A model generated the notes under the pieces. The model did not search any database. It was given only the letters and a program-made list of their open reading frames with translations, and was not told the DNA's origin. A stretch of DNA of 64,000 bases from Candidatus Geocrenenecus huangii (GTDB lineage: Archaea > Thermoproteota > Nitrososphaeria_A > Caldarchaeales > Wolframiiraptoraceae), in the NCBI GenBank assembly GCA_023254095.1, contig JALNLM010000002.1, positions 64,001-128,000 of the forward strand, read 5' to 3'. Below, piece by piece: positions 1-64,000 of the stretch (position 1 is its first letter; every line of letters begins with the position of its first letter). The position numbers and the translations under genes were made by a program.

Positions 1-28
1 AAGTTACTCTGTAGCATCTCTCAGCGGG

Positions 29-787
29 TTGCTGGTAGGCTCTGTAAGTAATATCTTAAGTACTTCTAGAAGTATAACATTTGGGTTAACGATGCTCCAC
101 GCGATCCTTGGTGGAAGTCTACTAGGAGTCTACCTTAACTTAATCTTTAATCTTGATCTGCCTATCCCGCTAATCTCTACTCTAGTAGCTATATGCTTAT
201 CTATTATGGTGGGAGAGCTGGTTGAGAAAGGGTTCTCTGAAGATATGTCGATCGCATTTACTGTATCTATCGCTACAACGATGACTATCGTTTTCGGATA
301 TCTTTCAAGCCAGATATCCAGTATAGCTCTAGCTAGGGCCTGGTCCTACATTGCTGGAACATCCGCTATAAGCACTTTCCAAGACTTACTTAAATTAGCC
401 ATAACTTTATTTATAGTATTGCCGATAACACATTTGTTTTTCAGAGAATTCAAATACATAGCTTTCGATGAGGATGGGTCAAAAGCCTTGGGTCTAAACA
501 TAAGAGTCTACAGGTACATGTTTTACAGTCTTGCAGCGATCTCTGCCTCAGTACTGTCTTCGACAATAGGGGTCTTAGCTACACATGTAGTACTATCTGT
601 CCCTGGATTTCTAATTCTCAAATTCTCCAAAAGATTAAGTATTGCTTTTACCTATCTATCTTCAGTTAGCATAATGATTCTGGGATATTATTTAGCAAGC
701 CTTTTATCTATTCCTCCAAGCGGCGGAGTAGGGCTAGTATCGATAGTTGCTGTCCTAGGAGTGGTAGTATATGGAAGACGATATTAA
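29..787 (+). CDS. Mn/Zn/Fe ABC-3 transporter permease (ZnuB/TroC-like), probably 5'-truncated by the window edge
   Basis: Highly hydrophobic; 'HAILGGSLLG' and 'FREFKYIAFDEDGSKALGL' match ABC-3 permease motifs; next to a DtxR-like gene. Confidence 0.8.
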   Translation: MLVGSVSNILSTSRSITFGLTMLHAILGGSLLGVYLNLIFNLDLPIPLISTLVAICLSIMVGELVEKGFSEDMSIAFTVSIATTMTIVFGYLSSQISSIALARAWSYIAGTSAISTFQDLLKLAITLFIVLPITHLFFREFKYIAFDEDGSKALGLNIRVYRYMFYSLAAISASVLSSTIGVLATHVVLSVPGFLILKFSKRLSIAFTYLSSVSIMILGYYLASLLSIPPSGGVGLVSIVAVLGVVVYGRRY

Positions 788-1220
788 GATTAGTCTTAGA
801 GAATTGGATTACCTTCTAGCCATATTCAAGAAGTCTAGGGGGTCTGGATATGCTAGAAACAAACATGTTGTAGAAGAACTCGGAGTCTCTAAGTCTACGG
901 CATCTCTGATGATTAAGAAGTTACGGAGAATAGGGTTAGTCTGTGGTAGTAGAAAGCTTAAGCTAACAAGTGTAGGTGAAGATATATTGATAGAGAAGTT
1001 CTGGAAGCATGGAGTTATAGAGAATGCATTACATCGCCTGGGGATCCCTCTGGATGAATCGTGTAGATTAAGCTGGAGGATTGAGCCTCTACTATCGAGA
1101 GAACTCGTTGAACACATATGGAAGACATTAGACGAGCCTAGTAGATGCCCATGCGGAATAAATCTCCCAGATAAGAGATCAAGCAAATCATTAAGAGAAT
1201 ACAATATATGCATTGCTTAG
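771..1220 (+). CDS. DtxR/MntR-family metal-dependent transcriptional repressor
   Basis: 'DYLLAIF..LGVSKSTASLMIKKL' HTH, 'KHGVIE' metal helix, 'PSRCPCG' tail. Confidence 0.85.
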   Translation: MEDDIKISLRELDYLLAIFKKSRGSGYARNKHVVEELGVSKSTASLMIKKLRRIGLVCGSRKLKLTSVGEDILIEKFWKHGVIENALHRLGIPLDESCRLSWRIEPLLSRELVEHIWKTLDEPSRCPCGINLPDKRSSKSLREYNICIA

Positions 1221-1501
1221 CCTTTATGGGAGATAGATCTGATGGAGTTCAAGACAAGTTTTATCATGGATAATATATCGTCCAGGGTTGTAAGAAGAGA
1301 TAAGATAGTCCTATCGGAGTTGACGTAGACTTCAAGTTTTTCTCCTTCAACCTTCATGTTCAGTTCGAGGCCTCTTGGAAGTGGATAGTTGTCGGGATAT
1401 ATAGATTTCAAAACAATCTCGGCTTCTTCAGCAGTTTCGAAATACAGCTCCATCCTCGCATAAGTTTTAACTTGCGAGTACTTCTCCGACAATGGAGTCA
1501 A
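1217..1501 (-). CDS. pcc1: KEOPS complex subunit Pcc1
   Basis: 'AEIVLKSIYPDN' motif, 94 aa, conserved position after uS15-DHH. Confidence 0.75.
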   Translation of the reverse strand: MTPLSEKYSQVKTYARMELYFETAEEAEIVLKSIYPDNYPLPRGLELNMKVEGEKLEVYVNSDRTILSLLTTLDDILSMIKLVLNSIRSISHKG

Positions 1502-2894
1502 CCTCTGCCAGGAACATAGTCTTCTTAGCTAGCGGTATCTCTGCTCCGGCGGCTACGTTATGCCCTCCTCCTACGCCTCCAACTCTCTCAGCTGCTTTCT
1601 TCATCACTATGCCTAGATTTAATCCCCTCTTTACTAACTTCATCGAAGCTCTCGCAGAAGCTTTAACTCTATCTCCCTTTGTAGCTAACATTATTAGAGG
1701 CTTATCTTCTGGAAGTAGGTCTGAAGATGAGAGTATTGATGAAGCTGAGCTAACCATTCTCTCTTCTATCATTGTTCCACCATCTATCGCAATTATATAT
1801 TTAAGTTCTTGCCAGTTCTCTCTTCTAATTAAATATTCTAAGACTTCTGAGAGTCTTCTCTTATATTCTTCGAGTATCTTCTGCGCTTGTAGTAGTATCT
1901 CTCCCCTTGAACCCATAGCTATTGCTATGCCTACCCACTCATTCTCTGTTTTACCGCAAGCATTAAGTAAAGATGCATATTCTCTGGCATCCTTCAACGG
2001 GGTCCATTCTTCTTCTCTAGTAAGCTCATACACTTTTCCAACTAATTCATTTACGATGCTAGGAGGGAAATTAAGGGAAGATAGATACTTCATTAAACCA
2101 TTATAGATCGTTTTCTTCTCATCTTCGCTTAGTTCTGCGAAAACTCTCCATCTATCATCTTCCTTAAGTCTTATCTGAATAGAATTGAGGAAGCTTACTG
2201 CATGAGCTTCACTTCCAGAGATTCCTGGAATATATGGGCTTGTTGTTGAAGCTAATGCTAAATGTATGGGACGGTAGCTCCTACCATAGAATAAGAGGTC
2301 GTCTGAAACTTTTAGTAGACCTGACCTCACAGCATCTTCGACTATTAGCTTATTTAATCCATCTAGCTCTCTTTTCCCAGAAGACTTATCCTGCAGATCT
2401 CCAAGCGCCCCAACTATTGCTACAGGCGAGAGCGAGATGTTTTCCTCTGATAGAGACTTAGCTACGAGGTATGCTATTCCTGAGCTACTTATCTCTTTTG
2501 CACCGTCGATACCGCATAAATGTGGGTTAACGTGTACCCAATGCTTTTCTGATTCTCCGTCAGGTTGGTGATGGTCTAGTATAACGAATTTTCTATCAGC
2601 GAATTTTTCTCTTAGTATTCTTATGTATCCGCTTCCAATATCGGTTAAGAGTATCACTATATCTTTCTGGAGATTGGGAATACTCTCTATGACCTCATCG
2701 ATGTTTTTTACCGATCTAGTGATAAATCTTGCATTCATTCTCAATAACATTACCGAAGATATGGACCCAGAAGATAATCCATCAGCATCTATATGACAGA
2801 ATACCATAAAGCTGTTTCCATTCTCAACAAGTTCTCTAATCTTTTCAGAAGCATTACCTACCATTGCTAGAAAATCTCTATGACTCATGGTCAA
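1467..2894 (-). CDS. DHH-family phosphoesterase (archaeal RecJ/Cdc45-like)
   Basis: HIDADG, LTDIG, LDHH, GDLQD, GGGH motifs; downstream of uS15. Confidence 0.9.
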   Translation of the reverse strand: MTMSHRDFLAMVGNASEKIRELVENGNSFMVFCHIDADGLSSGSISSVMLLRMNARFITRSVKNIDEVIESIPNLQKDIVILLTDIGSGYIRILREKFADRKFVILDHHQPDGESEKHWVHVNPHLCGIDGAKEISSSGIAYLVAKSLSEENISLSPVAIVGALGDLQDKSSGKRELDGLNKLIVEDAVRSGLLKVSDDLLFYGRSYRPIHLALASTTSPYIPGISGSEAHAVSFLNSIQIRLKEDDRWRVFAELSEDEKKTIYNGLMKYLSSLNFPPSIVNELVGKVYELTREEEWTPLKDAREYASLLNACGKTENEWVGIAIAMGSRGEILLQAQKILEEYKRRLSEVLEYLIRRENWQELKYIIAIDGGTMIEERMVSSASSILSSSDLLPEDKPLIMLATKGDRVKASARASMKLVKRGLNLGIVMKKAAERVGGVGGGHNVAAGAEIPLAKKTMFLAEVDSIVGEVLAS

Positions 2895-2947
2895 GGCTCC
2901 TCGTGCTATCCAGCTACATATTATATGGAGACTTACCCTTAATTAAT

Positions 2948-3394
2948 CTACTTGTATGTATATAGTAGTTTAGGCTCCCAATCTTCTGGCAGCTCTCCTA
3001 TACGCTTATAGTATTTAACCAATCTGTGGATTTTCGCTTCAACAAGCTGTAGTCTATGTCTATTGTATTTGTCGGATCTATTCTTCTCGATGTGATTCCT
3101 CATCCTCCTAGCTCTCTCAATTAAATTCATCAAGTCATCTGGTATGCTGGGTTTGACTCCATTCTCTTCAAGTATTTGCTTTACGGTCTTCCCAGTAACC
3201 TGCTTAACTAGAGGGACGCCGTGACGGTCTCTGAGTATAACACCTATCAAGCTTGGGGAATAACCCTCCTTAGCATATTTTACCACGAGGGCCTCAACTT
3301 CTTCTGGAGTAACTTTTAACCATGAAGGAGGTAGCCTACTAATAGGTCTCTTGGAACCCGACTTCCCTCTTCTCCTAGCATGCATCCTAGCCAT
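2948..3394 (-). CDS. rps15: 30S ribosomal protein uS15 (S13e)
   Basis: '[17 protein letters not shown]', '[12 protein letters not shown]'. Confidence 0.98.
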
Positions 3395-3631
3395 ACTAGA
3401 TGAACCGAGAGATAATTCTAGGAACTAATATTTAACTTAAAAGTATCTCAGGATAATAAGCCGTACAGGATATGGGCTCAGATTCCCAAAATAGGATGAT
3501 AAATAATTAATGTGTAGGATTAAGATTAAGAGAAGATAAATGTTTTAACAGATGGAAAACTATCCATGTAAGCAATAGAACGAATATGCTTATTCCAACT
3601 TTCATGTCAAGGAAAAGGAATTTTAAGTATG

Positions 3632-3753
3632 TAGCCCGGGCCGGATTCGAACCGGCGTCCCCGGGGGTCCCCTCATATAGATTTGATCCAGAGCCCGGGA
3701 TCCCTGGCCCATACTCATCCGACCAGCATGTTTGGCCGCTAGACGACCGGGCT
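3632..3753 (-). tRNA. tRNA-Gln(CTG) with two BHB introns (28 nt at 21/22, 3704-3731; 21 nt at 37/38, 3667-3687)
   Basis: Spliced sequence AGCCCGG..TAGCGGCCAA|GGATCCCGGGCT-CTG-G|CCCCGG..GGTTCGAATCC..CCGGGCTA folds to a 73-nt cloverleaf; both introns have 3-nt bulges around a 4-bp helix; CCA not encoded. Confidence 0.95.
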
Positions 3754-3794
3754 TTCGATAATATAGATTGAATAGCGGTTCTTAAATCTATCCT

Positions 3795-3837
3795 TCAGTC
3801 CGACCTACTAATCATCCTGATGGACGTTCCTCATCTA
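3795..3837 (-). ncRNA. Candidate box C/D guide sRNA
   Basis: Minus strand TAGATGA-GGAACGTCCA-TCA-GGATGA-TTAGTAGGTCGGA-CTGA: C-like, C'-like and perfect D box with 10-13 nt spacers; D' box poor. Confidence 0.35.
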
Positions 3838-4004
3838 AACTTATCTATAGGGGATTTTCGATATTATATGATCTTGTTTCATGTTCTGATTTTTTCCAGG
3901 CCTTGCTAAGGATATTTTATTCAACTTCTGGTATGTCTCTTCTACCTTTATGGAAAACTTTTTATGAATGGTCTACTTAACATATTTACAAGGAGGGGTT
4001 ATCG

Positions 4005-4148
4005 ATGAAATTAATCTCTGTCAAGATGCCTGAAGCTTTGATTGAAGGTATGGATGAGCTCGTAAAGAGAGGCGTTTACCCAAGTAGGAGTGCGTTGATG
4101 AGAACTGCTGTTAGAGACTTATTAAAGAAAGAATTATGGAAACAGTAA
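4005..4148 (+). CDS. Small ribbon-helix-helix (CopG/CdrS-like) protein, 47 aa; not in the ORF track
   Basis: Translates MKLISVKMPEALIEGMDELVKRGVYPSRSALMRTAVRDLLKKELWKQ; AGGAGG SD upstream. Confidence 0.9.
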   Translation: MKLISVKMPEALIEGMDELVKRGVYPSRSALMRTAVRDLLKKELWKQ

Positions 4149-4155
4149 TTTTGAG

Positions 4156-4869
4156 CTATGTTCTCCCTCTTCTAGATTCTAGGAAAGGCATATTGTTAAC
4201 GGTGACTATTCTACCGTAGAAATACTTCATGTCTGAGACGTAAGGCGTATACGATATCTCTTCTTTACTATTTGAAGCAAGATATTTTATGAATGGGGTT
4301 GATGGAGGTTCTAAGCTTTCAAAGTAAAAGAAGACTGGTAAAGCATTTGCCTCATAGTAATCGAAGAACGGTACTATCAATCCAAGTATGTGTCGTTTCT
4401 TGTCTTTCATAAAATGCCATAGGGGTGGAGATACAGAAGCATCACTCATCATTACCAGAACTCTCATAAGGGAATTGAGATCTTTTGTTTTTATCGTTAA
4501 TGGCTTCTGAGTTAACTGTTTCCTTCTACCTAACGCTTTACTTATCAATTCCGGTTCATCTTCTGTCTCGATTATAGGTCCATAAGCATATTTTGTATCA
4601 TCGGAACTATTAGTAAAGAATACCTCCTCCTTCCCTATATTAGTGTATGCCACGTAGCCTTTTGGTTCTTCTTCAATATATGTGTAGGCGAAGATCGGTA
4701 GATTTCCTCTCCAGTATGGTATCGAGGATAAGTGGCCGATTATCCATTTCCCGTTTCTATTGAATGTCCAGTATAGAGGTTGAATATCTGTTCTAGACAT
4801 GGCAAGTCTTGCCAGATTTAATAAGTCTGCAACCTGTATAGCGATTGGAGGTTTACGGAGTCTTTCCAC
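4156..4869 (-). CDS. Hypothetical protein made of two tandem copies of a ~110-aa TACK-type domain
   Basis: Halves align: 'IQVADLLNLAR..LPIFAY..KEEVFFT..DTKYAYGPII' vs 'IKTKDLNSLMR..LPVFFY..KEEISYT..DMKYFYGRIV'. Confidence 0.7.
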   Translation of the reverse strand: MERLRKPPIAIQVADLLNLARLAMSRTDIQPLYWTFNRNGKWIIGHLSSIPYWRGNLPIFAYTYIEEEPKGYVAYTNIGKEEVFFTNSSDDTKYAYGPIIETEDEPELISKALGRRKQLTQKPLTIKTKDLNSLMRVLVMMSDASVSPPLWHFMKDKKRHILGLIVPFFDYYEANALPVFFYFESLEPPSTPFIKYLASNSKEEISYTPYVSDMKYFYGRIVTVNNMPFLESRRGRT

Positions 4870-4958
4870 GTCTGACTCTAATCTGTATATTCACCTACTT
4901 AAATATTAGTTTTCGATTATTACAATTCTGAAAAGTCGGAACTTTAAGCTTCTCTCTA

Positions 4959-5402
4959 TTATATTTTTCTAATTGCACTCTTAGCGCCACATACCTCGCA
5001 TAGCAGAAACCTGAATCTTTTTTCGGCTACTATTCTTGTATCTAGTCCTCCGCAAACTGGGCATTTAACAAATTCTTTAACGTATAATTCTAAAAGTTTT
5101 CTTAATTCTTCATTCGTAACTCTTCCTTGTATTAAGAGCCTCTCTCCTTGAATAGTTCCTGCTTTTGCAGATTCTTTCAAGATAAATCTTGCCAGATGTT
5201 CAGGTTCTCTATTCAACGTATTCGCTATATTAGTAAAGTTTGATATTACCGTCCTCTTAGATTCATGTATGATTACTGGATTAACTACTAAGACTCTATC
5301 CCCGATTTTTCCAAGAGTTTGAGGAAGATCGGCCATAACTTTCTCTAAGAAAAACTGGTAACCTTCTCTCGTCTTAGCGAATTCAATAATATTTTTATCC
5401 AA
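4959..5402 (-). CDS. eif2b: Translation initiation factor aIF2 subunit beta
   Basis: 'TVISNF..LNREPEHL', C-terminal CPVC..CEVCGA zinc ribbon. Confidence 0.95.
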   Translation of the reverse strand: MDKNIIEFAKTREGYQFFLEKVMADLPQTLGKIGDRVLVVNPVIIHESKRTVISNFTNIANTLNREPEHLARFILKESAKAGTIQGERLLIQGRVTNEELRKLLELYVKEFVKCPVCGGLDTRIVAEKRFRFLLCEVCGAKSAIRKI

Positions 5403-5535
5403 TTCCGGTAATCCACCTGGATATACAGGCTCAACCTAGGAATTAAACTTTAGCTTACGGGCCGACCCACTCAAGGTTAAAAAAAGAATAACGTTAATGA
5501 ATGACCTTACACATTCTCCACGTTAGTGATTCATC

Positions 5536-6858
5536 GTGGGATTAAAAGACTACTGGATAAAAGATCAGAGTCTAGACAGTATCGGTGATAAGAAGATCCG
5601 CTGGGCGGAACGTGAAATGCCTGTATTGAGAATGATTAGAGAAAGATTCTCAAAAGAAAAACCTTTAAAGAATATCAGGATCGGTGCATGTCTTCACATA
5701 ACGAAGGAGACAGCTGTACTCGTCAAAACTCTACGGGACGGAGGGGCTGAAGTCTATCTATGCGCATCAAACCCTCTAAGCACCCAAGACGATGTGGCCG
5801 CAGCCCTAGTCAATGAAGGTTTCCACGTCTACGGGTGGAGAGGTATGAATCAAAAAGAATACTACGAATGTATTGGGCACGTCTTGTATAGTAGGCCAAA
5901 CGTAACGATCGATGATGGAGCCGACTTAGTTACTTCTATACACAAAATACGCTATGGAATTATTTCAAGCGAGATACAGCACGCGATCAGTATTCTCGGT
6001 AGCGTAACAGGAGAAGAAATCGTCAAGAATATCATGGGCGGCTGCGAGGAGACCACAACTGGAGTGTATCGTCTAAGGTCTCTTTCAAGTCAGGGTAAAC
6101 TTCTGTATCCGATCATAGCCGTAAACGATGCAGCTTCTAAAAGCTTATTCGATAATCCAGTTGGAACTGGTCAATCAGCTTTAGATGGGATAATTAGAGC
6201 TACGGGCACCCTCATTGCAGGCAAAGACATAGTAGTTGCAGGCTATGGTAGAGTAGGTTCGGGGATAGCTGTTAAAGCTAGAGGATTAGGTGCAAGAGTA
6301 ACGATTGTCGAGGTAGATCCTATAAATGCTCTACGTGCAGCAATGGAGGGATTTAGAGTTGAATCTATGTCTACGGCTGCGAAACATGGAGACATCTTCA
6401 TAACAGCCACAGGGAACATAAACGTGATAAGGAGGGAGCATTTCCAAGTAATGAAGGATGATGCAATATTGGCAAATGCAGGACACTTCGATGTAGAGAT
6501 ATGTAAGAAAGATCTAGAAGAACAGAGTGTACGAGTTGAGACGGTTACCGACTGCATAACCACATACTTGATGAAAGATGGTAGAAGGCTGCATCTCCTC
6601 GGAGAGGGGAGGCTGGTGAACCTTGCATGCGCAGAAGGGCATCCGAGTGCTGTAATGGACATGTCGTTTAGTCTTCAAGCACTCTCATCAGAATACATCG
6701 TCAAGAATCGTGGAGTTCTCCCGGTAGAAGTTATCACTGTGCCTAGAGAGATTGATCTTACAGTTGCAAAATTAAAATTAGCGTCGATGGGGCTTGAGCT
6801 AGAAGAATTGACTGATGAGCAGAAGAAGTATCTAGAGTCTTGGCATCTTGGAACTTAG
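5536..6858 (+). CDS. ahcY: S-adenosylhomocysteine hydrolase
   Basis: CLHIT, SNPLSTQD, EETTTG, GRLVNL..EGHP motifs. Confidence 0.97.
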   Translation: MGLKDYWIKDQSLDSIGDKKIRWAEREMPVLRMIRERFSKEKPLKNIRIGACLHITKETAVLVKTLRDGGAEVYLCASNPLSTQDDVAAALVNEGFHVYGWRGMNQKEYYECIGHVLYSRPNVTIDDGADLVTSIHKIRYGIISSEIQHAISILGSVTGEEIVKNIMGGCEETTTGVYRLRSLSSQGKLLYPIIAVNDAASKSLFDNPVGTGQSALDGIIRATGTLIAGKDIVVAGYGRVGSGIAVKARGLGARVTIVEVDPINALRAAMEGFRVESMSTAAKHGDIFITATGNINVIRREHFQVMKDDAILANAGHFDVEICKKDLEEQSVRVETVTDCITTYLMKDGRRLHLLGEGRLVNLACAEGHPSAVMDMSFSLQALSSEYIVKNRGVLPVEVITVPREIDLTVAKLKLASMGLELEELTDEQKKYLESWHLGT

Positions 6859-6862
6859 TCAG

Positions 6863-7300
6863 CTATTTCCGGACCCCTGCTTCTCTAATCTTCTCAGATA
6901 ATACTTCTATTATGCTTTTTAGTTCTTCCGCTCTATTAAGGTATTGTTGAAGTCTCTGCTCGAAGTTTTGAATTGCTTGTAGAAGATTTTCTCTCCTCTT
7001 CTCAATAATCTCTCTTCCCTCGGCTGGAGTTTTAGTAATTACTATGCCAGCTCCGACGCTTACCTCAATCTTATCTTTATCAACTATTTCTGCGTGGACG
7101 TAATTTCCTCCACCTATAGGTAGCAGAACCTTCATACCCGATTCGGTTTTTATCAGTTCCTCAACGAAGTTCAATGCACCTTCATGCTCTGCCGCGATAG
7201 CCTGGAGGGTGGTGATCCTAGCCCTCACATCATTTATCAACTGATCTAAGAGCTGGAGCTCTCCGATAGCTCTATTTAATTGTTCTTCTAAACTAGACAA
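6863..7300 (-). CDS. pfdA: Prefoldin alpha subunit
   Basis: Coiled coils flanking 'LLPIGGGNYV..VSVGAG' hairpins. Confidence 0.9.
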   Translation of the reverse strand: MSSLEEQLNRAIGELQLLDQLINDVRARITTLQAIAAEHEGALNFVEELIKTESGMKVLLPIGGGNYVHAEIVDKDKIEVSVGAGIVITKTPAEGREIIEKRRENLLQAIQNFEQRLQQYLNRAEELKSIIEVLSEKIREAGVRK

Positions 7301-7563
7301 TGACTCTACACCTTTGATTTCTAATTGTTGAAGGCTATATATGTTTATTTTCCTTCAAGGGGAAAAAGCCTAACCAGTAACGTTCCCACTTCTACACAAT
7401 GGTCCTGCGCACAATGCTAGAAGTGTTTAAATCTAGTTAAAGATTGCTGGGTTTAAATACAATGGTCGCCAGATGCAAGATGTTTTATTAGGGGGATTAT
7501 CTACCCTCGATTTGAGGTAAGGTGTATAAAGATGAATGCAGGATTCAGTGGAGGTGGCTGAGC

Positions 7564-7911
7564 ATGGAGATAAGAGAAGCCCAGAAGATCGTATTGAGAT
7601 TCGAGGAAGCTAGAAGATGGAATCTTTTCAAGGAATCCCAGATATTCACACATTTAATCGAGGAGATTTCTGAAATAGGGAGGCACATACTTGTTAGAGA
7701 GGGATACAAAGCTCGTGAGCTGGGACATCAGGTCCCCGATGAAGATGTTTCAAGAGAATTTGCTCAAGCATTTACTCTCTTTCTCCAGCTAGCAAATAGG
7801 ATGAACGTAGACCTTGAAGACGCCTTTGTTAGAGAGATGGAGATAATGGAGAAGAGATTCAGCCGAGAAGATTGGAGAAAATACATGGACTCCTCATACC
7901 CTAAGGCTTAA
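7564..7911 (+). CDS. MazG-like NTP pyrophosphohydrolase
   Basis: 'HLIEEISEI..EFAQ..LANRMNVDLEDAF'; ATG at 7564 follows GGAGGTGG SD. Confidence 0.75.
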   Translation: MEIREAQKIVLRFEEARRWNLFKESQIFTHLIEEISEIGRHILVREGYKARELGHQVPDEDVSREFAQAFTLFLQLANRMNVDLEDAFVREMEIMEKRFSREDWRKYMDSSYPKA

Positions 7912-8917
7912 GCATAATTCTTCCGAAATGCTTTCTCTCTCTAATCATCCTATGAGCTTCTTCAACCTCTTCTAATGGGAAGACTTTTGTAACCGGATTA
8001 ACTTTCCCAGTTCTATGAAGTTCTAATGCTTCAGCCAGTTCTTTACGAGTACAAGAAAGCGATCCATGCAGGCTTACTTCTTTTAAGATGAAGTGACCTA
8101 GGGCTAGCGGGATAGGCTCCGGCTTAATGTTTCCTACCTGAATTATTCTCCCACCCCATCTAACAGACCTCAAGCTCTCAATTATTGTTAACCCAACGCA
8201 CTCCAAAACCATATCTACCCCCATTCCACCAGTAATCTTCTTCACTTCTTCTGAGTATGCTCCATCCCTTGAAACAATTACGTGGTCTGCTCCTATTTTG
8301 TATAAATTATCAACAAACTCTACTCTACCCGTAACCGCTACTACTTCTGCTCCATAGCTCTTAGCGACTTGGATAGCGTGTACTCCTACACCTCCAGTTG
8401 CACCCGTTATCAATACTTTTTCATCCTCCTTTAGTCCACCCCTACTCTCTAGAGCATGTATCAGCATAGCTGTTACACATGCAGATATGGCTACGGCCTC
8501 TGATGATACGTCTTCGGGGGCTTTCACCAGGCTTCGAAAGTTAGTTTTGAGATACTCTGCATAAGAACCGTGGATATCTTCTCCGAACCATAACCTTCTT
8601 CTACAGATGTTTTCTTCCCCTCTTCTACATTCGGGGCATTGACCACACGGTATATAGGTCAAGCTTGCGACTCTATCACCTTTCTTAAATTCACTTACCT
8701 CTTCTCCGACATCTACGACTCTTCCACATACTTCGTGGCCCAGTATTATCGGCAATCTCGTCTTCGGAAAGTATCCATCAACTGTCAGTATATCTCTATA
8801 GCAAACCCCGGTCATCTCCATCTTTAATAGAACTTCACCTTTTCCTAAGGCTTCTATATCCTCTACCTCTTCTAATCTTAAGGGAGTCTTGAACCCTCTC
8901 AGTACGACTGCTTTCAC
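7901..8917 (-). CDS. Zn-dependent MDR dehydrogenase, acryloyl-CoA reductase-like
   Basis: 'CYRD', 'LGHE', CxxCxxC(7)C zinc site, 'TGATGGVG'. Confidence 0.85.
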   Translation of the reverse strand: MKAVVLRGFKTPLRLEEVEDIEALGKGEVLLKMEMTGVCYRDILTVDGYFPKTRLPIILGHEVCGRVVDVGEEVSEFKKGDRVASLTYIPCGQCPECRRGEENICRRRLWFGEDIHGSYAEYLKTNFRSLVKAPEDVSSEAVAISACVTAMLIHALESRGGLKEDEKVLITGATGGVGVHAIQVAKSYGAEVVAVTGRVEFVDNLYKIGADHVIVSRDGAYSEEVKKITGGMGVDMVLECVGLTIIESLRSVRWGGRIIQVGNIKPEPIPLALGHFILKEVSLHGSLSCTRKELAEALELHRTGKVNPVTKVFPLEEVEEAHRMIRERKHFGRIMLKP

Positions 8918-8932
8918 ATTCTCACTCCATCC

Positions 8933-9619
8933 TTAAAGTAGGGTTTGGGCTGCTGCTAAAGCACCATACTTTGCTTCTCTGTAATCATCTGCGCCTGTTA
9001 TTATTATCGTATCACCTTCTTTAGGTTTAATATTTTTGATGACTTCTGCTGCAAATTCCGGCTTCTCTCTGGAGAGTATGCTAACACCCGGCATATGGAG
9101 CTCATCGCCTAAGTATGTCATTACTAAAGCTGCTTGGGCGCCTGCTCTAATTGCTGCATCTCTTTGTTCGAGACCCCTCTTTAGTAAGTGTGAGCGTCCC
9201 CTGAGTACTACAGCATAGTTATACTTGTGATCCCATGGCATTCTTATATTAACTAGACCTATATCCACAAGCTTACCACTCACTTCATTGTATATCTTTA
9301 TTCCTTTACTCGTTAAGACACATCCTTCACTAGTTACATCTACTATTCCAGCCTTAACTAGTCTTTTAAGCATGCTTCTAATCGCTCCCTCGCCAATCTT
9401 GAGACTCGAGCTTAATTTCTTCCTGCCTACTGGTGCTTCTCTACCCAAGTATAAGAGTAGCTCGAGAAGGTGTATAGGAGTAAATGAAGGTGTAGGTCCA
9501 GGCTGCTCCTCGACAAGCTTTTCCAACAAATGCTTAACATTAATTGTTCTCAACATACCCGATCTATCTTCTTCAGCTTTATATTTTTTTCCCGCAATCA
9601 TTAGACTCAACCTATTCAT
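8933..9619 (-). CDS. wHTH protein, DUF4443-like
   Basis: 'GRKKLSSSLKIGEGAIRSML' HTH plus 'GLEQRDAAIRAGA'. Confidence 0.7.
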   Translation of the reverse strand: MNRLSLMIAGKKYKAEEDRSGMLRTINVKHLLEKLVEEQPGPTPSFTPIHLLELLLYLGREAPVGRKKLSSSLKIGEGAIRSMLKRLVKAGIVDVTSEGCVLTSKGIKIYNEVSGKLVDIGLVNIRMPWDHKYNYAVVLRGRSHLLKRGLEQRDAAIRAGAQAALVMTYLGDELHMPGVSILSREKPEFAAEVIKNIKPKEGDTIIITGADDYREAKYGALAAAQTLL

Positions 9620-9696
9620 TTCATGTTATCTCTTCTCCTCGATTTTTATCTTGCATATTATCCTTCTTGCTGACTTGAGTAGAAGACGAGCTCTCA

Positions 9697-10608
9697 TTAA
9701 TGAGGAAAAAGTAAGTGTTGTATGAATTTTTTGTTGAATGGCCTGATATCTTCTAGTCTTTGACCAATGCCAACGAATAGTAATGGTTTTCCAGTAACAT
9801 AGCTTATGGAGAGGGCCGCTCCTCCTTTTGCATCCGCGTCAAGTTTAGCGAGTACTACGAAGTCTATCCCGACATATTGATTGAATTTCTTAGCCTGCTC
9901 TATTGCGACATTACCCATCAATGCATCGCCGACATATATGACGAGGTCAGGCTTGGTAACCCTCTTAATCTTCTTCATTTCTTCGAGTAGGTTTATATCC
10001 ACCTCCGTCCTCCCAGCCGTATCTATCAAAACTAGAGGTACCTTATCTGAGCGAGCACTCATTACGGCATCCAAAGCTACTGCAGCCGGGTCTGCTCCAT
10101 ACTTCTGACTGATAACCTTAGCCCTTATAGTTTCTCCCAGCTTCTTAATCTGCTCTATCGCTCCAGCTCTAAAGGTATCTGAAGCAGCTATAACGGAACT
10201 GTAGCCTCTGTCTTTAAAATATTTTGCAATCTTTGCTACTGTAGTCGTCTTTCCTCCTCCATTTGGACCAACAAATAGTATAACTAGCGGCTCGCCCCGG
10301 CTCTTTTTCTCTTCTATCATCGCTATAATCTTTTCAACAAATCCTTCGGGAGGTAGAACTTCGTCAATCATCTTGTAGACGATTTCTCTAACCTGGTCAT
10401 ATGGGTCGGTAAACCTCTTAAACCTCAACTGAGATAACTCTACTCTAAGTTTTTCAGATAGCTTTTCTACTACTTCGACTGCTACGTCGCACGAAATTAG
10501 CTCTAGTCTAAATTCATCAACGTATTTCTCAATATCTTTCTCAGATAAGCTGGTTGTCTTCGCTCTTTCAACGATTTGTGTAAAAGCCTTTTTTAAACTC
10601 TCAAACAT
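9697..10608 (-). CDS. ftsY: SRP receptor FtsY
   Basis: GPNGGGKTTT, DTFRAGA, DTAGR, KLDADAKGG. Confidence 0.97.
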   Translation of the reverse strand: MFESLKKAFTQIVERAKTTSLSEKDIEKYVDEFRLELISCDVAVEVVEKLSEKLRVELSQLRFKRFTDPYDQVREIVYKMIDEVLPPEGFVEKIIAMIEEKKSRGEPLVILFVGPNGGGKTTTVAKIAKYFKDRGYSSVIAASDTFRAGAIEQIKKLGETIRAKVISQKYGADPAAVALDAVMSARSDKVPLVLIDTAGRTEVDINLLEEMKKIKRVTKPDLVIYVGDALMGNVAIEQAKKFNQYVGIDFVVLAKLDADAKGGAALSISYVTGKPLLFVGIGQRLEDIRPFNKKFIQHLLFPH

Positions 10609-10756
10609 CTATATTATCATGGAAACCTTACACTATAACTTTTAACTTTAATCCGAGGTCCTTACTTTGACTTTCACCGCATAAATCTGCAATCAGACAG
10701 ATACGATTGTTAAATGTCTTCCCGTTAGATAACTATCCCTAGGAATCTATGTTTTG

Positions 10757-11452
10757 TCATATCTTCTTCGCTTCGTTTTCTAAAGACTCAACCATGGTCT
10801 TAGCTACCAAGAGGAGGTCTCTAGCATTTAAGTAGAATTTTACAGAACTGTTAAAAGATATATTTGCAGCTGGTTGGGAAAACTCTTCTCTAATTTTCCA
10901 TAGTTGCGTCAATAGCTGAACCTTAGGTAGGAAATAGAAAGAGTAGCTTATTCCACCAAGTTTTTCTTTCTTTCCCCCCATCCTCCTACATACTAACTCG
11001 TATTTTTCGGGGTTACTACCGAAGGTTTTTATAAATGGTCTCGTAACATTTCTCCTAAATAATTCTAGATATTTTCTCGAATCCGGGAGATTCTCATAGG
11101 GTATCCAAGTTTCAGAACCTCTACCCCCACTCGAATAAGCTAGATATCTTAAAATAACTAGTGCTAATTCTTTAGAAGCAGGTTTACCGGAAATTAGATC
11201 CATGACTTCTCTAGTCTCCAATTCCACAGAATAAGTTTTGTTCAAAACATTTACAACATATCTTTTGTAGCTTTTCTTACCGGACCCTCTAAGAAATACT
11301 ACTCCGCATTTTTTGCTTAATTCTTCACCTTCACATTTAGATAAATCATTGAAAGCAGTTGAAATTTCCTCGTCGATCGATTTATTGTAGATTTTCTTCA
11401 TATCCAAGTCAATGACACCTGCCGCTGAACGATCTAGAGTATTAAGTGTCAA
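10757..11452 (-). CDS. DUF3786-like protein (start may be ATG at 11401)
   Basis: 'LVILRYL..WIPYENLP..F..FLPKV...LW..EEF...ANISF' pattern. Confidence 0.65.
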   Translation of the reverse strand: MTLNTLDRSAAGVIDLDMKKIYNKSIDEEISTAFNDLSKCEGEELSKKCGVVFLRGSGKKSYKRYVVNVLNKTYSVELETREVMDLISGKPASKELALVILRYLAYSSGGRGSETWIPYENLPDSRKYLELFRRNVTRPFIKTFGSNPEKYELVCRRMGGKKEKLGGISYSFYFLPKVQLLTQLWKIREEFSQPAANISFNSSVKFYLNARDLLLVAKTMVESLENEAKKI

Positions 11453-11545
11453 TTATGGTTTTTAACTCTTTCTTATATTGACTTTTAAGCTTGCATTAAA
11501 AGAATTTAGGATTATTAATTACGTAATGGAAAGTTACTGTCAGGT

Positions 11546-12391
11546 ATGTGGGCCAGATATGCGGATTTTAAACAAACATTATTTGAGTTAATTACGATTG
11601 GCTATGAAATACTCGACGGCAGAATTCTCAATACAAATTCTAAATGGCTAGCTGAAAATATAACGGCTATGGGTGGAAAAGTAACTAGAATGGTGACGGT
11701 TGGGGACTCTATAAAGGATATAAGCTCATCTATAAGAGAAGCACTTAAAAGAAAAGTTGATTGGATTATAACTTCTGGGGGTCTTGGACCCACGTATGAC
11801 GATCTTACCCTTCAGGGAGTTGCCAAGGCTATAAACAGAAGACTAGTCTTGAATAAAACTGCTTACGAGATGCTTAAGGAAAGATACAGGATGCTTGCAG
11901 AAAAAGGAGTAGTAGAATCCCCTGAGCTTACTCCCGCTAGGCTTAAAATGGCTATGCTTCCAAGAGGAGCTAAGCCTCTACGGAATAGAGTTGGCTCAGC
12001 TCCGGGAGTCTTACTAAAGTATGGAAAAACGTGGGTAGCCTGTCTTCCAGGTGTCCCATCAGAACTATATAGTATATTCGATGAAGAATTGAAACCTCTT
12101 CTATTGAAGACTATTAGAAAAGTATTCAGAATAGATAAAACCCTTAACATAAGAAAGGTTGCAGAATCGAGTCTCGCCCCCAAGATTGAGCAAATAATTA
12201 GAAAATACCATGGAGTGTATGTAAAAACACATCCTAAGACTATTGAGGGCGGAATATCTAGGATAGAGATACAGATCTCCGTTATGTCAAATAAAGAAGA
12301 GCACGCAATCGAGAAAGCGGACTACGTAGAGAAGATCATCAAAGACATAGTAGTAGACATGGGGGGAGAACTGGAGGCCACTGAACATTAA
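11546..12391 (+). CDS. CinA N-terminal/molybdopterin-binding domain protein
   Basis: 'IGYEILDGRILNTN', 'SGGLGPTYDD', 'LPGVPSE'. Confidence 0.85.
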   Translation: MWARYADFKQTLFELITIGYEILDGRILNTNSKWLAENITAMGGKVTRMVTVGDSIKDISSSIREALKRKVDWIITSGGLGPTYDDLTLQGVAKAINRRLVLNKTAYEMLKERYRMLAEKGVVESPELTPARLKMAMLPRGAKPLRNRVGSAPGVLLKYGKTWVACLPGVPSELYSIFDEELKPLLLKTIRKVFRIDKTLNIRKVAESSLAPKIEQIIRKYHGVYVKTHPKTIEGGISRIEIQISVMSNKEEHAIEKADYVEKIIKDIVVDMGGELEATEH

Positions 12392-12424
12392 AAAATCCGA
12401 ATATACTTGGAAAATGGGGGCATC

Positions 12425-12781
12425 ATGTTTAGGTTTAAGCAAGCTGTCGTCGTTAGAAGCGACTTAAAGATGAGTATTGGCAAGACAGCTGTTCAAGTAG
12501 CTCATGCGTCAGTATCTTCCGCTGAAGAATGTAGAAGAATGAATGTTGAATGGTATAATCAATGGCTTATTGAAGGGCAAAAGAAAATAGTCCTGAAAGT
12601 TCAAAATCTTGACGAACTACTAAAACTCTATGATAGAGCTAGATCGATGAAACTTCCAGTAGCTTTAATCGAAGATGCGGGATTAACGGAACTAGAACCC
12701 GGCACGATTACTGCTATCGGCATAGGTCCCGCACCTTCAGAACAAGTCGACAAGATTACTGGAGACCTCTCGTTACTCTAA
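12425..12781 (+). CDS. pth2: Peptidyl-tRNA hydrolase Pth2
   Basis: 'VRSDLKMSIGK..QVAHA', 'DAGLTE..PGT..IGIGP'. Confidence 0.96.
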   Translation: MFRFKQAVVVRSDLKMSIGKTAVQVAHASVSSAEECRRMNVEWYNQWLIEGQKKIVLKVQNLDELLKLYDRARSMKLPVALIEDAGLTELEPGTITAIGIGPAPSEQVDKITGDLSLL

Positions 12782-12805
12782 TTTGTTCAGGGATCAAAAA
12801 TTGTT

Positions 12806-14224
12806 ATGCTTATATTATTGATGAATGATATAGTGGCGTTCATGATCTATTACAAGCCTGTTCTATCATCTCTAAGAATAGAAGATATTGAAAGATTCAT
12901 TGGAATAACGAGTTACGTTACTGGACATGAAGGAATAGGCGGAGTAATAAAGATGAGATCTGAAGACTTCTTGGTCTGGGAGGTTCTCGAGACAGGTTTA
13001 GATGCGAAAAAATTATTCGAATCGTCTTCATTTGTAGGAGATTTCGGCAACTATATTTTATGCGTCTTGAAGAAGGTTGGAGTTGACTCTATTAGAGCGG
13101 TAAGCCTGCTCGCCTCAAGACTATCCATAAGAAGTAAGGAGATAGGGATATGCGGTATCAAAGACAAGATGAGCGTTAGCTGGCAATTCATAACTATTCC
13201 ATCTTCCATAACAGAAAAAATACTAGAAGATGGAAAGACAATATCGGTGGGTAATCTAATAGAAGTCAAACCTATTAGATGGTTTCAACATAGATTATCC
13301 TCTAGACTACTCAGAAATAATGTATTCAGGGTGAGAATCAGAAATCCGAAAACTACTGATGTACAAAAGGTCGAAGAAATAATTAAAGAATTGAGGGGTA
13401 AGGGGGTTCCTAACTATTTTGGGCATCAACGCTTTGGAATAACGAGGCCTATTACACCGGTTGTTGGAAGATTGATCTTAAAGAGGAGACTCGGAGAAGC
13501 TGTAGCTGCTTTCCTCTCAGATTATTCGAACCTTGAAAATGAGAAAAATAGATTGGTCAGGAAAGAATTAGGAGAAGGATGGGATCTAGGACGGGCTATA
13601 GAGATTTTTCCGAAAAGCCTAGTTTATGAAAGAAGGATGATAGAGTCTCTTATAAAAAATCCCGGAGACTATGTTAAATGTTTAAGGACTCTTCCATTAA
13701 GGCTTAGGAGGCTGATCGTCGAATCCGTGGGGGCCAGGATATTCAATCTAGCTCTCTCAGAGATAATCGAAGAAGATAGATTAAACGAGATAGAAGTTGG
13801 AGATATCGTTCTACCTGTAGATTCGAGCGGCCGAGCCGATAAAAATAGGCCAATAACTGTGACAAGTAGAAATATCAAACAGGTCGAGAAGCTTGTCAAA
13901 GATGAGAAGATGGTGAACGCGTTACCTATACTTGGATATCTTTCCCCGATACCTAGAAGTTCAAAGGGAGAGATAATTCTTGAGATTATGGAGAAGGAAG
14001 AAATAGATCTAAAAGACTTCATGATCGTTGATATGCCTGAAGCTTCTACAAAAGGGTCTCTACGACCAGTAATAATCACGAAATGGTCATGCTCGGTGCT
14101 CTCCGTAGATGATGAATCCTTTACTCTTGAATTCTCCCTTCCTCCAGGCTCATATGCGACAATCTTGTTAAGAGAGATAATGAAGTCTGAAAACCCATTA
14201 TCATATATAGGTAGGCATTCTTGA
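12806..14224 (+). CDS. truD: tRNA pseudouridine(13) synthase TruD
   Basis: 'EDFLVWE', 'GIKDK', 'PNYFGHQRFG', 'LPPGSYATILLRE'. Confidence 0.95.
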   Translation: MLILLMNDIVAFMIYYKPVLSSLRIEDIERFIGITSYVTGHEGIGGVIKMRSEDFLVWEVLETGLDAKKLFESSSFVGDFGNYILCVLKKVGVDSIRAVSLLASRLSIRSKEIGICGIKDKMSVSWQFITIPSSITEKILEDGKTISVGNLIEVKPIRWFQHRLSSRLLRNNVFRVRIRNPKTTDVQKVEEIIKELRGKGVPNYFGHQRFGITRPITPVVGRLILKRRLGEAVAAFLSDYSNLENEKNRLVRKELGEGWDLGRAIEIFPKSLVYERRMIESLIKNPGDYVKCLRTLPLRLRRLIVESVGARIFNLALSEIIEEDRLNEIEVGDIVLPVDSSGRADKNRPITVTSRNIKQVEKLVKDEKMVNALPILGYLSPIPRSSKGEIILEIMEKEEIDLKDFMIVDMPEASTKGSLRPVIITKWSCSVLSVDDESFTLEFSLPPGSYATILLREIMKSENPLSYIGRHS

Positions 14225-14411
14225 TATCGCTATCTAAAAAGACTTTGGCTTAATACGTCCCCAGAATGAGAATCTTTAACGATATAAAGCATAGTGAATT
14301 TCATCTAGAGTCATGTGGGTACTTCAACTATTACCTCTTCTTTAGACATGGGTGCGAAGTAAAGTATTGTTTATATTCTCTTCAACTTCAGGTATTCTCA
14401 AGGTCTGGGGA

Positions 14412-15047
14412 ATGTATGTAGCTAGAAGTGAGAACTCTTATCTTACATGGTTTATCATACTAACGAATATTGCCGTCTTTATCTTGGTAAGAATTAATCC
14501 AAGGATTATATTGGAATATGCAACTATACCTATCCTTACTGTTACTTTTACCCAGCCCTACAGATTGCTAACCTCAATGTTTATCCATTATGATGTCTTC
14601 CACCTCTTCTTCAATATGTTTGCACTCTTCATATTTGGTCCAGATATTGAGAAAGTTCTCGGGAAGCCACGTTATCTCTTGTTATATTTTTTAAGCGGGT
14701 TTATGGCGGCTATCGTTCATGCATACTATATCTTTATCTTCTTTCCAGTTAGAGAATTACTTGCTACTCCTGCAATTGGTGCTTCAGGAGCTATATACGG
14801 CGTGATGGCTGCTTTTGGAATACTGTTTCCTTTGAGGAGGCTTGTAGTTTTCTTCGGGTTCCCGATAATGGCTCCGGCAATAATCGTAATCATAGTACTT
14901 GCTCTAATACAGACCTTGTATGCTTTCGTTGCCCCGTATTCTCAAGTCGCATATGCAGCGCATGTTGGGGGGTTCATAACAGGGCTATTAATCACCTTCA
15001 TCTACAAACCTGGATTGAAGAGATTCATACCGTACCGTTATTTCTAA
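14412..15047 (+). CDS. Rhomboid intramembrane serine protease
   Basis: 'HLFFNM', 'GASGA', 'AHVGG'. Confidence 0.92.
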   Translation: MYVARSENSYLTWFIILTNIAVFILVRINPRIILEYATIPILTVTFTQPYRLLTSMFIHYDVFHLFFNMFALFIFGPDIEKVLGKPRYLLLYFLSGFMAAIVHAYYIFIFFPVRELLATPAIGASGAIYGVMAAFGILFPLRRLVVFFGFPIMAPAIIVIIVLALIQTLYAFVAPYSQVAYAAHVGGFITGLLITFIYKPGLKRFIPYRYF

Positions 15048-15142
15048 AAACAAGCATGTCCTCTCCAGGTTCTATGCAATGCATATTTAAATAGACCTTC
15101 ATACTAGATGAAGCTGAACTATACAATAGGATAGTAGAGGTT

Positions 15143-15808
15143 ATGTGGATGGCTCTTGATCAATTCAATCTTCTTAGAAAGATTCCGAGAAAAACAGGAA
15201 TTTTCGGTTATACTTTAGCATGCTCGAAAAACATCATCGAATCGATAGTTGAAGAAGTTGTTCCTGAAGAAGAAAGAGAAGAAGCAATCAGAGAATACGG
15301 GTTGGGTAGGCCTTTAAAGATCATCAAGGAAGGAGAAACTAACTACATTCTACAAGTAATCAAGAATAATTCATTGATTAGATACCTCGTTAATTGGGGT
15401 AGGATGGCTTCTTTATGGCCAGCACACTTAACGACTGCTTGCTGCAGTGTAGAGTTTGGAGCAGTTTCCAGTTCTAGATATGACCCTGAGAGATTTGGAT
15501 GGATACCCGCAACGGGAAGTCTAAGACAGTCAGACGTATTACTGATAGAAGGAACAGTAAATACTAAGATGGCTCAGAGAGTTAGGATTATCTATGACCA
15601 GATGCCAAACCCGAAATGGGTGATTGCCATGGGTGCCTGCGCCATATCTGGAGGGCTCTATGCTAAGGACTCCTACAATGTTCTACAAGGACTCAATGAC
15701 GTAGTTCCAGTAGATGTATATGTTCCAGGATGTCCTCCTAGGCCTGAGACACTATTTCAAGGATTCCTACTCTTAAGAGATAAGATACTCAAATCAAGGT
15801 TGGAATGA
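15143..15808 (+). CDS. nuoB: Complex I-like subunit NuoB
   Basis: 'TACCSVE', 'MGACAISGG', 'PGCPPRPE'. Confidence 0.93.
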   Translation: MWMALDQFNLLRKIPRKTGIFGYTLACSKNIIESIVEEVVPEEEREEAIREYGLGRPLKIIKEGETNYILQVIKNNSLIRYLVNWGRMASLWPAHLTTACCSVEFGAVSSSRYDPERFGWIPATGSLRQSDVLLIEGTVNTKMAQRVRIIYDQMPNPKWVIAMGACAISGGLYAKDSYNVLQGLNDVVPVDVYVPGCPPRPETLFQGFLLLRDKILKSRLE

Positions 15809-15809
15809 T

Positions 15810-16304
15810 ATGACGTGGGAGAAACTCAGGAAGATATTGGACGATGTGAAAGAAGCGTTTGGAGAAGATATAGAAGGAGAGGTGTTCTTGGAGAAGAAGA
15901 TAGCTAAGGTTATAGTGAAGAAAGAAGCTTTAGTAGAAGTTGCGAGATATCTTAAAGATAGGCATGGATTTGACCACGTTAAGGGTGTTACGGGAGTAGA
16001 CTTATCAAGATTAAAAGAAGGTGGTGGACCATTCATCGAGGTAATATATCATCTGGGAAGCCTAGGAGACCAAGAACTAGCCGATAGCATACTTAATCTA
16101 TCTGTAAAACTAGATTTAGAGAAGCCCATGGTAAGTTCCCTATTCTCTATTTGGCCCAGCGTCGAGTATCATGAGAGAGAAGTATACGATATGCTGGGAG
16201 TAATCTTCGAGGGTCATCCAGACTTGAAAAGGATACTTCTTCCCGAATATTGGATGGATATACCGCCGCTTAGAAAAGAATACAAGATTCCTGGGAGAGA
16301 GTAG
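15810..16304 (+). CDS. nuoC: Complex I-like subunit NuoC
   Basis: 'HEREVYDMLGVIFEGHPDLKRILL..PLRKEY'. Confidence 0.93.
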   Translation: MTWEKLRKILDDVKEAFGEDIEGEVFLEKKIAKVIVKKEALVEVARYLKDRHGFDHVKGVTGVDLSRLKEGGGPFIEVIYHLGSLGDQELADSILNLSVKLDLEKPMVSSLFSIWPSVEYHEREVYDMLGVIFEGHPDLKRILLPEYWMDIPPLRKEYKIPGRE

Positions 16305-16306
16305 GT

Positions 16307-17527
16307 ATGGTGTTAGAGGAGAAAAAGAAGATAGAAGTATACGATATAGGTGGACCGAGGTTAACTTTCAGTTACGGGCCACAGCATCCTGGTACAGGTC
16401 ATTTTAGAATGATAGTAACAGTTAGTGGAGATACTGTAGTAGACCTTGAGCCCGACCCAGGCTTTGTTCATAGAGGTGAAGAGAAGATGGCTGAATATAA
16501 GACTTGGATAACCAATATTCCACATTTAGAGAGACCGTCTATCCTTGATGCTGCGGGGATGGTGATACCCTACTGTTTGACGGTTGAGAAACTTATGGAG
16601 GTCGAGATACCTGAAAGAGCAAAATATCTTAGGACACTTATCGCTGAACTGGACCGTATTGCAAGCCATCTATACTGGTTCTCATTATACGGCATATTCC
16701 TCGGGCATTCAACAATGTTTCTATGGTGCGTAAACGATAGAGAGTTCATCCTAGACTTATCACAGCATATCACTGGTCAGAGATTCACGCACGCCTACTA
16801 TGTCCCTGGAGGAGTTAGGAATGACGCCCCCAGAAAAGTCTCAAAAGAACTCGTTAAAGAATTCAAACTATATTATTCAAGGATGCTAGGCAGAGAGCCT
16901 AGTGAAGATGAATTGAGCGAAGACTTTAAGAAGTATGTAGTAGCGGTAACACACTTCATGGATCTGAGACTGGACCATTATTATGAGATGTTCTTTAACA
17001 GTGAGATATTTATCGAGAGAGTAAGACGAGTAGGTGTACTAAAGAGGGAAGATGCGATTAGGCTAGGTGTTCCAGGAACAACTCTGAGAGCCTCGGGAGT
17101 AAAGTACGATACTAGAATAAATGACCCATACGATGCTTACCCACTCTTGAAATTCGAAATACCTGTAAGAACAGAAGGAGACTGTTATGCCAGGGCAATG
17201 ATTGGATTTCAAGAGATAAGAGAAAGTTTGAAGATAATAAGACAGTCGGTCGAACAGATGCCTGAGGGGCCATTCAAACTGAAACAACATCCGCTCATAA
17301 TAAGAGTACCTAAAGGTGAAGCATTGGGTAGAGCTGAGGCAGCTAGAGGAGAAATGATCTACTATATCGTAAGTGATGGTACAGACAGACCATACAGACT
17401 AAGGATGGTGACTCCTAGCTTTAGACTTCTACCAGCCTTAAGACATCTATCCTTGGGTGCCAGAATAGCAGACATACCACCAATATACTGGAGCTTAAAC
17501 TATTGGCCCGTAGAAGCAGACAGATAA
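16307..17527 (+). CDS. nuoD: Complex I-like subunit NuoD (no NiFe CxxC motifs)
   Basis: 'GPQHP', 'HRGEEK', 'ELDRIASH', 'EAARGE', C-terminal 'WPVEADR'. Confidence 0.93.
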   Translation: MVLEEKKKIEVYDIGGPRLTFSYGPQHPGTGHFRMIVTVSGDTVVDLEPDPGFVHRGEEKMAEYKTWITNIPHLERPSILDAAGMVIPYCLTVEKLMEVEIPERAKYLRTLIAELDRIASHLYWFSLYGIFLGHSTMFLWCVNDREFILDLSQHITGQRFTHAYYVPGGVRNDAPRKVSKELVKEFKLYYSRMLGREPSEDELSEDFKKYVVAVTHFMDLRLDHYYEMFFNSEIFIERVRRVGVLKREDAIRLGVPGTTLRASGVKYDTRINDPYDAYPLLKFEIPVRTEGDCYARAMIGFQEIRESLKIIRQSVEQMPEGPFKLKQHPLIIRVPKGEALGRAEAARGEMIYYIVSDGTDRPYRLRMVTPSFRLLPALRHLSLGARIADIPPIYWSLNYWPVEADR

Positions 17528-17702
17528 TATAGATAGCCTTCACAGAAAAAATATTTCTTTCACAGTAATTATTACTGGAGATGCCTAAAAGAATATGAGG
17601 AATAGAACAAAGGCACGCTCTTTAAATGAGTACGTGGAAACGTTCTCAAGGTTTAGAAAGAAACTGATTAATCAGATATCTCGTGTAGTATCGGATAAAG
17701 TA

Positions 17703-17826
17703 TAGCCCGGGCCGGATTCGAACCGGCGTCCCCGGGTATCCCCTCATAGCGGCCAATGATCCAAAGCCCGGGATCCATAACCCATACTCATCCGACCAGC
17801 ATGTTTGGCCGCTAGACGACCGGGCT
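17703..17826 (-). tRNA. tRNA-Gln(TTG) with two BHB introns (28 nt at 21/22, 17777-17804; 23 nt at 37/38, 17738-17760)
   Basis: Exons nearly identical to the 3632-3753 copy, anticodon TTG; 124-28-23 = 73 nt. Confidence 0.95.
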
Positions 17827-18002
17827 CTATCTATTATTAATCGCATGCCTGTTTTTGTAGTTTTTGGGTATAGTATATTAGCATGCTAAGATCATCTATT
17901 AGATATCTGGGCGTTCTCAGAAAATACTGTAAGGCCTTCTTTAGAGGGATTTCTCTCTTGTTACTATTGCTTAAATAGATCGAGATCTCTCTTTATTCAG
18001 GA

Positions 18003-18335
18003 ATGAGCGGTACTTCTATTTCTTCAGCAATCTCTACCCTGGAAGATTTTGAGAAAAAGATTGACGAGATACTTTCAAGAAGTGAAGATTTCAAGAAAAA
18101 GATCTTGGAGGTAGCTGAAGAAGAATCTAGGAGGATCCGGGAGAAGGTGATCTCGGAGGTTAGAGCCGAACTAGAGAACTTCTTGAAGAGTGTCGAGAGC
18201 GAAGTTCAGAGGGAAGCTGAACAGTTATTGAGGAAGGGAGATGAGGAAGCTAAGAAGATCAAGGAAAGATTCCATGAGAGATTCGATGAAATAGTGAATC
18301 ATGTCTTGAATTTGGTACTTGAAGGAGAGAAATAA
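18003..18335 (+). CDS. A/V-type ATP synthase peripheral stalk subunit H(G)
   Basis: 110-aa Glu/Lys-rich coiled coil directly upstream of subunit C. Confidence 0.7.
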   Translation: MSGTSISSAISTLEDFEKKIDEILSRSEDFKKKILEVAEEESRRIREKVISEVRAELENFLKSVESEVQREAEQLLRKGDEEAKKIKERFHERFDEIVNHVLNLVLEGEK

Positions 18336-18336
18336 T

Positions 18337-19398
18337 ATGTCTGCTATAAATCTTGGAAGCCTCTATCCCGTGGTTCGTTCATACGCTTTGAAAGGAATGC
18401 TTCTCGAATATTCTGTGTATGAAGATCTAGCGAACTCTAAAAGTCTAGGAGAATTGGTTGATAAGCTGAGACCTACAGTATACGGCAACGTGTTAACGGA
18501 ACTTCCTAAACCATTAACTTCTGAGAATCTTGAAAAAATTTTTCAAACAAATCTGATAGAGGTAGAATATTCTCTAATAAGATATATTCCTAAAGCAATA
18601 TTCCTCAAAACATATTTCCTTAGACATGTTTATAGAAATCTTAAGACTATCTTGAAAGCTAGGGCTTTAGGAATACCATACGAGGAAGTATCTCCGAAAA
18701 TGAATCTTAGAGCTGAAGAACATCTCAAGATAAGAGATCTAGTTGTAAAAGCATTGGTTGAGAAAGACTTGGAAACAACTATAGAGAGTCTTAAGGGAAC
18801 GCAAATGTATCCAGATCTTAAAGGCGCACTAGAAGTTTATGAAAAAGAGAAAGACCCATTAATATTCGAGACATCTCTAGATAGGTCATTTTATGAGCAG
18901 TTATTAAGAGCGTTAAAGAAGACTAAAAGAGATGAGAGAAACCAGCTACTTCTTCTCTTAGTATACGAGATAGATGGATATATTCTAACCGCGGCTTTAA
19001 GGTCTAGGCTATGGAATCTTACGCCAGCTGAAACTAGAAAATTTATGTTATCTTCTGGAATTAAGTTCAGTAATAGGAAGATCGAGAAGGTAATCCATGC
19101 CACGAATATAGAAGAGGTTCTAAAAGAGTTAGAAGATACATACTATGAAGATTTGTTGAAAATAGTCGATCTATCCCGACCGTTAGAGACGATTAACTCG
19201 ATAGACTCATGGTTTAAAGAGGAAGCTGTAAAGAACGCTAGGAGAGCATTTCTACAAAGCGTATTCAAACTGGCGATAGTATACTCATTCATAAAACTGA
19301 AAGAGGTGGAAGTCAGGAATTTAACATCGATAGCTTTTGGAGTAGAGTATGGGCTGACGCCTTCCGAGATTCTGGAACCCCTCAGAAAAGTTATCTAG
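18337..19398 (+). CDS. atpC: A/V-type ATP synthase subunit C
   Basis: 'RSYALKGMLL', 'NLKTILKA', 'KEVEVRNLTSIAFG'. Confidence 0.88.
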   Translation: MSAINLGSLYPVVRSYALKGMLLEYSVYEDLANSKSLGELVDKLRPTVYGNVLTELPKPLTSENLEKIFQTNLIEVEYSLIRYIPKAIFLKTYFLRHVYRNLKTILKARALGIPYEEVSPKMNLRAEEHLKIRDLVVKALVEKDLETTIESLKGTQMYPDLKGALEVYEKEKDPLIFETSLDRSFYEQLLRALKKTKRDERNQLLLLLVYEIDGYILTAALRSRLWNLTPAETRKFMLSSGIKFSNRKIEKVIHATNIEEVLKELEDTYYEDLLKIVDLSRPLETINSIDSWFKEEAVKNARRAFLQSVFKLAIVYSFIKLKEVEVRNLTSIAFGVEYGLTPSEILEPLRKVI

Positions 19399-19422
19399 TA
19401 TTAGCATTATGCAAACCGGTCT

Positions 19423-19644
19423 ATGAGGAAACGAGTCTACAAAGTCGTTTTATGTAAGAATTGTGGCCACATCCAGATAACCTACGCGGAAAACAGCTAC
19501 CAATGTTTTAGATGTGGGACGATAATGGAATTGGAGAGCAGTAAAATAATCTTCAGAACTCTTGATTTGAAGAAGGCAAAAGAGAAGCTCATTGATCTAA
19601 AATCTATAAAACAACCAGAATTCAAGAAATTGAGTGGTCGTTAA
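19423..19644 (+). CDS. Small zinc-ribbon protein (DUF1922-like)
   Basis: CKNCG..CFRCG. Confidence 0.65.
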   Translation: MRKRVYKVVLCKNCGHIQITYAENSYQCFRCGTIMELESSKIIFRTLDLKKAKEKLIDLKSIKQPEFKKLSGR

Positions 19645-19732
19645 TGATCTAGGGGTCTCATCCGAATATATTTGAGAGTGATGTAAAGTAAAACTTTTTG
19701 TTTTTCCAGAGATCGTTATTATAGGAGATTTC

Positions 19733-20572
19733 ATGTTGCTAGGTGCGCATGTCTCGATATCTGGAACAATAGATAAGGCTGTCGATAGAGCACGAGAACT
19801 GGGTTGTAATACTTTCCAGGTATTTACTAGAAACCCGAGAGGATGGAAAGCCAAGAAACTTAGTGATGAAGAGATTGAAGAATTCAAAAGAAAGATGGAA
19901 GAATACAATTTTAGAGTCGCAGTCTCACATATGCCCTATCTTCCAAATATTTCTTCTCCCATTCAGCAAACATTCAAGAAATCTGTTTCATCCTTGATAC
20001 AAGAGCTTGAGAGAACCGGAGCGCTTGGGTTAAAATATCTAGTCGTACATATTGGAAGCCACCTAGGTAAGGGTCTTGATAACGGAATTAAGAAAGCGGC
20101 GGAAGCAGTTAATACAGCTCTCAACAAAGTAGATAACAACGTAATGATATTGCTGGAAAATATGGCTGGACAGAAAAACAGCGTAGGCTCAAGATTTGAA
20201 GATATTAAGAGAATACTAAATTTGATAGCGTATCCAGACCGGGTCGGAGTATGCATGGATACCTGTCATGCTTTCGCAGCAGGATACGATTTCAGGACTG
20301 GAGATGCGATAGAGAATACTCTCAGAGATTTTGACGAGATCATAGGCTTAAAATTACTGAAAGTCGTACACATTAATGATTCTAAAGGAGACCTTGGAAG
20401 CCATCTAGATAGGCATGAACACATAGGGTTGGGGAAGATAGGTGATAAAGGTTTTAGAGAATTATTCCATAACCCTCATATTAGAGAGCTACCGTTGATT
20501 CTGGAGACCCCGGTAGATTCTAGAGGAAATTTTGCAACAAATCTAGCTAAGTGTAGAGAGCTTTATCTCTAA
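19733..20572 (+). CDS. nfo: Endonuclease IV (AP endonuclease)
   Basis: GAHVS, HMPY, ENMAG, DTCH, HINDS, DRHEH, ETP. Confidence 0.96.
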   Translation: MLLGAHVSISGTIDKAVDRARELGCNTFQVFTRNPRGWKAKKLSDEEIEEFKRKMEEYNFRVAVSHMPYLPNISSPIQQTFKKSVSSLIQELERTGALGLKYLVVHIGSHLGKGLDNGIKKAAEAVNTALNKVDNNVMILLENMAGQKNSVGSRFEDIKRILNLIAYPDRVGVCMDTCHAFAAGYDFRTGDAIENTLRDFDEIIGLKLLKVVHINDSKGDLGSHLDRHEHIGLGKIGDKGFRELFHNPHIRELPLILETPVDSRGNFATNLAKCRELYL

Positions 20573-20586
20573 AGCAGTGTATTGAC

Positions 20587-21024
20587 ATGATAACTCTTTC
20601 AAGATTCATCTCGAAGATACTGAAGCGGTTATTTTCTGCGGAATTTATCAAATTCAACATTGTTGGCGCAATAGGGGTCATCGTCAACATGTGTTCATAT
20701 ATTTTGTTTAAGGACTGGCTTCTAGTACACTACATGGTTGCTGGAGCACTAGCTACAGAAATCTCGATAATCAACAATTTCATTCTTAACGATATATGGA
20801 CTTTCAAGAATAGGAACCCGAAAATGGGTTTATTGTTGAGGGCGGGGGTATTCCATCTCTCACGTCTCTTCGGAATGGGCGTAACTCTCGGATCACTGTA
20901 TGTTCTGGTAGACCTACTCAAGCTGAATGATCTTTTAGCCTACTTTATCAGTACAGGTTTAGGCGTTTTAGCCAACTTCTATACTAGCGATGTGTATGTT
21001 TGGTCTCAGGAGAAGCCGGTCTAG
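20587..21024 (+). CDS. GtrA-family membrane protein
   Basis: 'FIKFNIVG', 'NNFILNDIWTF'. Confidence 0.85.
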   Translation: MITLSRFISKILKRLFSAEFIKFNIVGAIGVIVNMCSYILFKDWLLVHYMVAGALATEISIINNFILNDIWTFKNRNPKMGLLLRAGVFHLSRLFGMGVTLGSLYVLVDLLKLNDLLAYFISTGLGVLANFYTSDVYVWSQEKPV

Positions 21025-21592
21025 CCACCTGCACCCTCTTAATCGTTGACGTTAAAGTATTTAGTATCCCTAGTTTATCAAGCGTCAGAATTACTATATA
21101 TCCTATTATTGAGCCTGGTATTGAACTGGCAGCCCAACCTGCCCAGAAGATAGGAAGCACGGCTAGAATACCTTGCTTTTCGATCAATCCGACAAGTCTT
21201 ACGTCACCTATCAGAGGAGCTAGGATAAGTAGTGAAAATGTCCCACCTATCAAGACTGTGCCTACTGGTTCAAGGAAAGCTATAGAATATTTTATGAATC
21301 TATTCTTTACATTTTTAGTAAGCCTATATCCTAGTCCTACAAGTACTGCTCCAGGTATTCCTCCTGGGAAAGCATATAATGTTCCTATTCCAAGCATGTT
21401 CCTCATCGTTCCAATTAGTATTGCTGCGACAGCGCCCCACCATGGTCCAATTGTTATGCCGCTTAATACATTTATGAAATGTTGTGTAGGGTATGCCTTC
21501 GTCGTTATGAACTGAAACCACAGGAATGGTGACAGGGATACTCCTAGCGCAGCATAGATAGCTAATAAAGATATCTTCTTGCTTTCGACCAT
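20984..21592 (-). CDS. thiW: ECF S-component ThiW (thiazole uptake)
   Basis: 'PTQHFINV', 'RNMLGIGTLYAFPG', 'EPVGT'. Confidence 0.88.
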   Translation of the reverse strand: MVESKKISLLAIYAALGVSLSPFLWFQFITTKAYPTQHFINVLSGITIGPWWGAVAAILIGTMRNMLGIGTLYAFPGGIPGAVLVGLGYRLTKNVKNRFIKYSIAFLEPVGTVLIGGTFSLLILAPLIGDVRLVGLIEKQGILAVLPIFWAGWAASSIPGSIIGYIVILTLDKLGILNTLTSTIKRVQVARPASPETKHTHR

Positions 21593-21801
21593 TCCATTAA
21601 TGCGGATGGTTAGACATCCTTATAAGTTATAATATAAGCAGCTTATTCCCTTATTTTAATTCTCTTAATGATAATTCGCGAAAATAGTTTAATTCCTAAT
21701 AATTTCTAGAATGTTCTCCGCATCAATTTAACACATCGGCTATATACAATACTCCATAGTAAGATTCTTAGTGTAGCCAGGCCTACTAGTAAGTTGAGGG
21801 A

Positions 21802-23127
21802 ATGTATAAAAAGAAAGTAATAATAATGGGTGCAGCGGGAAGAGATTTTCACAACTTCAATATGTACTTTAGGGATAACCCGCTATACGAGGTGGTTGCT
21901 TTTACTTCTGCTCAGATACCTGGATTGAGTGGTAGAATGTACCCGCCTGAGCTCGCTGGAGATAGATATCCTAACGGCATACCGATATATCCTGAAGAAA
22001 TGCTCTCAGAGTTGATAAAGAAATACGATGTAGATCTAGTCGTTCTATCTTATAGTGATTTAACACATGAAGATGTAATGCATAAAGCTTCCCGGGTCTT
22101 GGCTGCAGGAGCAGACTTCATGCTTCTCGGCACAAAGAGTACTATGATTAAGCCAAAGATACCTGTGATAGCAGTAACAGCCGTGAGAACTGGTGCAGGT
22201 AAAAGTACAGTGACGAGGAGATTGGCATCCATACTGAAGAAACATAACGTGAAATTTAACATTGTTAGGCACCCTATGCCCTATAGCAGGATGTTAAAGT
22301 ACAGAGTACAGAAATTCTGCTCATTCGAGGACCTTGACCGATATGAATGTACTATTGAAGAAAGAGAAGAATATGAGCCGCATATAGAGATGGGGAACAC
22401 AGTTTACGCAGGAGTAGACTACATGGAAGTTTTAAGAGAAGCATCGAGAGACGTTGATATAATTTTATGGGATGGGGGAAATAACGATTTTCCATTCTTT
22501 AAGCCGGCACTGTATATCGCGGTTGCAGACGCTCTTAGACCAGGTCAAGAAATCTCAACCTATCCGGGAGAAGTAAATGTTAGAATGGCCGACGTCATAA
22601 TAATAAATAAAATAGATTCAGCATCTCAGGAAAACATAATGAGGATCGAGGAAAACGTTAGGAGAATAAATAACTCTGCATTGATAATCAAAGCATCTTC
22701 CAAGCTCTATGTATCTAATCCTGAAGCTATAAGAGGGAAGAGGGTTCTCGTAATCGAAGATGGCCCAACCGTGACCCATGGAGGCATGAGCTACTCTATA
22801 GGATTAATTGCTGCAAAGATGTATGATGCTAGAGAAGTTGTCGACCCGAGAGATTACGCAGTGGGATCTATAAGAGAGGTCTACCAAGTGTACAACCATT
22901 TAGGCCCTGTTCTCCCAGCGATGGGATATACGAAGGAGCAGATTAGAGAACTTCAAGAAACAGTCAATAATATTAGCTGTGATCTTGTCGTACTCGGCAC
23001 ACCGATAGACCTTGGAAGATTGATAAGGTTTGAGAAGCCGTATGTTAAGGTTAGATATGAACTCATAGAGGTAGGTAAGCCAGACCTCGAAGATATCTTT
23101 AGACAATATGGAATATTGAAGAGCTGA
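21802..23127 (+). CDS. COG2403 cyclic-2,3-diphosphoglycerate synthetase-like ATPase; probable arginine synthetase (ArcE-type)
   Basis: 'GAAGRDFHNFN', 'RTGAGKS', 'RHPMPY', 'EEREEYE', 'WDGGNND', 'EDGPT.THG'. Confidence 0.8.
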   Translation: MYKKKVIIMGAAGRDFHNFNMYFRDNPLYEVVAFTSAQIPGLSGRMYPPELAGDRYPNGIPIYPEEMLSELIKKYDVDLVVLSYSDLTHEDVMHKASRVLAAGADFMLLGTKSTMIKPKIPVIAVTAVRTGAGKSTVTRRLASILKKHNVKFNIVRHPMPYSRMLKYRVQKFCSFEDLDRYECTIEEREEYEPHIEMGNTVYAGVDYMEVLREASRDVDIILWDGGNNDFPFFKPALYIAVADALRPGQEISTYPGEVNVRMADVIIINKIDSASQENIMRIEENVRRINNSALIIKASSKLYVSNPEAIRGKRVLVIEDGPTVTHGGMSYSIGLIAAKMYDAREVVDPRDYAVGSIREVYQVYNHLGPVLPAMGYTKEQIRELQETVNNISCDLVVLGTPIDLGRLIRFEKPYVKVRYELIEVGKPDLEDIFRQYGILKS

Positions 23128-23133
23128 AGATTC

Positions 23134-23673
23134 TTGAAGGAATTCCTCGGGAAAAAGACTCTACTTGTGGGAGACGTCGGTTCAGGTAAAACATCCTTTC
23201 TCGCAGAATTCTTGAAATACTTAATAGAGAACAATTATTCAGATGATGTAACGGTAATCGACATAGCTCCAGCAAGGATTCAGGGGATAGGAGGAGCAAT
23301 AAGAGATTATACAGATTATGTCTCAAGAATAAGATATCTTAGATCGGAGAGAATTTGGGCTCCCAGATTGATTGGGAAGAATAGAGAAGAAGTTTTAAGA
23401 TATGCTGAGGAGAACAGAACGAACATCGAGCCTCTAATCGACGTCTACTTGTCTAATCCTAGTAGAATACTCCTAATGAATGATTTAACAATCTATCTGC
23501 ATGCAGGTGATGTTGAAAGAGTCCTCGAATTGATGAATACAGCAGAAACCTTTATGGCCACAGCATACGAAGGCATAAGACTTGAAGAGGATAAGAACAG
23601 TGGCATAACCGAGAGGGAGAGAAGACTGCTAAATATCTTGAAAGAAAAAGCAGACATCGTTAAGAAATTCTAG
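23134..23673 (+). CDS. Small uncharacterised P-loop NTPase
   Basis: Walker A 'GDVGSGKT'; 'LLMNDL' Walker B-like. Confidence 0.7.
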   Translation: MKEFLGKKTLLVGDVGSGKTSFLAEFLKYLIENNYSDDVTVIDIAPARIQGIGGAIRDYTDYVSRIRYLRSERIWAPRLIGKNREEVLRYAEENRTNIEPLIDVYLSNPSRILLMNDLTIYLHAGDVERVLELMNTAETFMATAYEGIRLEEDKNSGITERERRLLNILKEKADIVKKF

Positions 23674-23728
23674 CATGGCTTGACAAAATAGAGATATATT
23701 AAAGATGATGGATTATCTATGATAGAGT

Positions 23729-25087
23729 ATGAAGATCCCTAAAGCCTTAACTATTGCTGGCTCAGACTCCGGTGGAGGAGCAGGTATTCAGGCAGACTTA
23801 AAGACTTTCGCAGCCTTAGGCGTTCACGGCATGTCTGCCATAACAGCTATAACAGCTCAGAATACGAAGACGGTAACCATGATCCATGACGTCCCAGTCG
23901 AGATGGTCCGTGAACAGATTAGAGTTATAGTTGAAGATATAGGGGTAGACGCGGTGAAGACAGGGATGCTTCATACCATGGAGATCATTTCGGCTGTTGC
24001 AGATGAACTGCAGAAGATTGATGTTCCAATAGTGGTGGATCCTGTAATGGTTGCGAAGAGCGGCGCAAGATTGTTAAGAGAAGATGCGGTGAATACTCTA
24101 ACCAGAAAGTTGGTTCCTCTAGCCACTGTCATAACGCCTAATGCTAGGGAAGCCGAGGTGTTGGCTGGGTTCGAGATTAGAGATATTGAGGACCAGAAGA
24201 AGGCGGCTAAAGCGATTGCATCTATAGGTCCAAGAGCCGTAGTTGTTAAAGGAGGCCACATGGAAGGAGATAAGACCGTGGACGTACTGTATTATCGTGG
24301 AGAATTCGAGTTCTTTACAGGAAGCCGCATCGTTACCAAGAATACGCATGGGACTGGATGTACATTTGCTTCAGCTATAGCTGCGCAGCTTGCCAAGGGA
24401 TACAGCATACTTGAAGCCGTTAGAACAGCTAAAGAATTTGTTTTAGATGCTATCAAGTATGGTCTACCTATAGGTGGAGGTCATGGCCCCGTAAATCCAA
24501 CTCGTAGGATCGTTAAAGAAGCTCGGAAGTTTAGAGTTTTGGAAAATTTGAGAAAAGCGGTAGAAGTAATAGAGAAGTCTGATTGGGTAAGCATGTTTAT
24601 ACCTGAATCGCAAAGTAATATCGTAATGGCGATAGAAGATCCAGAGAGCATAGAAGATGTTGCAGGGATACCCGGTAGGATCGTTAAGATAAACGGCAGG
24701 GTCAAGGCGTCTTCACATCCATGGTTTAATTCTTCACGTCACGTAGCTTCAGCCGTCTTAACTTTGATGAAGCATAATCCAAGCATTAGATCTGCAATGA
24801 ACATAAAATATGATGATAGTATTATCTCTGCTGCAAGAGAACTTGGGTACGTTATAGGCAATTATGATAGACGAGAGGAACCCCAAGAAGTCAAGAAAGT
24901 TGAAGGCATGACGGTGCCTTGGGGGATTGAGACGGCTTTAAAGAAGATTGGATGGAAGACGCCCGACCTAATATACCATAGGGGAGACTGGGGGAAGGAA
25001 CCGATGATAATAGTATTCGGAGAAGACCCGTTGAAAGTCATCGAGAAGATAGAGAATATAGCTAAAAAGATCGAAAAGAAGATCTAG
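23729..25087 (+). CDS. thiDN: Bifunctional HMP/HMP-P kinase ThiD fused to thiamine-phosphate synthase ThiN
   Basis: 'GSDSGGGAGIQADLK', 'THGTGC'; C-terminal 'PESQSN..PGRI..S.HVA..GKEPMI'. Confidence 0.95.
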   Translation: MKIPKALTIAGSDSGGGAGIQADLKTFAALGVHGMSAITAITAQNTKTVTMIHDVPVEMVREQIRVIVEDIGVDAVKTGMLHTMEIISAVADELQKIDVPIVVDPVMVAKSGARLLREDAVNTLTRKLVPLATVITPNAREAEVLAGFEIRDIEDQKKAAKAIASIGPRAVVVKGGHMEGDKTVDVLYYRGEFEFFTGSRIVTKNTHGTGCTFASAIAAQLAKGYSILEAVRTAKEFVLDAIKYGLPIGGGHGPVNPTRRIVKEARKFRVLENLRKAVEVIEKSDWVSMFIPESQSNIVMAIEDPESIEDVAGIPGRIVKINGRVKASSHPWFNSSRHVASAVLTLMKHNPSIRSAMNIKYDDSIISAARELGYVIGNYDRREEPQEVKKVEGMTVPWGIETALKKIGWKTPDLIYHRGDWGKEPMIIVFGEDPLKVIEKIENIAKKIEKKI

Positions 25088-25120
25088 TATGCCGCTTCTA
25101 CGAAGCAAGAGGCTAGATCT
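25080..25120. terminator. Hairpin between convergent thiDN and PINA genes
   Basis: AGATCTAG..CTAGATCT outer stem, GCTTC-TAC-GAAGC inner stem, followed by a T-rich tract. Confidence 0.3.
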
Positions 25121-25158
25121 AAGTTAATTTTCTCTACTTTTTCGCTGCCTACCCCACA

Positions 25159-26679
25159 TCACCTAGGTAGTGCCTCAAGATTTACTTCAAGCCTTCTCGC
25201 TAACTTCAGTATCTTATTCTGACATTTTCTAAGATAGGTTCTATAGTATCTTTCAGGGATATAGATTCTCACCGTATCTCCATCTTCCTCAACCCTAAAT
25301 TCTGGAAGATACTTGCGTAGAAAACTGCTTATCTGTCTAGTAGGCGTGCTGACTTCTTCCCCGAACTTCTTCACAGGTACTACGAATGTTCTCTCACCGA
25401 AGACATATAATTCGTATTTTGGCTCTCCTGATAAGAAGTCTTTAACGATAACCGTCGGTCTTGCAAGATCTGCCTTCTTTAGACCTGCGGGCACCTTCAC
25501 CGTCATCTCGAGAGTGTATATCTCTGCCACTTCTCCTTTATCCATGAAGATTACAGTATCTATGATGGATGGTAAGACTCCTACATCTACTTTGTTAGCG
25601 ATTCTTTGTATAGCATCTATAGGTGTGGTTGCATGGATTACTCCAACCATCCCTATTCCTGCAAACCTTAAGTCTATGAAGAGGTCAAAGTCTTCCGTGC
25701 TCCTAATCTCATCAAAGATCGTGTAATCTGGTCTACTGAGTAAGAGCACGTCATGTAGTTCATCTTCTCTAGAAGCAGACTTGGAATACTGGGTAATATC
25801 TGGGGAGACGTGAAGATCCCTCGGACTCTCAATAGTCTTGACAATCTTACTCATCTGCCTATAGTGTTCAGCGAGAGATTGCGCGAAAGTTGATTTACCC
25901 ATTCCAGGTGGTCCAGCTATTAGTATTCCTTCAGCATGGTTTTCAAGTCTCTCGACTACTTCTGGAGGCAGTCGATAGTCTCTTAAGTTCTTTCTAAGAA
26001 TAGGTCTAACGATTGTAATCTCGAATCCATCCGAGAAAGGTGGTCTAGTAGCGACTACCCTATAATCTCTAAGCTGGAAAATCTTTACACCCGGTTTATC
26101 GACTTCTAGGAAAGCATTTACCCCAAAGGATGTATAGGCTTCTTTCATCAAGTGGGCTATAAGCAGTTCTAGTTCTTCACGGTTCATAGGCTTATCAGAT
26201 ACTTCTTGAAGTCTCCACCTACCTGGAACCCCTCTCTTAACCCTCGGGGGTAACCCCTCTTTTAAATGGACGCTCATAATGTCTTCAGAAAACAGATCAT
26301 CTATCTTGAAGGGAGGCGGAGGTAGCTCATATACTACTCTTACACCTATTGATTCTGCTAATTTAGCAGTCGTGGGGTCGCAGGTAACCAAGTTCGCATT
26401 CAGCTTCTTTGCTTCATCGATTATGCTCAACCTAATATTCTCGACGTCGTCTCCGAGTCTTCCACCATATATTATCTCGACACCTCGGCTTCTACAAACC
26501 TCTTCTAATTCTTCCAACCCGCTTATAGCTAGAGTATCTCCTTCAGATGCTTGCTTCTCTATATCCATCAATACTATTCTATGGATTACTAACCTTCCTT
26601 TAAGCAACCCCTCTCTCACTAGATGTGATGCTGACTTAAGCATGATAGCTGAAAGATCTATTAGCGATACTTCGTCCAT
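25159..26679 (-). CDS. PINA-type ATPase (PIN + VirB11/PilT ATPase + KH-like tail)
   Basis: 'MSVHLKEG', 'RPPFSDG.EIT', 'GPPGMGKSTFA', 'ESPRDL', 'DLARP'. Confidence 0.9.
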   Translation of the reverse strand: MDEVSLIDLSAIMLKSASHLVREGLLKGRLVIHRIVLMDIEKQASEGDTLAISGLEELEEVCRSRGVEIIYGGRLGDDVENIRLSIIDEAKKLNANLVTCDPTTAKLAESIGVRVVYELPPPPFKIDDLFSEDIMSVHLKEGLPPRVKRGVPGRWRLQEVSDKPMNREELELLIAHLMKEAYTSFGVNAFLEVDKPGVKIFQLRDYRVVATRPPFSDGFEITIVRPILRKNLRDYRLPPEVVERLENHAEGILIAGPPGMGKSTFAQSLAEHYRQMSKIVKTIESPRDLHVSPDITQYSKSASREDELHDVLLLSRPDYTIFDEIRSTEDFDLFIDLRFAGIGMVGVIHATTPIDAIQRIANKVDVGVLPSIIDTVIFMDKGEVAEIYTLEMTVKVPAGLKKADLARPTVIVKDFLSGEPKYELYVFGERTFVVPVKKFGEEVSTPTRQISSFLRKYLPEFRVEEDGDTVRIYIPERYYRTYLRKCQNKILKLARRLEVNLEALPR

Positions 26680-26806
26680 CTATTATTCGACCGTTCTTCC
26701 TATCTTACCCATCATGCGCTACCTAATAAATTCCACCGTCTCATTTGAGCCAACTTTCTACAAACATGTCAAGAACAATTATAAGATTATAAGATAAGTA
26801 GAGGGC

Positions 26807-27085
26807 TCAGCTTCTAGTCTTTTCGATCCTATACTTAACGATGAATTTATCATCTTCAACTTGCTCATATTTTTCTAGAGTAGCTTTATACTCATCTGTT
26901 ACCCTCTCCAATTCATAGACGAAATCTTCTAGATAATCCGTGAAACCACATGTATAGCATAGTTTACCGGAAATCTCCAGTGCTAGCTCAGCACCATCTA
27001 TCTTCAGGATCCTAGCTTTCGCTACCGCCCCTCTATACTTATTATATTCTTTAACTGTTTCCTTAACGACCCGATCCATCTTCAT
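26807..27085 (-). CDS. Small hypothetical protein with CxxC motif
   Basis: 'YNKYRG..ISGKLCYTCGFTDYLEDF'. Confidence 0.7.
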   Translation of the reverse strand: MKMDRVVKETVKEYNKYRGAVAKARILKIDGAELALEISGKLCYTCGFTDYLEDFVYELERVTDEYKATLEKYEQVEDDKFIVKYRIEKTRS

Positions 27086-27135
27086 ATCTCCAGGATAGCT
27101 GAAAATTCAACTTTTTAAGTTTTCCCTATAACATT

Positions 27136-28197
27136 ATGAAGAGAGAATTGGAAGAAAGGATGGCGGTTAAGATAGAGAAGTCTAGGGCTGAAGAAGTGAG
27201 AAGGAGGCTAACACAATTAGAGATTATGGATAACGATTTCAAACCGAAGATAGATGGAGACTACGTTTACTTTCCACTTAAAAAAGTGAGCAGACTCGAT
27301 CTTCTAACTAGAGACTATCCAATAGAAATTGTTCAAGCCTTCTTCGAAAGACGTTGGAAGAAGCCTAGAAGTCTTAGAGAAGCCCTGCAAAACATTCTCC
27401 CAGAAGAGCTCCTTCGATATATCCCTTCGTCTATTGACCTAGTTGGAGATATAGCCATAATCCAGATACCTAGAGAACTTGAAGATTATAGTGGAGAGAT
27501 TGGGAGAGCGGTTATGGAGATCTATCCACGTGTTAAGACTGTTCTCTCAAAGCAGGGTGAAACGGTTGGGGAATACAGGATAAGGATGTTTAAGATTATT
27601 GGAGGCGGACCGGATACTGAGACTATTCATAGAGAACATGGATGCATTTATAAGCTAGACTTGATGAGAGCGTTCTTCAATCCTAGAATGAGTGGAGAAA
27701 GATTGAGAATTGCGCAACAGGTTAGAGATGGTGAGAACGTCTTAGACATGTTTGCAGGAGTAGGCCCCTTCTCAATCCTGATAGCAAAGCGGAATCCGAC
27801 GGTGAAAATTATAGCTACAGAGGTAAACCCTGAAGCATACAGATATCTTTCAACAAACATAGTACTAAACAAAGTTGAAGATAGAGTTAGAGCTATTCAT
27901 GGAGATGTGAGAACGGTACTGAAGAATATCAACGTGAACTTTGATAGGATAATCATGGACCTCCCGTATAGCTCTCTCGATTACCTAGACTTTGCATTGA
28001 GTAGATTAAAAGAGAAGGGGGTAGTGAATATGTATCTCGTTGAAGGAGGGGTGGACTCTGTGAAGAAGGCTCATGACAAGGTAACAGAGCTAGCTGGAAA
28101 ACTAGGATATAAAATAGTAATAGCTTATTCTCGTCAAGTACTTGAAGTTGCACCCCTAAAATCTATTATAGCGTTAGACCTGACAAAGAGAAGTTAA
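27136..28197 (+). CDS. trm5: tRNA m1G37 methyltransferase Trm5 family
   Basis: 'DLVGDIAI', 'TIHREHG', 'DMFAGVGPF', 'DRIIMDLP'. Confidence 0.9.
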   Translation: MKRELEERMAVKIEKSRAEEVRRRLTQLEIMDNDFKPKIDGDYVYFPLKKVSRLDLLTRDYPIEIVQAFFERRWKKPRSLREALQNILPEELLRYIPSSIDLVGDIAIIQIPRELEDYSGEIGRAVMEIYPRVKTVLSKQGETVGEYRIRMFKIIGGGPDTETIHREHGCIYKLDLMRAFFNPRMSGERLRIAQQVRDGENVLDMFAGVGPFSILIAKRNPTVKIIATEVNPEAYRYLSTNIVLNKVEDRVRAIHGDVRTVLKNINVNFDRIIMDLPYSSLDYLDFALSRLKEKGVVNMYLVEGGVDSVKKAHDKVTELAGKLGYKIVIAYSRQVLEVAPLKSIIALDLTKRS

Positions 28198-28358
28198 ATG
28201 TGAGGGAACTTGTCTGACTCAACCTTGTACATAGGATAATCTCGTATCAACATCTTCTAAGCCTTATTCGACGAAGTCTTCTTGATGAGAAGATTCTATC
28301 GAAGATAATGATTTATACACCTCGTAGTCTCTATACATTTTGGAGAGTTGAGAGGTAG

Positions 28359-29393
28359 ATGGGCGTAAAGCTAGGAGACCTGATACCTGAAGAAATAGTA
28401 GAGAAGATAGAGCTCGAGCACCTTAGAGGTAGAGCAATCGCATTAGACGCCTACAATATTCTCTACCAGTTCGTCACGATTATACGTGGGCAGGATGGCA
28501 GACCGTTGATGGATAGCCGCGGAAGAATCACAAGCCATCTAAGCGGATTATTCTTTAGAACCATAAACTTCTTGAAAGCGGGCATGAAGCCTATATACGT
28601 CTACGATGGGAGACCTCCTGAACTCAAGAAGCAGGCTATAGAGAAGAGGATGGAGAGGAGAACTGAGGCGGCCGTACTCTATCGTGAAGCATTAGAAGAA
28701 GGGAGAATTGAAGAAGCGAGAAAGTATGCTCAACAAGCAGCTACACTCGACGAATTCATAGTTGAAAGCTCTAAGAAGCTTATAGGCTTGATGGGGTTGC
28801 CGGTGATACAAGCTCCAAGCGAAGGTGAAGCTCAAGCAGCTTACATGGCTTCGAAGGGAGATGCATATGCTTCAGCTTCCCAAGATATGGATTCGCTATT
28901 ATTTGGTTCACCTAGACTAGTTAGAAATCTTTCAATAGTTGGTAAGAGAAAGCTGCCGGGTAGGAAAGAATATGTTGAAGTTGTACCGGAGCTCATATAC
29001 TTAAGCAAGCTTCTAGACGCTTTAAAGATAACTAGAGAAAATCTAATCGATATCGGAATACTTGTCGGGACAGATTACTGGGAGGGTGTGAAGGGCATTG
29101 GGCCGAAAAAGGCTCTTAAGCTCATCAAAGATTATGGTTCAGCTGAAAATGTATTGAAGCATCTGCAGATAACGCCTGAAGTAGACTTGGAAAAGATTAG
29201 GGATATATTTTTGAATCCTAATGTACTAGAATCGTACAAGATTGAGTGGGGTGAGCCAGACTACCAAGCGATCGAAGAATTCTTATGTGGTGAGCACGAT
29301 TTCTCAGTAGACAGAGTGAGGAAAGCATTAACCGAGTTAAAGGAGACGATGAAGGAAGAACGTGGAAGAACAAGTCTTGATGCATGGCTGTAA
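28359..29393 (+). CDS. fen: Flap endonuclease 1
   Basis: 'MGV', 'DAYNILYQF', 'EGEAQAA', 'GTDY..GIGPK', PIP-like 'SLDAWL'. Confidence 0.98.
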   Translation: MGVKLGDLIPEEIVEKIELEHLRGRAIALDAYNILYQFVTIIRGQDGRPLMDSRGRITSHLSGLFFRTINFLKAGMKPIYVYDGRPPELKKQAIEKRMERRTEAAVLYREALEEGRIEEARKYAQQAATLDEFIVESSKKLIGLMGLPVIQAPSEGEAQAAYMASKGDAYASASQDMDSLLFGSPRLVRNLSIVGKRKLPGRKEYVEVVPELIYLSKLLDALKITRENLIDIGILVGTDYWEGVKGIGPKKALKLIKDYGSAENVLKHLQITPEVDLEKIRDIFLNPNVLESYKIEWGEPDYQAIEEFLCGEHDFSVDRVRKALTELKETMKEERGRTSLDAWL

Positions 29394-29477
29394 CTGTAAG
29401 ATGACAAGCATCAGAGAGGGAGATCAGAAACTAAAGAATTTGTCCGAAACAGGTTTCTAAGATTACTATGACTATTC

Positions 29478-29726
29478 TCAAGTTTTGGATATTAGCTCGA
29501 TCAATTTTCTTTCTTCATCTAGGCTGAGAACTCTTACCTTGTCATGGATCTCTAACTTCATCAATACACTTCTTAACTCAGATTGAGTTACTTCTACACC
29601 CCTCTTCCTTAATTCTTCTAAGATATTCTCTTCTAACGCTTTTCCGCCCATTTTTTGAAGTATTTCGATTATTCTTGAGTATAGCTCGCTTCTAAGTACT
29701 AAATGTTTCTTGCTCAGAGTCTTCAC
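29478..29726 (-). CDS. Small winged-helix protein downstream of cdc48
   Basis: 82 aa, 'ELRSVLMKLEIHDKVRV'; 6 bp from the cdc48 stop. Confidence 0.65.
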   Translation of the reverse strand: MKTLSKKHLVLRSELYSRIIEILQKMGGKALEENILEELRKRGVEVTQSELRSVLMKLEIHDKVRVLSLDEERKLIELISKT

Positions 29727-29732
29727 CCTTCA

Positions 29733-31907
29733 TTAGCCTATCATCGTCAGCTGTTTCTCAGTATATCTCAAGAATTCTTTAACCTTCTCGTATTCGCGGA
29801 CCATTTGTGGAGATATACTAGGCTTAACGATCTGTAATGCCTCTTCGAAATCTTCTCTAGTAACGTAATCTGCCTCGATATTCTTTCTTAGACTGTTTAA
29901 AGCTGCTTCACGGCATAGGGATTCTAGGTCTGCCCCCGAGTATCCTTCAGTCCTCGCAGCCATCTCCCTTAAATTAACGTCTGGGGATAGAGGCATCTTC
30001 TTTGTATATATCCTGAGGATAGCGTATCTAGCTTTCTCATCCGGTGGAGGTACATAGATTAGTCTATCGAGTCTCCCCGGTCTCATAGCTGGAGGGTCTA
30101 TCAGGTCAGGTCTATTGGTTGCGCCTATAACTATAACATCGGATAACTCTTCTACTCCATCAATCTCTGATAAGAACTGGCTAGATACTCTATTTGTTAC
30201 TCCTGAAGAATCGTCTACTAAGTCTTTCCGAGGTATTATCGACTCAATCTCGTCGAAGAATACAATGCAGGGTGCAGCTTGCCTCGCTTTCCTAAATATC
30301 TCTCTTATAGCCTTCTCTGATTCTCCAACCCATTTATTGAAGATCTCAGGTCCCTTAACGCTTATGAAGTTTGCTTCAGATTCCGTAGCTATGGCTTTAG
30401 CGAGGAGGGTCTTCCCGCATCCAGGAGGACCATAAAGAAGTATCCCTCTAGGAGGCTTAATTCCGAATTTCTCAAATTTCTCAGGGTATTTTAATGGCCA
30501 CTCAACCGCTTCTACGAGTCTCTGCTTTACTTCATCCAGGCCTCCAACATCCTCCCATCTAATGTTGGGTATCTCGATCTCCACTTCTCTTAAAGCTGTC
30601 GGGGTTATTTCCTTGAATGCGTCTAGGAAGTCCTTCATCGTAACCGCTAAGCTATCCAGTATCTCTGGTGATATACGTTCTTCATTGAAGTCTATGCTTG
30701 GAAGTATTCTTCTAACTGATTTCATTGCTGCTTCACGGCATAATGCTGCCAAGTCCGCTCCCGTGTAACCTCTAGTCATTTCTGCAAGCCTATCTATGTT
30801 CACATCTTCCGCCAGAGGCATACCTCTAGTGTGTATCTGGAGGATCTCTCTTCTACCTTTCTTATCGGGTATACCTATCTCTATTTCCCTATCGAATCTT
30901 CCAGGTCGTCTTAAAGCGGGATCTAAAGCGTTCGGCCTATTGGTTGCACCTATGACGATTACTTGACCTCTTGCTTCTAACCCATCCATCAAGGCGAGCA
31001 GCTGTGCTACAACTCTCTTCTCGACTTCTCCCGTAACCTCGCTTCTCTTAGGAGCGATTGCATCAATCTCGTCGATGAAGATTATGCTTGGAGCTTCTTC
31101 TTCAGCTTTCCTAAAGATCTCTCTTAGCCTAGCTTCTGTCTCACCATAATACTTGTTCATGATCTCTGGACCGTTTATCAGTATGAAGTTTGCTTCAGCC
31201 TCCGTGGCCACAGCCTTAGCGAGGAGGGTCTTCCCGCATCCAGGCGGACCATAAAGAAGTACGCCTTTAGGAGGCTCTATGCCGAGTTTCTGGAATAATT
31301 CAGGGTATCTTAATGGAAGCTCTATCATCTCCCTAATTCTCTGTATCTGTTCTTGTAGTCCGCCGATATCCTCATATGTTACGCTTGTTCTAAACGCTTT
31401 CTCTTGCACGATCTTACTGTGTATTATTAGCTTGGTCTTCGGTGTAATCTTCACTACTCCTGTAGGTCTCGTTTGAACTACAGCGAAGGTGAAGAGGTTT
31501 CCGAAGAAGAGTACTGGGACAATATTCTTCTGTACTAATGGATATTCTATAAGCCTACTCTTAACAAGTCTAGTAAAATTCTCATCTGGCTTAACCGTGG
31601 TATTTACTGGAGCGAGTACGACTAGTTGAGCTTCTTTAACATCTGCTTTACGTACTGTAACCCAATCATTCAAGGCCACACCTGCATTACTACGAATATA
31701 CCCATCTATCCTGATAACATCTTTCTCATCTTCGAGATATCCAAGCCAGAGAGTTGCTGCAGCAATCTTCTTCCCCCTAATCTCAACCATATCTCCTGTC
31801 TGGAACCCGGCATTTGCTCCTACTTCCCTATCTATCCTAGCTATACCATATCCCACGTCTCTCTGCCTTGCTTCTGCAACCCTGAGACGAAGCTCCTTAG
31901 CACTCAT
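29733..31907 (-). CDS. cdc48: Cdc48/VAT AAA+ ATPase
   Basis: N domain plus two AAA modules (GPPGCGKT twice, RPGRFDR, RPGRLDR). Confidence 0.97.
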
Positions 31908-32132
31908 CCTTATTCTAGATGACTGACCTACTATTTAAATAAAAAGTTCTCTTAAATAATTGATTTTTGATAAATGATATGAGAATCGTAAGTAGAATTA
32001 TATCTTACAACTTAAGGATCCGACAATTAGGCTTAATGAAATTAATGTTTGACATTATTAAAGACCTTGAAGAAGTCTGTAAATCATATCCGGCTGAGGC
32101 AGGCTCAACCTTTCGTAAAGAGATATGATGTT

Positions 32133-32405
32133 TTAAGAACTAACCCTACTGATCGAGGATACCTCGAATTCTCCGACTTCAGGGAATCCTCTCAAGTATT
32201 CTTCTAATTTATTCGGGTAACCTTCTTCATCAGGCATCCTGAATAATGCATTTATCACTTTAAGTCCGAATACGAATGGTTCAGTCCTCACTGAGAGAAG
32301 CTCGATATTCTCAGGAAGACCTATCTTTATCTTGCTGAGTAAGTTGTCCACGTCTACTGATTCATCGACCGGCATTATCTTTATCAACACTATTACCTTC
32401 GCCAT
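32133..32405 (-). CDS. ef1b: Elongation factor 1-beta
   Basis: 'MAKVIVLIKIMP..EPFVFGLK'. Confidence 0.9.
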   Translation of the reverse strand: MAKVIVLIKIMPVDESVDVDNLLSKIKIGLPENIELLSVRTEPFVFGLKVINALFRMPDEEGYPNKLEEYLRGFPEVGEFEVSSISRVSS

Positions 32406-32412
32406 CTCTATC

Positions 32413-32586
32413 TCACGGCCCCTCAAATCCGCAGGATGGACACACGTATGATTTAGCAAGCTCTCTACACGATTCACATCTCCATATCTTTACTCTTCCA
32501 CAGTTAGGGCATGGGAAATTTACGGCAGACTCTCCAGGTGCTATAGGCTTATTACACGATGTACAGACAACTACCCGTCTACTCAT
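32413..32586 (-). CDS. Zn-ribbon RNA-binding protein (DUF1610/HVO_2753-like)
   Basis: [26 protein letters not shown]; usual partner of EF-1b. Confidence 0.9.
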
Positions 32587-32748
32587 ACTGTCTCTCAATC
32601 TTAAGCCTACAATATAAAGGCATTCCAGTTCATATCGAGATGTCCAGGATAGCAATTCGAGACTTATCGCTAGGCGTAGGTGAACTCCGACGTACCTTTA
32701 GATAAGTATTTTAAGGAAATGTTTTAAGGGTATTAATCGGGTGGAGGC

Positions 32749-32919
32749 TTGGGATTGAGAGAATTCTTCAAGAATTCGATAGTTCTATTTAAGTTGGCTA
32801 GGAAACCTTCTAAGAATGAATTTCTACTCGCATTGAGAATTACATTGATAGGTTTAGCTGTTATCGGCGTGATAGCATTTATTATAAGGTTTGTAGCATT
32901 AGCTATCCAGGGAGTATAG
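32749..32919 (+). CDS. secE: Protein translocase SecE/Sec61-gamma, 56 aa; not in the ORF track
   Basis: TTG start after GGAGG; MGLREFFKNSIVLFKLARKPSKNEF..IGVIAFII; upstream of spt5. Confidence 0.92.
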   Translation: MGLREFFKNSIVLFKLARKPSKNEFLLALRITLIGLAVIGVIAFIIRFVALAIQGV

Positions 32920-32930
32920 GTAGACCGGAA

Positions 32931-33440
32931 TTGTCTGAAAAGTCTCCAAGATACTTTGCAATCAAGGTAACGGTTGGACAGGAGAGGAATGTAGCGAAGA
33001 TAATTGAAAGCAAGATCGTTAGAGAAATCATAGAGGATGGGAAAACATTGAGAAGAGAAATAATCGAAGAAGGCATCTACTCTATTATAACTCTACCAAA
33101 TATTAAGGGATACATCTTCATCGAAGCTGAAAGTAAAGAAAAAGTCTCATTGATAACTCAAGGTATTAGACATGTAAAATCTAGACCTATACTGGTGGTC
33201 AAGAAGGATGAGATCATCCAGCACCTAGTAGAGAAACCTATAATCGAGATGATCTCTATCGGAGACATAGTTGAGATAGTTGCTGGACCCTTAAGAGGAA
33301 TATACGGCAAAGTAGTAAGAATAGATAAACCTAAAAATGAGCTTACGATAGAACCTACCGATGCTACATTCCCACTCCCAATCTCTATCTCAGCAGATCA
33401 GGTTAGGGTAGCCCAGCAACCAGCTAGGGAGAGTGGTTAA
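32931..33440 (+). CDS. spt5: Transcription elongation factor Spt5/NusG
   Basis: 'TVGQERNVA', 'KGYIFIEA', KOW 'GDIVEIVAGP'. Confidence 0.95.
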   Translation: MSEKSPRYFAIKVTVGQERNVAKIIESKIVREIIEDGKTLRREIIEEGIYSIITLPNIKGYIFIEAESKEKVSLITQGIRHVKSRPILVVKKDEIIQHLVEKPIIEMISIGDIVEIVAGPLRGIYGKVVRIDKPKNELTIEPTDATFPLPISISADQVRVAQQPARESG

Positions 33441-33442
33441 GA

Positions 33443-33931
33443 ATGCCTGAGAAAACAATCCGATTCCTAGTACCAGGCGGTGAAGCTAATGCTGGTCCAC
33501 CAATAGGGCCAGCTCTAGGACCCCTAGGCGTAAACGTCTTACAGATTGTTGAAGAGATAAATAGAGTTACTTCAGAATTTAAAGGAATGAGGGTTCCAGT
33601 AGAAGTAACCGTAAATACCGATACTAAAGAATTCAAAGTCGTCGTTGGTACACCTACAACTACTGCCTTGATCGTGAAAGAAGCCGGCGTAGAGAAGGGT
33701 GCTAAAATGGCCGGTAGAGAAAATGTTGGTCAGGTCAGTTTAGACCAAGTTATAAAGATAGCTAAGATGAAGATGAATGATATGCGTGCTAAGACCTTGA
33801 AAGCAGCTGTAAAACAGGTTCTTGGAACATGTCTAAGCATGGGCATCATAGTAGACGGCAAAAACCCGAAAGAAGTAATAAGAGAGATAGATTCCGGAGC
33901 TCACGATAACAAACTAAAACAAGAAACTTGA
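33443..33931 (+). CDS. rpl11: 50S ribosomal protein uL11
   Basis: 'GPPIGPALGPLG', 'GTCLSMG'. Confidence 0.98.
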   Translation: MPEKTIRFLVPGGEANAGPPIGPALGPLGVNVLQIVEEINRVTSEFKGMRVPVEVTVNTDTKEFKVVVGTPTTTALIVKEAGVEKGAKMAGRENVGQVSLDQVIKIAKMKMNDMRAKTLKAAVKQVLGTCLSMGIIVDGKNPKEVIREIDSGAHDNKLKQET

Positions 33932-34140
33932 AACTCAAATAATGGAAAACCTTATCCAATCACAGATAACTAGACCGAGATAAATCCAGCTACCAAGGGA
34001 TAGATAAAGAGAGTCTAAGTCAATTTGATCTATTTATCTTCTATGTATTTGGAGCTCACTCGGAAAAAGTATCTCGGAATGTTTATATAAATGAGAAATT
34101 CTTAAATTAACCTGAATCCGTCAACTATCAGAGAAGAGCT

Positions 34141-34797
34141 ATGTTGAGAACGCTAGAAGCAAGCCTGGCTACAGCTATTGAACAAGCTAAGAATGATGGA
34201 GTATCTAGGAAATTTGAGCAGAGCATAGAATTGATAATAAACGTTAAGGGGATAGATTTGAAGAAGCCTGAGAATAGGTTCGTGGAAGATATAGAGCTTC
34301 CGAACGGTCTAGGAGATGGGAGGAAGATATGCGTTATAGCTGGAAGCGCTTTAGCTTCCGAAGCAAAGAAGCTCAAGGAAGTAAGTAGAGTAGTAGAGAG
34401 AAATGAGCTGGAATCTCTTGTTGGGAATAAGAGATTAGCGAAGAAGATTGCTTCAGAATATGATTACTTCCTAGTGGATCCTCCTCTAATGGGTTTAGCA
34501 GCGAAGGCTCTTGGAGCAGTTCTTGGAGGCAGGGGCAAAAGACCCGTCCCGATACCTCCCGGGTCAAACATAGCAGACCTAGTTAAGAAGTACTATAGAA
34601 CGGTAACGGTGAGTGTGAGGAAGAACCCTCAAGCCATGTGTAAAATAGGCTTAGAAAGTATGGATACGAAGGCTCTTGTAGAGAATGCCTTAACAATAGT
34701 TTCTAAGGTCTCGGATAAATTGGAGAAGCATTTCAAGAACGTAAACTCGATATATGTCAAGAAGACTATGGGTAAGCCTATCAAGGTAGAATTGTAA
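34141..34797 (+). CDS. rpl1: 50S ribosomal protein uL1
   Basis: 'RKFEQSIELIIN', 'KKTMGKP'. Confidence 0.96.
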   Translation: MLRTLEASLATAIEQAKNDGVSRKFEQSIELIINVKGIDLKKPENRFVEDIELPNGLGDGRKICVIAGSALASEAKKLKEVSRVVERNELESLVGNKRLAKKIASEYDYFLVDPPLMGLAAKALGAVLGGRGKRPVPIPPGSNIADLVKKYYRTVTVSVRKNPQAMCKIGLESMDTKALVENALTIVSKVSDKLEKHFKNVNSIYVKKTMGKPIKVEL

Positions 34798-34809
34798 AAG
34801 TCGTGTAGA

Positions 34810-35466
34810 TTGATTGGAGGAAAGTTTATCAACAGAGTAAGAATAGTTGTAAGCTGGAGCTTGAAGCATAAACTTGGTTTAAAGATCGCAAAGATCCTGA
34901 TAAGAAACAGCGATTGTAAAGTTGTAGAATTCTTGAAGAATAAGGCTATAGAAGCACAATTCAGAAAAGTCAGAATAAGCGAGAAGTCTTCTACCCATCT
35001 CCTAAAACTCTATGGAGAGATAAGGATTAGTAAACGCTTAGATATTCCAGGCTCCTACATGGTCTTGCCGAACAATTACCTATGGATAAGTACTGAAAGC
35101 TGTACATCCTGCAGAATCTTCTCTCGTCTACCAGTAATCGTCGAATCCATATAATATGTAAGATCTCTAGGCGTTATTACAACAATGATAATTCCAGGAA
35201 GGCTATTCTGTAAGCGGGTTTTAGAGGATTTGAAGGAGGCTGATCTAAGTGTAGAAACAATCTCAATCAGAGATTATGAAGATCATGAGTTGACGAAGAG
35301 GCAGAGGGAAGTTCTCTCAGCAGCTTTGAGGATAGGCTGCCTGGGGAGTAAAAGGAGTGCGAGATTAAAAGACCTAGCATTCTTGGTTGGAGTAGATTCT
35401 TCTACAGCCTCTAGGATTATTAGAAATGCTATAAAAAAGGTTGTGGAAAAGACTCTCGACGAGTAA
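34810..35466 (+). pseudogene. Bat/HTH_10-type transcriptional regulator interrupted by one in-frame TAA (35152-35154)
   Basis: ORFs 34810-35154 and 35185-35466 share a frame (..ESI*YVRSLGVITTMII..); C-terminal 'LTKRQREVL..LKDLA..SSTASRIIR' HTH; CTSC motif. Confidence 0.7.
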
Positions 35467-35531
35467 TTAATATAGAATAGGTGCAACATTTTGCATCCCA
35501 CGATTATCTTTAATCAATTCAATATTAATTA
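35464..35531. promoter_or_regulatory. Palindrome-rich promoter region of the oxidase-like operon
   Basis: TGCAA-N4-TTGCA (35482-35495), GATTA-N4-TAATC (35502-35515), flanked by TAATTAATAT/ATATTAATTA. Confidence 0.35.
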
Positions 35532-35537
35532 TTGGAT

Positions 35538-36113
35538 ATGGCTCCACAAGTCTTCATAGAGATAGTTTATTTTGTTATGATATCCATTGTGATAGGCTTC
35601 ATAATAGCATTCTACATCATTACACGAAAAAGAGGGGGCGGAAGACCCAACCCGGCCAATGAAGGGCATGCAGAAAAGAAAGGCATGGAGAAAGGAGAAA
35701 AGCGATGGCTTATCTTCTTATTCATAATAGTTGTTGTCGGGAACATACTCATGTTATCTCCGATACTTCCATCTTCACAATATGCATTATGGCTTAAAGA
35801 AGAACCAAAAATAACTATTACGATAGAAGTAAGAAACTATGAATTCGTTTTCCCCGAGAAACCGATAACTATTCCAGCCGGAGTCCCGGTAGAGTTCATA
35901 GTAATATCTCAAGACCTGGTTTATGGTTTCGGAGTATTCAAGAAGGATGGACTCATGGTTTTCCAGATGCAGGTTGTACCTAATCCATATGTGAATCGGA
36001 TAGTATGGATATTCGATGAGCCCGGATACTATGACGTGAGGTCTACAGAATACAGTGGCCCGAAGCATCCCTACCTGTATTTCCCGGACGCGATTAGAGT
36101 AGTCGGGGGATGA
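35538..36113 (+). CDS. Heme-copper oxidoreductase subunit II homolog without CuA ligands (gNOR-like)
   Basis: Two TM helices plus cupredoxin domain; 'DLVYGF' and 'RSTEYSGPKHPYL' replace DVxHGF and CxExCGxxHxxM. Confidence 0.85.
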   Translation: MAPQVFIEIVYFVMISIVIGFIIAFYIITRKRGGGRPNPANEGHAEKKGMEKGEKRWLIFLFIIVVVGNILMLSPILPSSQYALWLKEEPKITITIEVRNYEFVFPEKPITIPAGVPVEFIVISQDLVYGFGVFKKDGLMVFQMQVVPNPYVNRIVWIFDEPGYYDVRSTEYSGPKHPYLYFPDAIRVVGG

Positions 36114-36119
36114 TGTTAG

Positions 36120-37688
36120 GTGGATGAAGAAGAGAGGAAGAGAATTTCAATCAGATTCGTGGTCGTTTCATTAGTCTTCTTGGCATTGGCTGGGATAGAA
36201 GGAATATTGATGAGGCTTAGGTTGATGAATACTCTTGTAGAGTTCTTTGATGAAAAGCATTTCTACTCCATGATGACCGCTCACCCATTTGTAGGAGTAT
36301 ATGGATGGGCTTACATGGCAGTGATGGGCGCATTCTACTTCCTCGTACCCTACATTCTCAAGAAAGATATCTATAGCAAGAAAGCTGCATACCTGAGCTT
36401 CTGGATGATGCTAACAGGCCTGATAGCAGTTTGGAGTACAACATTTCTTACACATTATGCTCCGCTCTACACATTGTACTGGCCCATACCAGTAGCATAC
36501 ACTATCATTGGATGGGACTTATACTCTATACTAGCGTTTGGAATAGGTGTCGGACTAATCCTAGGAGGAGTACTCGTATTCTTTGGAAACATGTTCGCAA
36601 CAATATTCCTTCCAGCTAGGCAGATGGATGGAGGACCAGCCAGCCCATGGTATATCATTAAAGAACTTCTCACAACAGCCTTCAACCTAGACAAGATTAA
36701 AGCAAAGATAACCGGTATACCTCAATATACTTCTAAAGCATTCAATTACCCTGTTTTCGTCGTCGCCGTATTTAGAGGATGCGTGGATACTACACTAAAT
36801 GCGTTCGTTATCGGTGGAGTAGGCATACTATTAGCGGCATTCGCGATAGGGAACCTTGCCCCCTCGATCTCTCTATCAACAAGCATGGTTGACCCCTTAG
36901 TATACAAGAACGTCTTCTGGTGGGGTTTAGACTTAATAGCGGATGGAAATGTGCTCATCTTTACTGCTGGCACATGGTATCTCCTAGTACCATTATTACT
37001 AAATAGGACATTATACGGTGAAAATGTTGTTAGAACAGTTATATTGGCAGATCTGGTCGTTTCTCTCTTCGTATGGAATCACCATATGCTTGCAGATACG
37101 CCTCAGCCAATCTTCTTACAGATACAGGAGCAGATATTTACTTGGGGAGAGCTTTTAACTATGGGTCTCACAATGTTCGCAGTACTTGCGACAATATGGT
37201 TCGCCAGACCTGTAAAGTACAACATGCCCCTGAAATTTGTTCTTGTATCGATTACTGGCTATGCGGTAGGAGGTCTAGCAGGTATAATACAAGCAAATTA
37301 TGCATCAAATAGGTTCTTCCACAATACTCAATGGGTGATAGGTATCCATGGGCACATACAACTACTCGTAGGATTATCCTCAACATTGTTTGCGGCGATC
37401 TATGCTCTCTTCCCACTGCTAACAGGTAAAAATCTCAGTGATAGACTAGGTAACATTCATCTGATACTGTGGAGTGTAGGTGGATTAGTGATGGGTTTGA
37501 GCATGGGGTTGGCGGGAACTCTAGGCATGTTGAGGAGAACTCTCTACCCGATGGGTTTGGGACTATATGAACCCTACATGGTGGTAGCCTCTCTTGGAGC
37601 ATTCATGATGGCTACAGGGTTCTTAGTATTCCTAGTAAATGTTCTGAAGACAGTAAAATTAAAAGATCTCTTAAAGATAATCTTCTAA
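36120..37688 (+). CDS. Heme-copper oxidoreductase subunit I with His-to-Asp active site (gNOR-like putative NO reductase)
   Basis: H55, H321/H322, H410/H412, 'YTLYWP' and 'MLRR' retained; 'FWWGLDLIAD' in place of FWxxGHPxVY. Confidence 0.85.
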   Translation: MDEEERKRISIRFVVVSLVFLALAGIEGILMRLRLMNTLVEFFDEKHFYSMMTAHPFVGVYGWAYMAVMGAFYFLVPYILKKDIYSKKAAYLSFWMMLTGLIAVWSTTFLTHYAPLYTLYWPIPVAYTIIGWDLYSILAFGIGVGLILGGVLVFFGNMFATIFLPARQMDGGPASPWYIIKELLTTAFNLDKIKAKITGIPQYTSKAFNYPVFVVAVFRGCVDTTLNAFVIGGVGILLAAFAIGNLAPSISLSTSMVDPLVYKNVFWWGLDLIADGNVLIFTAGTWYLLVPLLLNRTLYGENVVRTVILADLVVSLFVWNHHMLADTPQPIFLQIQEQIFTWGELLTMGLTMFAVLATIWFARPVKYNMPLKFVLVSITGYAVGGLAGIIQANYASNRFFHNTQWVIGIHGHIQLLVGLSSTLFAAIYALFPLLTGKNLSDRLGNIHLILWSVGGLVMGLSMGLAGTLGMLRRTLYPMGLGLYEPYMVVASLGAFMMATGFLVFLVNVLKTVKLKDLLKIIF

Positions 37689-37879
37689 AACTTCATATAT
37701 GGACTCTTTTTCATTAATAACGTTACATGGGATAGCAGATTGTGACCTGTAGATATCTTAAGAGCAGAATCGAGAAAGGAATATAGAAGTCCTTCTCTCC
37801 AGCTGATTTTAGGTTTTTTAAGTAGATGAGGATATAGAGTTTGTGAGTTAGGAGAGTTTAGAGAGGCGTTCAGCTGGAC

Positions 37880-38746
37880 TTGTCCGGGCAGACTCTCGTC
37901 TCAAAAGTACAGAAATGGAAGGCTGAAGAAGTAGAAGAATTAGCGGAACTTATCAATAGGTATCCTGTAGTCGCCGTCTTTAATCTATCTGGTCTTAGAG
38001 CCAACCTGCTACATGAGATCAGGAAGAAGCTTAGAGGCTACTGTACGATAAGGGTTGCCAAGAAAACCTTATTCATTAAAGCTGCTGAGAAAACTGGTAA
38101 AAAAGATTTGGTCAAGCTTGTGGAAGATTTGAAATCGAGTGCTGGTTTTATCTTCTCAGATGTAAGCTTGTTTAAGCTAAAGTTACTCTTTGATAAAAAC
38201 AAGATTTTAATGCATGCTAAAGCAGGAGAGAAGGCAGACATAGATATAGTCGTACCTGAGATGAATACTGGTCTTCCACCTGGTCCAGTTCTAAGCGATT
38301 TCGGAAAATTAAAGATACCAACTAAGATAGAAGGCGGACAAATATGGATCGCTAAGGATACTGTGGTTGCTAAGAAGGGCGATGAGATCTCCCCTCTACT
38401 AGCTTCGCTGCTAGCTAGATTAAACATTAAAGCAGTGATGAAAGGTATAACAATCGATAAGGGTTATGAAGACGGAGTAGTAATCTCAGGGAAAGATCTT
38501 GAGATAGACTTGGAGAAGATGAAGAACGAGGTGATCGAGGCGAACAGCCTTGCTATTAAGCTAGCGATCGATATAGCGTATGTAACTAGAGAGACTATTC
38601 AGACTCTAATAATCAAAGCCCATAGAGAAGCTAGAATATTAGCGGTTGAAGTAGGTCTACCGATCAGAGAAGTAATAGGGGAGATCTTGTTAAGAGCTGA
38701 AGCTGTTGCTAGAAAACTGAAAGAGAAAGTAGATTCAAAGACGTAA
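37880..38746 (+). CDS. rpl10: 50S ribosomal protein uL10 (P0)
   Basis: 'WKAEEVEEL', 'VAKKTL', 'NTGLPPGP', 'TKIEGG'. Confidence 0.96.
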   Translation: MSGQTLVSKVQKWKAEEVEELAELINRYPVVAVFNLSGLRANLLHEIRKKLRGYCTIRVAKKTLFIKAAEKTGKKDLVKLVEDLKSSAGFIFSDVSLFKLKLLFDKNKILMHAKAGEKADIDIVVPEMNTGLPPGPVLSDFGKLKIPTKIEGGQIWIAKDTVVAKKGDEISPLLASLLARLNIKAVMKGITIDKGYEDGVVISGKDLEIDLEKMKNEVIEANSLAIKLAIDIAYVTRETIQTLIIKAHREARILAVEVGLPIREVIGEILLRAEAVARKLKEKVDSKT

Positions 38747-38755
38747 CCTAGGATT

Positions 38756-41548
38756 TCACGTAGGTTGTTCTCCGAGCATATGGGATAATATTTCACCGAC
38801 GACGAGCCTCAAGGCTTCTTCATCTACATCTCTATCTAATGTTCCCTGACCTATCCTGGGTTGCCCACCTGCCCTCCCACTCAACTTTAACGTAAGCTCT
38901 TCAGCCATCTTTCCAGCATGAACACCTTGGGATTGAGCTTCTTCATTAGATACTACGAGTAAATTTGGCCTCTCGAACCCGTAAACAAGTACAATACATT
39001 TCGGTCCGGCCTTCTCCATCAACTTGTCGGAAATCATGAAAGCATATTCTTTATCTCCGCCAACCTCTCTGGCCACGTATGCCTCCACGCCCCTAATCCT
39101 CAACGGTCTACTAGATAGTTCTCGGGCTCTATAATCCGCGATAATCTTTGATAACGAGTGAATCTTCTTCCTGAATTCTTTAACTTCCTCTAGCTGTTCT
39201 CTTACTTTCTCTAAGAGGTCTTGCGGAGAAGATTTAAGCGTCAAAGATGCTTCGTAAATTATTCTATCATTTTCCTGGAGATATGGTAGCGCGGATACGC
39301 CTGCTGAGAAGATGAACCTCTCAACACCCTCTTGTATCCTCTCTGTTCTCAGTATTTTGATTATTCCTACGTCCTCAGTATTTTCACAGTGTATCCCTCC
39401 ACATGCCTCTGCATCCCAGCCAGGTATCTCTACCACTCTTATTATAGCCGATGGAACTTCTCCTCCCTGATACAATGTAAATCCGTAAATCCTCTCAGCT
39501 TCATTCCTATCCATCCACTTGACGATGACTGGAAGCCGGCTTGCAACAACATCGTTAGCTAGATTCTCAATCTTATTCAAATCCTCTCTGGACAATCTCT
39601 TATGATGGTATACGTCGAGCCTAGCTTTATCAGGCTCCTTCTCCGCTCCCGCCTGCCATGCATGTTTTCCCAAGACTCTCCTAGCGGCCCCCAATACTAT
39701 GTGGGTAGCAGTATGATGCCTCATCAACCTAAGCCTTCTATCTCTGTCTAATTCTCCTATAACGTCTATCCCGACCGGTGGAGTACCGCCCTGTACTTTA
39801 TGTAAGATTACTCCACCGCCGAGGAGAACAGCTTCTTCAACTCTTGCTTCACTCTCCCCCCATCTTAGGAATCCCTTATCTGATGCTTGTCCCCCACTCG
39901 TTGGATAGAATAACGTCTGGTCTAAAATAACGTAATCGTCTACAACTCCTAAGACTCTTGCCTTAAAACTGAATTCCGTAGGTTTCTCATAGTATAGCTT
40001 CCTCGTAGCTGGATGATTCTTTACTTTTTCTTCAAGGATCTTTATCCAATCCTGCGTTGATGTTTCGACTGCTCTAAGATGCCTGGAAGCTACGAGTTCA
40101 TAAAAGTTCTCAGGGATACTAAGCTTCACATTAATTTTTTCAGCTATCTGTTTGACGAAGTCTGGCGTTAAACCCTTCTCATCATACATCCTTACCAAGA
40201 AGTCGGGAGGCACAGTGTCTGTCTTATTCTTTAATTGATTGAGCTCTTTCTCTACATAGGATGCTCCACGCTGAATTGTTTCTCTGAATTTTCTGATTTC
40301 TGACTCGACTATTTCGACTATCTCATCTCTCGCCTCAACTAGATGCGGGAAATCTCCACCCCAGTGATCTATTTGTAGGTCTACTAGTTCGATGAGTTTA
40401 TCTCCAGAATTAAGTAACTCTAACAATCTACAGGCTTTCCTAATGAGTAGTCTAGCTAGGTAGCCGACTTTAACATTTGATGGTACCACCCCCTCACCGA
40501 TTATGAAGGTTATAGATTTAGAGTAATCTAGGAGTGCGTAGACTCTTTCAAGGGGAACTATCTCTTTCTCAATTACTTCTAAAGGTATCCCTGACCTTTC
40601 TGATACTATTCTTCTAGCATCATGAATAGTCTGGCTGGCTTTCGGAACTACTAGAGCCGTGTACGGTGAGTATGCTTCTAGAAGCTTCCGGTCTGGTTTA
40701 GGTACTTCAAGTATCTTCTCCAACTTTGGATAAAGCCTACCATAGATTGCGTCGAAGCAACTCGGAGTTCCTTGGCTGAACCATGCAAATCTTTCTATTC
40801 CATAACCTGTATCCACAGTCCTGATCGGTAGCTCTACCAGCCAGCTATCTAGAGTCTTGTATTGCATGAATACTAGAGTGGCTAGTTCTAAGCCATAGGA
40901 GATAGTCTCGAAGCATGGGCCAGCGTTTCCTCCACCACTCCATATAGATTCCTTGTAGATTATTTCTTCTTCAGGTATTCCGAATTCTTCTCTAACGTAT
41001 TCATGGTAGTATCTTACAGTATCTTCTTTCCAGTAAACTTCCCTGTCAGGATAGTTGAAGGCATGTGCACCCCCCATCTCGAATATTGTTAAGTGTCTCC
41101 CAAATGTTAGCCCAACCTTATCTACGTCGACCAGTCTTATACATGGTTGGCTGATAACTAGAGGGTTTGCTGGGGGTGGAGCTATACCTGAAGTAACGAA
41201 TGGCTGGAAATCTACAATGCTTGCATCGGTCAAGAACATGTCTGTCCTCCATCTAGCTACGACAGGATAAGGCTTGATAACCTGATGACCTCTCCTCTCG
41301 AAAAATCTTAGGAACAATTCTCTTGATCCTTTAACATCTACCTGTTTTCTTGCCAGATTCTTGCCTACGAATTTATATTCTTCGCACGGCGACTCGCCGC
41401 ATATATCCCTATCAGGATTCACTGTCCAGAAGTATTCCCCACATATTCTACATTTTTTCCTAACATATCCTCTTTCTCTGAAAAATTCTAGGGAATACGT
41501 TTCTGGGCCGCGGAGTTTATCAAACGTGACCATTGATCCTTGCGACAA
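38756..41548 (-). CDS. alaS: Alanine-tRNA ligase
   Basis: 'PYPVVARWR', 'FEMGGAHAFN', 'DTGYGIER', editing 'HTATH..CGGIH'. Confidence 0.98.
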   Translation of the reverse strand: MSQGSMVTFDKLRGPETYSLEFFRERGYVRKKCRICGEYFWTVNPDRDICGESPCEEYKFVGKNLARKQVDVKGSRELFLRFFERRGHQVIKPYPVVARWRTDMFLTDASIVDFQPFVTSGIAPPPANPLVISQPCIRLVDVDKVGLTFGRHLTIFEMGGAHAFNYPDREVYWKEDTVRYYHEYVREEFGIPEEEIIYKESIWSGGGNAGPCFETISYGLELATLVFMQYKTLDSWLVELPIRTVDTGYGIERFAWFSQGTPSCFDAIYGRLYPKLEKILEVPKPDRKLLEAYSPYTALVVPKASQTIHDARRIVSERSGIPLEVIEKEIVPLERVYALLDYSKSITFIIGEGVVPSNVKVGYLARLLIRKACRLLELLNSGDKLIELVDLQIDHWGGDFPHLVEARDEIVEIVESEIRKFRETIQRGASYVEKELNQLKNKTDTVPPDFLVRMYDEKGLTPDFVKQIAEKINVKLSIPENFYELVASRHLRAVETSTQDWIKILEEKVKNHPATRKLYYEKPTEFSFKARVLGVVDDYVILDQTLFYPTSGGQASDKGFLRWGESEARVEEAVLLGGGVILHKVQGGTPPVGIDVIGELDRDRRLRLMRHHTATHIVLGAARRVLGKHAWQAGAEKEPDKARLDVYHHKRLSREDLNKIENLANDVVASRLPVIVKWMDRNEAERIYGFTLYQGGEVPSAIIRVVEIPGWDAEACGGIHCENTEDVGIIKILRTERIQEGVERFIFSAGVSALPYLQENDRIIYEASLTLKSSPQDLLEKVREQLEEVKEFRKKIHSLSKIIADYRARELSSRPLRIRGVEAYVAREVGGDKEYAFMISDKLMEKAGPKCIVLVYGFERPNLLVVSNEEAQSQGVHAGKMAEELTLKLSGRAGGQPRIGQGTLDRDVDEEALRLVVGEILSHMLGEQPT

Positions 41549-41747
41549 TTTATCTCTCCAGCAAGCAATCTAAGAAAAGACACTTTAAATACTTTAAATC
41601 AAGCATACTCTCTTTCGCCATTAATATTTTTATTCATATTTTGTTCCACGTCTCATGACCTCTACGGTTTTTCTTTTTATCCGGCTCGGTAAGACTAACT
41701 AATTTAGTTTAGTCGACCGTAATGCCTCCTAATCGGATCGAGTATGT

Positions 41748-42059
41748 TTAACCAAATAATGCGCTCAGTCCAGCTAATGCCTCTTCCTCTTCTTTCTTTT
41801 CTTCTTTCTTCTTCTCCTCAACGGGTTTAGCTTCAGTCGTAGTGGTAGGTGCAGGCGCTGTTGGAGCTACGGCAACAGGCATAGCCGTCGCAGACTTCAA
41901 CACCTCATCTATATTTACTTCAGAGATTGCGGCTACTAGTGATTTTACTCTTACCTCGTCAGGCGTTATCCCCGCAGCTACTAGGACTTTCCTTAGATTT
42001 TCTTCATTGATTTGTTTCCCAGCTTTATGAAGTAGAAGAGCAGCATAAACATACTCCAT
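41748..42059 (-). CDS. rpl12: Ribosomal stalk protein P1/L12
   Basis: '[11 protein letters not shown]', acidic hinge, 'GLSALFG'. Confidence 0.98.
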
Positions 42060-42139
42060 GGTTATCGTATAGAGAACGTTTTTACCTATTTTTAAGTATT
42101 ACCTAGAAGATAGGCCTCGTACCTATAAAGCAGCTAGAT

Positions 42140-42185
42140 ACAGATTCGAACCTATTCATCTCAGAAAATCATGCATGTTCATCAG
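42140..42185 (-). ncRNA. Candidate box C/D guide sRNA upstream of rpl12
   Basis: Minus strand CTGATGA-N14-CTGA-GATGA-N12-CTGT; D box imperfect. Confidence 0.25.
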
Positions 42186-42535
42186 TAATGTATTAAAACC
42201 ATTCTCTGGAAACATCCTAAAGATGTGTAGAGAGGTTCAAGACCTCTAAGCTGTGGCCCTAGACCTCTCCATATGATTAGGCTCTAGCCGTTCAGACTAA
42301 TTTATCGATTATGCTTTGTAAAATAATTTGATAACTATTTTTACTGAGGATAGCGTAACTGGGAAATAAATAAGAAGGACAGGAATAAGAGGACAGTTGG
42401 GAAAAGAATATTCGAGGAAATATTCATAGGTAGGAAGTGAAAAGTTCTCGACCTGAGAAAGTAAGTATAGAAGGTATAATAATAAGAAAATAAATAAACG
42501 TACCGTAGCGTGAAGATTTGAGTAGTGTGGATTAG

Positions 42536-43759
42536 ATGTTTGATAAGAAGTTAATGCTTAAGGTATTCATTACACTAAGCATAGTCTCGCTGCTTGGAGA
42601 TGTAGTATACGAGGGGGCGAGGTCGGTCTCCGGAGCATATCTGAATTTTCTAGCCGCACCCACTATAGCCGCGGGATTATTAGCTGTTGGAGAAGTATTG
42701 AGTTATCTAATGAGGCTGATGGGCGGGGTAATTGCGCAGAAGACCTACTCCCCTAAGAAATTTTGGAGCATGATCTATATTGGCTACTCTGTTAACTTGG
42801 TTATCCCTTTACTTGCATTAACTAACAACTGGTTTATCGCTCTAATCTTATATTTCATCGAGAGGATTGGTAAAGGGTTAAGAGCACCTGTACGAGATTT
42901 ATTAATTTCAGAGGTCTCTGAAGGAATAGGGAAGGGAAAAGGGTTCGGAATACATGAAGTAGTAGACCAAGTTGGGGCTATAGCTGGCCCTTCAATCCTA
43001 GGAGTGCTATTAGCATATCATCCAGACGAGATAGGTTTAGGCTTCAAACTAGGTTTCTCCATTCTAGGTATCCCCGCAATACTATTAATGATAGTCATAA
43101 GCTATGCATATATTATCTACCCAAAGCCGATAGCAGCGAGAATCGAGAAGACTGGTTTAACTTTGAAGAATCTTAAGAGAAGCTATTGGCTATACTTGGG
43201 AGGTTCAACATCAGCCGTCATGGGCTTACTCTACTGGGGGTTTATATCATATTATCTTCAAGATGTAGTTAAGCTAGGGGTAATCAACCAGAGCGAGATA
43301 CCTCTAATTTACATAATAGCCATGGTGACAGATGCTTTGATCGCTGTTCCAATGGGAGTGGCCTACGATAGATACAGGGTCTTCTCCTTGCTTCTTATCC
43401 CTCTTGTCGCTATACCTATACCATTCTTCTTATTCATGCATGTGGAGAGAACATCATTATATATTGCGTCTATATTTTTGGGTTTATCAATGGGTGGCAT
43501 CGAAACAGTTATGAGGGCCTCCGTCGCAGACATAGTTGATTACTCTTCAAGACCAATAGCGTACGGAATACAATCAACAGCTATCGGATTCTCAGTACTT
43601 CTAGGGGGATTGATAGATTCTTATCTATACCAAATCAATATGACAGACTACATAATATTGGTAACATTGTTTCTAGAGATCTCCGCCATATCTAGTTACA
43701 TAGTTTTAATCAAATATGGAAGACAAGAGAAGCCGTTGCTAGAAGGATATAATCAATAG
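42536..43759 (+). CDS. MFS transporter
   Basis: ~12 TM helices; 'GDVVYEGARS', 'ERIGKGLRAPVRD', 'DQVGAIAGP'. Confidence 0.9.
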   Translation: MFDKKLMLKVFITLSIVSLLGDVVYEGARSVSGAYLNFLAAPTIAAGLLAVGEVLSYLMRLMGGVIAQKTYSPKKFWSMIYIGYSVNLVIPLLALTNNWFIALILYFIERIGKGLRAPVRDLLISEVSEGIGKGKGFGIHEVVDQVGAIAGPSILGVLLAYHPDEIGLGFKLGFSILGIPAILLMIVISYAYIIYPKPIAARIEKTGLTLKNLKRSYWLYLGGSTSAVMGLLYWGFISYYLQDVVKLGVINQSEIPLIYIIAMVTDALIAVPMGVAYDRYRVFSLLLIPLVAIPIPFFLFMHVERTSLYIASIFLGLSMGGIETVMRASVADIVDYSSRPIAYGIQSTAIGFSVLLGGLIDSYLYQINMTDYIILVTLFLEISAISSYIVLIKYGRQEKPLLEGYNQ

Positions 43760-44680
43760 CTGGCTTACTACATGTGATATAAAGTAGACTAGCAGTACAA
43801 CGATGGCGGCTGTTGTTCCGCTAAGTCTTCTACCATAAGCTACTAGGGCTATCAAGAAAGGAAGACTAAGAGATTGAGCTATAATCATGTATAAGTCTCT
43901 CACACGATAGTAATAAGGTGTCCCTAGCTGAGGTAGTAAGTTAAGATTAAAGAATTTATCTAAAGCTAGAAGACCAGGGTAAAGAAGTATTGGAATAAGT
44001 GCGACTATTAGTGAAAGGAAAAACTTTAATTCATCATTTAGAGAATTCAGGATCTCTCTCTTTGTATCCTCTATATTCTTAATAGTTTTCTTAAAGTGGA
44101 ATAATCGCCCAGAGGCTAGTAGCGAGATGAACGTTAGGGAAAGGTAGAGTATGGCCAGATTCCCAAGATATTTGGAAATGATCTCATAGATATTCGGCGG
44201 AGAATCATAAATATTCAAGATTAGTGGAGAAGTTCTTGTATAGATAAGTAGAAATGCGCTTACTATTATTGAGAGAGAGGATGTTATAATTCTTAGACCA
44301 GTATTCTCATACAATGGTGAAAACAACCAGATAGGAAAGAAAATATTAGTGATAATCTTCATGAGCCTGCTAGGAGGCTTCGGCCTCAATAGATCTGGAG
44401 AAAGAACGCCACCTTCTTTCAAAACCTTGTAGACTCTTTCACCCTCTTCTGTCAAGACATAGTTTCTATCTTCATCCTGTGTAACGAAGTCTTTTAACTG
44501 TCTAAGATTGTAGTACAGAGAGCCGGTGCTTATCTTTAGCATATCTCTTAATGTGGTCGCGCTTATCCTTCCAGAATCCCCGATGGCCAATATTATTCTC
44601 CTCCTAGTCTTATGTCTAAGAAGCCAGACAAGTTCATCTTCACTACTTGAATCCATAGAGCCTAGAGACAAAGCTTCCAC
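43739..44680 (-). CDS. Membrane-anchored wHTH (ArsR-like HTH plus ~5 TM helices)
   Basis: 'LRHKTRRRII..ISTGSLYYNL..YVLTEEG' followed by hydrophobic segments. Confidence 0.75.
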   Translation of the reverse strand: MEALSLGSMDSSSEDELVWLLRHKTRRRIILAIGDSGRISATTLRDMLKISTGSLYYNLRQLKDFVTQDEDRNYVLTEEGERVYKVLKEGGVLSPDLLRPKPPSRLMKIITNIFFPIWLFSPLYENTGLRIITSSLSIIVSAFLLIYTRTSPLILNIYDSPPNIYEIISKYLGNLAILYLSLTFISLLASGRLFHFKKTIKNIEDTKREILNSLNDELKFFLSLIVALIPILLYPGLLALDKFFNLNLLPQLGTPYYYRVRDLYMIIAQSLSLPFLIALVAYGRRLSGTTAAIVVLLVYFISHVVSQLLIISF

Positions 44681-44806
44681 TCTCTGAACAGAAAAATATA
44701 TTCTAAATTTTAAACTTGACTATTGCGTTCAAGACATATTCCCACTACGTTGCTGAGCTTAAATATATCTTTTTTATTAATATCTCTGAGAGAGGTATAT
44801 TGGAAG

Positions 44807-45382
44807 ATGGATTGGGTTGAAGATAGCGTAGTATTCAGGGGAGCTATAAGAAGAAGTGGGAATAGTCTCGTAATCACTATTCCGTCAGAACTCTCACAAA
44901 GACTCCTCCTCAGAGAGGGTCAAGAATTCATAATATATGGGATAGGTAGGAAGAGACCAGAGTTTGAAGGAGGACTACAAGTATACCTGGGATACTTCAT
45001 AATTCATGAGAAAGTACTAGTTGTGAGGATGAGGGTTGATGTCTCGAGTGGAAGCTTCGAGAGATTCGGTTCGACAATTAAGGAATTTCAGGAAACCTAT
45101 TCTTTAACAGATGTCAAGTTTAAGCAGGTCAACTCATCTATTGTAGATGTTGAATTATATTTTGGGGCATTAACGGATAGGGGGGTGACGAGACCAAAGA
45201 CTAGAGAAGAAGTAGAAGAATCTGCTTCATCCATAGAATTCAAGCTTAGGCTTGAAGGATTTAAGGTACTAGAAAAAGAAATTATAGAGAAAATAGTTGA
45301 AAGGAAGAGTATTGACCCTGCAACGATCTCGAAGGCCTCATATAAGATTACTGAAATAATCAGATGGCGGTGGGAGTTATAA
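44807..45382 (+). CDS. AbrB/MazE-type DNA-binding domain protein with C-terminal extension
   Basis: 'IRRSGNSLVITIPSEL..LREGQ'. Confidence 0.7.
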   Translation: MDWVEDSVVFRGAIRRSGNSLVITIPSELSQRLLLREGQEFIIYGIGRKRPEFEGGLQVYLGYFIIHEKVLVVRMRVDVSSGSFERFGSTIKEFQETYSLTDVKFKQVNSSIVDVELYFGALTDRGVTRPKTREEVEESASSIEFKLRLEGFKVLEKEIIEKIVERKSIDPATISKASYKITEIIRWRWEL

Positions 45383-45410
45383 TTTTATCTAAAGCCGGAT
45401 TAAATCATTC

Positions 45411-46700
45411 ATGGATATGGAGCTCATAGCGGACCTCCACCTCCATAGTAAGTATTCTGGGGCCACATCTCAGAGAATGAATATTTCCGAACTTGTTGAT
45501 TTTGCTAGAATAAAAGGTTTAGATATAGTAGGTACAGGAGACGCTCTTCATCCAAAATGGTTGAAGGAGTTAGAAAGAGAATTGGAATACATCGGTGATG
45601 GGTTATATGTTTCTAGGAAATATGAAAAAACATATTTCATTATACAGGTGGAGGTTGCTACTATACATCAGTTTAACGGAAAGTCTAGAAGAATACATCA
45701 TGTAATCCTCATGCCGCATCTAGAGATAGCTAGGCAGCTGTCCGAGATTCTGAGAAGTTATGGAGACGTAGAATCTGATGGTAGACCAATCCTTAACATG
45801 AACCCTGCCGAGCTGGTCGAGATTGTAATCGAGGTAGATAAGTCGAATATAGTTTTTCCAGCACACGCCTGGACGCCTTGGTGGAGTATGCTAGGAGCAT
45901 TCAGCGGCGTAAACCACATTAGAGAATGCTATCAAGATATGGTGAAATACATCTATGCTATCGAGACAGGTTTAAGCAGTGATCCCCCAATGAACTGGAG
46001 AGTAAGCTGGCTTGACTATTATACTCTTCTAAGCTTCAGCGATTCTCATAGTCCTTACCCGTATAGGCTTGGAAGAGAAGCGGTAGTATTCAATCTCTCT
46101 AAGCCAAGCTACAGCGAGATACTTGAAGCTATAAAGAATAAAGATCCCGAAAAGATACTCATGACTATAGAGGTTCCTCCAGAATACGGTAAGTATCATT
46201 GGAGCGGACATAGAAATTGTGGTTACGGTCCACTAGATCCTCTGGAAGCGAGAAGACTAAACTACAAATGTCCAGTGTGTGGTAGAAAGCTTACTAAAGG
46301 AGTAGATGACCGTGTTGAAGAACTTGCAGATAGGCCTAGAGGATACCTCCCGGCGAACAAGATAAACTACGTACATTTGGTTCCTCTACAAGAATTAATC
46401 GCTTTAAGCATGGGAATAGAAGTTGATGATGAATCCAAGCTTAATAGCAAGAAGGTGTGGAGTGTATATGAGAAGCTTGTCAATGCTTTCAGCAATGAGT
46501 TTAAGATACTTCTAGAGACAAGTGAAGAGGAAATAGAGAAAGCTGGTGGAAGAAGACTTGCTGAATTAATATCATCCATGAGGCAAGGGAGGATAAAGAT
46601 CGTTCCTGGATATGATGGGGTGTACGGGAGGCTAATGATAGAACCTAAGCATCAGGAGGAGAAGCAGGCGGGAACAAGAAAACTTGAAGACTATTTCTAG
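45411..46700 (+). CDS. Endonuclease Q family PHP-domain protein
   Basis: 'DLHLHSKYS', 'GTGD', 'PAHAWTP', 'ETGLSSD', 'SDSHS', 'GKYH', CPVC, 'PGYDG.YG'. Confidence 0.92.
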   Translation: MDMELIADLHLHSKYSGATSQRMNISELVDFARIKGLDIVGTGDALHPKWLKELERELEYIGDGLYVSRKYEKTYFIIQVEVATIHQFNGKSRRIHHVILMPHLEIARQLSEILRSYGDVESDGRPILNMNPAELVEIVIEVDKSNIVFPAHAWTPWWSMLGAFSGVNHIRECYQDMVKYIYAIETGLSSDPPMNWRVSWLDYYTLLSFSDSHSPYPYRLGREAVVFNLSKPSYSEILEAIKNKDPEKILMTIEVPPEYGKYHWSGHRNCGYGPLDPLEARRLNYKCPVCGRKLTKGVDDRVEELADRPRGYLPANKINYVHLVPLQELIALSMGIEVDDESKLNSKKVWSVYEKLVNAFSNEFKILLETSEEEIEKAGGRRLAELISSMRQGRIKIVPGYDGVYGRLMIEPKHQEEKQAGTRKLEDYF

Positions 46701-46800
46701 ACCTCTTCTTCGATCATAGTAGGCGGATAGCCCTAAGTCGCAACATCAACGCGACAATATGTAATCGATTAATATAAGAATTTAGAGAGTCTATTATAGA

Positions 46801-47313
46801 ATGGAGAATCTAGAATGGATAAAGTACGTTGAAAGTATATTGGAGAACTGTGATGAAGAGAATCCTCTACACGTATTTGGGTATGGAAACGTTCTTAGAA
46901 GAGATGACGGTGTAGGGTTATACATAATCTCTAACTTATTGAAAACTATTAAAGAGAAACCCAAGTATATTCACATACATCCCGCCTCAACCGTTATTGA
47001 AAGAAAATTAGACAAGATTCCGAAGTCGAGCAAGATTCTAGTGATCGATGCGGTGAAAGTAGAGGGGGCACCTGGAGCAATAATCTTTACGGAGTTCAAG
47101 AAAGTTGAAAGCTACATCCTCGATACCCACAACATATCCTTAAAGTTCATACTTGAAGCTAAATCACAATTAGAAAACTCTTATCTTCTTGGCATAATCC
47201 CCGAAGATACAAGCATTGGAGAAGAGCTGACACCAGTAGTTAGACAATCTGCAGATGAGATCGTAACGCACTTGAGGAGCATTCTAACCAAGGTTTCAAA
47301 GTTAAAGAAGTAA
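46801..47313 (+). CDS. Hydrogenase maturation protease (HycI/HybD family)
   Basis: 'GYGNVLRRDDGVG', 'VIDAV', 'DTHNISL'. Confidence 0.88.
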   Translation: MENLEWIKYVESILENCDEENPLHVFGYGNVLRRDDGVGLYIISNLLKTIKEKPKYIHIHPASTVIERKLDKIPKSSKILVIDAVKVEGAPGAIIFTEFKKVESYILDTHNISLKFILEAKSQLENSYLLGIIPEDTSIGEELTPVVRQSADEIVTHLRSILTKVSKLKK

Positions 47314-47363
47314 TAGCTTCAACACCTCAGATACCACTATAACCTATAAACTAATGCCGTTAT

Positions 47364-47468
47364 AGCCCCGGGCGGGATTTGAACCCGCGACCTGCGGCTT
47401 TCCCACGAAAACAACAATGTTTTACGAATGTTACAAGGCCGCCGCTCTACCCGCTGAGCTACCGGGGC
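47364..47468 (-). tRNA. tRNA-Thr(TGT) with a 32-nt intron at 37/38
   Basis: GCCCCGGTAGCTCAG..GCGGC-CT-TGT-A|intron|A-GCCGC..GGTTCAAATCC..CCGGGGCT. Confidence 0.95.
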
Positions 47469-47648
47469 TCGACCTACAATATCCAGACTGAACATCCTCA
47501 TTTTTATGTTTAATTTCCTCTAACCTATAAGCAGCCCAGTGTAACTGTTCTGCAAGGATTGAAAAGTAAGCTTAAAGCAGAGGTAGTTTTCTCTACCTGT
47601 CAAAATCTAATAACTGCTATTACGCATTAAAGATTAATGGGTAAAGGT

Positions 47649-47723
47649 GGGGCCGTGGTCTAGCATGGCTATGATACGCGGCTCGGGCCCGCGTGGTCCT
47701 GGGTTCAAATCCCAGCGGCCCCA
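47649..47723 (+). tRNA. tRNA-Pro(CGG), no intron
   Basis: GGGGCCG..CGCGG-CT-CGG-GC-CCGCG..GGTTCAAATCC..CGGCCCCA. Confidence 0.96.
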
Positions 47724-48104
47724 CTTCATTGAACGGTCTATCCTCGAACAATTACTTCATTGTGTTTGACTATTTTCTTCTACTTCTAAATCTGCTATCG
47801 TTCAGCAGTGAGAACTCTAAATAATCCCAGCATCAAGTAGCATTCTGGCAACGGGGGAGGGTACGGGTTCCGTGAAGTTCTATTATATTGCATCCAAACT
47901 TCTATACTCTGCTTAATATTTTCACCAGGTCATTAATATCCCAAAAGTCAACACCATAATGAGCAAGTTTCTTTTTATCCTCTCGGCGACTAACTCTTCA
48001 CTCCAAGTTCTTCACCAAGGCATAAATCTCCTATCAACAATTTTGATGGACTCTTATTACTTAAGGCTCGAATATTCAATGCATGGGTAATACGAGGTCT
48101 TTCA

Positions 48105-48195
48105 TGGGCCCGGGGGGACTTGAACCCCCGTCCTCCGGCTTTCTCCGATTTCTTCACCGCAGGCCGGCGCCATATCCATTCTAGGCCACGGGCCC
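48105..48195 (-). tRNA. tRNA-Arg(GCG) with a 16-nt intron at 37/38
   Basis: GGGCCCG..CCGGC-CT-GCG-G|TGAAGAAATCGGAGAA|A-GCCGG..GGTTCAAGTCC..CGGGCCCA. Confidence 0.94.
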
Positions 48196-48419
48196 CTTCA
48201 CCGTTTGTAGAGTTCCACCTAATTCCTATTCCTTACCTAGACTATTTAAATTATCTAGATTGATTCTATTCTAACTTGTTTCTGGGCTAGAACGATTGTA
48301 AGAATGGATTGGCCAAGCTTTTTCTCTCAATTTTACTTTGATGACTTTTTCCTTATTTACCTAATGTGAAGAATTCTCAATATTTATATGGTGGACTATC
48401 ATAGTCTGAGAAGGGTTTT

Positions 48420-49151
48420 GTGGGTTACTGCCTTGAAGGCAAGGCTCCTTTAAGATTATGGAGATTTGCGCAAGATAAGCAAAGTCGGTTGATTCTCGCG
48501 TTAGATCTCCTTGACGATTCTTCTCTCAGAGCTGAACCTAGAGAAATATTGGGTAAATGCTTCTCGCTACTAGAGAGATTAAAAGAGTATGTTGTAGGAG
48601 TAAAGATAGGATTCCCACTCTCGTTAAATCTAGGGGTTGATAGCCTAAAAGAATTAATTCAGAATTTTAAGGAAGAATTCTACTTTTTATCCGACTTCAA
48701 GCTTGGAGACATACCCGAAGTAAATAAGTTTACTTTAAGACTTCTTGAAAGATTAGGGTTCGATGGTGCAACGATCCACTTATTCCAGGGGAGCTTAACG
48801 AATATGATTGGAGACTCTATCAATCTATTCGGAATATTGATGATGAGCCACCCTGAAGCAATAATCTTTGAGAAAAATTTCGAAGACTTACTTAAAGAAG
48901 CCTCGAACTCCAAGCTAGATGGAGTTATAGTGGGAGCAACCAAGAAGCAATATATTCAAGAAGTTAGGAGCAGATTACCTCGTAAAACCATACTTTGCCC
49001 CGGCGTAGTAATTCAGGGTGCTGAAGTAGCTCAAGCTTTAAGGTATGGAGGAGATTTTGAAATAATTGGAAGAGCGATAACAGCGTCTCCCGATCCTGCC
49101 CTATCTGCAAAGAAGATTGTAGAGGTTGAGAGAAATGTACTCCAAAGATAG
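48420..49151 (+). CDS. pyrF: Orotidine-5'-phosphate decarboxylase
   Basis: 'LILALD', 'DFKLGDIP', 'PGV..QG', 'IIGRAI'. Confidence 0.93.
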   Translation: MGYCLEGKAPLRLWRFAQDKQSRLILALDLLDDSSLRAEPREILGKCFSLLERLKEYVVGVKIGFPLSLNLGVDSLKELIQNFKEEFYFLSDFKLGDIPEVNKFTLRLLERLGFDGATIHLFQGSLTNMIGDSINLFGILMMSHPEAIIFEKNFEDLLKEASNSKLDGVIVGATKKQYIQEVRSRLPRKTILCPGVVIQGAEVAQALRYGGDFEIIGRAITASPDPALSAKKIVEVERNVLQR

Positions 49152-49722
49152 GCTAGCCGAGATCCTGATAGCTACGAATTGTGTGAGATTCGGAGAATTT
49201 ACTCTCAGTTCGGGTGCTAAAAGCGATGTTTACGTAGATATGAGGAGGATTATTTCTCACCCCACTGAGTTTATGGAGCTGGTCAAAATCTCCATAGAAG
49301 TTGTCGCGAAGATGAAGTTTGACGTCTTAGCAGGCGTAGAATCTGGAGGAATACCGTTCGCTACAGCTATAGGGCTCCAGTTGAAGAAGCCGATAATATA
49401 CATCAGGAAAGAATCTAAGGACCATGGGTTAAGAAAACTTGTTGAAGGAGAGTATAGAAATGGAGACATAGCTCTCGTAGTCGATGACGTCTCAACGAGC
49501 GGAAACTCCATATCCAGAGCCATAGAAACGTTAAGGTCGAGCAACATAGTAGTAAATGAGGCATTCGTGATAGTTGATAGAGAAGAAGGAGCAAGAGAGA
49601 GGTTGAGACAACTTAACGTCAATCTACATTACCTAATAACGCTAAGAGAAGTTCTATCCACGTTACATGAACGTACTTCGGGACTTCAAGAGGTGGAGCT
49701 AGGTGACGAACACAAAAGATGA
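49135..49722 (+). CDS. pyrE: Orotate phosphoribosyltransferase
   Basis: 'FTLSSG', 'RKESKDHG', 'VVDDVSTSG', 'VDREEG'. Confidence 0.95.
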   Translation: MYSKDRLAEILIATNCVRFGEFTLSSGAKSDVYVDMRRIISHPTEFMELVKISIEVVAKMKFDVLAGVESGGIPFATAIGLQLKKPIIYIRKESKDHGLRKLVEGEYRNGDIALVVDDVSTSGNSISRAIETLRSSNIVVNEAFVIVDREEGARERLRQLNVNLHYLITLREVLSTLHERTSGLQEVELGDEHKR

Positions 49723-50578
49723 TAAACCCTTCACAGAGACAGGCATAAGTGGTAAATTCATGAGAATAGAACCATCTTATACAATGCGGTCAAGATACAT
49801 TATTGGAGAAGTGCATAAAGTACGAAGGCTTACGCAAAAGGTTAGAGAATATATTATCGTGTTAAAAGAAGAAATTGACCCTGACCCCGGGCAATTTGCA
49901 ATGTTATGGGTACCGGGTGTAGGCGAAATACCCCTCAGTTTCGCAGATTATACTTCGAAGACTGTGAAATTTGTTATTAGTAGGGTTGGCGCCGTCACAA
50001 CATATATTCATCAAAATATTGGAGAAGGGTCAAAGATACTCCTTAGAGGTCCTCTCGGAAAAGGTTTCACAATATATCCATCGAGGAATTGTCTACTAGT
50101 CGGGGGAGGATACGGTCTAGCACCATTACACTATCTTGCGAAGAAACTAAGTACGAAGGGATGCAGGTTGAAGATCTTGCTAGGGTTCAAGAATTCTACG
50201 GACATATTCTATGTCGATGAATTTAGAAGTATCTCCAATACGTTTATCTCAAGTGAAGATGGGGAAGAGGAATTCAGGGGCACAGTTGTAGAGTTGATGA
50301 AGAACATTCTAGAAGAAGAGTCTTTCGCCATCGTTTACGCGTGTGGAAGAGAAGAAATGTTGGTGAAGATAGCTAGAGAATGTGCGGCGAGGAATGTAAA
50401 GCTCGAAGTTTCCTTAGAAAGAATAATCAAGTGCGGGCTAGGCGTCTGCGGGTCATGCTCTATCGAACCATTAGGATTAAGAGTTTGCAGAGATGGGCCG
50501 GTATTCGATGGGGGCATTCTCCTGAGGCTTGAAGATTTGTCGAGAAGGAGTAATGAGAAAATATGCATGAACCATTAA
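49703..50578 (+). CDS. pyrK: Dihydroorotate dehydrogenase electron-transfer subunit
   Basis: 'PGQFAMLW', 'RGPLGKGF', 'CGLGVCGSC..VCRDGPVF'. Confidence 0.92.
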   Translation: MTNTKDDKPFTETGISGKFMRIEPSYTMRSRYIIGEVHKVRRLTQKVREYIIVLKEEIDPDPGQFAMLWVPGVGEIPLSFADYTSKTVKFVISRVGAVTTYIHQNIGEGSKILLRGPLGKGFTIYPSRNCLLVGGGYGLAPLHYLAKKLSTKGCRLKILLGFKNSTDIFYVDEFRSISNTFISSEDGEEEFRGTVVELMKNILEEESFAIVYACGREEMLVKIARECAARNVKLEVSLERIIKCGLGVCGSCSIEPLGLRVCRDGPVFDGGILLRLEDLSRRSNEKICMNH

Positions 50579-51534
50579 CCGATGCAGATGATGAATGCGT
50601 AAGCAATGATAAAAATTCTTTACCTGACCTAACAATCTTTATCTCAGATCTCTTTTTAAGGAATCCTACGGTACTAGCTTCAGGGATCCTCGGCGGATCT
50701 TATGGTCAACTGAAAAGAGTGGAAGAAGCTGGTGCAGGTGCATTAACTACTAAGACCATAACTAAGGATCCCCGTACGGGTTACATTAACCCGGTCTTCG
50801 TAGATCTCGGATATGGTTATCTTAATGCAATAGGATTAAGAAATCCAGGAGTAGAACAATTCAGTATAGAACTCTCTAAAGCGAAGAAAGATATCATGAT
50901 CCCGATTATAGCAAGTGTAGGCGGGACCAGCATCGAAGAATTCACCTATGTAGCTGAAAAGATGGTTGAGTCAGGCTCAGACGCTATTGAGCTAAACTTG
51001 TCATGCCCTCACGTTGGAGGATACGGTTTGGATATCGGCTCGGATGTAAAACTTACGAAAGAAATAATTAAAGAAGTAAAGAGCATATCCGATAAGCCTT
51101 TACTGGTAAAAATCTCGTTATTTCATTCTAATAAGGACATCATAGAGAAATTCATAAGCGCAGGTCTCAATGGAATAACAGCTATAAACACTTTGAAAGC
51201 TCTAGCGATAGATATAAATTCATTATCACCTGTTCTCTCAAACATTCTGGGAGGATTATCAGGACCCTGTATAAAGCCTGTTACCCTAGCGGTTATATAC
51301 GAGATCTATAGAGAGTTCCCAGATATACCGATTATAGGGGTGGGAGGAGTAGAGAAGGCTGAAGACGCAATCGAGATGATCTTAGCTGGAGCATCCGCTG
51401 TAGGTATAGGTTCCGCTATAGTAAGAAGAGACTTAGAAGTATTCACGGAAGTAACGAGAGGGATAGAGAGGTTCATGTTGGAAAATGGTTTCAAATCAAT
51501 AAAAGAGTTGATAGGATACATTCATAGAAGATAG
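50563..51534 (+). CDS. pyrD: Dihydroorotate dehydrogenase, family 1B catalytic subunit
   Basis: 'ASGI', 'NAIGLRNPG', 'ELNLSCPH', 'GGLSG..IKP'. Confidence 0.95.
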   Translation: MHEPLTDADDECVSNDKNSLPDLTIFISDLFLRNPTVLASGILGGSYGQLKRVEEAGAGALTTKTITKDPRTGYINPVFVDLGYGYLNAIGLRNPGVEQFSIELSKAKKDIMIPIIASVGGTSIEEFTYVAEKMVESGSDAIELNLSCPHVGGYGLDIGSDVKLTKEIIKEVKSISDKPLLVKISLFHSNKDIIEKFISAGLNGITAINTLKALAIDINSLSPVLSNILGGLSGPCIKPVTLAVIYEIYREFPDIPIIGVGGVEKAEDAIEMILAGASAVGIGSAIVRRDLEVFTEVTRGIERFMLENGFKSIKELIGYIHRR

Positions 51535-51654
51535 CTAGGAGCTGACCTGTAGATAAGAAAAACTAAATTATTAGACGAAAGCAATATCCATGTATAGTTA
51601 TTCTCTTCGTTATTGGGAAAAGATTATTATTCTAACTCACCAACCAGTTAATAG

Positions 51655-52797
51655 ATGATTCCTAAAGATGAAATAACAAGGATCATGGAAAAGTATTATC
51701 ATACAAGGGAACTGACTATAGGCGTTATCGGAACACATTCTGCTCTAGAAGTATGTAGAGGGGCAAAAGACGAGGATTTCAAAACGATCGTCATATGCCA
51801 GAAAAATAGAGAGAAGACTTATTCGAAATACTTTGTCTCTAGAGAAAGATTTGGAAAGAAGGTCGGCATAGTAGATGAAGTACTAGTATTAGAGAAATTC
51901 AGTGAGATAGCTAGAGAAGAAGTTCAAGAAGAGCTTAGAAGAAAGAGTACGTTACTAGTTCCTCACAGAGGTCTATCCGTATATGTTGGGTACGAAACGA
52001 TAGAGAACCTATTGAAAATACCTATCTTCGGAAATAGATATCTTCTAAAGATCGAAGAGAGGGGGATCGACCTCAACCAGTATAAATTGTTAGAGAAGGC
52101 AGGTATACCGTACCCTAGAATTCTTAGAAGTCCAGAAGAGATTGATGGTCCAGTCATAGTTAAGGTATCTGAAGCAGCTAGACAATACGAGAGAGGTTTC
52201 TTTATAGTTTCATCTGCGAAAGAGTTTGAAGAAAAATCAGCAGCCCTTATAGAGAAGAAATTAATCGCTAGAGAAGCTTTAGAGAAAGCAGTAATAGAAG
52301 AACTAGTAGTAGGAGCACCCTTCAATTTTAACTTCTTCTACTCTCCTCTAGATGGAGAAATAGAATTATTAGGGATAGATATGAGAAGGCAGACGAACAT
52401 CGATGGGTTACTCCGATTACCCGCCACCCAACAATTAGAGGTATTGAAATATGTCGTGGTGAGAAATATCGAGGTCGGCCACGTAGCGTGTACGATTAGA
52501 GAATCTTTACTGGAGAGAGCTTTCGAGCTGGCTGAAAAATTTGTGAAGACTACGCAGGAGACTCATTCTCCAGGAGTCATAGGTCCATTCGCTCTTCAAG
52601 GCATAGTAACGCCCGGCCCTCCGCATGAAGAGATCGTCGTGTACGATGTTAGCGTAAGAGTACCAGGTTCTCCGGGAACGAAGTTCACTCCGTACTCTGA
52701 GAATCTTTGGGGATTCCCAATTAGTGTTGGTCGAAGAATAGCCTTCGAGATCAGAGAAGCTTTAAGACAGGATAAGTTGGAGAAGATCCTAACATGA
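51655..52797 (+). CDS. purP: PurP-family ATP-grasp protein (FAICAR synthase paralog 1)
   Basis: 'GTHSALE..GAKDE', 'GVIGPFALQ', 'GRRIA'. Confidence 0.88.
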   Translation: MIPKDEITRIMEKYYHTRELTIGVIGTHSALEVCRGAKDEDFKTIVICQKNREKTYSKYFVSRERFGKKVGIVDEVLVLEKFSEIAREEVQEELRRKSTLLVPHRGLSVYVGYETIENLLKIPIFGNRYLLKIEERGIDLNQYKLLEKAGIPYPRILRSPEEIDGPVIVKVSEAARQYERGFFIVSSAKEFEEKSAALIEKKLIAREALEKAVIEELVVGAPFNFNFFYSPLDGEIELLGIDMRRQTNIDGLLRLPATQQLEVLKYVVVRNIEVGHVACTIRESLLERAFELAEKFVKTTQETHSPGVIGPFALQGIVTPGPPHEEIVVYDVSVRVPGSPGTKFTPYSENLWGFPISVGRRIAFEIREALRQDKLEKILT

Positions 52798-53894
52798 TTG
52801 ATAGGAGCGAAATACTAGGTATCTTGTCTGGTTACAATGAATCAGATATCAAGATAGGGACAATATGTTCACATTCATCTCTCCAGATATTTCATGGAGC
52901 CAGAAGAGAAGGTATACCTTCTGTAGGAATAGTATTAAGAGAGAACAAGCCATATTATGAGAGCTTCCCTAAAGCTACGCCAGACATATTCATGGAGGTT
53001 GAAAGCTATAAAGAGATTCTCACCGACCATTTTCAGAAGCGGCTAATCTCTGAAAACGTAGTAATTGTACCACATGGATCTTTCGTAGAATATGTTGGGT
53101 CTGACAACATTCTCGAGAGATTTAGAGTGCCGCTGATCGGAAATAGGCTAACATTATACTGGGAAGGTGATAGAAGGAGGCAAAGAGAATGGTTGGAGGA
53201 AGCTAGAGTAAACACTCCGAAGATTTATAGAAACCCTTCAGAGATAGATAAACCTGTAATCGTCAAACTCCACGGAGCGAAAGGAGGGAAGGGGTACTTC
53301 AAAGCCTCTAACAAAGAAGAATTCTATACAAGGTTTAATGAGCTCAAAGTAAAGAACGTAGTAGATGGTCTGGATGACTTAGTGATAGAGGAATTCATTG
53401 CAGGAGTAAGATATTACCCTCACTTCTTCTACAGTGTTCTCGGAGAGAAGAATCTCCCAAGATTAGAAGAGGGGAGACTAGAACTCCTCGGGATAGATAG
53501 AAGATTAGAGGTTATAGACGAAATACATCGAGGCTTACCCTTGATAATTGAAGACTACCTCGACTATACGGTAACAGGGAATATCCCCGTCGTTGTTAGA
53601 GAAAAATACCTAGTAAGTTTATTGGAAGATACGATAAGGATTGTATCAGCTGCCAGGAAGCTTTTTTATCCAGGCTTGATCGGTCCCTTCTGCATAGAAA
53701 CGATATATCATCCAGTTAGAGGATTTATAGTATTCGAAGTATCTGCTAGAATAGTAGCAGGGACAAATCTCTATCCTAACGGTTCTCCCTACTCCGTATA
53801 CTATCACGATGAGCCGATGTCTATGGGTAGGCGGATAGCTAGAGAAGTAAAGAATGCGTTAAGGATGAATTCTCTAGATAAACTGGTTTACTAA
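52794..53894 (+). CDS. purP: PurP formate-phosphoribosylaminoimidazolecarboxamide ligase (paralog 2)
   Basis: 'CSHSSLQI', 'PHGSFVEY', 'GAKGGKGYF', 'FEVSARIVAGTN'. Confidence 0.92.
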   Translation: MIDRSEILGILSGYNESDIKIGTICSHSSLQIFHGARREGIPSVGIVLRENKPYYESFPKATPDIFMEVESYKEILTDHFQKRLISENVVIVPHGSFVEYVGSDNILERFRVPLIGNRLTLYWEGDRRRQREWLEEARVNTPKIYRNPSEIDKPVIVKLHGAKGGKGYFKASNKEEFYTRFNELKVKNVVDGLDDLVIEEFIAGVRYYPHFFYSVLGEKNLPRLEEGRLELLGIDRRLEVIDEIHRGLPLIIEDYLDYTVTGNIPVVVREKYLVSLLEDTIRIVSAARKLFYPGLIGPFCIETIYHPVRGFIVFEVSARIVAGTNLYPNGSPYSVYYHDEPMSMGRRIAREVKNALRMNSLDKLVY

Positions 53895-54024
53895 TAATTC
53901 ATTAACTCTAATTCCTAGGAAGGCTAAATCTGTGATCTTCATCTTTATCCAAGGATGTTAAATTTCATCGGCTAGATGAGATAAAAGATATATCCTGGTT
54001 TTTAATGATCGGCTGTGGGATTTC

Positions 54025-55482
54025 TTGGTTAAAGTCTTAGAAGATTTTGGATTATCTTTTGATGATGTCCTCCTACTACCTAGGAAGTCTTCTGTAGTAT
54101 CTAGGAGAGAGATATCTACTACGACTAGATTCGCCGGGAAGATTATGATAAATATTCCCATCGCATCTGCAGCTATGGATACTGTAACGGAATCCGCTAT
54201 GGCCATTACTCTTGCTAGAGAAGGTGGAATAGGAGTAATACATCGCTTCATCCCTCCGGAAAGACAAGCGGAGGAAGTTGCTAAAGTAAAAAGAGCAGAT
54301 AATGTAATCATAGAGAAGCCTACGACCATATCTCCAGATAAGACTGTGGGAGAAGCAAGAGAATTAATGAAGACTCTTGGAATAAGCGGTTTGCTCGTCG
54401 TAGATTCAGAGAATAGGCTTCTGGGGATACTGACTAAGAGGGACGTATTATTCGAAGATGATAAAATGCTCGTCAGTAAGTGTATGACCCCTAGGAGTAG
54501 TATGGTCATTGCTGAATCAGACATATCCATAGAAGAAGCCAAGAATATATTCAGACGGTACAAGGTCGAGAAAATCCCAATAGTCGACAAGGACAATAGA
54601 GTTAAAGGATTAATAACATGCGTTGACTTGTTGAAGAGAGAAGCCTACCCGAATGCTTCCAGAGATCCTAAGGGTAGATTGATGGTTGCAGCAGCTATAG
54701 GCGTAAAGGAGAATGAGATATATCGGGCTAAGCTCTTGATTGAGGCTGGTGCTGATGCGATAGTTATAGACGTTGCACATGGACATACAACCATGTGTAT
54801 AGAAACAATAAAGAAGCTAAAGAATTTGTATGGAGATGATGTGCAGGTAGTCGCTGGCAATGTCGCAACAGCTGAAGGCGTAGAAGACCTTGCCTCCGCT
54901 GGAGCTGATGCGGTGAAGGTAGGTGTAGGACCAGGCTCGGTATGCACTACTAGGATAGTTGCTGGGGTAGGGGTACCACAGCTATCTGCAATACTTGAAT
55001 GCGGTGAAGCAGCTGAGAAGATGGATATACCTATAATAGCTGATGGCGGGATACGGGAGAGTGGAGATATAGTCAAAGCGTTAGCCGCAGGTGCTTCTTC
55101 AGTTATGATAGGAAGATTGTTAGCGGGAACCGATGAGAGTCCTGGGACGATTATAGTCAAGAATGGTAGAAGATATAAAATCTATAGAGGGATGGCTTCA
55201 ATCTACGCTATGCTTGGTAGAGAATTTAGGTCTAGAGAAGAGTTCTCAGAAGCATTGATAGATTCCTCAGAGTATTCGTACTACGCTGAGGGTGTCGAGG
55301 CATACGTGCCCTATACAGGTTCAGCGTCAGAGATGATAAAGAAGCTGCTGGCAGGATTAAGATCTGGGATGAGCTACTTAGGCGCTAGAACAATAGATGA
55401 AATGAAACGCAACTCGATATTTGTTAGGGTAACCCAAGCAGGGATAAGGGAAAGCATGCCTCATGACGTAGAGGTAATATAG
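54025..55482 (+). CDS. guaB: IMP dehydrogenase with CBS pair
   Basis: 'FDDVLLLP', 'GPGSVCTTR', 'YRGMAS'. Confidence 0.93.
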
Positions 55483-55498
55483 ACTAGTGAAGTAGTCC

Positions 55499-56746
55499 AT
55501 GACAGGCGTAGCCATAATAGGGTTGCAATGGGGAGATGAAGGAAAAGGAAAAATATCATATTTGTTGTCTAGAGATGCAGAATACGTTGTAAGATTTCAA
55601 GGAGGAGCAAACGCTGGACATACCGTAGTCTTAGACGGCAGGGAGCTAAGATTCAATATGCTTCCAGCTGGTTCAGCATCTGGAGCAAGACCATGTATAG
55701 CTTCTGGCACAGTAGTAGATCTGGATGAAGTTATCGAAGAAATTGAATTGTTAAAAAGCATAGGGATAGATGTTAAACCTCTGATAAGCAAGAATGCCAA
55801 TGTGGTCCTCCCCGTACATAAAGAGCTCGATGAGATGATTGAGAAGCTTAGAAGTAGAGAACTAATAGGTACGACGAGGAGAGGCATAGGTCCAGCATAC
55901 TCGGACAAGGCTTTAAGAATAGGTATCAAGATAGTAGACTTGCTAGACCCTGAAGTACTCGAGAGCAAGGTCAAGCTACTAGAAGACTTCCATAAACTAT
56001 CCATTGGAGACATCGAGAAAAGCGTTAGGATAGCTGAGAAACTTTCAGAAAATACATGCGATTTAGAGATAATCCTAAATGAAGCATTAGATGAAGGAAA
56101 AAAGATCGTCTTCGAAGGTGCGCAGGGAACCTTGCTTGACATAGACCAGGGAACATATCCTTATGTAACGTCATCTAATACTACTATAGGAGCGGTATTC
56201 ACGAGTTGTGGAATAGGTCCTAGAAAGATCTCGGAGATAGTCGGAGTGATGAAGGCATACACGACTAGAGTAGGAGCGGGGGTATTTCCCACAGAGTTAA
56301 GGAACGAGGAAGGAAGCATTCTTAGAGAGAAAGGTAGAGAATACGGGACAACTACGGGAAGACCTAGAAGAGTTGGATGGCTCGATATCCCTCTACTAAG
56401 ATACAGCATAATGATAAACAGTATTGATTGGGTAGCGTTAACAAAGCTAGACGTCTTAAGCGGGTTAAGGAAGATACCTATATGCGTAGAATATGATGTA
56501 GATGGAAAAACAATCAGGATAGCTTCTCCAAACGTTAAGATGCTTGAGAAAGCAACCCCTATCTATTCTTATCTAGATGGTTGGCCCGATCTAGGGAGAG
56601 AAGAATGGAGAAAGATAACCTTGAGAGGGTGGGATGCTCTACCTGAGAATGCTAGAACATACGTGGAGACTATTGAGAATCTTGTAGGTAAGCCTATAAA
56701 GCTAGTTTCAGTGGGAGCAGCAGCTAGAATGGAGGTCGTAAAGTAG
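55499..56746 (+). CDS. purA: Adenylosuccinate synthetase
   Basis: 'QWGDEGKGK', 'GGANAGHT', 'EGAQG', 'TTGRPRR'. Confidence 0.97.
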   Translation: MTGVAIIGLQWGDEGKGKISYLLSRDAEYVVRFQGGANAGHTVVLDGRELRFNMLPAGSASGARPCIASGTVVDLDEVIEEIELLKSIGIDVKPLISKNANVVLPVHKELDEMIEKLRSRELIGTTRRGIGPAYSDKALRIGIKIVDLLDPEVLESKVKLLEDFHKLSIGDIEKSVRIAEKLSENTCDLEIILNEALDEGKKIVFEGAQGTLLDIDQGTYPYVTSSNTTIGAVFTSCGIGPRKISEIVGVMKAYTTRVGAGVFPTELRNEEGSILREKGREYGTTTGRPRRVGWLDIPLLRYSIMINSIDWVALTKLDVLSGLRKIPICVEYDVDGKTIRIASPNVKMLEKATPIYSYLDGWPDLGREEWRKITLRGWDALPENARTYVETIENLVGKPIKLVSVGAAARMEVVK

Positions 56747-58146
56747 TGGATCCATTAGAAGCTATAACGCCGATAGATGGAAGATATAGAGAAAAGCTGT
56801 CTAATCTAAAGGATTACTTCTCCGAGTACGCTCTGATAAAAGAGAGGGTCAGGATTGAGATAGAATACTTGGCTGAATTCATTGAGGAAGTCGAGTATTC
56901 AAAATCATCCTTGCTTCCAAGTGATTGGAGAGAGATCCTCTTAAATATATATCGAAATTTCTCATTAGAAGATGCTGGGAAGGTTAAGGAATTCGAGAAG
57001 AAATTAGGTCACGACGTCTTTGCAGTCGTAAAGTATCTGATGGAGAAGCTTGATGAGAAGAAACTAGAAATCTTGAAGCCGTACATACATATAGGCTTAA
57101 CTTCTGAAGATGTAAACAATCTCGCCTACTCATCGTTACTCAATAGATTCAACCGAGAAGTTTTAGTGCCTGTTCTTCTTAAACTTGTAGACAAGCTGTC
57201 CAGCATCTCTCTCCAGTATGTCGATACCGTTATGCTTGGCAGAACACATGGTGTACCCGCAGTTCCCACAACTTTCGGTAGATTCATCGTTAACTATGCT
57301 TACAGAATAGCTAAGATCCTAGAGCAGATAGCGGATATGAAGTTTCCAGGTAAGCTGGGTGGAGCTGTAGGAGACCATAATGCTTTGAAATTCGTCTACC
57401 CCGAGGTTGACTGGATTTCTTTCAGTAAGTCTTTCGTTGAATCTCAAGGACTTATTTATTTCCCAGCCACTACCCAGATTCTACCACATGAAATTTTATC
57501 GAGCTACTTGATGGAGATATCAATACTAGACTCGATACTATCAAATCTTTGTAGAGACATATGGATGCTCTCATTGATAGAATATGTATCCTTCCCTTTA
57601 GAAGTAGGTGAAGTGCATTCATCGACTATGCCTCATAAATCTAACCCCATACTACTGGAAAATGCTGAAGGGGCATTCGACTTAGCATCGAGCATCTTAT
57701 CATACATGAGTACGAGATTAATATCGAGTAGACTCCATAGAGATCTCTCAGACTCAGTGGTTAAGAGATTCTATGGAGTTCCTCTATCCCTAACATATAT
57801 GGGGGTAAAGAATCTACTAACAATACTTGATAAGATGCAGATCAATAAAGAGAGAATGGCCTTAGATGTTGAAAAACATCCTGAAATTCTTTCTGAAGCC
57901 TTCCAATTATACTTGAGAAGACATGGACACTCTAAGGCTTACGAGATAATTCAGAGAATAGTTAGAGAAAGACCTGAAAAGATAATAGAAGAATTAGAGA
58001 GTCTGGTCCCTGCGGGAGAAATTGAAAAATTGGCTAAGCTAAAACCAATAGAATACCTTGGTGAAGCAGAAAGAATTGTTATGAATCTAATTCAGGAAGT
58101 TGAGAAGATAAAGAGTAGAATAGAAGATTATAGGGGCAGCTTATAG
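56746..58146 (+). CDS. purB: Adenylosuccinate lyase
   Basis: 'PIDGRY', 'TSED', 'GRTHG', 'SSTMPHKSNP'. Confidence 0.96.
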   Translation: MDPLEAITPIDGRYREKLSNLKDYFSEYALIKERVRIEIEYLAEFIEEVEYSKSSLLPSDWREILLNIYRNFSLEDAGKVKEFEKKLGHDVFAVVKYLMEKLDEKKLEILKPYIHIGLTSEDVNNLAYSSLLNRFNREVLVPVLLKLVDKLSSISLQYVDTVMLGRTHGVPAVPTTFGRFIVNYAYRIAKILEQIADMKFPGKLGGAVGDHNALKFVYPEVDWISFSKSFVESQGLIYFPATTQILPHEILSSYLMEISILDSILSNLCRDIWMLSLIEYVSFPLEVGEVHSSTMPHKSNPILLENAEGAFDLASSILSYMSTRLISSRLHRDLSDSVVKRFYGVPLSLTYMGVKNLLTILDKMQINKERMALDVEKHPEILSEAFQLYLRRHGHSKAYEIIQRIVRERPEKIIEELESLVPAGEIEKLAKLKPIEYLGEAERIVMNLIQEVEKIKSRIEDYRGSL

Positions 58147-58221
58147 CCTATACATGTTTATGTTAATTTTAGAAGCGTATGTCTAGGCAGCTTTAAATAA
58201 AATTGTAACGAGAAAATCAAC

Positions 58222-58785
58222 ATGGTTCAGCAGGGTACTAAATTAAGGAGACCTGACCCTTTCACAGGTATAGCCTACATGGCGGTAGCTTCAGCTGTAA
58301 CAGGTGTCGGCTTCCTACTAACAGCTCCTATACCGCTGATCCCGGGCGCAATCCACTGGAGAGTCCTAGCATTTCTCCCATGCGTGTTCGGGATATTATA
58401 TGGCCCAATCATAGGATTCGTATCAGGCGCCTTAGGTAACACTCTCTGGGCGTTGATAGGCGGATACTTTAATCCAGCTACCCCGGTCTTCGACCTCATA
58501 GGCGTAGGACTTACAGGGTTAATTCCAGGATTAATCTGTAAACCTCAAGACGCATCTTCCAGCAAGGGATTACTGAAGATCGCGTTAATCAGCCTATTAT
58601 CAGGAGTTGTCATGGTTCCCATAGTTGCAGTTGGATTCGACTTAGTAGGCGTGGCCCCCTTCGGCCCAGCCATTGTATTTCTAGCGTTAAGTGATCTCCC
58701 ACCAATCCTGATAGGTACACCTTTAGTCATGGCCGCAGTTACTCCACCGTTATTGAGGAGGAACTTAATTAAATGGAGGTTCTAG
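58222..58785 (+). CDS. ECF transporter substrate-binding (S) component
   Basis: ~6 TM helices, 'GILYGPIIGFVSGALGN'; directly upstream of ECF A and T genes. Confidence 0.85.
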   Translation: MVQQGTKLRRPDPFTGIAYMAVASAVTGVGFLLTAPIPLIPGAIHWRVLAFLPCVFGILYGPIIGFVSGALGNTLWALIGGYFNPATPVFDLIGVGLTGLIPGLICKPQDASSSKGLLKIALISLLSGVVMVPIVAVGFDLVGVAPFGPAIVFLALSDLPPILIGTPLVMAAVTPPLLRRNLIKWRF

Positions 58786-60227
58786 ATTCTCTTGAAGTCA
58801 GAAACCTGAATTGTAGATATGATTCCAAATGGATACTGAGAAATATATCTTTCAAGGTTAAGCCTGGCGAAGCATTAGCTATAGTGGGTCCAAGCGCTTC
58901 GGGGAAGACAACTCTCACATACTGTCTTTCAGGAGTCATCCCTAACAGGATACGGGCAGAAGTATCAGGATGCTTGAGAGTAGATGGTGAAGAACTTCTA
59001 GGAAAGCCGATTAAAGAAATAATAAAGTCAATTGGAGTAGTCCTCCAAAACTATGAATTACAGGTCTTCGGATTAACAGTTGAAGAAGACTTAGAATTAA
59101 GTATGAAGGAAGATGACCGAGATACACTTGAGAGAGTTCTAAAGCTCTTTGAACTAGAGAAGTATAGGAGATACTATGTTCATGAACTTTCAGGAGGATT
59201 GAAACATCGGCTAGTCATAGCTTCTACAATCCTAACAGACCCGAAATACATTGTGATGGATGACCCGGTAGTGAACCTAGACTGGAACAGTAGGATGATA
59301 GTAGCAAAAACAATAGAATTACTAAAACAAAAAGGAAAAGGAGTAATAATACTTGGGAGGAGGCTAAAAGGATTGGAGAAAGTCGTAGACCGATGGATAC
59401 ACATAACCCCAGAGCGATCAGAAAATACACTTCCGTGGCCACAACAGACCAAGACTACAAATAGTAAGACTGTAACCGAACTTTCAGATGACCCTATAAT
59501 TGAATTTAGAGAAGTATATTATAGATATAGTAAGGAATATGTTTTGAAGAATGTATCTCTACAGATTAGGAAGGGCGAGATACATGCAGTCATGGGTCCG
59601 AATGGTTCAGGGAAAACTACCTTGATGAAACATATCAATGGATTACTGAAACCATCTAGAGGAACAGTGTTGGTGAATAATGTAGATACGAAGAAGACTA
59701 GCCCTGCCGAAATGTCAAAGTTTGTTGGAATAGTCTTCCAAGACCCTGAGAAATACTTTGTCTCAGAAAGAGTTTGGGATGAAGTCGCATTTGGTGTTAG
59801 AAACCTCGGTCTAGATGAAAAGAATGTTGATGTAGCTTTACGCATGTTGAACCTAGAAGATAGGAAAGATTCAAGTCCATACTCTCTAAGCATGGGAGAG
59901 AAGATTAGACTGTACATAGCATCTGTTGTAGCAATGGACCCGCAGATAATAATCCTGGATGAACCTACTACCGGCCAAGATGAGGGAACTCTGGAGCAGA
60001 TGATGAATACTATTAAAAAGCTAAGGGACATGAATAAAACAATTGTTGTCGTAACACATGATTCAGATTTCGCGCTATCTGTCGCTGACAGGTTGACGAT
60101 ACTGAAGGATGGAAGCGTCTATGCAGAAGGAAGCCCCCTAGAACTGTTGAATAATATTTCATTGGTTCAAGAGGTTGGAATTGAACCTTTATCGATAGAA
60201 GGTGAAGAGAAATGCTTGGCAAAATAG
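58773..60227 (+). CDS. ECF transporter ATPase with two fused ABC domains
   Basis: GPSASGKT/LSGG and GPNGSGKT/LSMGE/LDEPT/VTHD. Confidence 0.92.
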   Translation: MEVLDSLEVRNLNCRYDSKWILRNISFKVKPGEALAIVGPSASGKTTLTYCLSGVIPNRIRAEVSGCLRVDGEELLGKPIKEIIKSIGVVLQNYELQVFGLTVEEDLELSMKEDDRDTLERVLKLFELEKYRRYYVHELSGGLKHRLVIASTILTDPKYIVMDDPVVNLDWNSRMIVAKTIELLKQKGKGVIILGRRLKGLEKVVDRWIHITPERSENTLPWPQQTKTTNSKTVTELSDDPIIEFREVYYRYSKEYVLKNVSLQIRKGEIHAVMGPNGSGKTTLMKHINGLLKPSRGTVLVNNVDTKKTSPAEMSKFVGIVFQDPEKYFVSERVWDEVAFGVRNLGLDEKNVDVALRMLNLEDRKDSSPYSLSMGEKIRLYIASVVAMDPQIIILDEPTTGQDEGTLEQMMNTIKKLRDMNKTIVVVTHDSDFALSVADRLTILKDGSVYAEGSPLELLNNISLVQEVGIEPLSIEGEEKCLAK

Positions 60228-60934
60228 CTCTCGATCTAGATTCGAGAACAAAAATACTCTTATTCATTACGTGGTTTTCCATGGTATTCATCTGTAGAAA
60301 CCTCTATAGCCTTCTAACACTGTTCGCATCCTCGACCTTGATATTGATCTTATCTGGTTCAGCATTCTCGGTTTTTAAGAAGATGAAGATTATGCTCCCA
60401 CTGGTATTACTTTCATGGCCTCTCTGGACATTTCTCGGAAATTGGTCTCTATTCCACTCGACAGGTGGAGGATTCGACCTATTCTTCGGACTATTCATGA
60501 TGCTTAGATTACTACTCATAATAATGATCTCTGTAGCTTTCATATTGATTGTTAAACCGACGGAAATAATCGGAACAATTAATTCTGTCAAGCTACCCCC
60601 TCAGGTCGGTGCAGTCTTCGCATTGGCTTTCAGAAACTTGTATATTACTGCAGAAGATTATAAATCAATTAAAGAAGCTCATACATCCAGAGGGTTAGAG
60701 CTCGATAAAGGTTCTCTAGTCAAGAGGATTAGGAGTCACATACCATTATTAATCCCCTTAATTATAAAGAGTATAGACAATGCGGAAAAACTTGTATTAG
60801 CATTAGAGTTGCGTCCAAGCATTATGAACCGGAGGAAGTCTAAACCTCTAAGACTTCAAGATACAGTGATGATTATAGGATGCGTTATTGTACTCCTCTT
60901 TATGGCTTACTATAGCTTTGTAATGGTGAGTTGA
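60212..60934 (+). CDS. ecfT: ECF transmembrane (T) component
   Basis: 'LDSRTKI', 'EAHTSRG', 'ALELR'. Confidence 0.9.
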   Translation: MLGKIALDLDSRTKILLFITWFSMVFICRNLYSLLTLFASSTLILILSGSAFSVFKKMKIMLPLVLLSWPLWTFLGNWSLFHSTGGGFDLFFGLFMMLRLLLIIMISVAFILIVKPTEIIGTINSVKLPPQVGAVFALAFRNLYITAEDYKSIKEAHTSRGLELDKGSLVKRIRSHIPLLIPLIIKSIDNAEKLVLALELRPSIMNRRKSKPLRLQDTVMIIGCVIVLLFMAYYSFVMVS

Positions 60935-61525
60935 ATGTCTCCTAGAGTCTTAGAGTATAAAGGTCAAGAAAAACATATTATACAATTAGGCGGATTAGTA
61001 AGGGAGTTACCAATTATACAAGTCTCGAACGATATCTGGATAGCTTCAAACGCAGACCTAATCTTAGGAGACATAGAATTCATTCAGACAGCTGCAGACC
61101 TGCTATCCGAGAAGATTAAGAAATACGCCCCCGAGATCATAGTTACTCCGGAAGCCAAAGCTATAGCATTCGCATATGAAGTGGCCAAGAAGCTCGGTCA
61201 CAAGAAACTAGTTATCGCTAGAAAATCCGTAAAGGCGTATATGAGAGACTATCTCCTAGAAGAATGTTCATCGATAACTACGAAGGGGAGACAAGTTCTC
61301 CTATTCGTGAAAGAAGATGTAGAGAAGATAAGTAATAAGAAAGTATGTATACTGGATGACGTTGTATCTACTGGTGGAACTATTACAGCTTTAGAGAAGT
61401 TGGTTAGGAAGGCAGGTGGAGAGGTAATCTGCAAAGCCACCATCTGGATCGAGGGTCCATGGTATACGGGTGAACTAGTATATCTAGATGAACTCCCAGT
61501 ATTCGTGAAGCAGCAGGAAGGCTAG
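60935..61525 (+). CDS. Purine phosphoribosyltransferase (Apt/Xpt-like)
   Basis: 'PEAKAI', 'ARKS', PRPP motif 'ILDDVVSTGGT'. Confidence 0.88.
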   Translation: MSPRVLEYKGQEKHIIQLGGLVRELPIIQVSNDIWIASNADLILGDIEFIQTAADLLSEKIKKYAPEIIVTPEAKAIAFAYEVAKKLGHKKLVIARKSVKAYMRDYLLEECSSITTKGRQVLLFVKEDVEKISNKKVCILDDVVSTGGTITALEKLVRKAGGEVICKATIWIEGPWYTGELVYLDELPVFVKQQEG

Positions 61526-61589
61526 CCCTAATTTACCAGAACTCAAGAATATCAGGAGTGCTACGATCTCTTTAATAGTAACTCCGGCG

Positions 61590-62318
61590 ATGTTAATAGT
61601 TGAATTCATGAAGAAAGTTGAAGAATTGAATTATAGGCTATACTCGATCGAGGCTCTTAGAATCCTGAAGAAGATGACATCCTATGACAAACTCTCATCT
61701 ATGCTAGAAATCCCCCCGACAGCCTTAAGCAGGTATGTTAATGGACATGTCGTCCCGAGCCTTGAAACAGCACGCTCAATATTTAATATATTCAAGAGAG
61801 AATACTTAATGAATGAAGTAAACAAGAGGATAATAGTTGATGAGTTTGGTGCAGTAGATAGTAGCTTAATAATATATGACCCAGTATTCTTGAAGAACCT
61901 CATCGTATCAGAATACGAAAAACTGAACTCTGTGAAGGTAGACAAGGTCTTAACCCTTGAAGCGGATGGAATACCTGTCGCATATCAGATAGCTTCGATA
62001 CTCGGTAAAGAAGTCGCGGTTGCTAGAAAAGCGAAAAAGCTTGGTGTAAGAGATTTCCTCGAGATAAAACAGGTCTTCGAGTCTGGAACATATAGATACA
62101 TCTACCTAGCTAGAAACGCTATAAAGAAAGGAGAATATGTACTCTTAACAGATGACATAATCAGGACAGGAGCAACCATAAAAGCATTGGTAAACTTGTG
62201 CAAAGAGGCGAAAGCAAACGTTTCAGGGATATTCACCATAATATCTTTAAAGAAGATGCATACAAAGCTTGAAGAGGAATTAGGCATTCCTGTGATCTCA
62301 TTCATAGAACTACAGTGA
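61590..62318 (+). CDS. HTH-phosphoribosyltransferase fusion (PurR-like regulator)
   Basis: N-terminal HTH 'LSRYVNGHVVPS'; 'LTDDIIRTGAT' PRPP motif. Confidence 0.85.
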   Translation: MLIVEFMKKVEELNYRLYSIEALRILKKMTSYDKLSSMLEIPPTALSRYVNGHVVPSLETARSIFNIFKREYLMNEVNKRIIVDEFGAVDSSLIIYDPVFLKNLIVSEYEKLNSVKVDKVLTLEADGIPVAYQIASILGKEVAVARKAKKLGVRDFLEIKQVFESGTYRYIYLARNAIKKGEYVLLTDDIIRTGATIKALVNLCKEAKANVSGIFTIISLKKMHTKLEEELGIPVISFIELQ

Positions 62319-62451
62319 CCAGAATACTTTACAGATACTCTGTTTAGACTTGTTCAATACCTAGCATATCATGAGTGTATCTAATGTTTCTTCTACGTTA
62401 AGCGTTCACGCCGTAAAATAATATTCAAATATTCTCTAGTGGTGTCACTTA

Positions 62452-63387
62452 ATGATGGATAGATGTGGAAGATGTAAGAATGAGAAAACGCCACTGTTTA
62501 AGATGAGTAGGTTAAACAGTTTGTTATGTTCATCTTGTTTTGAAGATTATTATGAGAGGAAGGTTAAGAATACAGTGTTGAAGTATGGAATGCTTAATGG
62601 AGTGAATAAGCTTGCAATAGCTGCTTCAGGAGGAAAAGATAGTATGGCTTTATTGAAAGTCTTCTCGGAATTGTTTCCTCACATTAAGTTTGCCGTCATA
62701 CATCTAAATCTAGGGATACCTGGGCACTCGGATGAATGCATTAAGGTTGTAGAGAAGTTTTGTATAGAAAACTCTATAGAACTCTTAGTATACGATCTGA
62801 AGAAATACCATGGTTACACAATAGGCGATCTTAGCAATTTGAAGAATAATAAGAGAATTTGTGGAGTATGCGGAATAGTTAAGAGACATCTTATGAATAA
62901 GGTCGCATACGAGAATGGCTTCGATACCCTCGCTACGGGCCACAACCTTGACGATGTCGTCGAGATACTGTTCAACCTATATCTCAATGGAAATGTAGAA
63001 GAAATGTCGAGAATTAAGCCTGTCGCACCTAGTATGAACCCGAAGCTGATTAGGAAGATAAAACCGTTGATAGAGGTGACCGACCAAGAAGACCTATACT
63101 ATGTAATCTCCAAGAATCTCGATTACGCCTCTTCTGAGTGCCCACTTATTAAAGGCTCGAGAATGGTTGAAAGGAAGAATTTGATTCTGAGAATTGAAGA
63201 AGAGATACCTAACTTCAGGTATAGGTTCCTTAAGACTCATCTAAAACGTTTCCTACCTATACTTAAAGAACATTCACAACCTATCACCTTAAGAGAATGT
63301 GACGTTTGCAGTATGCCTTCAGTAGGCTCGATATGTAGTTTCTGTAAATTATCTTCAAGAATACTCAATTGGGTGGAAAATGCTTGA
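62452..63387 (+). CDS. tRNA 2-thiolation protein TtuA/NcsA family
   Basis: PP-loop 'SGGKDS', CGVC, 'GHNLDD', N- and C-terminal Zn fingers. Confidence 0.9.
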   Translation: MMDRCGRCKNEKTPLFKMSRLNSLLCSSCFEDYYERKVKNTVLKYGMLNGVNKLAIAASGGKDSMALLKVFSELFPHIKFAVIHLNLGIPGHSDECIKVVEKFCIENSIELLVYDLKKYHGYTIGDLSNLKNNKRICGVCGIVKRHLMNKVAYENGFDTLATGHNLDDVVEILFNLYLNGNVEEMSRIKPVAPSMNPKLIRKIKPLIEVTDQEDLYYVISKNLDYASSECPLIKGSRMVERKNLILRIEEEIPNFRYRFLKTHLKRFLPILKEHSQPITLRECDVCSMPSVGSICSFCKLSSRILNWVENA

Positions 63388-63995
63388 AAAAGAAGAGAGA
63401 ACTGGAAAATAAGCTTATAACACGTCTTTCAAGCAGTCTCGTAGATGTGATCTCATCCACAAGAATAAGACCTATAGACCTAACGCTTACATCATTCCTC
63501 CTAGCTCTCTCATCATCTTCTACATATTATTTTTCTCGAGAAAATGTCTATTTTTATTTTCTAGCGGGAAGTCTTCTTCTCTTGTCAGGCTTCCTCGATG
63601 CGTTGGATGGGGCAGTAGCTAGGAAGAAGAACATGGAGACACAGATAGGAGCATTCTTAGATTCAACTCTCGATAAGATAGGGGAAGCAGCAGTCTTCAT
63701 CGGGTTGATTGCTTCTGAAGCTACTACTCCTCTATTGGGCTCTCTAGGCTTAGCCTCCTCCATCCTCATCAGCTACACTAGGTCTAGAGCAGAAGGCCTT
63801 AATGTTGATTTGAAAGGAGTAGGATTGATGGAGAGAGCTGAAAGAATAGTCTTGTTAGTGGTTGCCTCGTTTCTCGAACCATTCTTTAGAGGAGTGATCA
63901 ACTTAACAATGATCGTACTGGTAATTCTATCCTTATATACGCTTGTACAGAGAATACTGTATGTAAGTAGAATACTTAGTCAAAGGCTTTCTTGA
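63369..63995 (+). CDS. CDP-alcohol phosphatidyltransferase (archaetidylinositol-phosphate synthase-like)
   Basis: 'DALDGAVAR..GAFLDSTLD', 'SYTRSRAE', 'ERAER'. Confidence 0.9.
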   Translation: MGGKCLKKKRELENKLITRLSSSLVDVISSTRIRPIDLTLTSFLLALSSSSTYYFSRENVYFYFLAGSLLLLSGFLDALDGAVARKKNMETQIGAFLDSTLDKIGEAAVFIGLIASEATTPLLGSLGLASSILISYTRSRAEGLNVDLKGVGLMERAERIVLLVVASFLEPFFRGVINLTMIVLVILSLYTLVQRILYVSRILSQRLS

Positions 63996-64000
63996 ATCTT

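Follow-up and report, generated by a model that had tools for sequence, protein, structure and literature searches.

A two-gene operon from a Caldarchaeales (Aigarchaeota) metagenome-assembled genome encodes a membrane heme-copper oxidoreductase (HCO) whose sequence features support its assignment to the gNOR family. We consider it probable that the complex is fed by quinol and that its substrate is NO of external origin. The operon lies in a window of 64,000 nucleotides, the whole stretch of DNA analyzed here. According to Murali et al. 2024 (PMC11214002), gNOR is defined by an aspartate in place of one active-site histidine and by a cupredoxin subunit without CuA ligands, may oxidize quinol, and occurs among Bacteria as well as Archaea; the gNOR entry at the tyrosine position is “D” in a table of PMC8756737. 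The window enzyme shares the Asp for His, the Asp at the Tyr position, and the CuA-less subunit II, and may share quinol-site residues; it differs from the family in none of the defining features. Since it matches the published description of a family already reported from both domains, it is not a new enzyme class.

Subunit I is encoded on the forward strand at positions 36120 to 37688 by an open reading frame (ORF) with a GTG start (522 aa), a predicted 12-helix HCO catalytic subunit that Pfam COX1 (PF00115) covers over the whole protein (E value, 5.2e-62). Foldseek comparison of its AF2 model (pLDDT, 85.1; pTM, 0.88) with the PDB gave TM scores of 0.72 to 0.79 to solved oxidase subunit I chains, which confirms the fold only and does not tell A-like from B-like enzymes. 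H55 and H412 are the predicted ligands of the low-spin heme and H410 that of the high-spin heme, while D271, D275, H321, and H322 are predicted to hold a non-heme metal; the numbering of all seven residues was confirmed by script. In the motif FWWGLDLIADGNVL, the first residue is 266. The codons for D271-L-I-A-D275 (36930 to 36944, forward strand) belong to helix VI, predicted at residues 259 to 294 in the AF2 model, and replace the H-x3-Y of O2 reductases. Those for H321 and H322 (37080 to 37085, forward strand) fall in helix VII (residues 301 to 325), which keeps the two metal-ligand histidines and has no tyrosine.

We aligned subunit I with 64 distant full-length HCO representatives (MAFFT L-INS-i). 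D271 occupies the His column and D275 the Tyr column of the G-H-P-x-V-Y motif; H321/H322 share columns with the HH pair, and H410/H412 with the H-x-H pair. Where the D271 column is filled in nonfamily rows, it holds His in 50 of 51, the remaining one (P0158) having Arg. A phmmer pairwise alignment with the A-family aa3-600 oxidase places helix VI off by one residue, with L270 aligned to the His; because of this shift, the Asp-for-His reading is founded on the multiple alignment together with the published family description. A sequence-only reading of the window had listed the three heme ligands and H321/H322 as present and the CuB histidine and the tyrosine as lost to D271-x3-D275. The former statement withstood the script check, the alignment, and the conservation analysis, and the latter was borne out by the alignment and by every sequence of the conservation set.

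That set comprises 121 sequences, namely, the window subunit I and its 120 best homologues (98 to 48% identity). D271, D275, H321, H322, and H412 are each found in 121/121, H410 in 120/121, and H55 in 117/121, the other four being gaps. Because the ligand residues are invariant or nearly so, the D-x3-D site reflects neither chance nor decay. Further invariant carboxylates, E344 and D311, lie near the metal site, and an H-N-T motif precedes the helix X histidines. An in-frame stop in the adjacent regulator of this strain could suggest that the operon holds a decaying or nonfunctional oxidase remnant with mutated metal ligands. Yet the gene has a full-length ORF, the D-x3-D and heme ligands persist down to 48% identity, the subunit I gene is retained in 8/8 genomes of the genus (in two as fragments), and at least 585 species genomes carry the family in a scan of genome contigs. 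Moreover, contigs from an RNA library (run X15) match parts of both genes with a likeness of at least 99%; they leave most of subunit I and the regulator uncovered, which as contigs cannot show absence, and since the evidence consists of contigs only, DNA carry-over is possible. We regard a remnant as extremely improbable.

In the HCO tree, the D-x3-D proteins (13 rows) form a single clade with SH-aLRT support of 100 and a stem of 0.76, apart from all 49 other rows, in which neither the D271 nor the D275 position ever holds Asp. The clade includes a Methylomirabilota protein (P0049), and “Ca. Methylomirabilis oxyfera” is stated to possess gNOR (PMC11214002). The literature places gNOR next to the B-family O2 reductases; derivation from B-type oxidases is a literature claim that our analysis did not reproduce, the deep node in our tree having a support of 19. 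A search of 1.84 billion representatives showed bit scores dropping from 381 to 115 on leaving the family. Most carriers come from lineages of anaerobes (for instance, Anaerolineae, Bathyarchaeia, and Methanomethylicia), and the operon was encountered repeatedly in hot-spring metagenomes from several studies. The family occurs in Archaea and Bacteria of sulfidic or geothermal settings, as here; its classical sources are Sulfurimonas, Sulfurovum, and Persephonella, and it is reportedly also credited to Hemp and Gennis 2008 and to Sievert et al. 2008. The clusters of eight homologues of the window protein held only metagenome-assembled or unnamed entries, which gave no link to these classical gNORs. 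The sequence-only reading had described gNOR as reported mostly from bacteria; an archaeal copy is nevertheless unsurprising because the family has been published from both domains (PMC11214002) and is carried by so many species genomes.

The subunit II homologue lies upstream of subunit I at positions 35532 to 36113 on the forward strand (193 aa from a TTG, with an ATG at 35538). Of at least 585 confirmed stretches, the best 80 were compared as related loci, and the two genes are adjacent in 75 of them. A hydrophobic N terminus is followed by a cupredoxin domain that lacks a CuA site: Y131 stands for the His and S171 and S175 for both Cys, H179 is retained, and L182 occupies a position at which most homologues have Met; E173 and Y174 also fall in the former CuA region. 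Among 81 rows, Ser is found at the Cys positions in 75 (S171) and 79 (S175), and Tyr replaces the His in 75. The protein matches NCBIfam CoxB at 1.8e-7, under the cut-off, and is most similar among solved chains to ba3 subunit II (1.6e-5). With a CuA-less cupredoxin partner found beside the Asp for the ligand His and the Asp at the Tyr position, the earlier description of the enzyme as gNOR-like stands.

Because subunit II has lost CuA, quinol is the probable electron donor, and electrons would enter from the membrane pool as in the bo3 and aa3-600 oxidases. In this regard, E27 (invariant) and H47 (99/121) of subunit I align, in the Bacillus subtilis aa3-600 menaquinol oxidase, with an Asp in helix I and a His before helix II, which we take to be quinol-site residues. 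The two enzymes differ four residues ahead of the E27-aligned Asp, where aa3-600 has an Arg, presumably also of the quinol site, aligned with Leu23 here. The host genome encodes cytochrome bd, which implies a quinol pool.

Among solved structures, the family profile scored highest with A-family chains (4.6e-31), and ba3 (4e-19) ranks lower. The best-scoring solved relatives, bo3 of Escherichia coli and aa3-600, likewise have a subunit II without CuA, but their CuB is held by three His with a cross-linked Tyr, and they reduce O2. The B-family ba3 oxidase of Thermus thermophilus shares the subunit I fold, the H-N-T motif, and a cupredoxin subunit II, yet it has an H-x3-Y of the His233/Tyr237 type instead of D-x3-D, and it has the CuA missing here. 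D271/D275 and the Ser at both CuA Cys positions rule out an A/B-family O2 reductase, and NCBIfam CtaD gives subunit I 133.5 bits (cut-off, 670.75). As the sequence-only reading foresaw, homologues are mislabeled, as “cbb3-type cytochrome c oxidase subunit I” (NCBI) or “cytochrome c oxidase subunit 1” (IMG). The cbb3-type identity (CcoN) was rejected given the tyrosine-free helix VII and the cupredoxin partner; TIGR00780 matches residues 10 to 110 only, with 63.7 bits (cut-off, 583.15). Such a label would falsely imply that lineages regarded as anaerobic respire aerobically.

The NorB-type cNOR and qNOR resemble the predicted anatomy of the window enzyme in having a heme/non-heme metal center without a Tyr cofactor and, where the Tyr would stand, a carboxylate (Glu in their case, Asp in ours), and quinol, the probable donor here, is also the electron donor of qNOR. 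The invariant helix VIII Glu E344 may be reminiscent of a conserved Glu on helix VIII in cNOR. In contrast, cNOR and qNOR have lost none of the three His ligands and fall on the C-family branch, and the window enzyme has neither a cytochrome c subunit nor a fused domain. The Asp for one His excludes a cNOR/qNOR identity, and the family profile's best 60 PDB matches include no NorB chain. Another comparison is offered by eNOR, bNOR, sNOR, and nNOR, which are said to descend from O2 reductases that lost the Tyr and have cupredoxin-type second subunits. Unlike the window enzyme, they retain three His ligands, with Gln, Asn, or Glu at the Tyr position. Fully conserved proton channels are credited to these four and not to gNOR; for gNOR, a preprint legend describes conserved polar residues off the B-family K-channel, here T341/E344/T347. 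Furthermore, eNOR and bNOR have been proven biochemically, whereas gNOR has not.

The complex would thus be a membrane HCO in which subunit I retains a low-spin heme (H55/H412) and a high-spin heme (H410), while the second metal of the binuclear center is predicted to be held by H321, H322, D271, and D275 rather than by three His and a His-Tyr cofactor. A set of two His and two Asp would suit non-heme iron, like the FeB of cNOR with its Glu at the Tyr position. The hemes are probably of the b/o type; a heme O synthase is encoded in the host genome (263.8 bits), and heme A synthase was not found in this 96.4% complete assembly. Because D271 and D275 replace the His and the Tyr, the His-Tyr radical cofactor of four-electron O2 reduction cannot form. 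The likeliest reaction would be 2 NO + 2 e- + 2 H+ -> N2O + H2O. For the gNOR family as a whole, the assignment of NO as substrate is likewise deduced from the ligand chemistry.

The host, close to Ca. Geocrenenecus, has a genome of 1.6 Mb in which subunit I is the sole full-length HCO; a second PF00115 match, in a 175-aa ORF, falls under the cut-off with 23.8 bits. The sequence-only reading had noted no nitrite reductase gene in the window, and this extends to the whole 96.4% complete genome, in which neither NirK (TIGR02376) nor NirS (PF02239) had a match. NosZ was not found there either, nor was a true copy of NarG (best match, 27.9 bits), and NirK, NirS, and NosZ were not found across the host genus. 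Matches to NirK-like proteins of about 165 bits occur in other Caldarchaeales genera (cut-off, 296). In 50 other carrier genomes, NirS is clear in three and NirK is above the cut-off in one, with sub-threshold NirK-like matches in four more; since NirS and NirK are this rare, denitrification is not a constant companion of the family. Because the host genome and genus lack NirK, NirS, and NosZ, an external source of NO is likely, possibly neighboring organisms or abiotic nitrite chemistry in the hot spring, and the enzyme may act in detoxification or as a small respiratory sink. Rather than serving classical denitrification, it is likely to remove or respire external NO with electrons from quinol.

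The rarity of NirK and NirS among carriers and their absence from the entire host genus would also fit a copper-free oxidase that scavenges or reduces O2 in anaerobes, using heme and non-heme iron where sulfide withholds copper and so shielding an O2-sensitive fermenter. The anaerobe lineages that predominate among carriers, and the A-family quinol and cytochrome c oxidases that head the family-profile scores, point the same way. A hemerythrin-domain gene neighbors 24 of 81 family loci and a Crp/Fnr regulator 13 of 81; both also count as NO-related context for the main reading, being as compatible with NO sensing as with O2 sensing. We consider an O2-consuming role unlikely, as no Tyr occurs in helix VII and Asp replaces the partner His, leaving the His-Tyr cofactor without its Tyr, while HCOs require this cofactor for O2 reduction according to PMC11214002; the host is, moreover, already equipped with cytochrome bd for O2.

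A different objection to NO reduction is that the NOR label may be wrong family-wide and that another substrate, such as N2O, nitrite, peroxide, or a sulfur species, reacts at the heme/carboxylate-metal site. The reading made from the sequence knew of no biochemical characterization, and no gNOR member is known from PMC11214002 to have been purified or assayed; that paper also mentions N2O reductase or NO dismutase activities proposed for other HCO branches. The Nir-less majority of carriers and the additional invariant carboxylates near the site (E344 and D311) can be read in the same sense. However, the ligand set resembles the FeB of known NORs with their carboxylate at the Tyr position, a synthetic mimic of the gNOR ligand set reportedly reduces NO (PMC11214002), and the gene neighborhood indicates no specific alternative substrate, which together make a different substrate quite improbable in our view.

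A broader proposal, which we hold as tentative and doubtful, is that gNOR may have no part in denitrification and could instead serve anaerobes as a respiratory enzyme that needs no copper and tolerates sulfide. Fermentative archaea such as this Geocrenenecus-like lineage, along with Anaerolineae, Bathyarchaeia, and Methanomethylicia, would then have external NO (or trace O2) as a quinol-fed electron sink; the enzyme would often be accompanied by hemerythrin and might be electrogenic, with its own channel (T341/E344/T347). If true, Nir-less “NO scavenging respiration” would be widespread in anoxic and geothermal communities. Should the pattern of Nir-lacking carriers hold, the use of gNOR as a denitrifier marker in metagenome surveys of N2O production is questionable. 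Few HCO families besides gNOR still await a purified member, and no other site in the superfamily has its predicted set of two His and two Asp beside a heme. The compact two-gene operon of this thermophilic archaeon, which has orthologues of 86% identity, could serve both biochemistry and cryo-electron microscopy.

Peculiar to the present case are the host's reliance on this single full-length HCO, a genus without Nir and Nos, and the location of the operon within the Spt5-L11-L1/L10 ribosomal gene cluster. Upstream of the operon, an HTH_10-type regulator (PF04967, 1.7e-10) occupies positions 34810 to 35466 on the forward strand in one frame, with an in-frame TAA at 35152 to 35154 that splits it into ORFs of 114 and 93 aa, the latter containing the HTH. 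Intact orthologues of 200 to 207 aa are present at five related loci (L009 to L012 and L039), and tblastn of the regulator gave 66% identity continuing across the stop. At position 35154, contigs of run X9 read A, and those of X12 and X13 read C, which gives TAC.

According to the passages on gNOR in Murali et al. (2024; PMC11214002), this was the first heme-copper oxidoreductase (HCO) family found with an active-site His replaced, by Asp; the family also lacks the active-site Tyr, and its cupredoxin subunit lacks the CuA residues. The same passages place gNOR in Bacteria and Archaea, mainly in sulfidic environments, describe it as biochemically uncharacterized, and count it in 10 NCBI genomes, 913 IMG metagenomes, and 156 GTDB genomes (Table 1). 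In a table of PMC8756737, gNOR has no proton channel and a “D” in place of the Tyr, and its hosts are given as Sulfurimonas, Sulfurovum, and Persephonella, with Sievert 2008 as the source; the legend of a 2021 preprint adds that gNOR may have a channel formed by some of its conserved residues and not corresponding to the B-family channel. All three sequence-defined features of these descriptions are found in the window enzyme, which bears out the sequence-only reading of it as gNOR-like. The enzyme family is thus already in print, Archaea included. Our search found no literature on gNOR in the Geocrenenecus lineage, although it may be among the entries of Dataset S6 of PMC11214002. The main text of PMC9246946 (Geocrenenecus, AigG5) mentions no oxidase, heme, cytochrome, or nitric oxide, and passages of two papers covering Aigarchaeota, heme-copper enzymes, and nitric oxide do not mention gNOR in the group.

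Subunit I is encoded by an uninterrupted ORF with a GTG start (36120..37688, + strand; 522 aa), which Pfam COX1 (PF00115) matches end to end (E 5.2e-62). Every NCBIfam oxidase equivalog scored far under its cut-off, including CtaD (133.5 bits against 670.75) and CcoN (63.7 bits against 583.15). An AlphaFold2 model computed from a 67-sequence alignment (mean pLDDT 85.1, pTM 0.88) has H55 in helix 45-80, D271/D275 in helix 259-294, H321/H322 in helix 301-325, and H410/H412 in helix 408-435; a script confirmed this residue numbering and located the start of the helix VI motif, FWWGLDLIADGNVL, at residue 266. In Foldseek, solved oxidase subunit I chains match the model full length (TM 0.72-0.79).

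To align the active site, we used MAFFT L-INS-i with subunit I and 64 distant full-length HCO representatives. D271 occupies the His column and D275 the Tyr column of the G-H-P-x-V-Y motif, while H321/H322 and H410/H412 fall in the columns of the HH and H-x-H pairs. The assignment of D271/D275 relies on this alignment and on the published description, since in that helix the pairwise phmmer alignment with the aa3-600 oxidase is offset by one residue. With Asp at 271, helix VI has no His for a His-Tyr link, and helix VII contains no Tyr; therefore, no C-family-style relocated tyrosine is available. The loss of the CuB His and the cross-linked Tyr, previously called from the sequence alone, is accordingly confirmed. 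Among the window protein and its 120 best homologues (98-48% identity), D271, D275, H321, H322, and H412 are each kept in 121/121, H410 in 120, and H55 in 117, with four gaps. Y262, Y287, D311, E344, H401, and N402 are likewise invariant in the 121 sequences, as are R472 and R473 in alignments of 13 and 67 sequences. Because the D-x3-D pair and the other site residues are so conserved, the altered active site is under purifying selection rather than decaying, and a dead gene is ruled out.

Directly upstream lies a gene for a 193-aa subunit II homologue (35532..36113, + strand), an order found in 75 of the 80 related loci compared (the best 80 of at least 585). It matches NCBIfam CoxB under the cut-off (1.8e-7) and the Thermus thermophilus ba3 subunit II chains at 1.6e-5. 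When aligned residue by residue with ba3 CuA-domain chains (engineered variants 6pty/6ptt), the protein has S171 and S175 at the bridging Cys positions of CuA, Y131 at the first His position, and L182 at the Met position; the second His is retained as H179. Among the subunit II sequences of related loci (81 rows), S171 occurs in 75, S175 in 79, Y131 in 75, and H179 in 72; position 182 is Met in 72, and the R-S-T-E-Y-S-G-P stretch is conserved in 75-80. The former CuA site (residues 126-182) is not degenerate, with Y131, S171, T172, E173, Y174, S175, G176, P177, and H179 kept in 72-79 of the 81 rows. It may have taken on a new role, such as binding another metal, contacting quinol, or a structural function. 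Our analyses of both subunits show an HCO scaffold with both hemes ligated and with neither the Tyr cofactor nor CuA, in which H321, H322, D271, and D275 make up the predicted second-metal site.

A word-indexed search returned 2661 proteins at E <= 1e-5 among 8000 candidates scored. Searching 1.84 billion 50%-identity representatives exhaustively, we recovered two family representatives of full length (497 and 381 bits), the next full-length match, outside the family, being at 115 bits and 28% identity. A quick IQ-TREE phylogeny of 62 rows unites the 13 rows with D-x3-D in a single clade (SH-aLRT 100, stem 0.76), apart from a 28-row clade (26 rows H-x3-Y) and from a mixed H-x3-Y/H-x3-N group. 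The closeness to the B family claimed in the literature was not reproduced: the family profile scored ba3 (about 4e-19) under aa3-600 (4.6e-31), and the deep nodes joining the D-x3-D clade to other HCO groups have a support of 19. The cbb3 chains scored 4.8e-12, and no NorB chain is among the best 60 matches. The nearest non-family neighbours of the clade, the HCO representatives P0153, P0158, P0190, and P0150, are long-branched and have odd helix VI motifs, H-x3-N or, in P0158, R-x3-Q; if the latter alignment is right, P0158 would be another HCO without the helix VI His.

Scanning one genome per species for the pattern gave at least 599 stretches, at least 585 of them confirmed. The best 80 of these are from archaea (Caldarchaeales/Aigarchaeota, with an 86% copy in Ca. 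Geocrenenecus dongiae, Bathyarchaeia, Geothermarchaeota, Thermofilaceae, and Methanomethylicia) and bacteria (many Chloroflexota, Firestonebacteria, Omnitrophica, and WOR-1). With FastTree on 78 of these 80 proteins, the window protein falls in a 15-row all-archaeal clade (support 100). IQ-TREE makes a Terriglobales and a Methylomirabilota protein, 65% identical to that of the window, sisters to the rows from Caldarchaeales; the gNOR-type gene has therefore crossed domains.

The two subunit genes and an upstream HTH_10 regulator gene (PF04967; 34810-35466) lie between rpl1 (34141-34797) and rplP0 (37880-38746) in the Spt5-L11-L1/L10 cluster (region 32931-42059); rplP0 is followed by alaS (38756-41548) and then the L12/P1 gene (41748-42059) on the opposite strand. 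This insertion is common to four relatives (loci L009, L010, L012, and L039) but absent in L011 (Ca. Geocrenenecus dongiae), L013, and L014, which suggests that the operon is mobile. The regulator gene keeps one frame with a TAA at 35152-35154, where its closest relatives, single ORFs of 200-207 aa, have a sense codon. Since the window and run X9 have A at position 35154, where contigs of runs X12 and X13 have C (TAC, Tyr), the stop is a strain-level nonsense polymorphism; it may deregulate the operon. Contigs from the metatranscriptomic library X15 match subunit II with the beginning of subunit I (35601-36140), a further stretch of subunit I (37332-37537), and parts of rpl1 and rplP0 at >=99% likeness, consistent with transcription of the operon, X15 being contigs rather than reads, with DNA carry-over possible.

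The host genome (1.61 Mb, 32 contigs, 96.4% complete) has the window on contig 17, its nearest relatives being labelled Caldarchaeales, Aigarchaeota, or Geocrenenecus; window DNA recurs in hot-spring metagenomes (17 rows, 10 studies). NirK, NirS, NosZ, and heme A synthase have no match in this genome, and NarG has a best match of only 27.9 bits, so the lack of nitrite reductase genes first noticed in the window extends genome-wide. Heme O synthase (263.8 bits) and cytochrome bd are present. The latter lies on contig 13 (about 150073-152606, - strand; loci L003-L005), where CydA (524 aa, 219 bits) is followed by a 372-aa ORF with weak matches to the N-terminal as well as the C-terminal part of the CydA profile, possibly a divergent second subunit. 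No other HCO (PF00115) was found in the genome apart from a sub-threshold ORF on contig 26 (1366-1896, - strand; L002). This 175-aa membrane ORF matches the C-terminal part of COX1 at 23.8 bits (profile positions 342-413), beside a 113-aa hydrophobic ORF of no family (50-391, + strand), and could be a remnant or an unrelated small membrane protein.

Orthologues at >=73% identity occur in 18 of 76 genomes of the order, two as fragments: 8/8 in the host's own genus and 1/3, 2/2, 3/3, and 4/8 in four other genera. None of the 76 has NirK above the cut-off, and the eight genomes of the own genus have no NirK-like match; NosZ occurs in 12 of the 76, five of them also with the orthologue and none in the own genus. 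Among 50 of the best 80 carriers, which are those nearest to the window protein rather than a random family sample and whose genome completeness is not established, three have a strong NirS and one has NirK above the cut-off, with four more sub-threshold. That NirK is on contig 5 of G086 (122602-123513, 356.6 bits); if this contig is the record of locus L023, to which its name MAG227_5 points, the gene lies ~8.5 kb from that genome's gNOR genes. The enzyme alone, without Nir or Nos, in the own genus and in most carriers examined is what the present analysis adds.

Neighbourhoods were compared across the same best 80 of at least 585 loci plus the window. A hemerythrin HHE-domain gene occurs in 24 of the 81, often directly downstream, as in L022 (8358-8981), L024, L047, L050, and L052, its carriers being archaea (Methanomethylicia, Bathyarchaeia) and Chloroflexota; the window's genome has four hemerythrin matches, none adjoining the operon. 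Crp/Fnr regulators occur in 13 loci, ferredoxin genes in 14, and heme O synthase-like genes of the UbiA family in nine; the HTH_10 regulator, in archaeal loci throughout, occurs in 15 besides the window. A copper-free O2 scavenger would fit the hemerythrin and Fnr neighbours as well as the distribution among anaerobes, yet such an activity is at odds with the absence of the Tyr cofactor, and O2 is already served by cytochrome bd; we consider it unlikely. A substrate other than NO, which the lack of biochemistry for any gNOR member would allow, seems unlikely. As a thermophilic two-gene operon, this system offers a practical starting point for a first biochemical study of gNOR.

For the favoured reading, NO reduction, the 2-His/2-carboxylate set would favour non-heme Fe as the second metal. 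In the FeB site of cNOR, as Hino et al. reportedly found in 2010, Glu occupies the Tyr position, where the window enzyme likewise has a carboxylate, Asp. At the heme-FeB pair, two NO would be joined into N2O. Because subunit II cannot hold CuA, the electron donor is probably quinol; in the alignment with the aa3-600 menaquinol oxidase, the invariant E27 stands opposite an Asp, and H47 (99/121) opposite a His, that we take to be quinol-site residues, and what is presumably the quinol-site Arg of that oxidase corresponds to Leu in subunit I. Hemes b and/or o are expected, since heme O synthase is present and heme A synthase was not found. T341, E344, and T347, invariant on helix VIII, may carry protons; T351, at the A-family K-channel Lys column, varies to S or A in some members. 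As the genus lacks Nir and Nos, NO would come from outside, escaping from denitrifiers nearby or arising abiotically from nitrite in the heat, and the enzyme may serve in detoxification or as a modest respiratory sink.

An unannotated protein of 438-563 aa with no Pfam match is encoded near subunit I in eight Chloroflexota loci, directly downstream in six; these include L048 (5336-7938), L023, L049, L059, L069, and L077. An FGE-sulfatase-family gene follows it in L023, L048, and L077, with a UbiA-family gene after that in the first two. This protein and its gene companions may help to assemble the unusual metal site.
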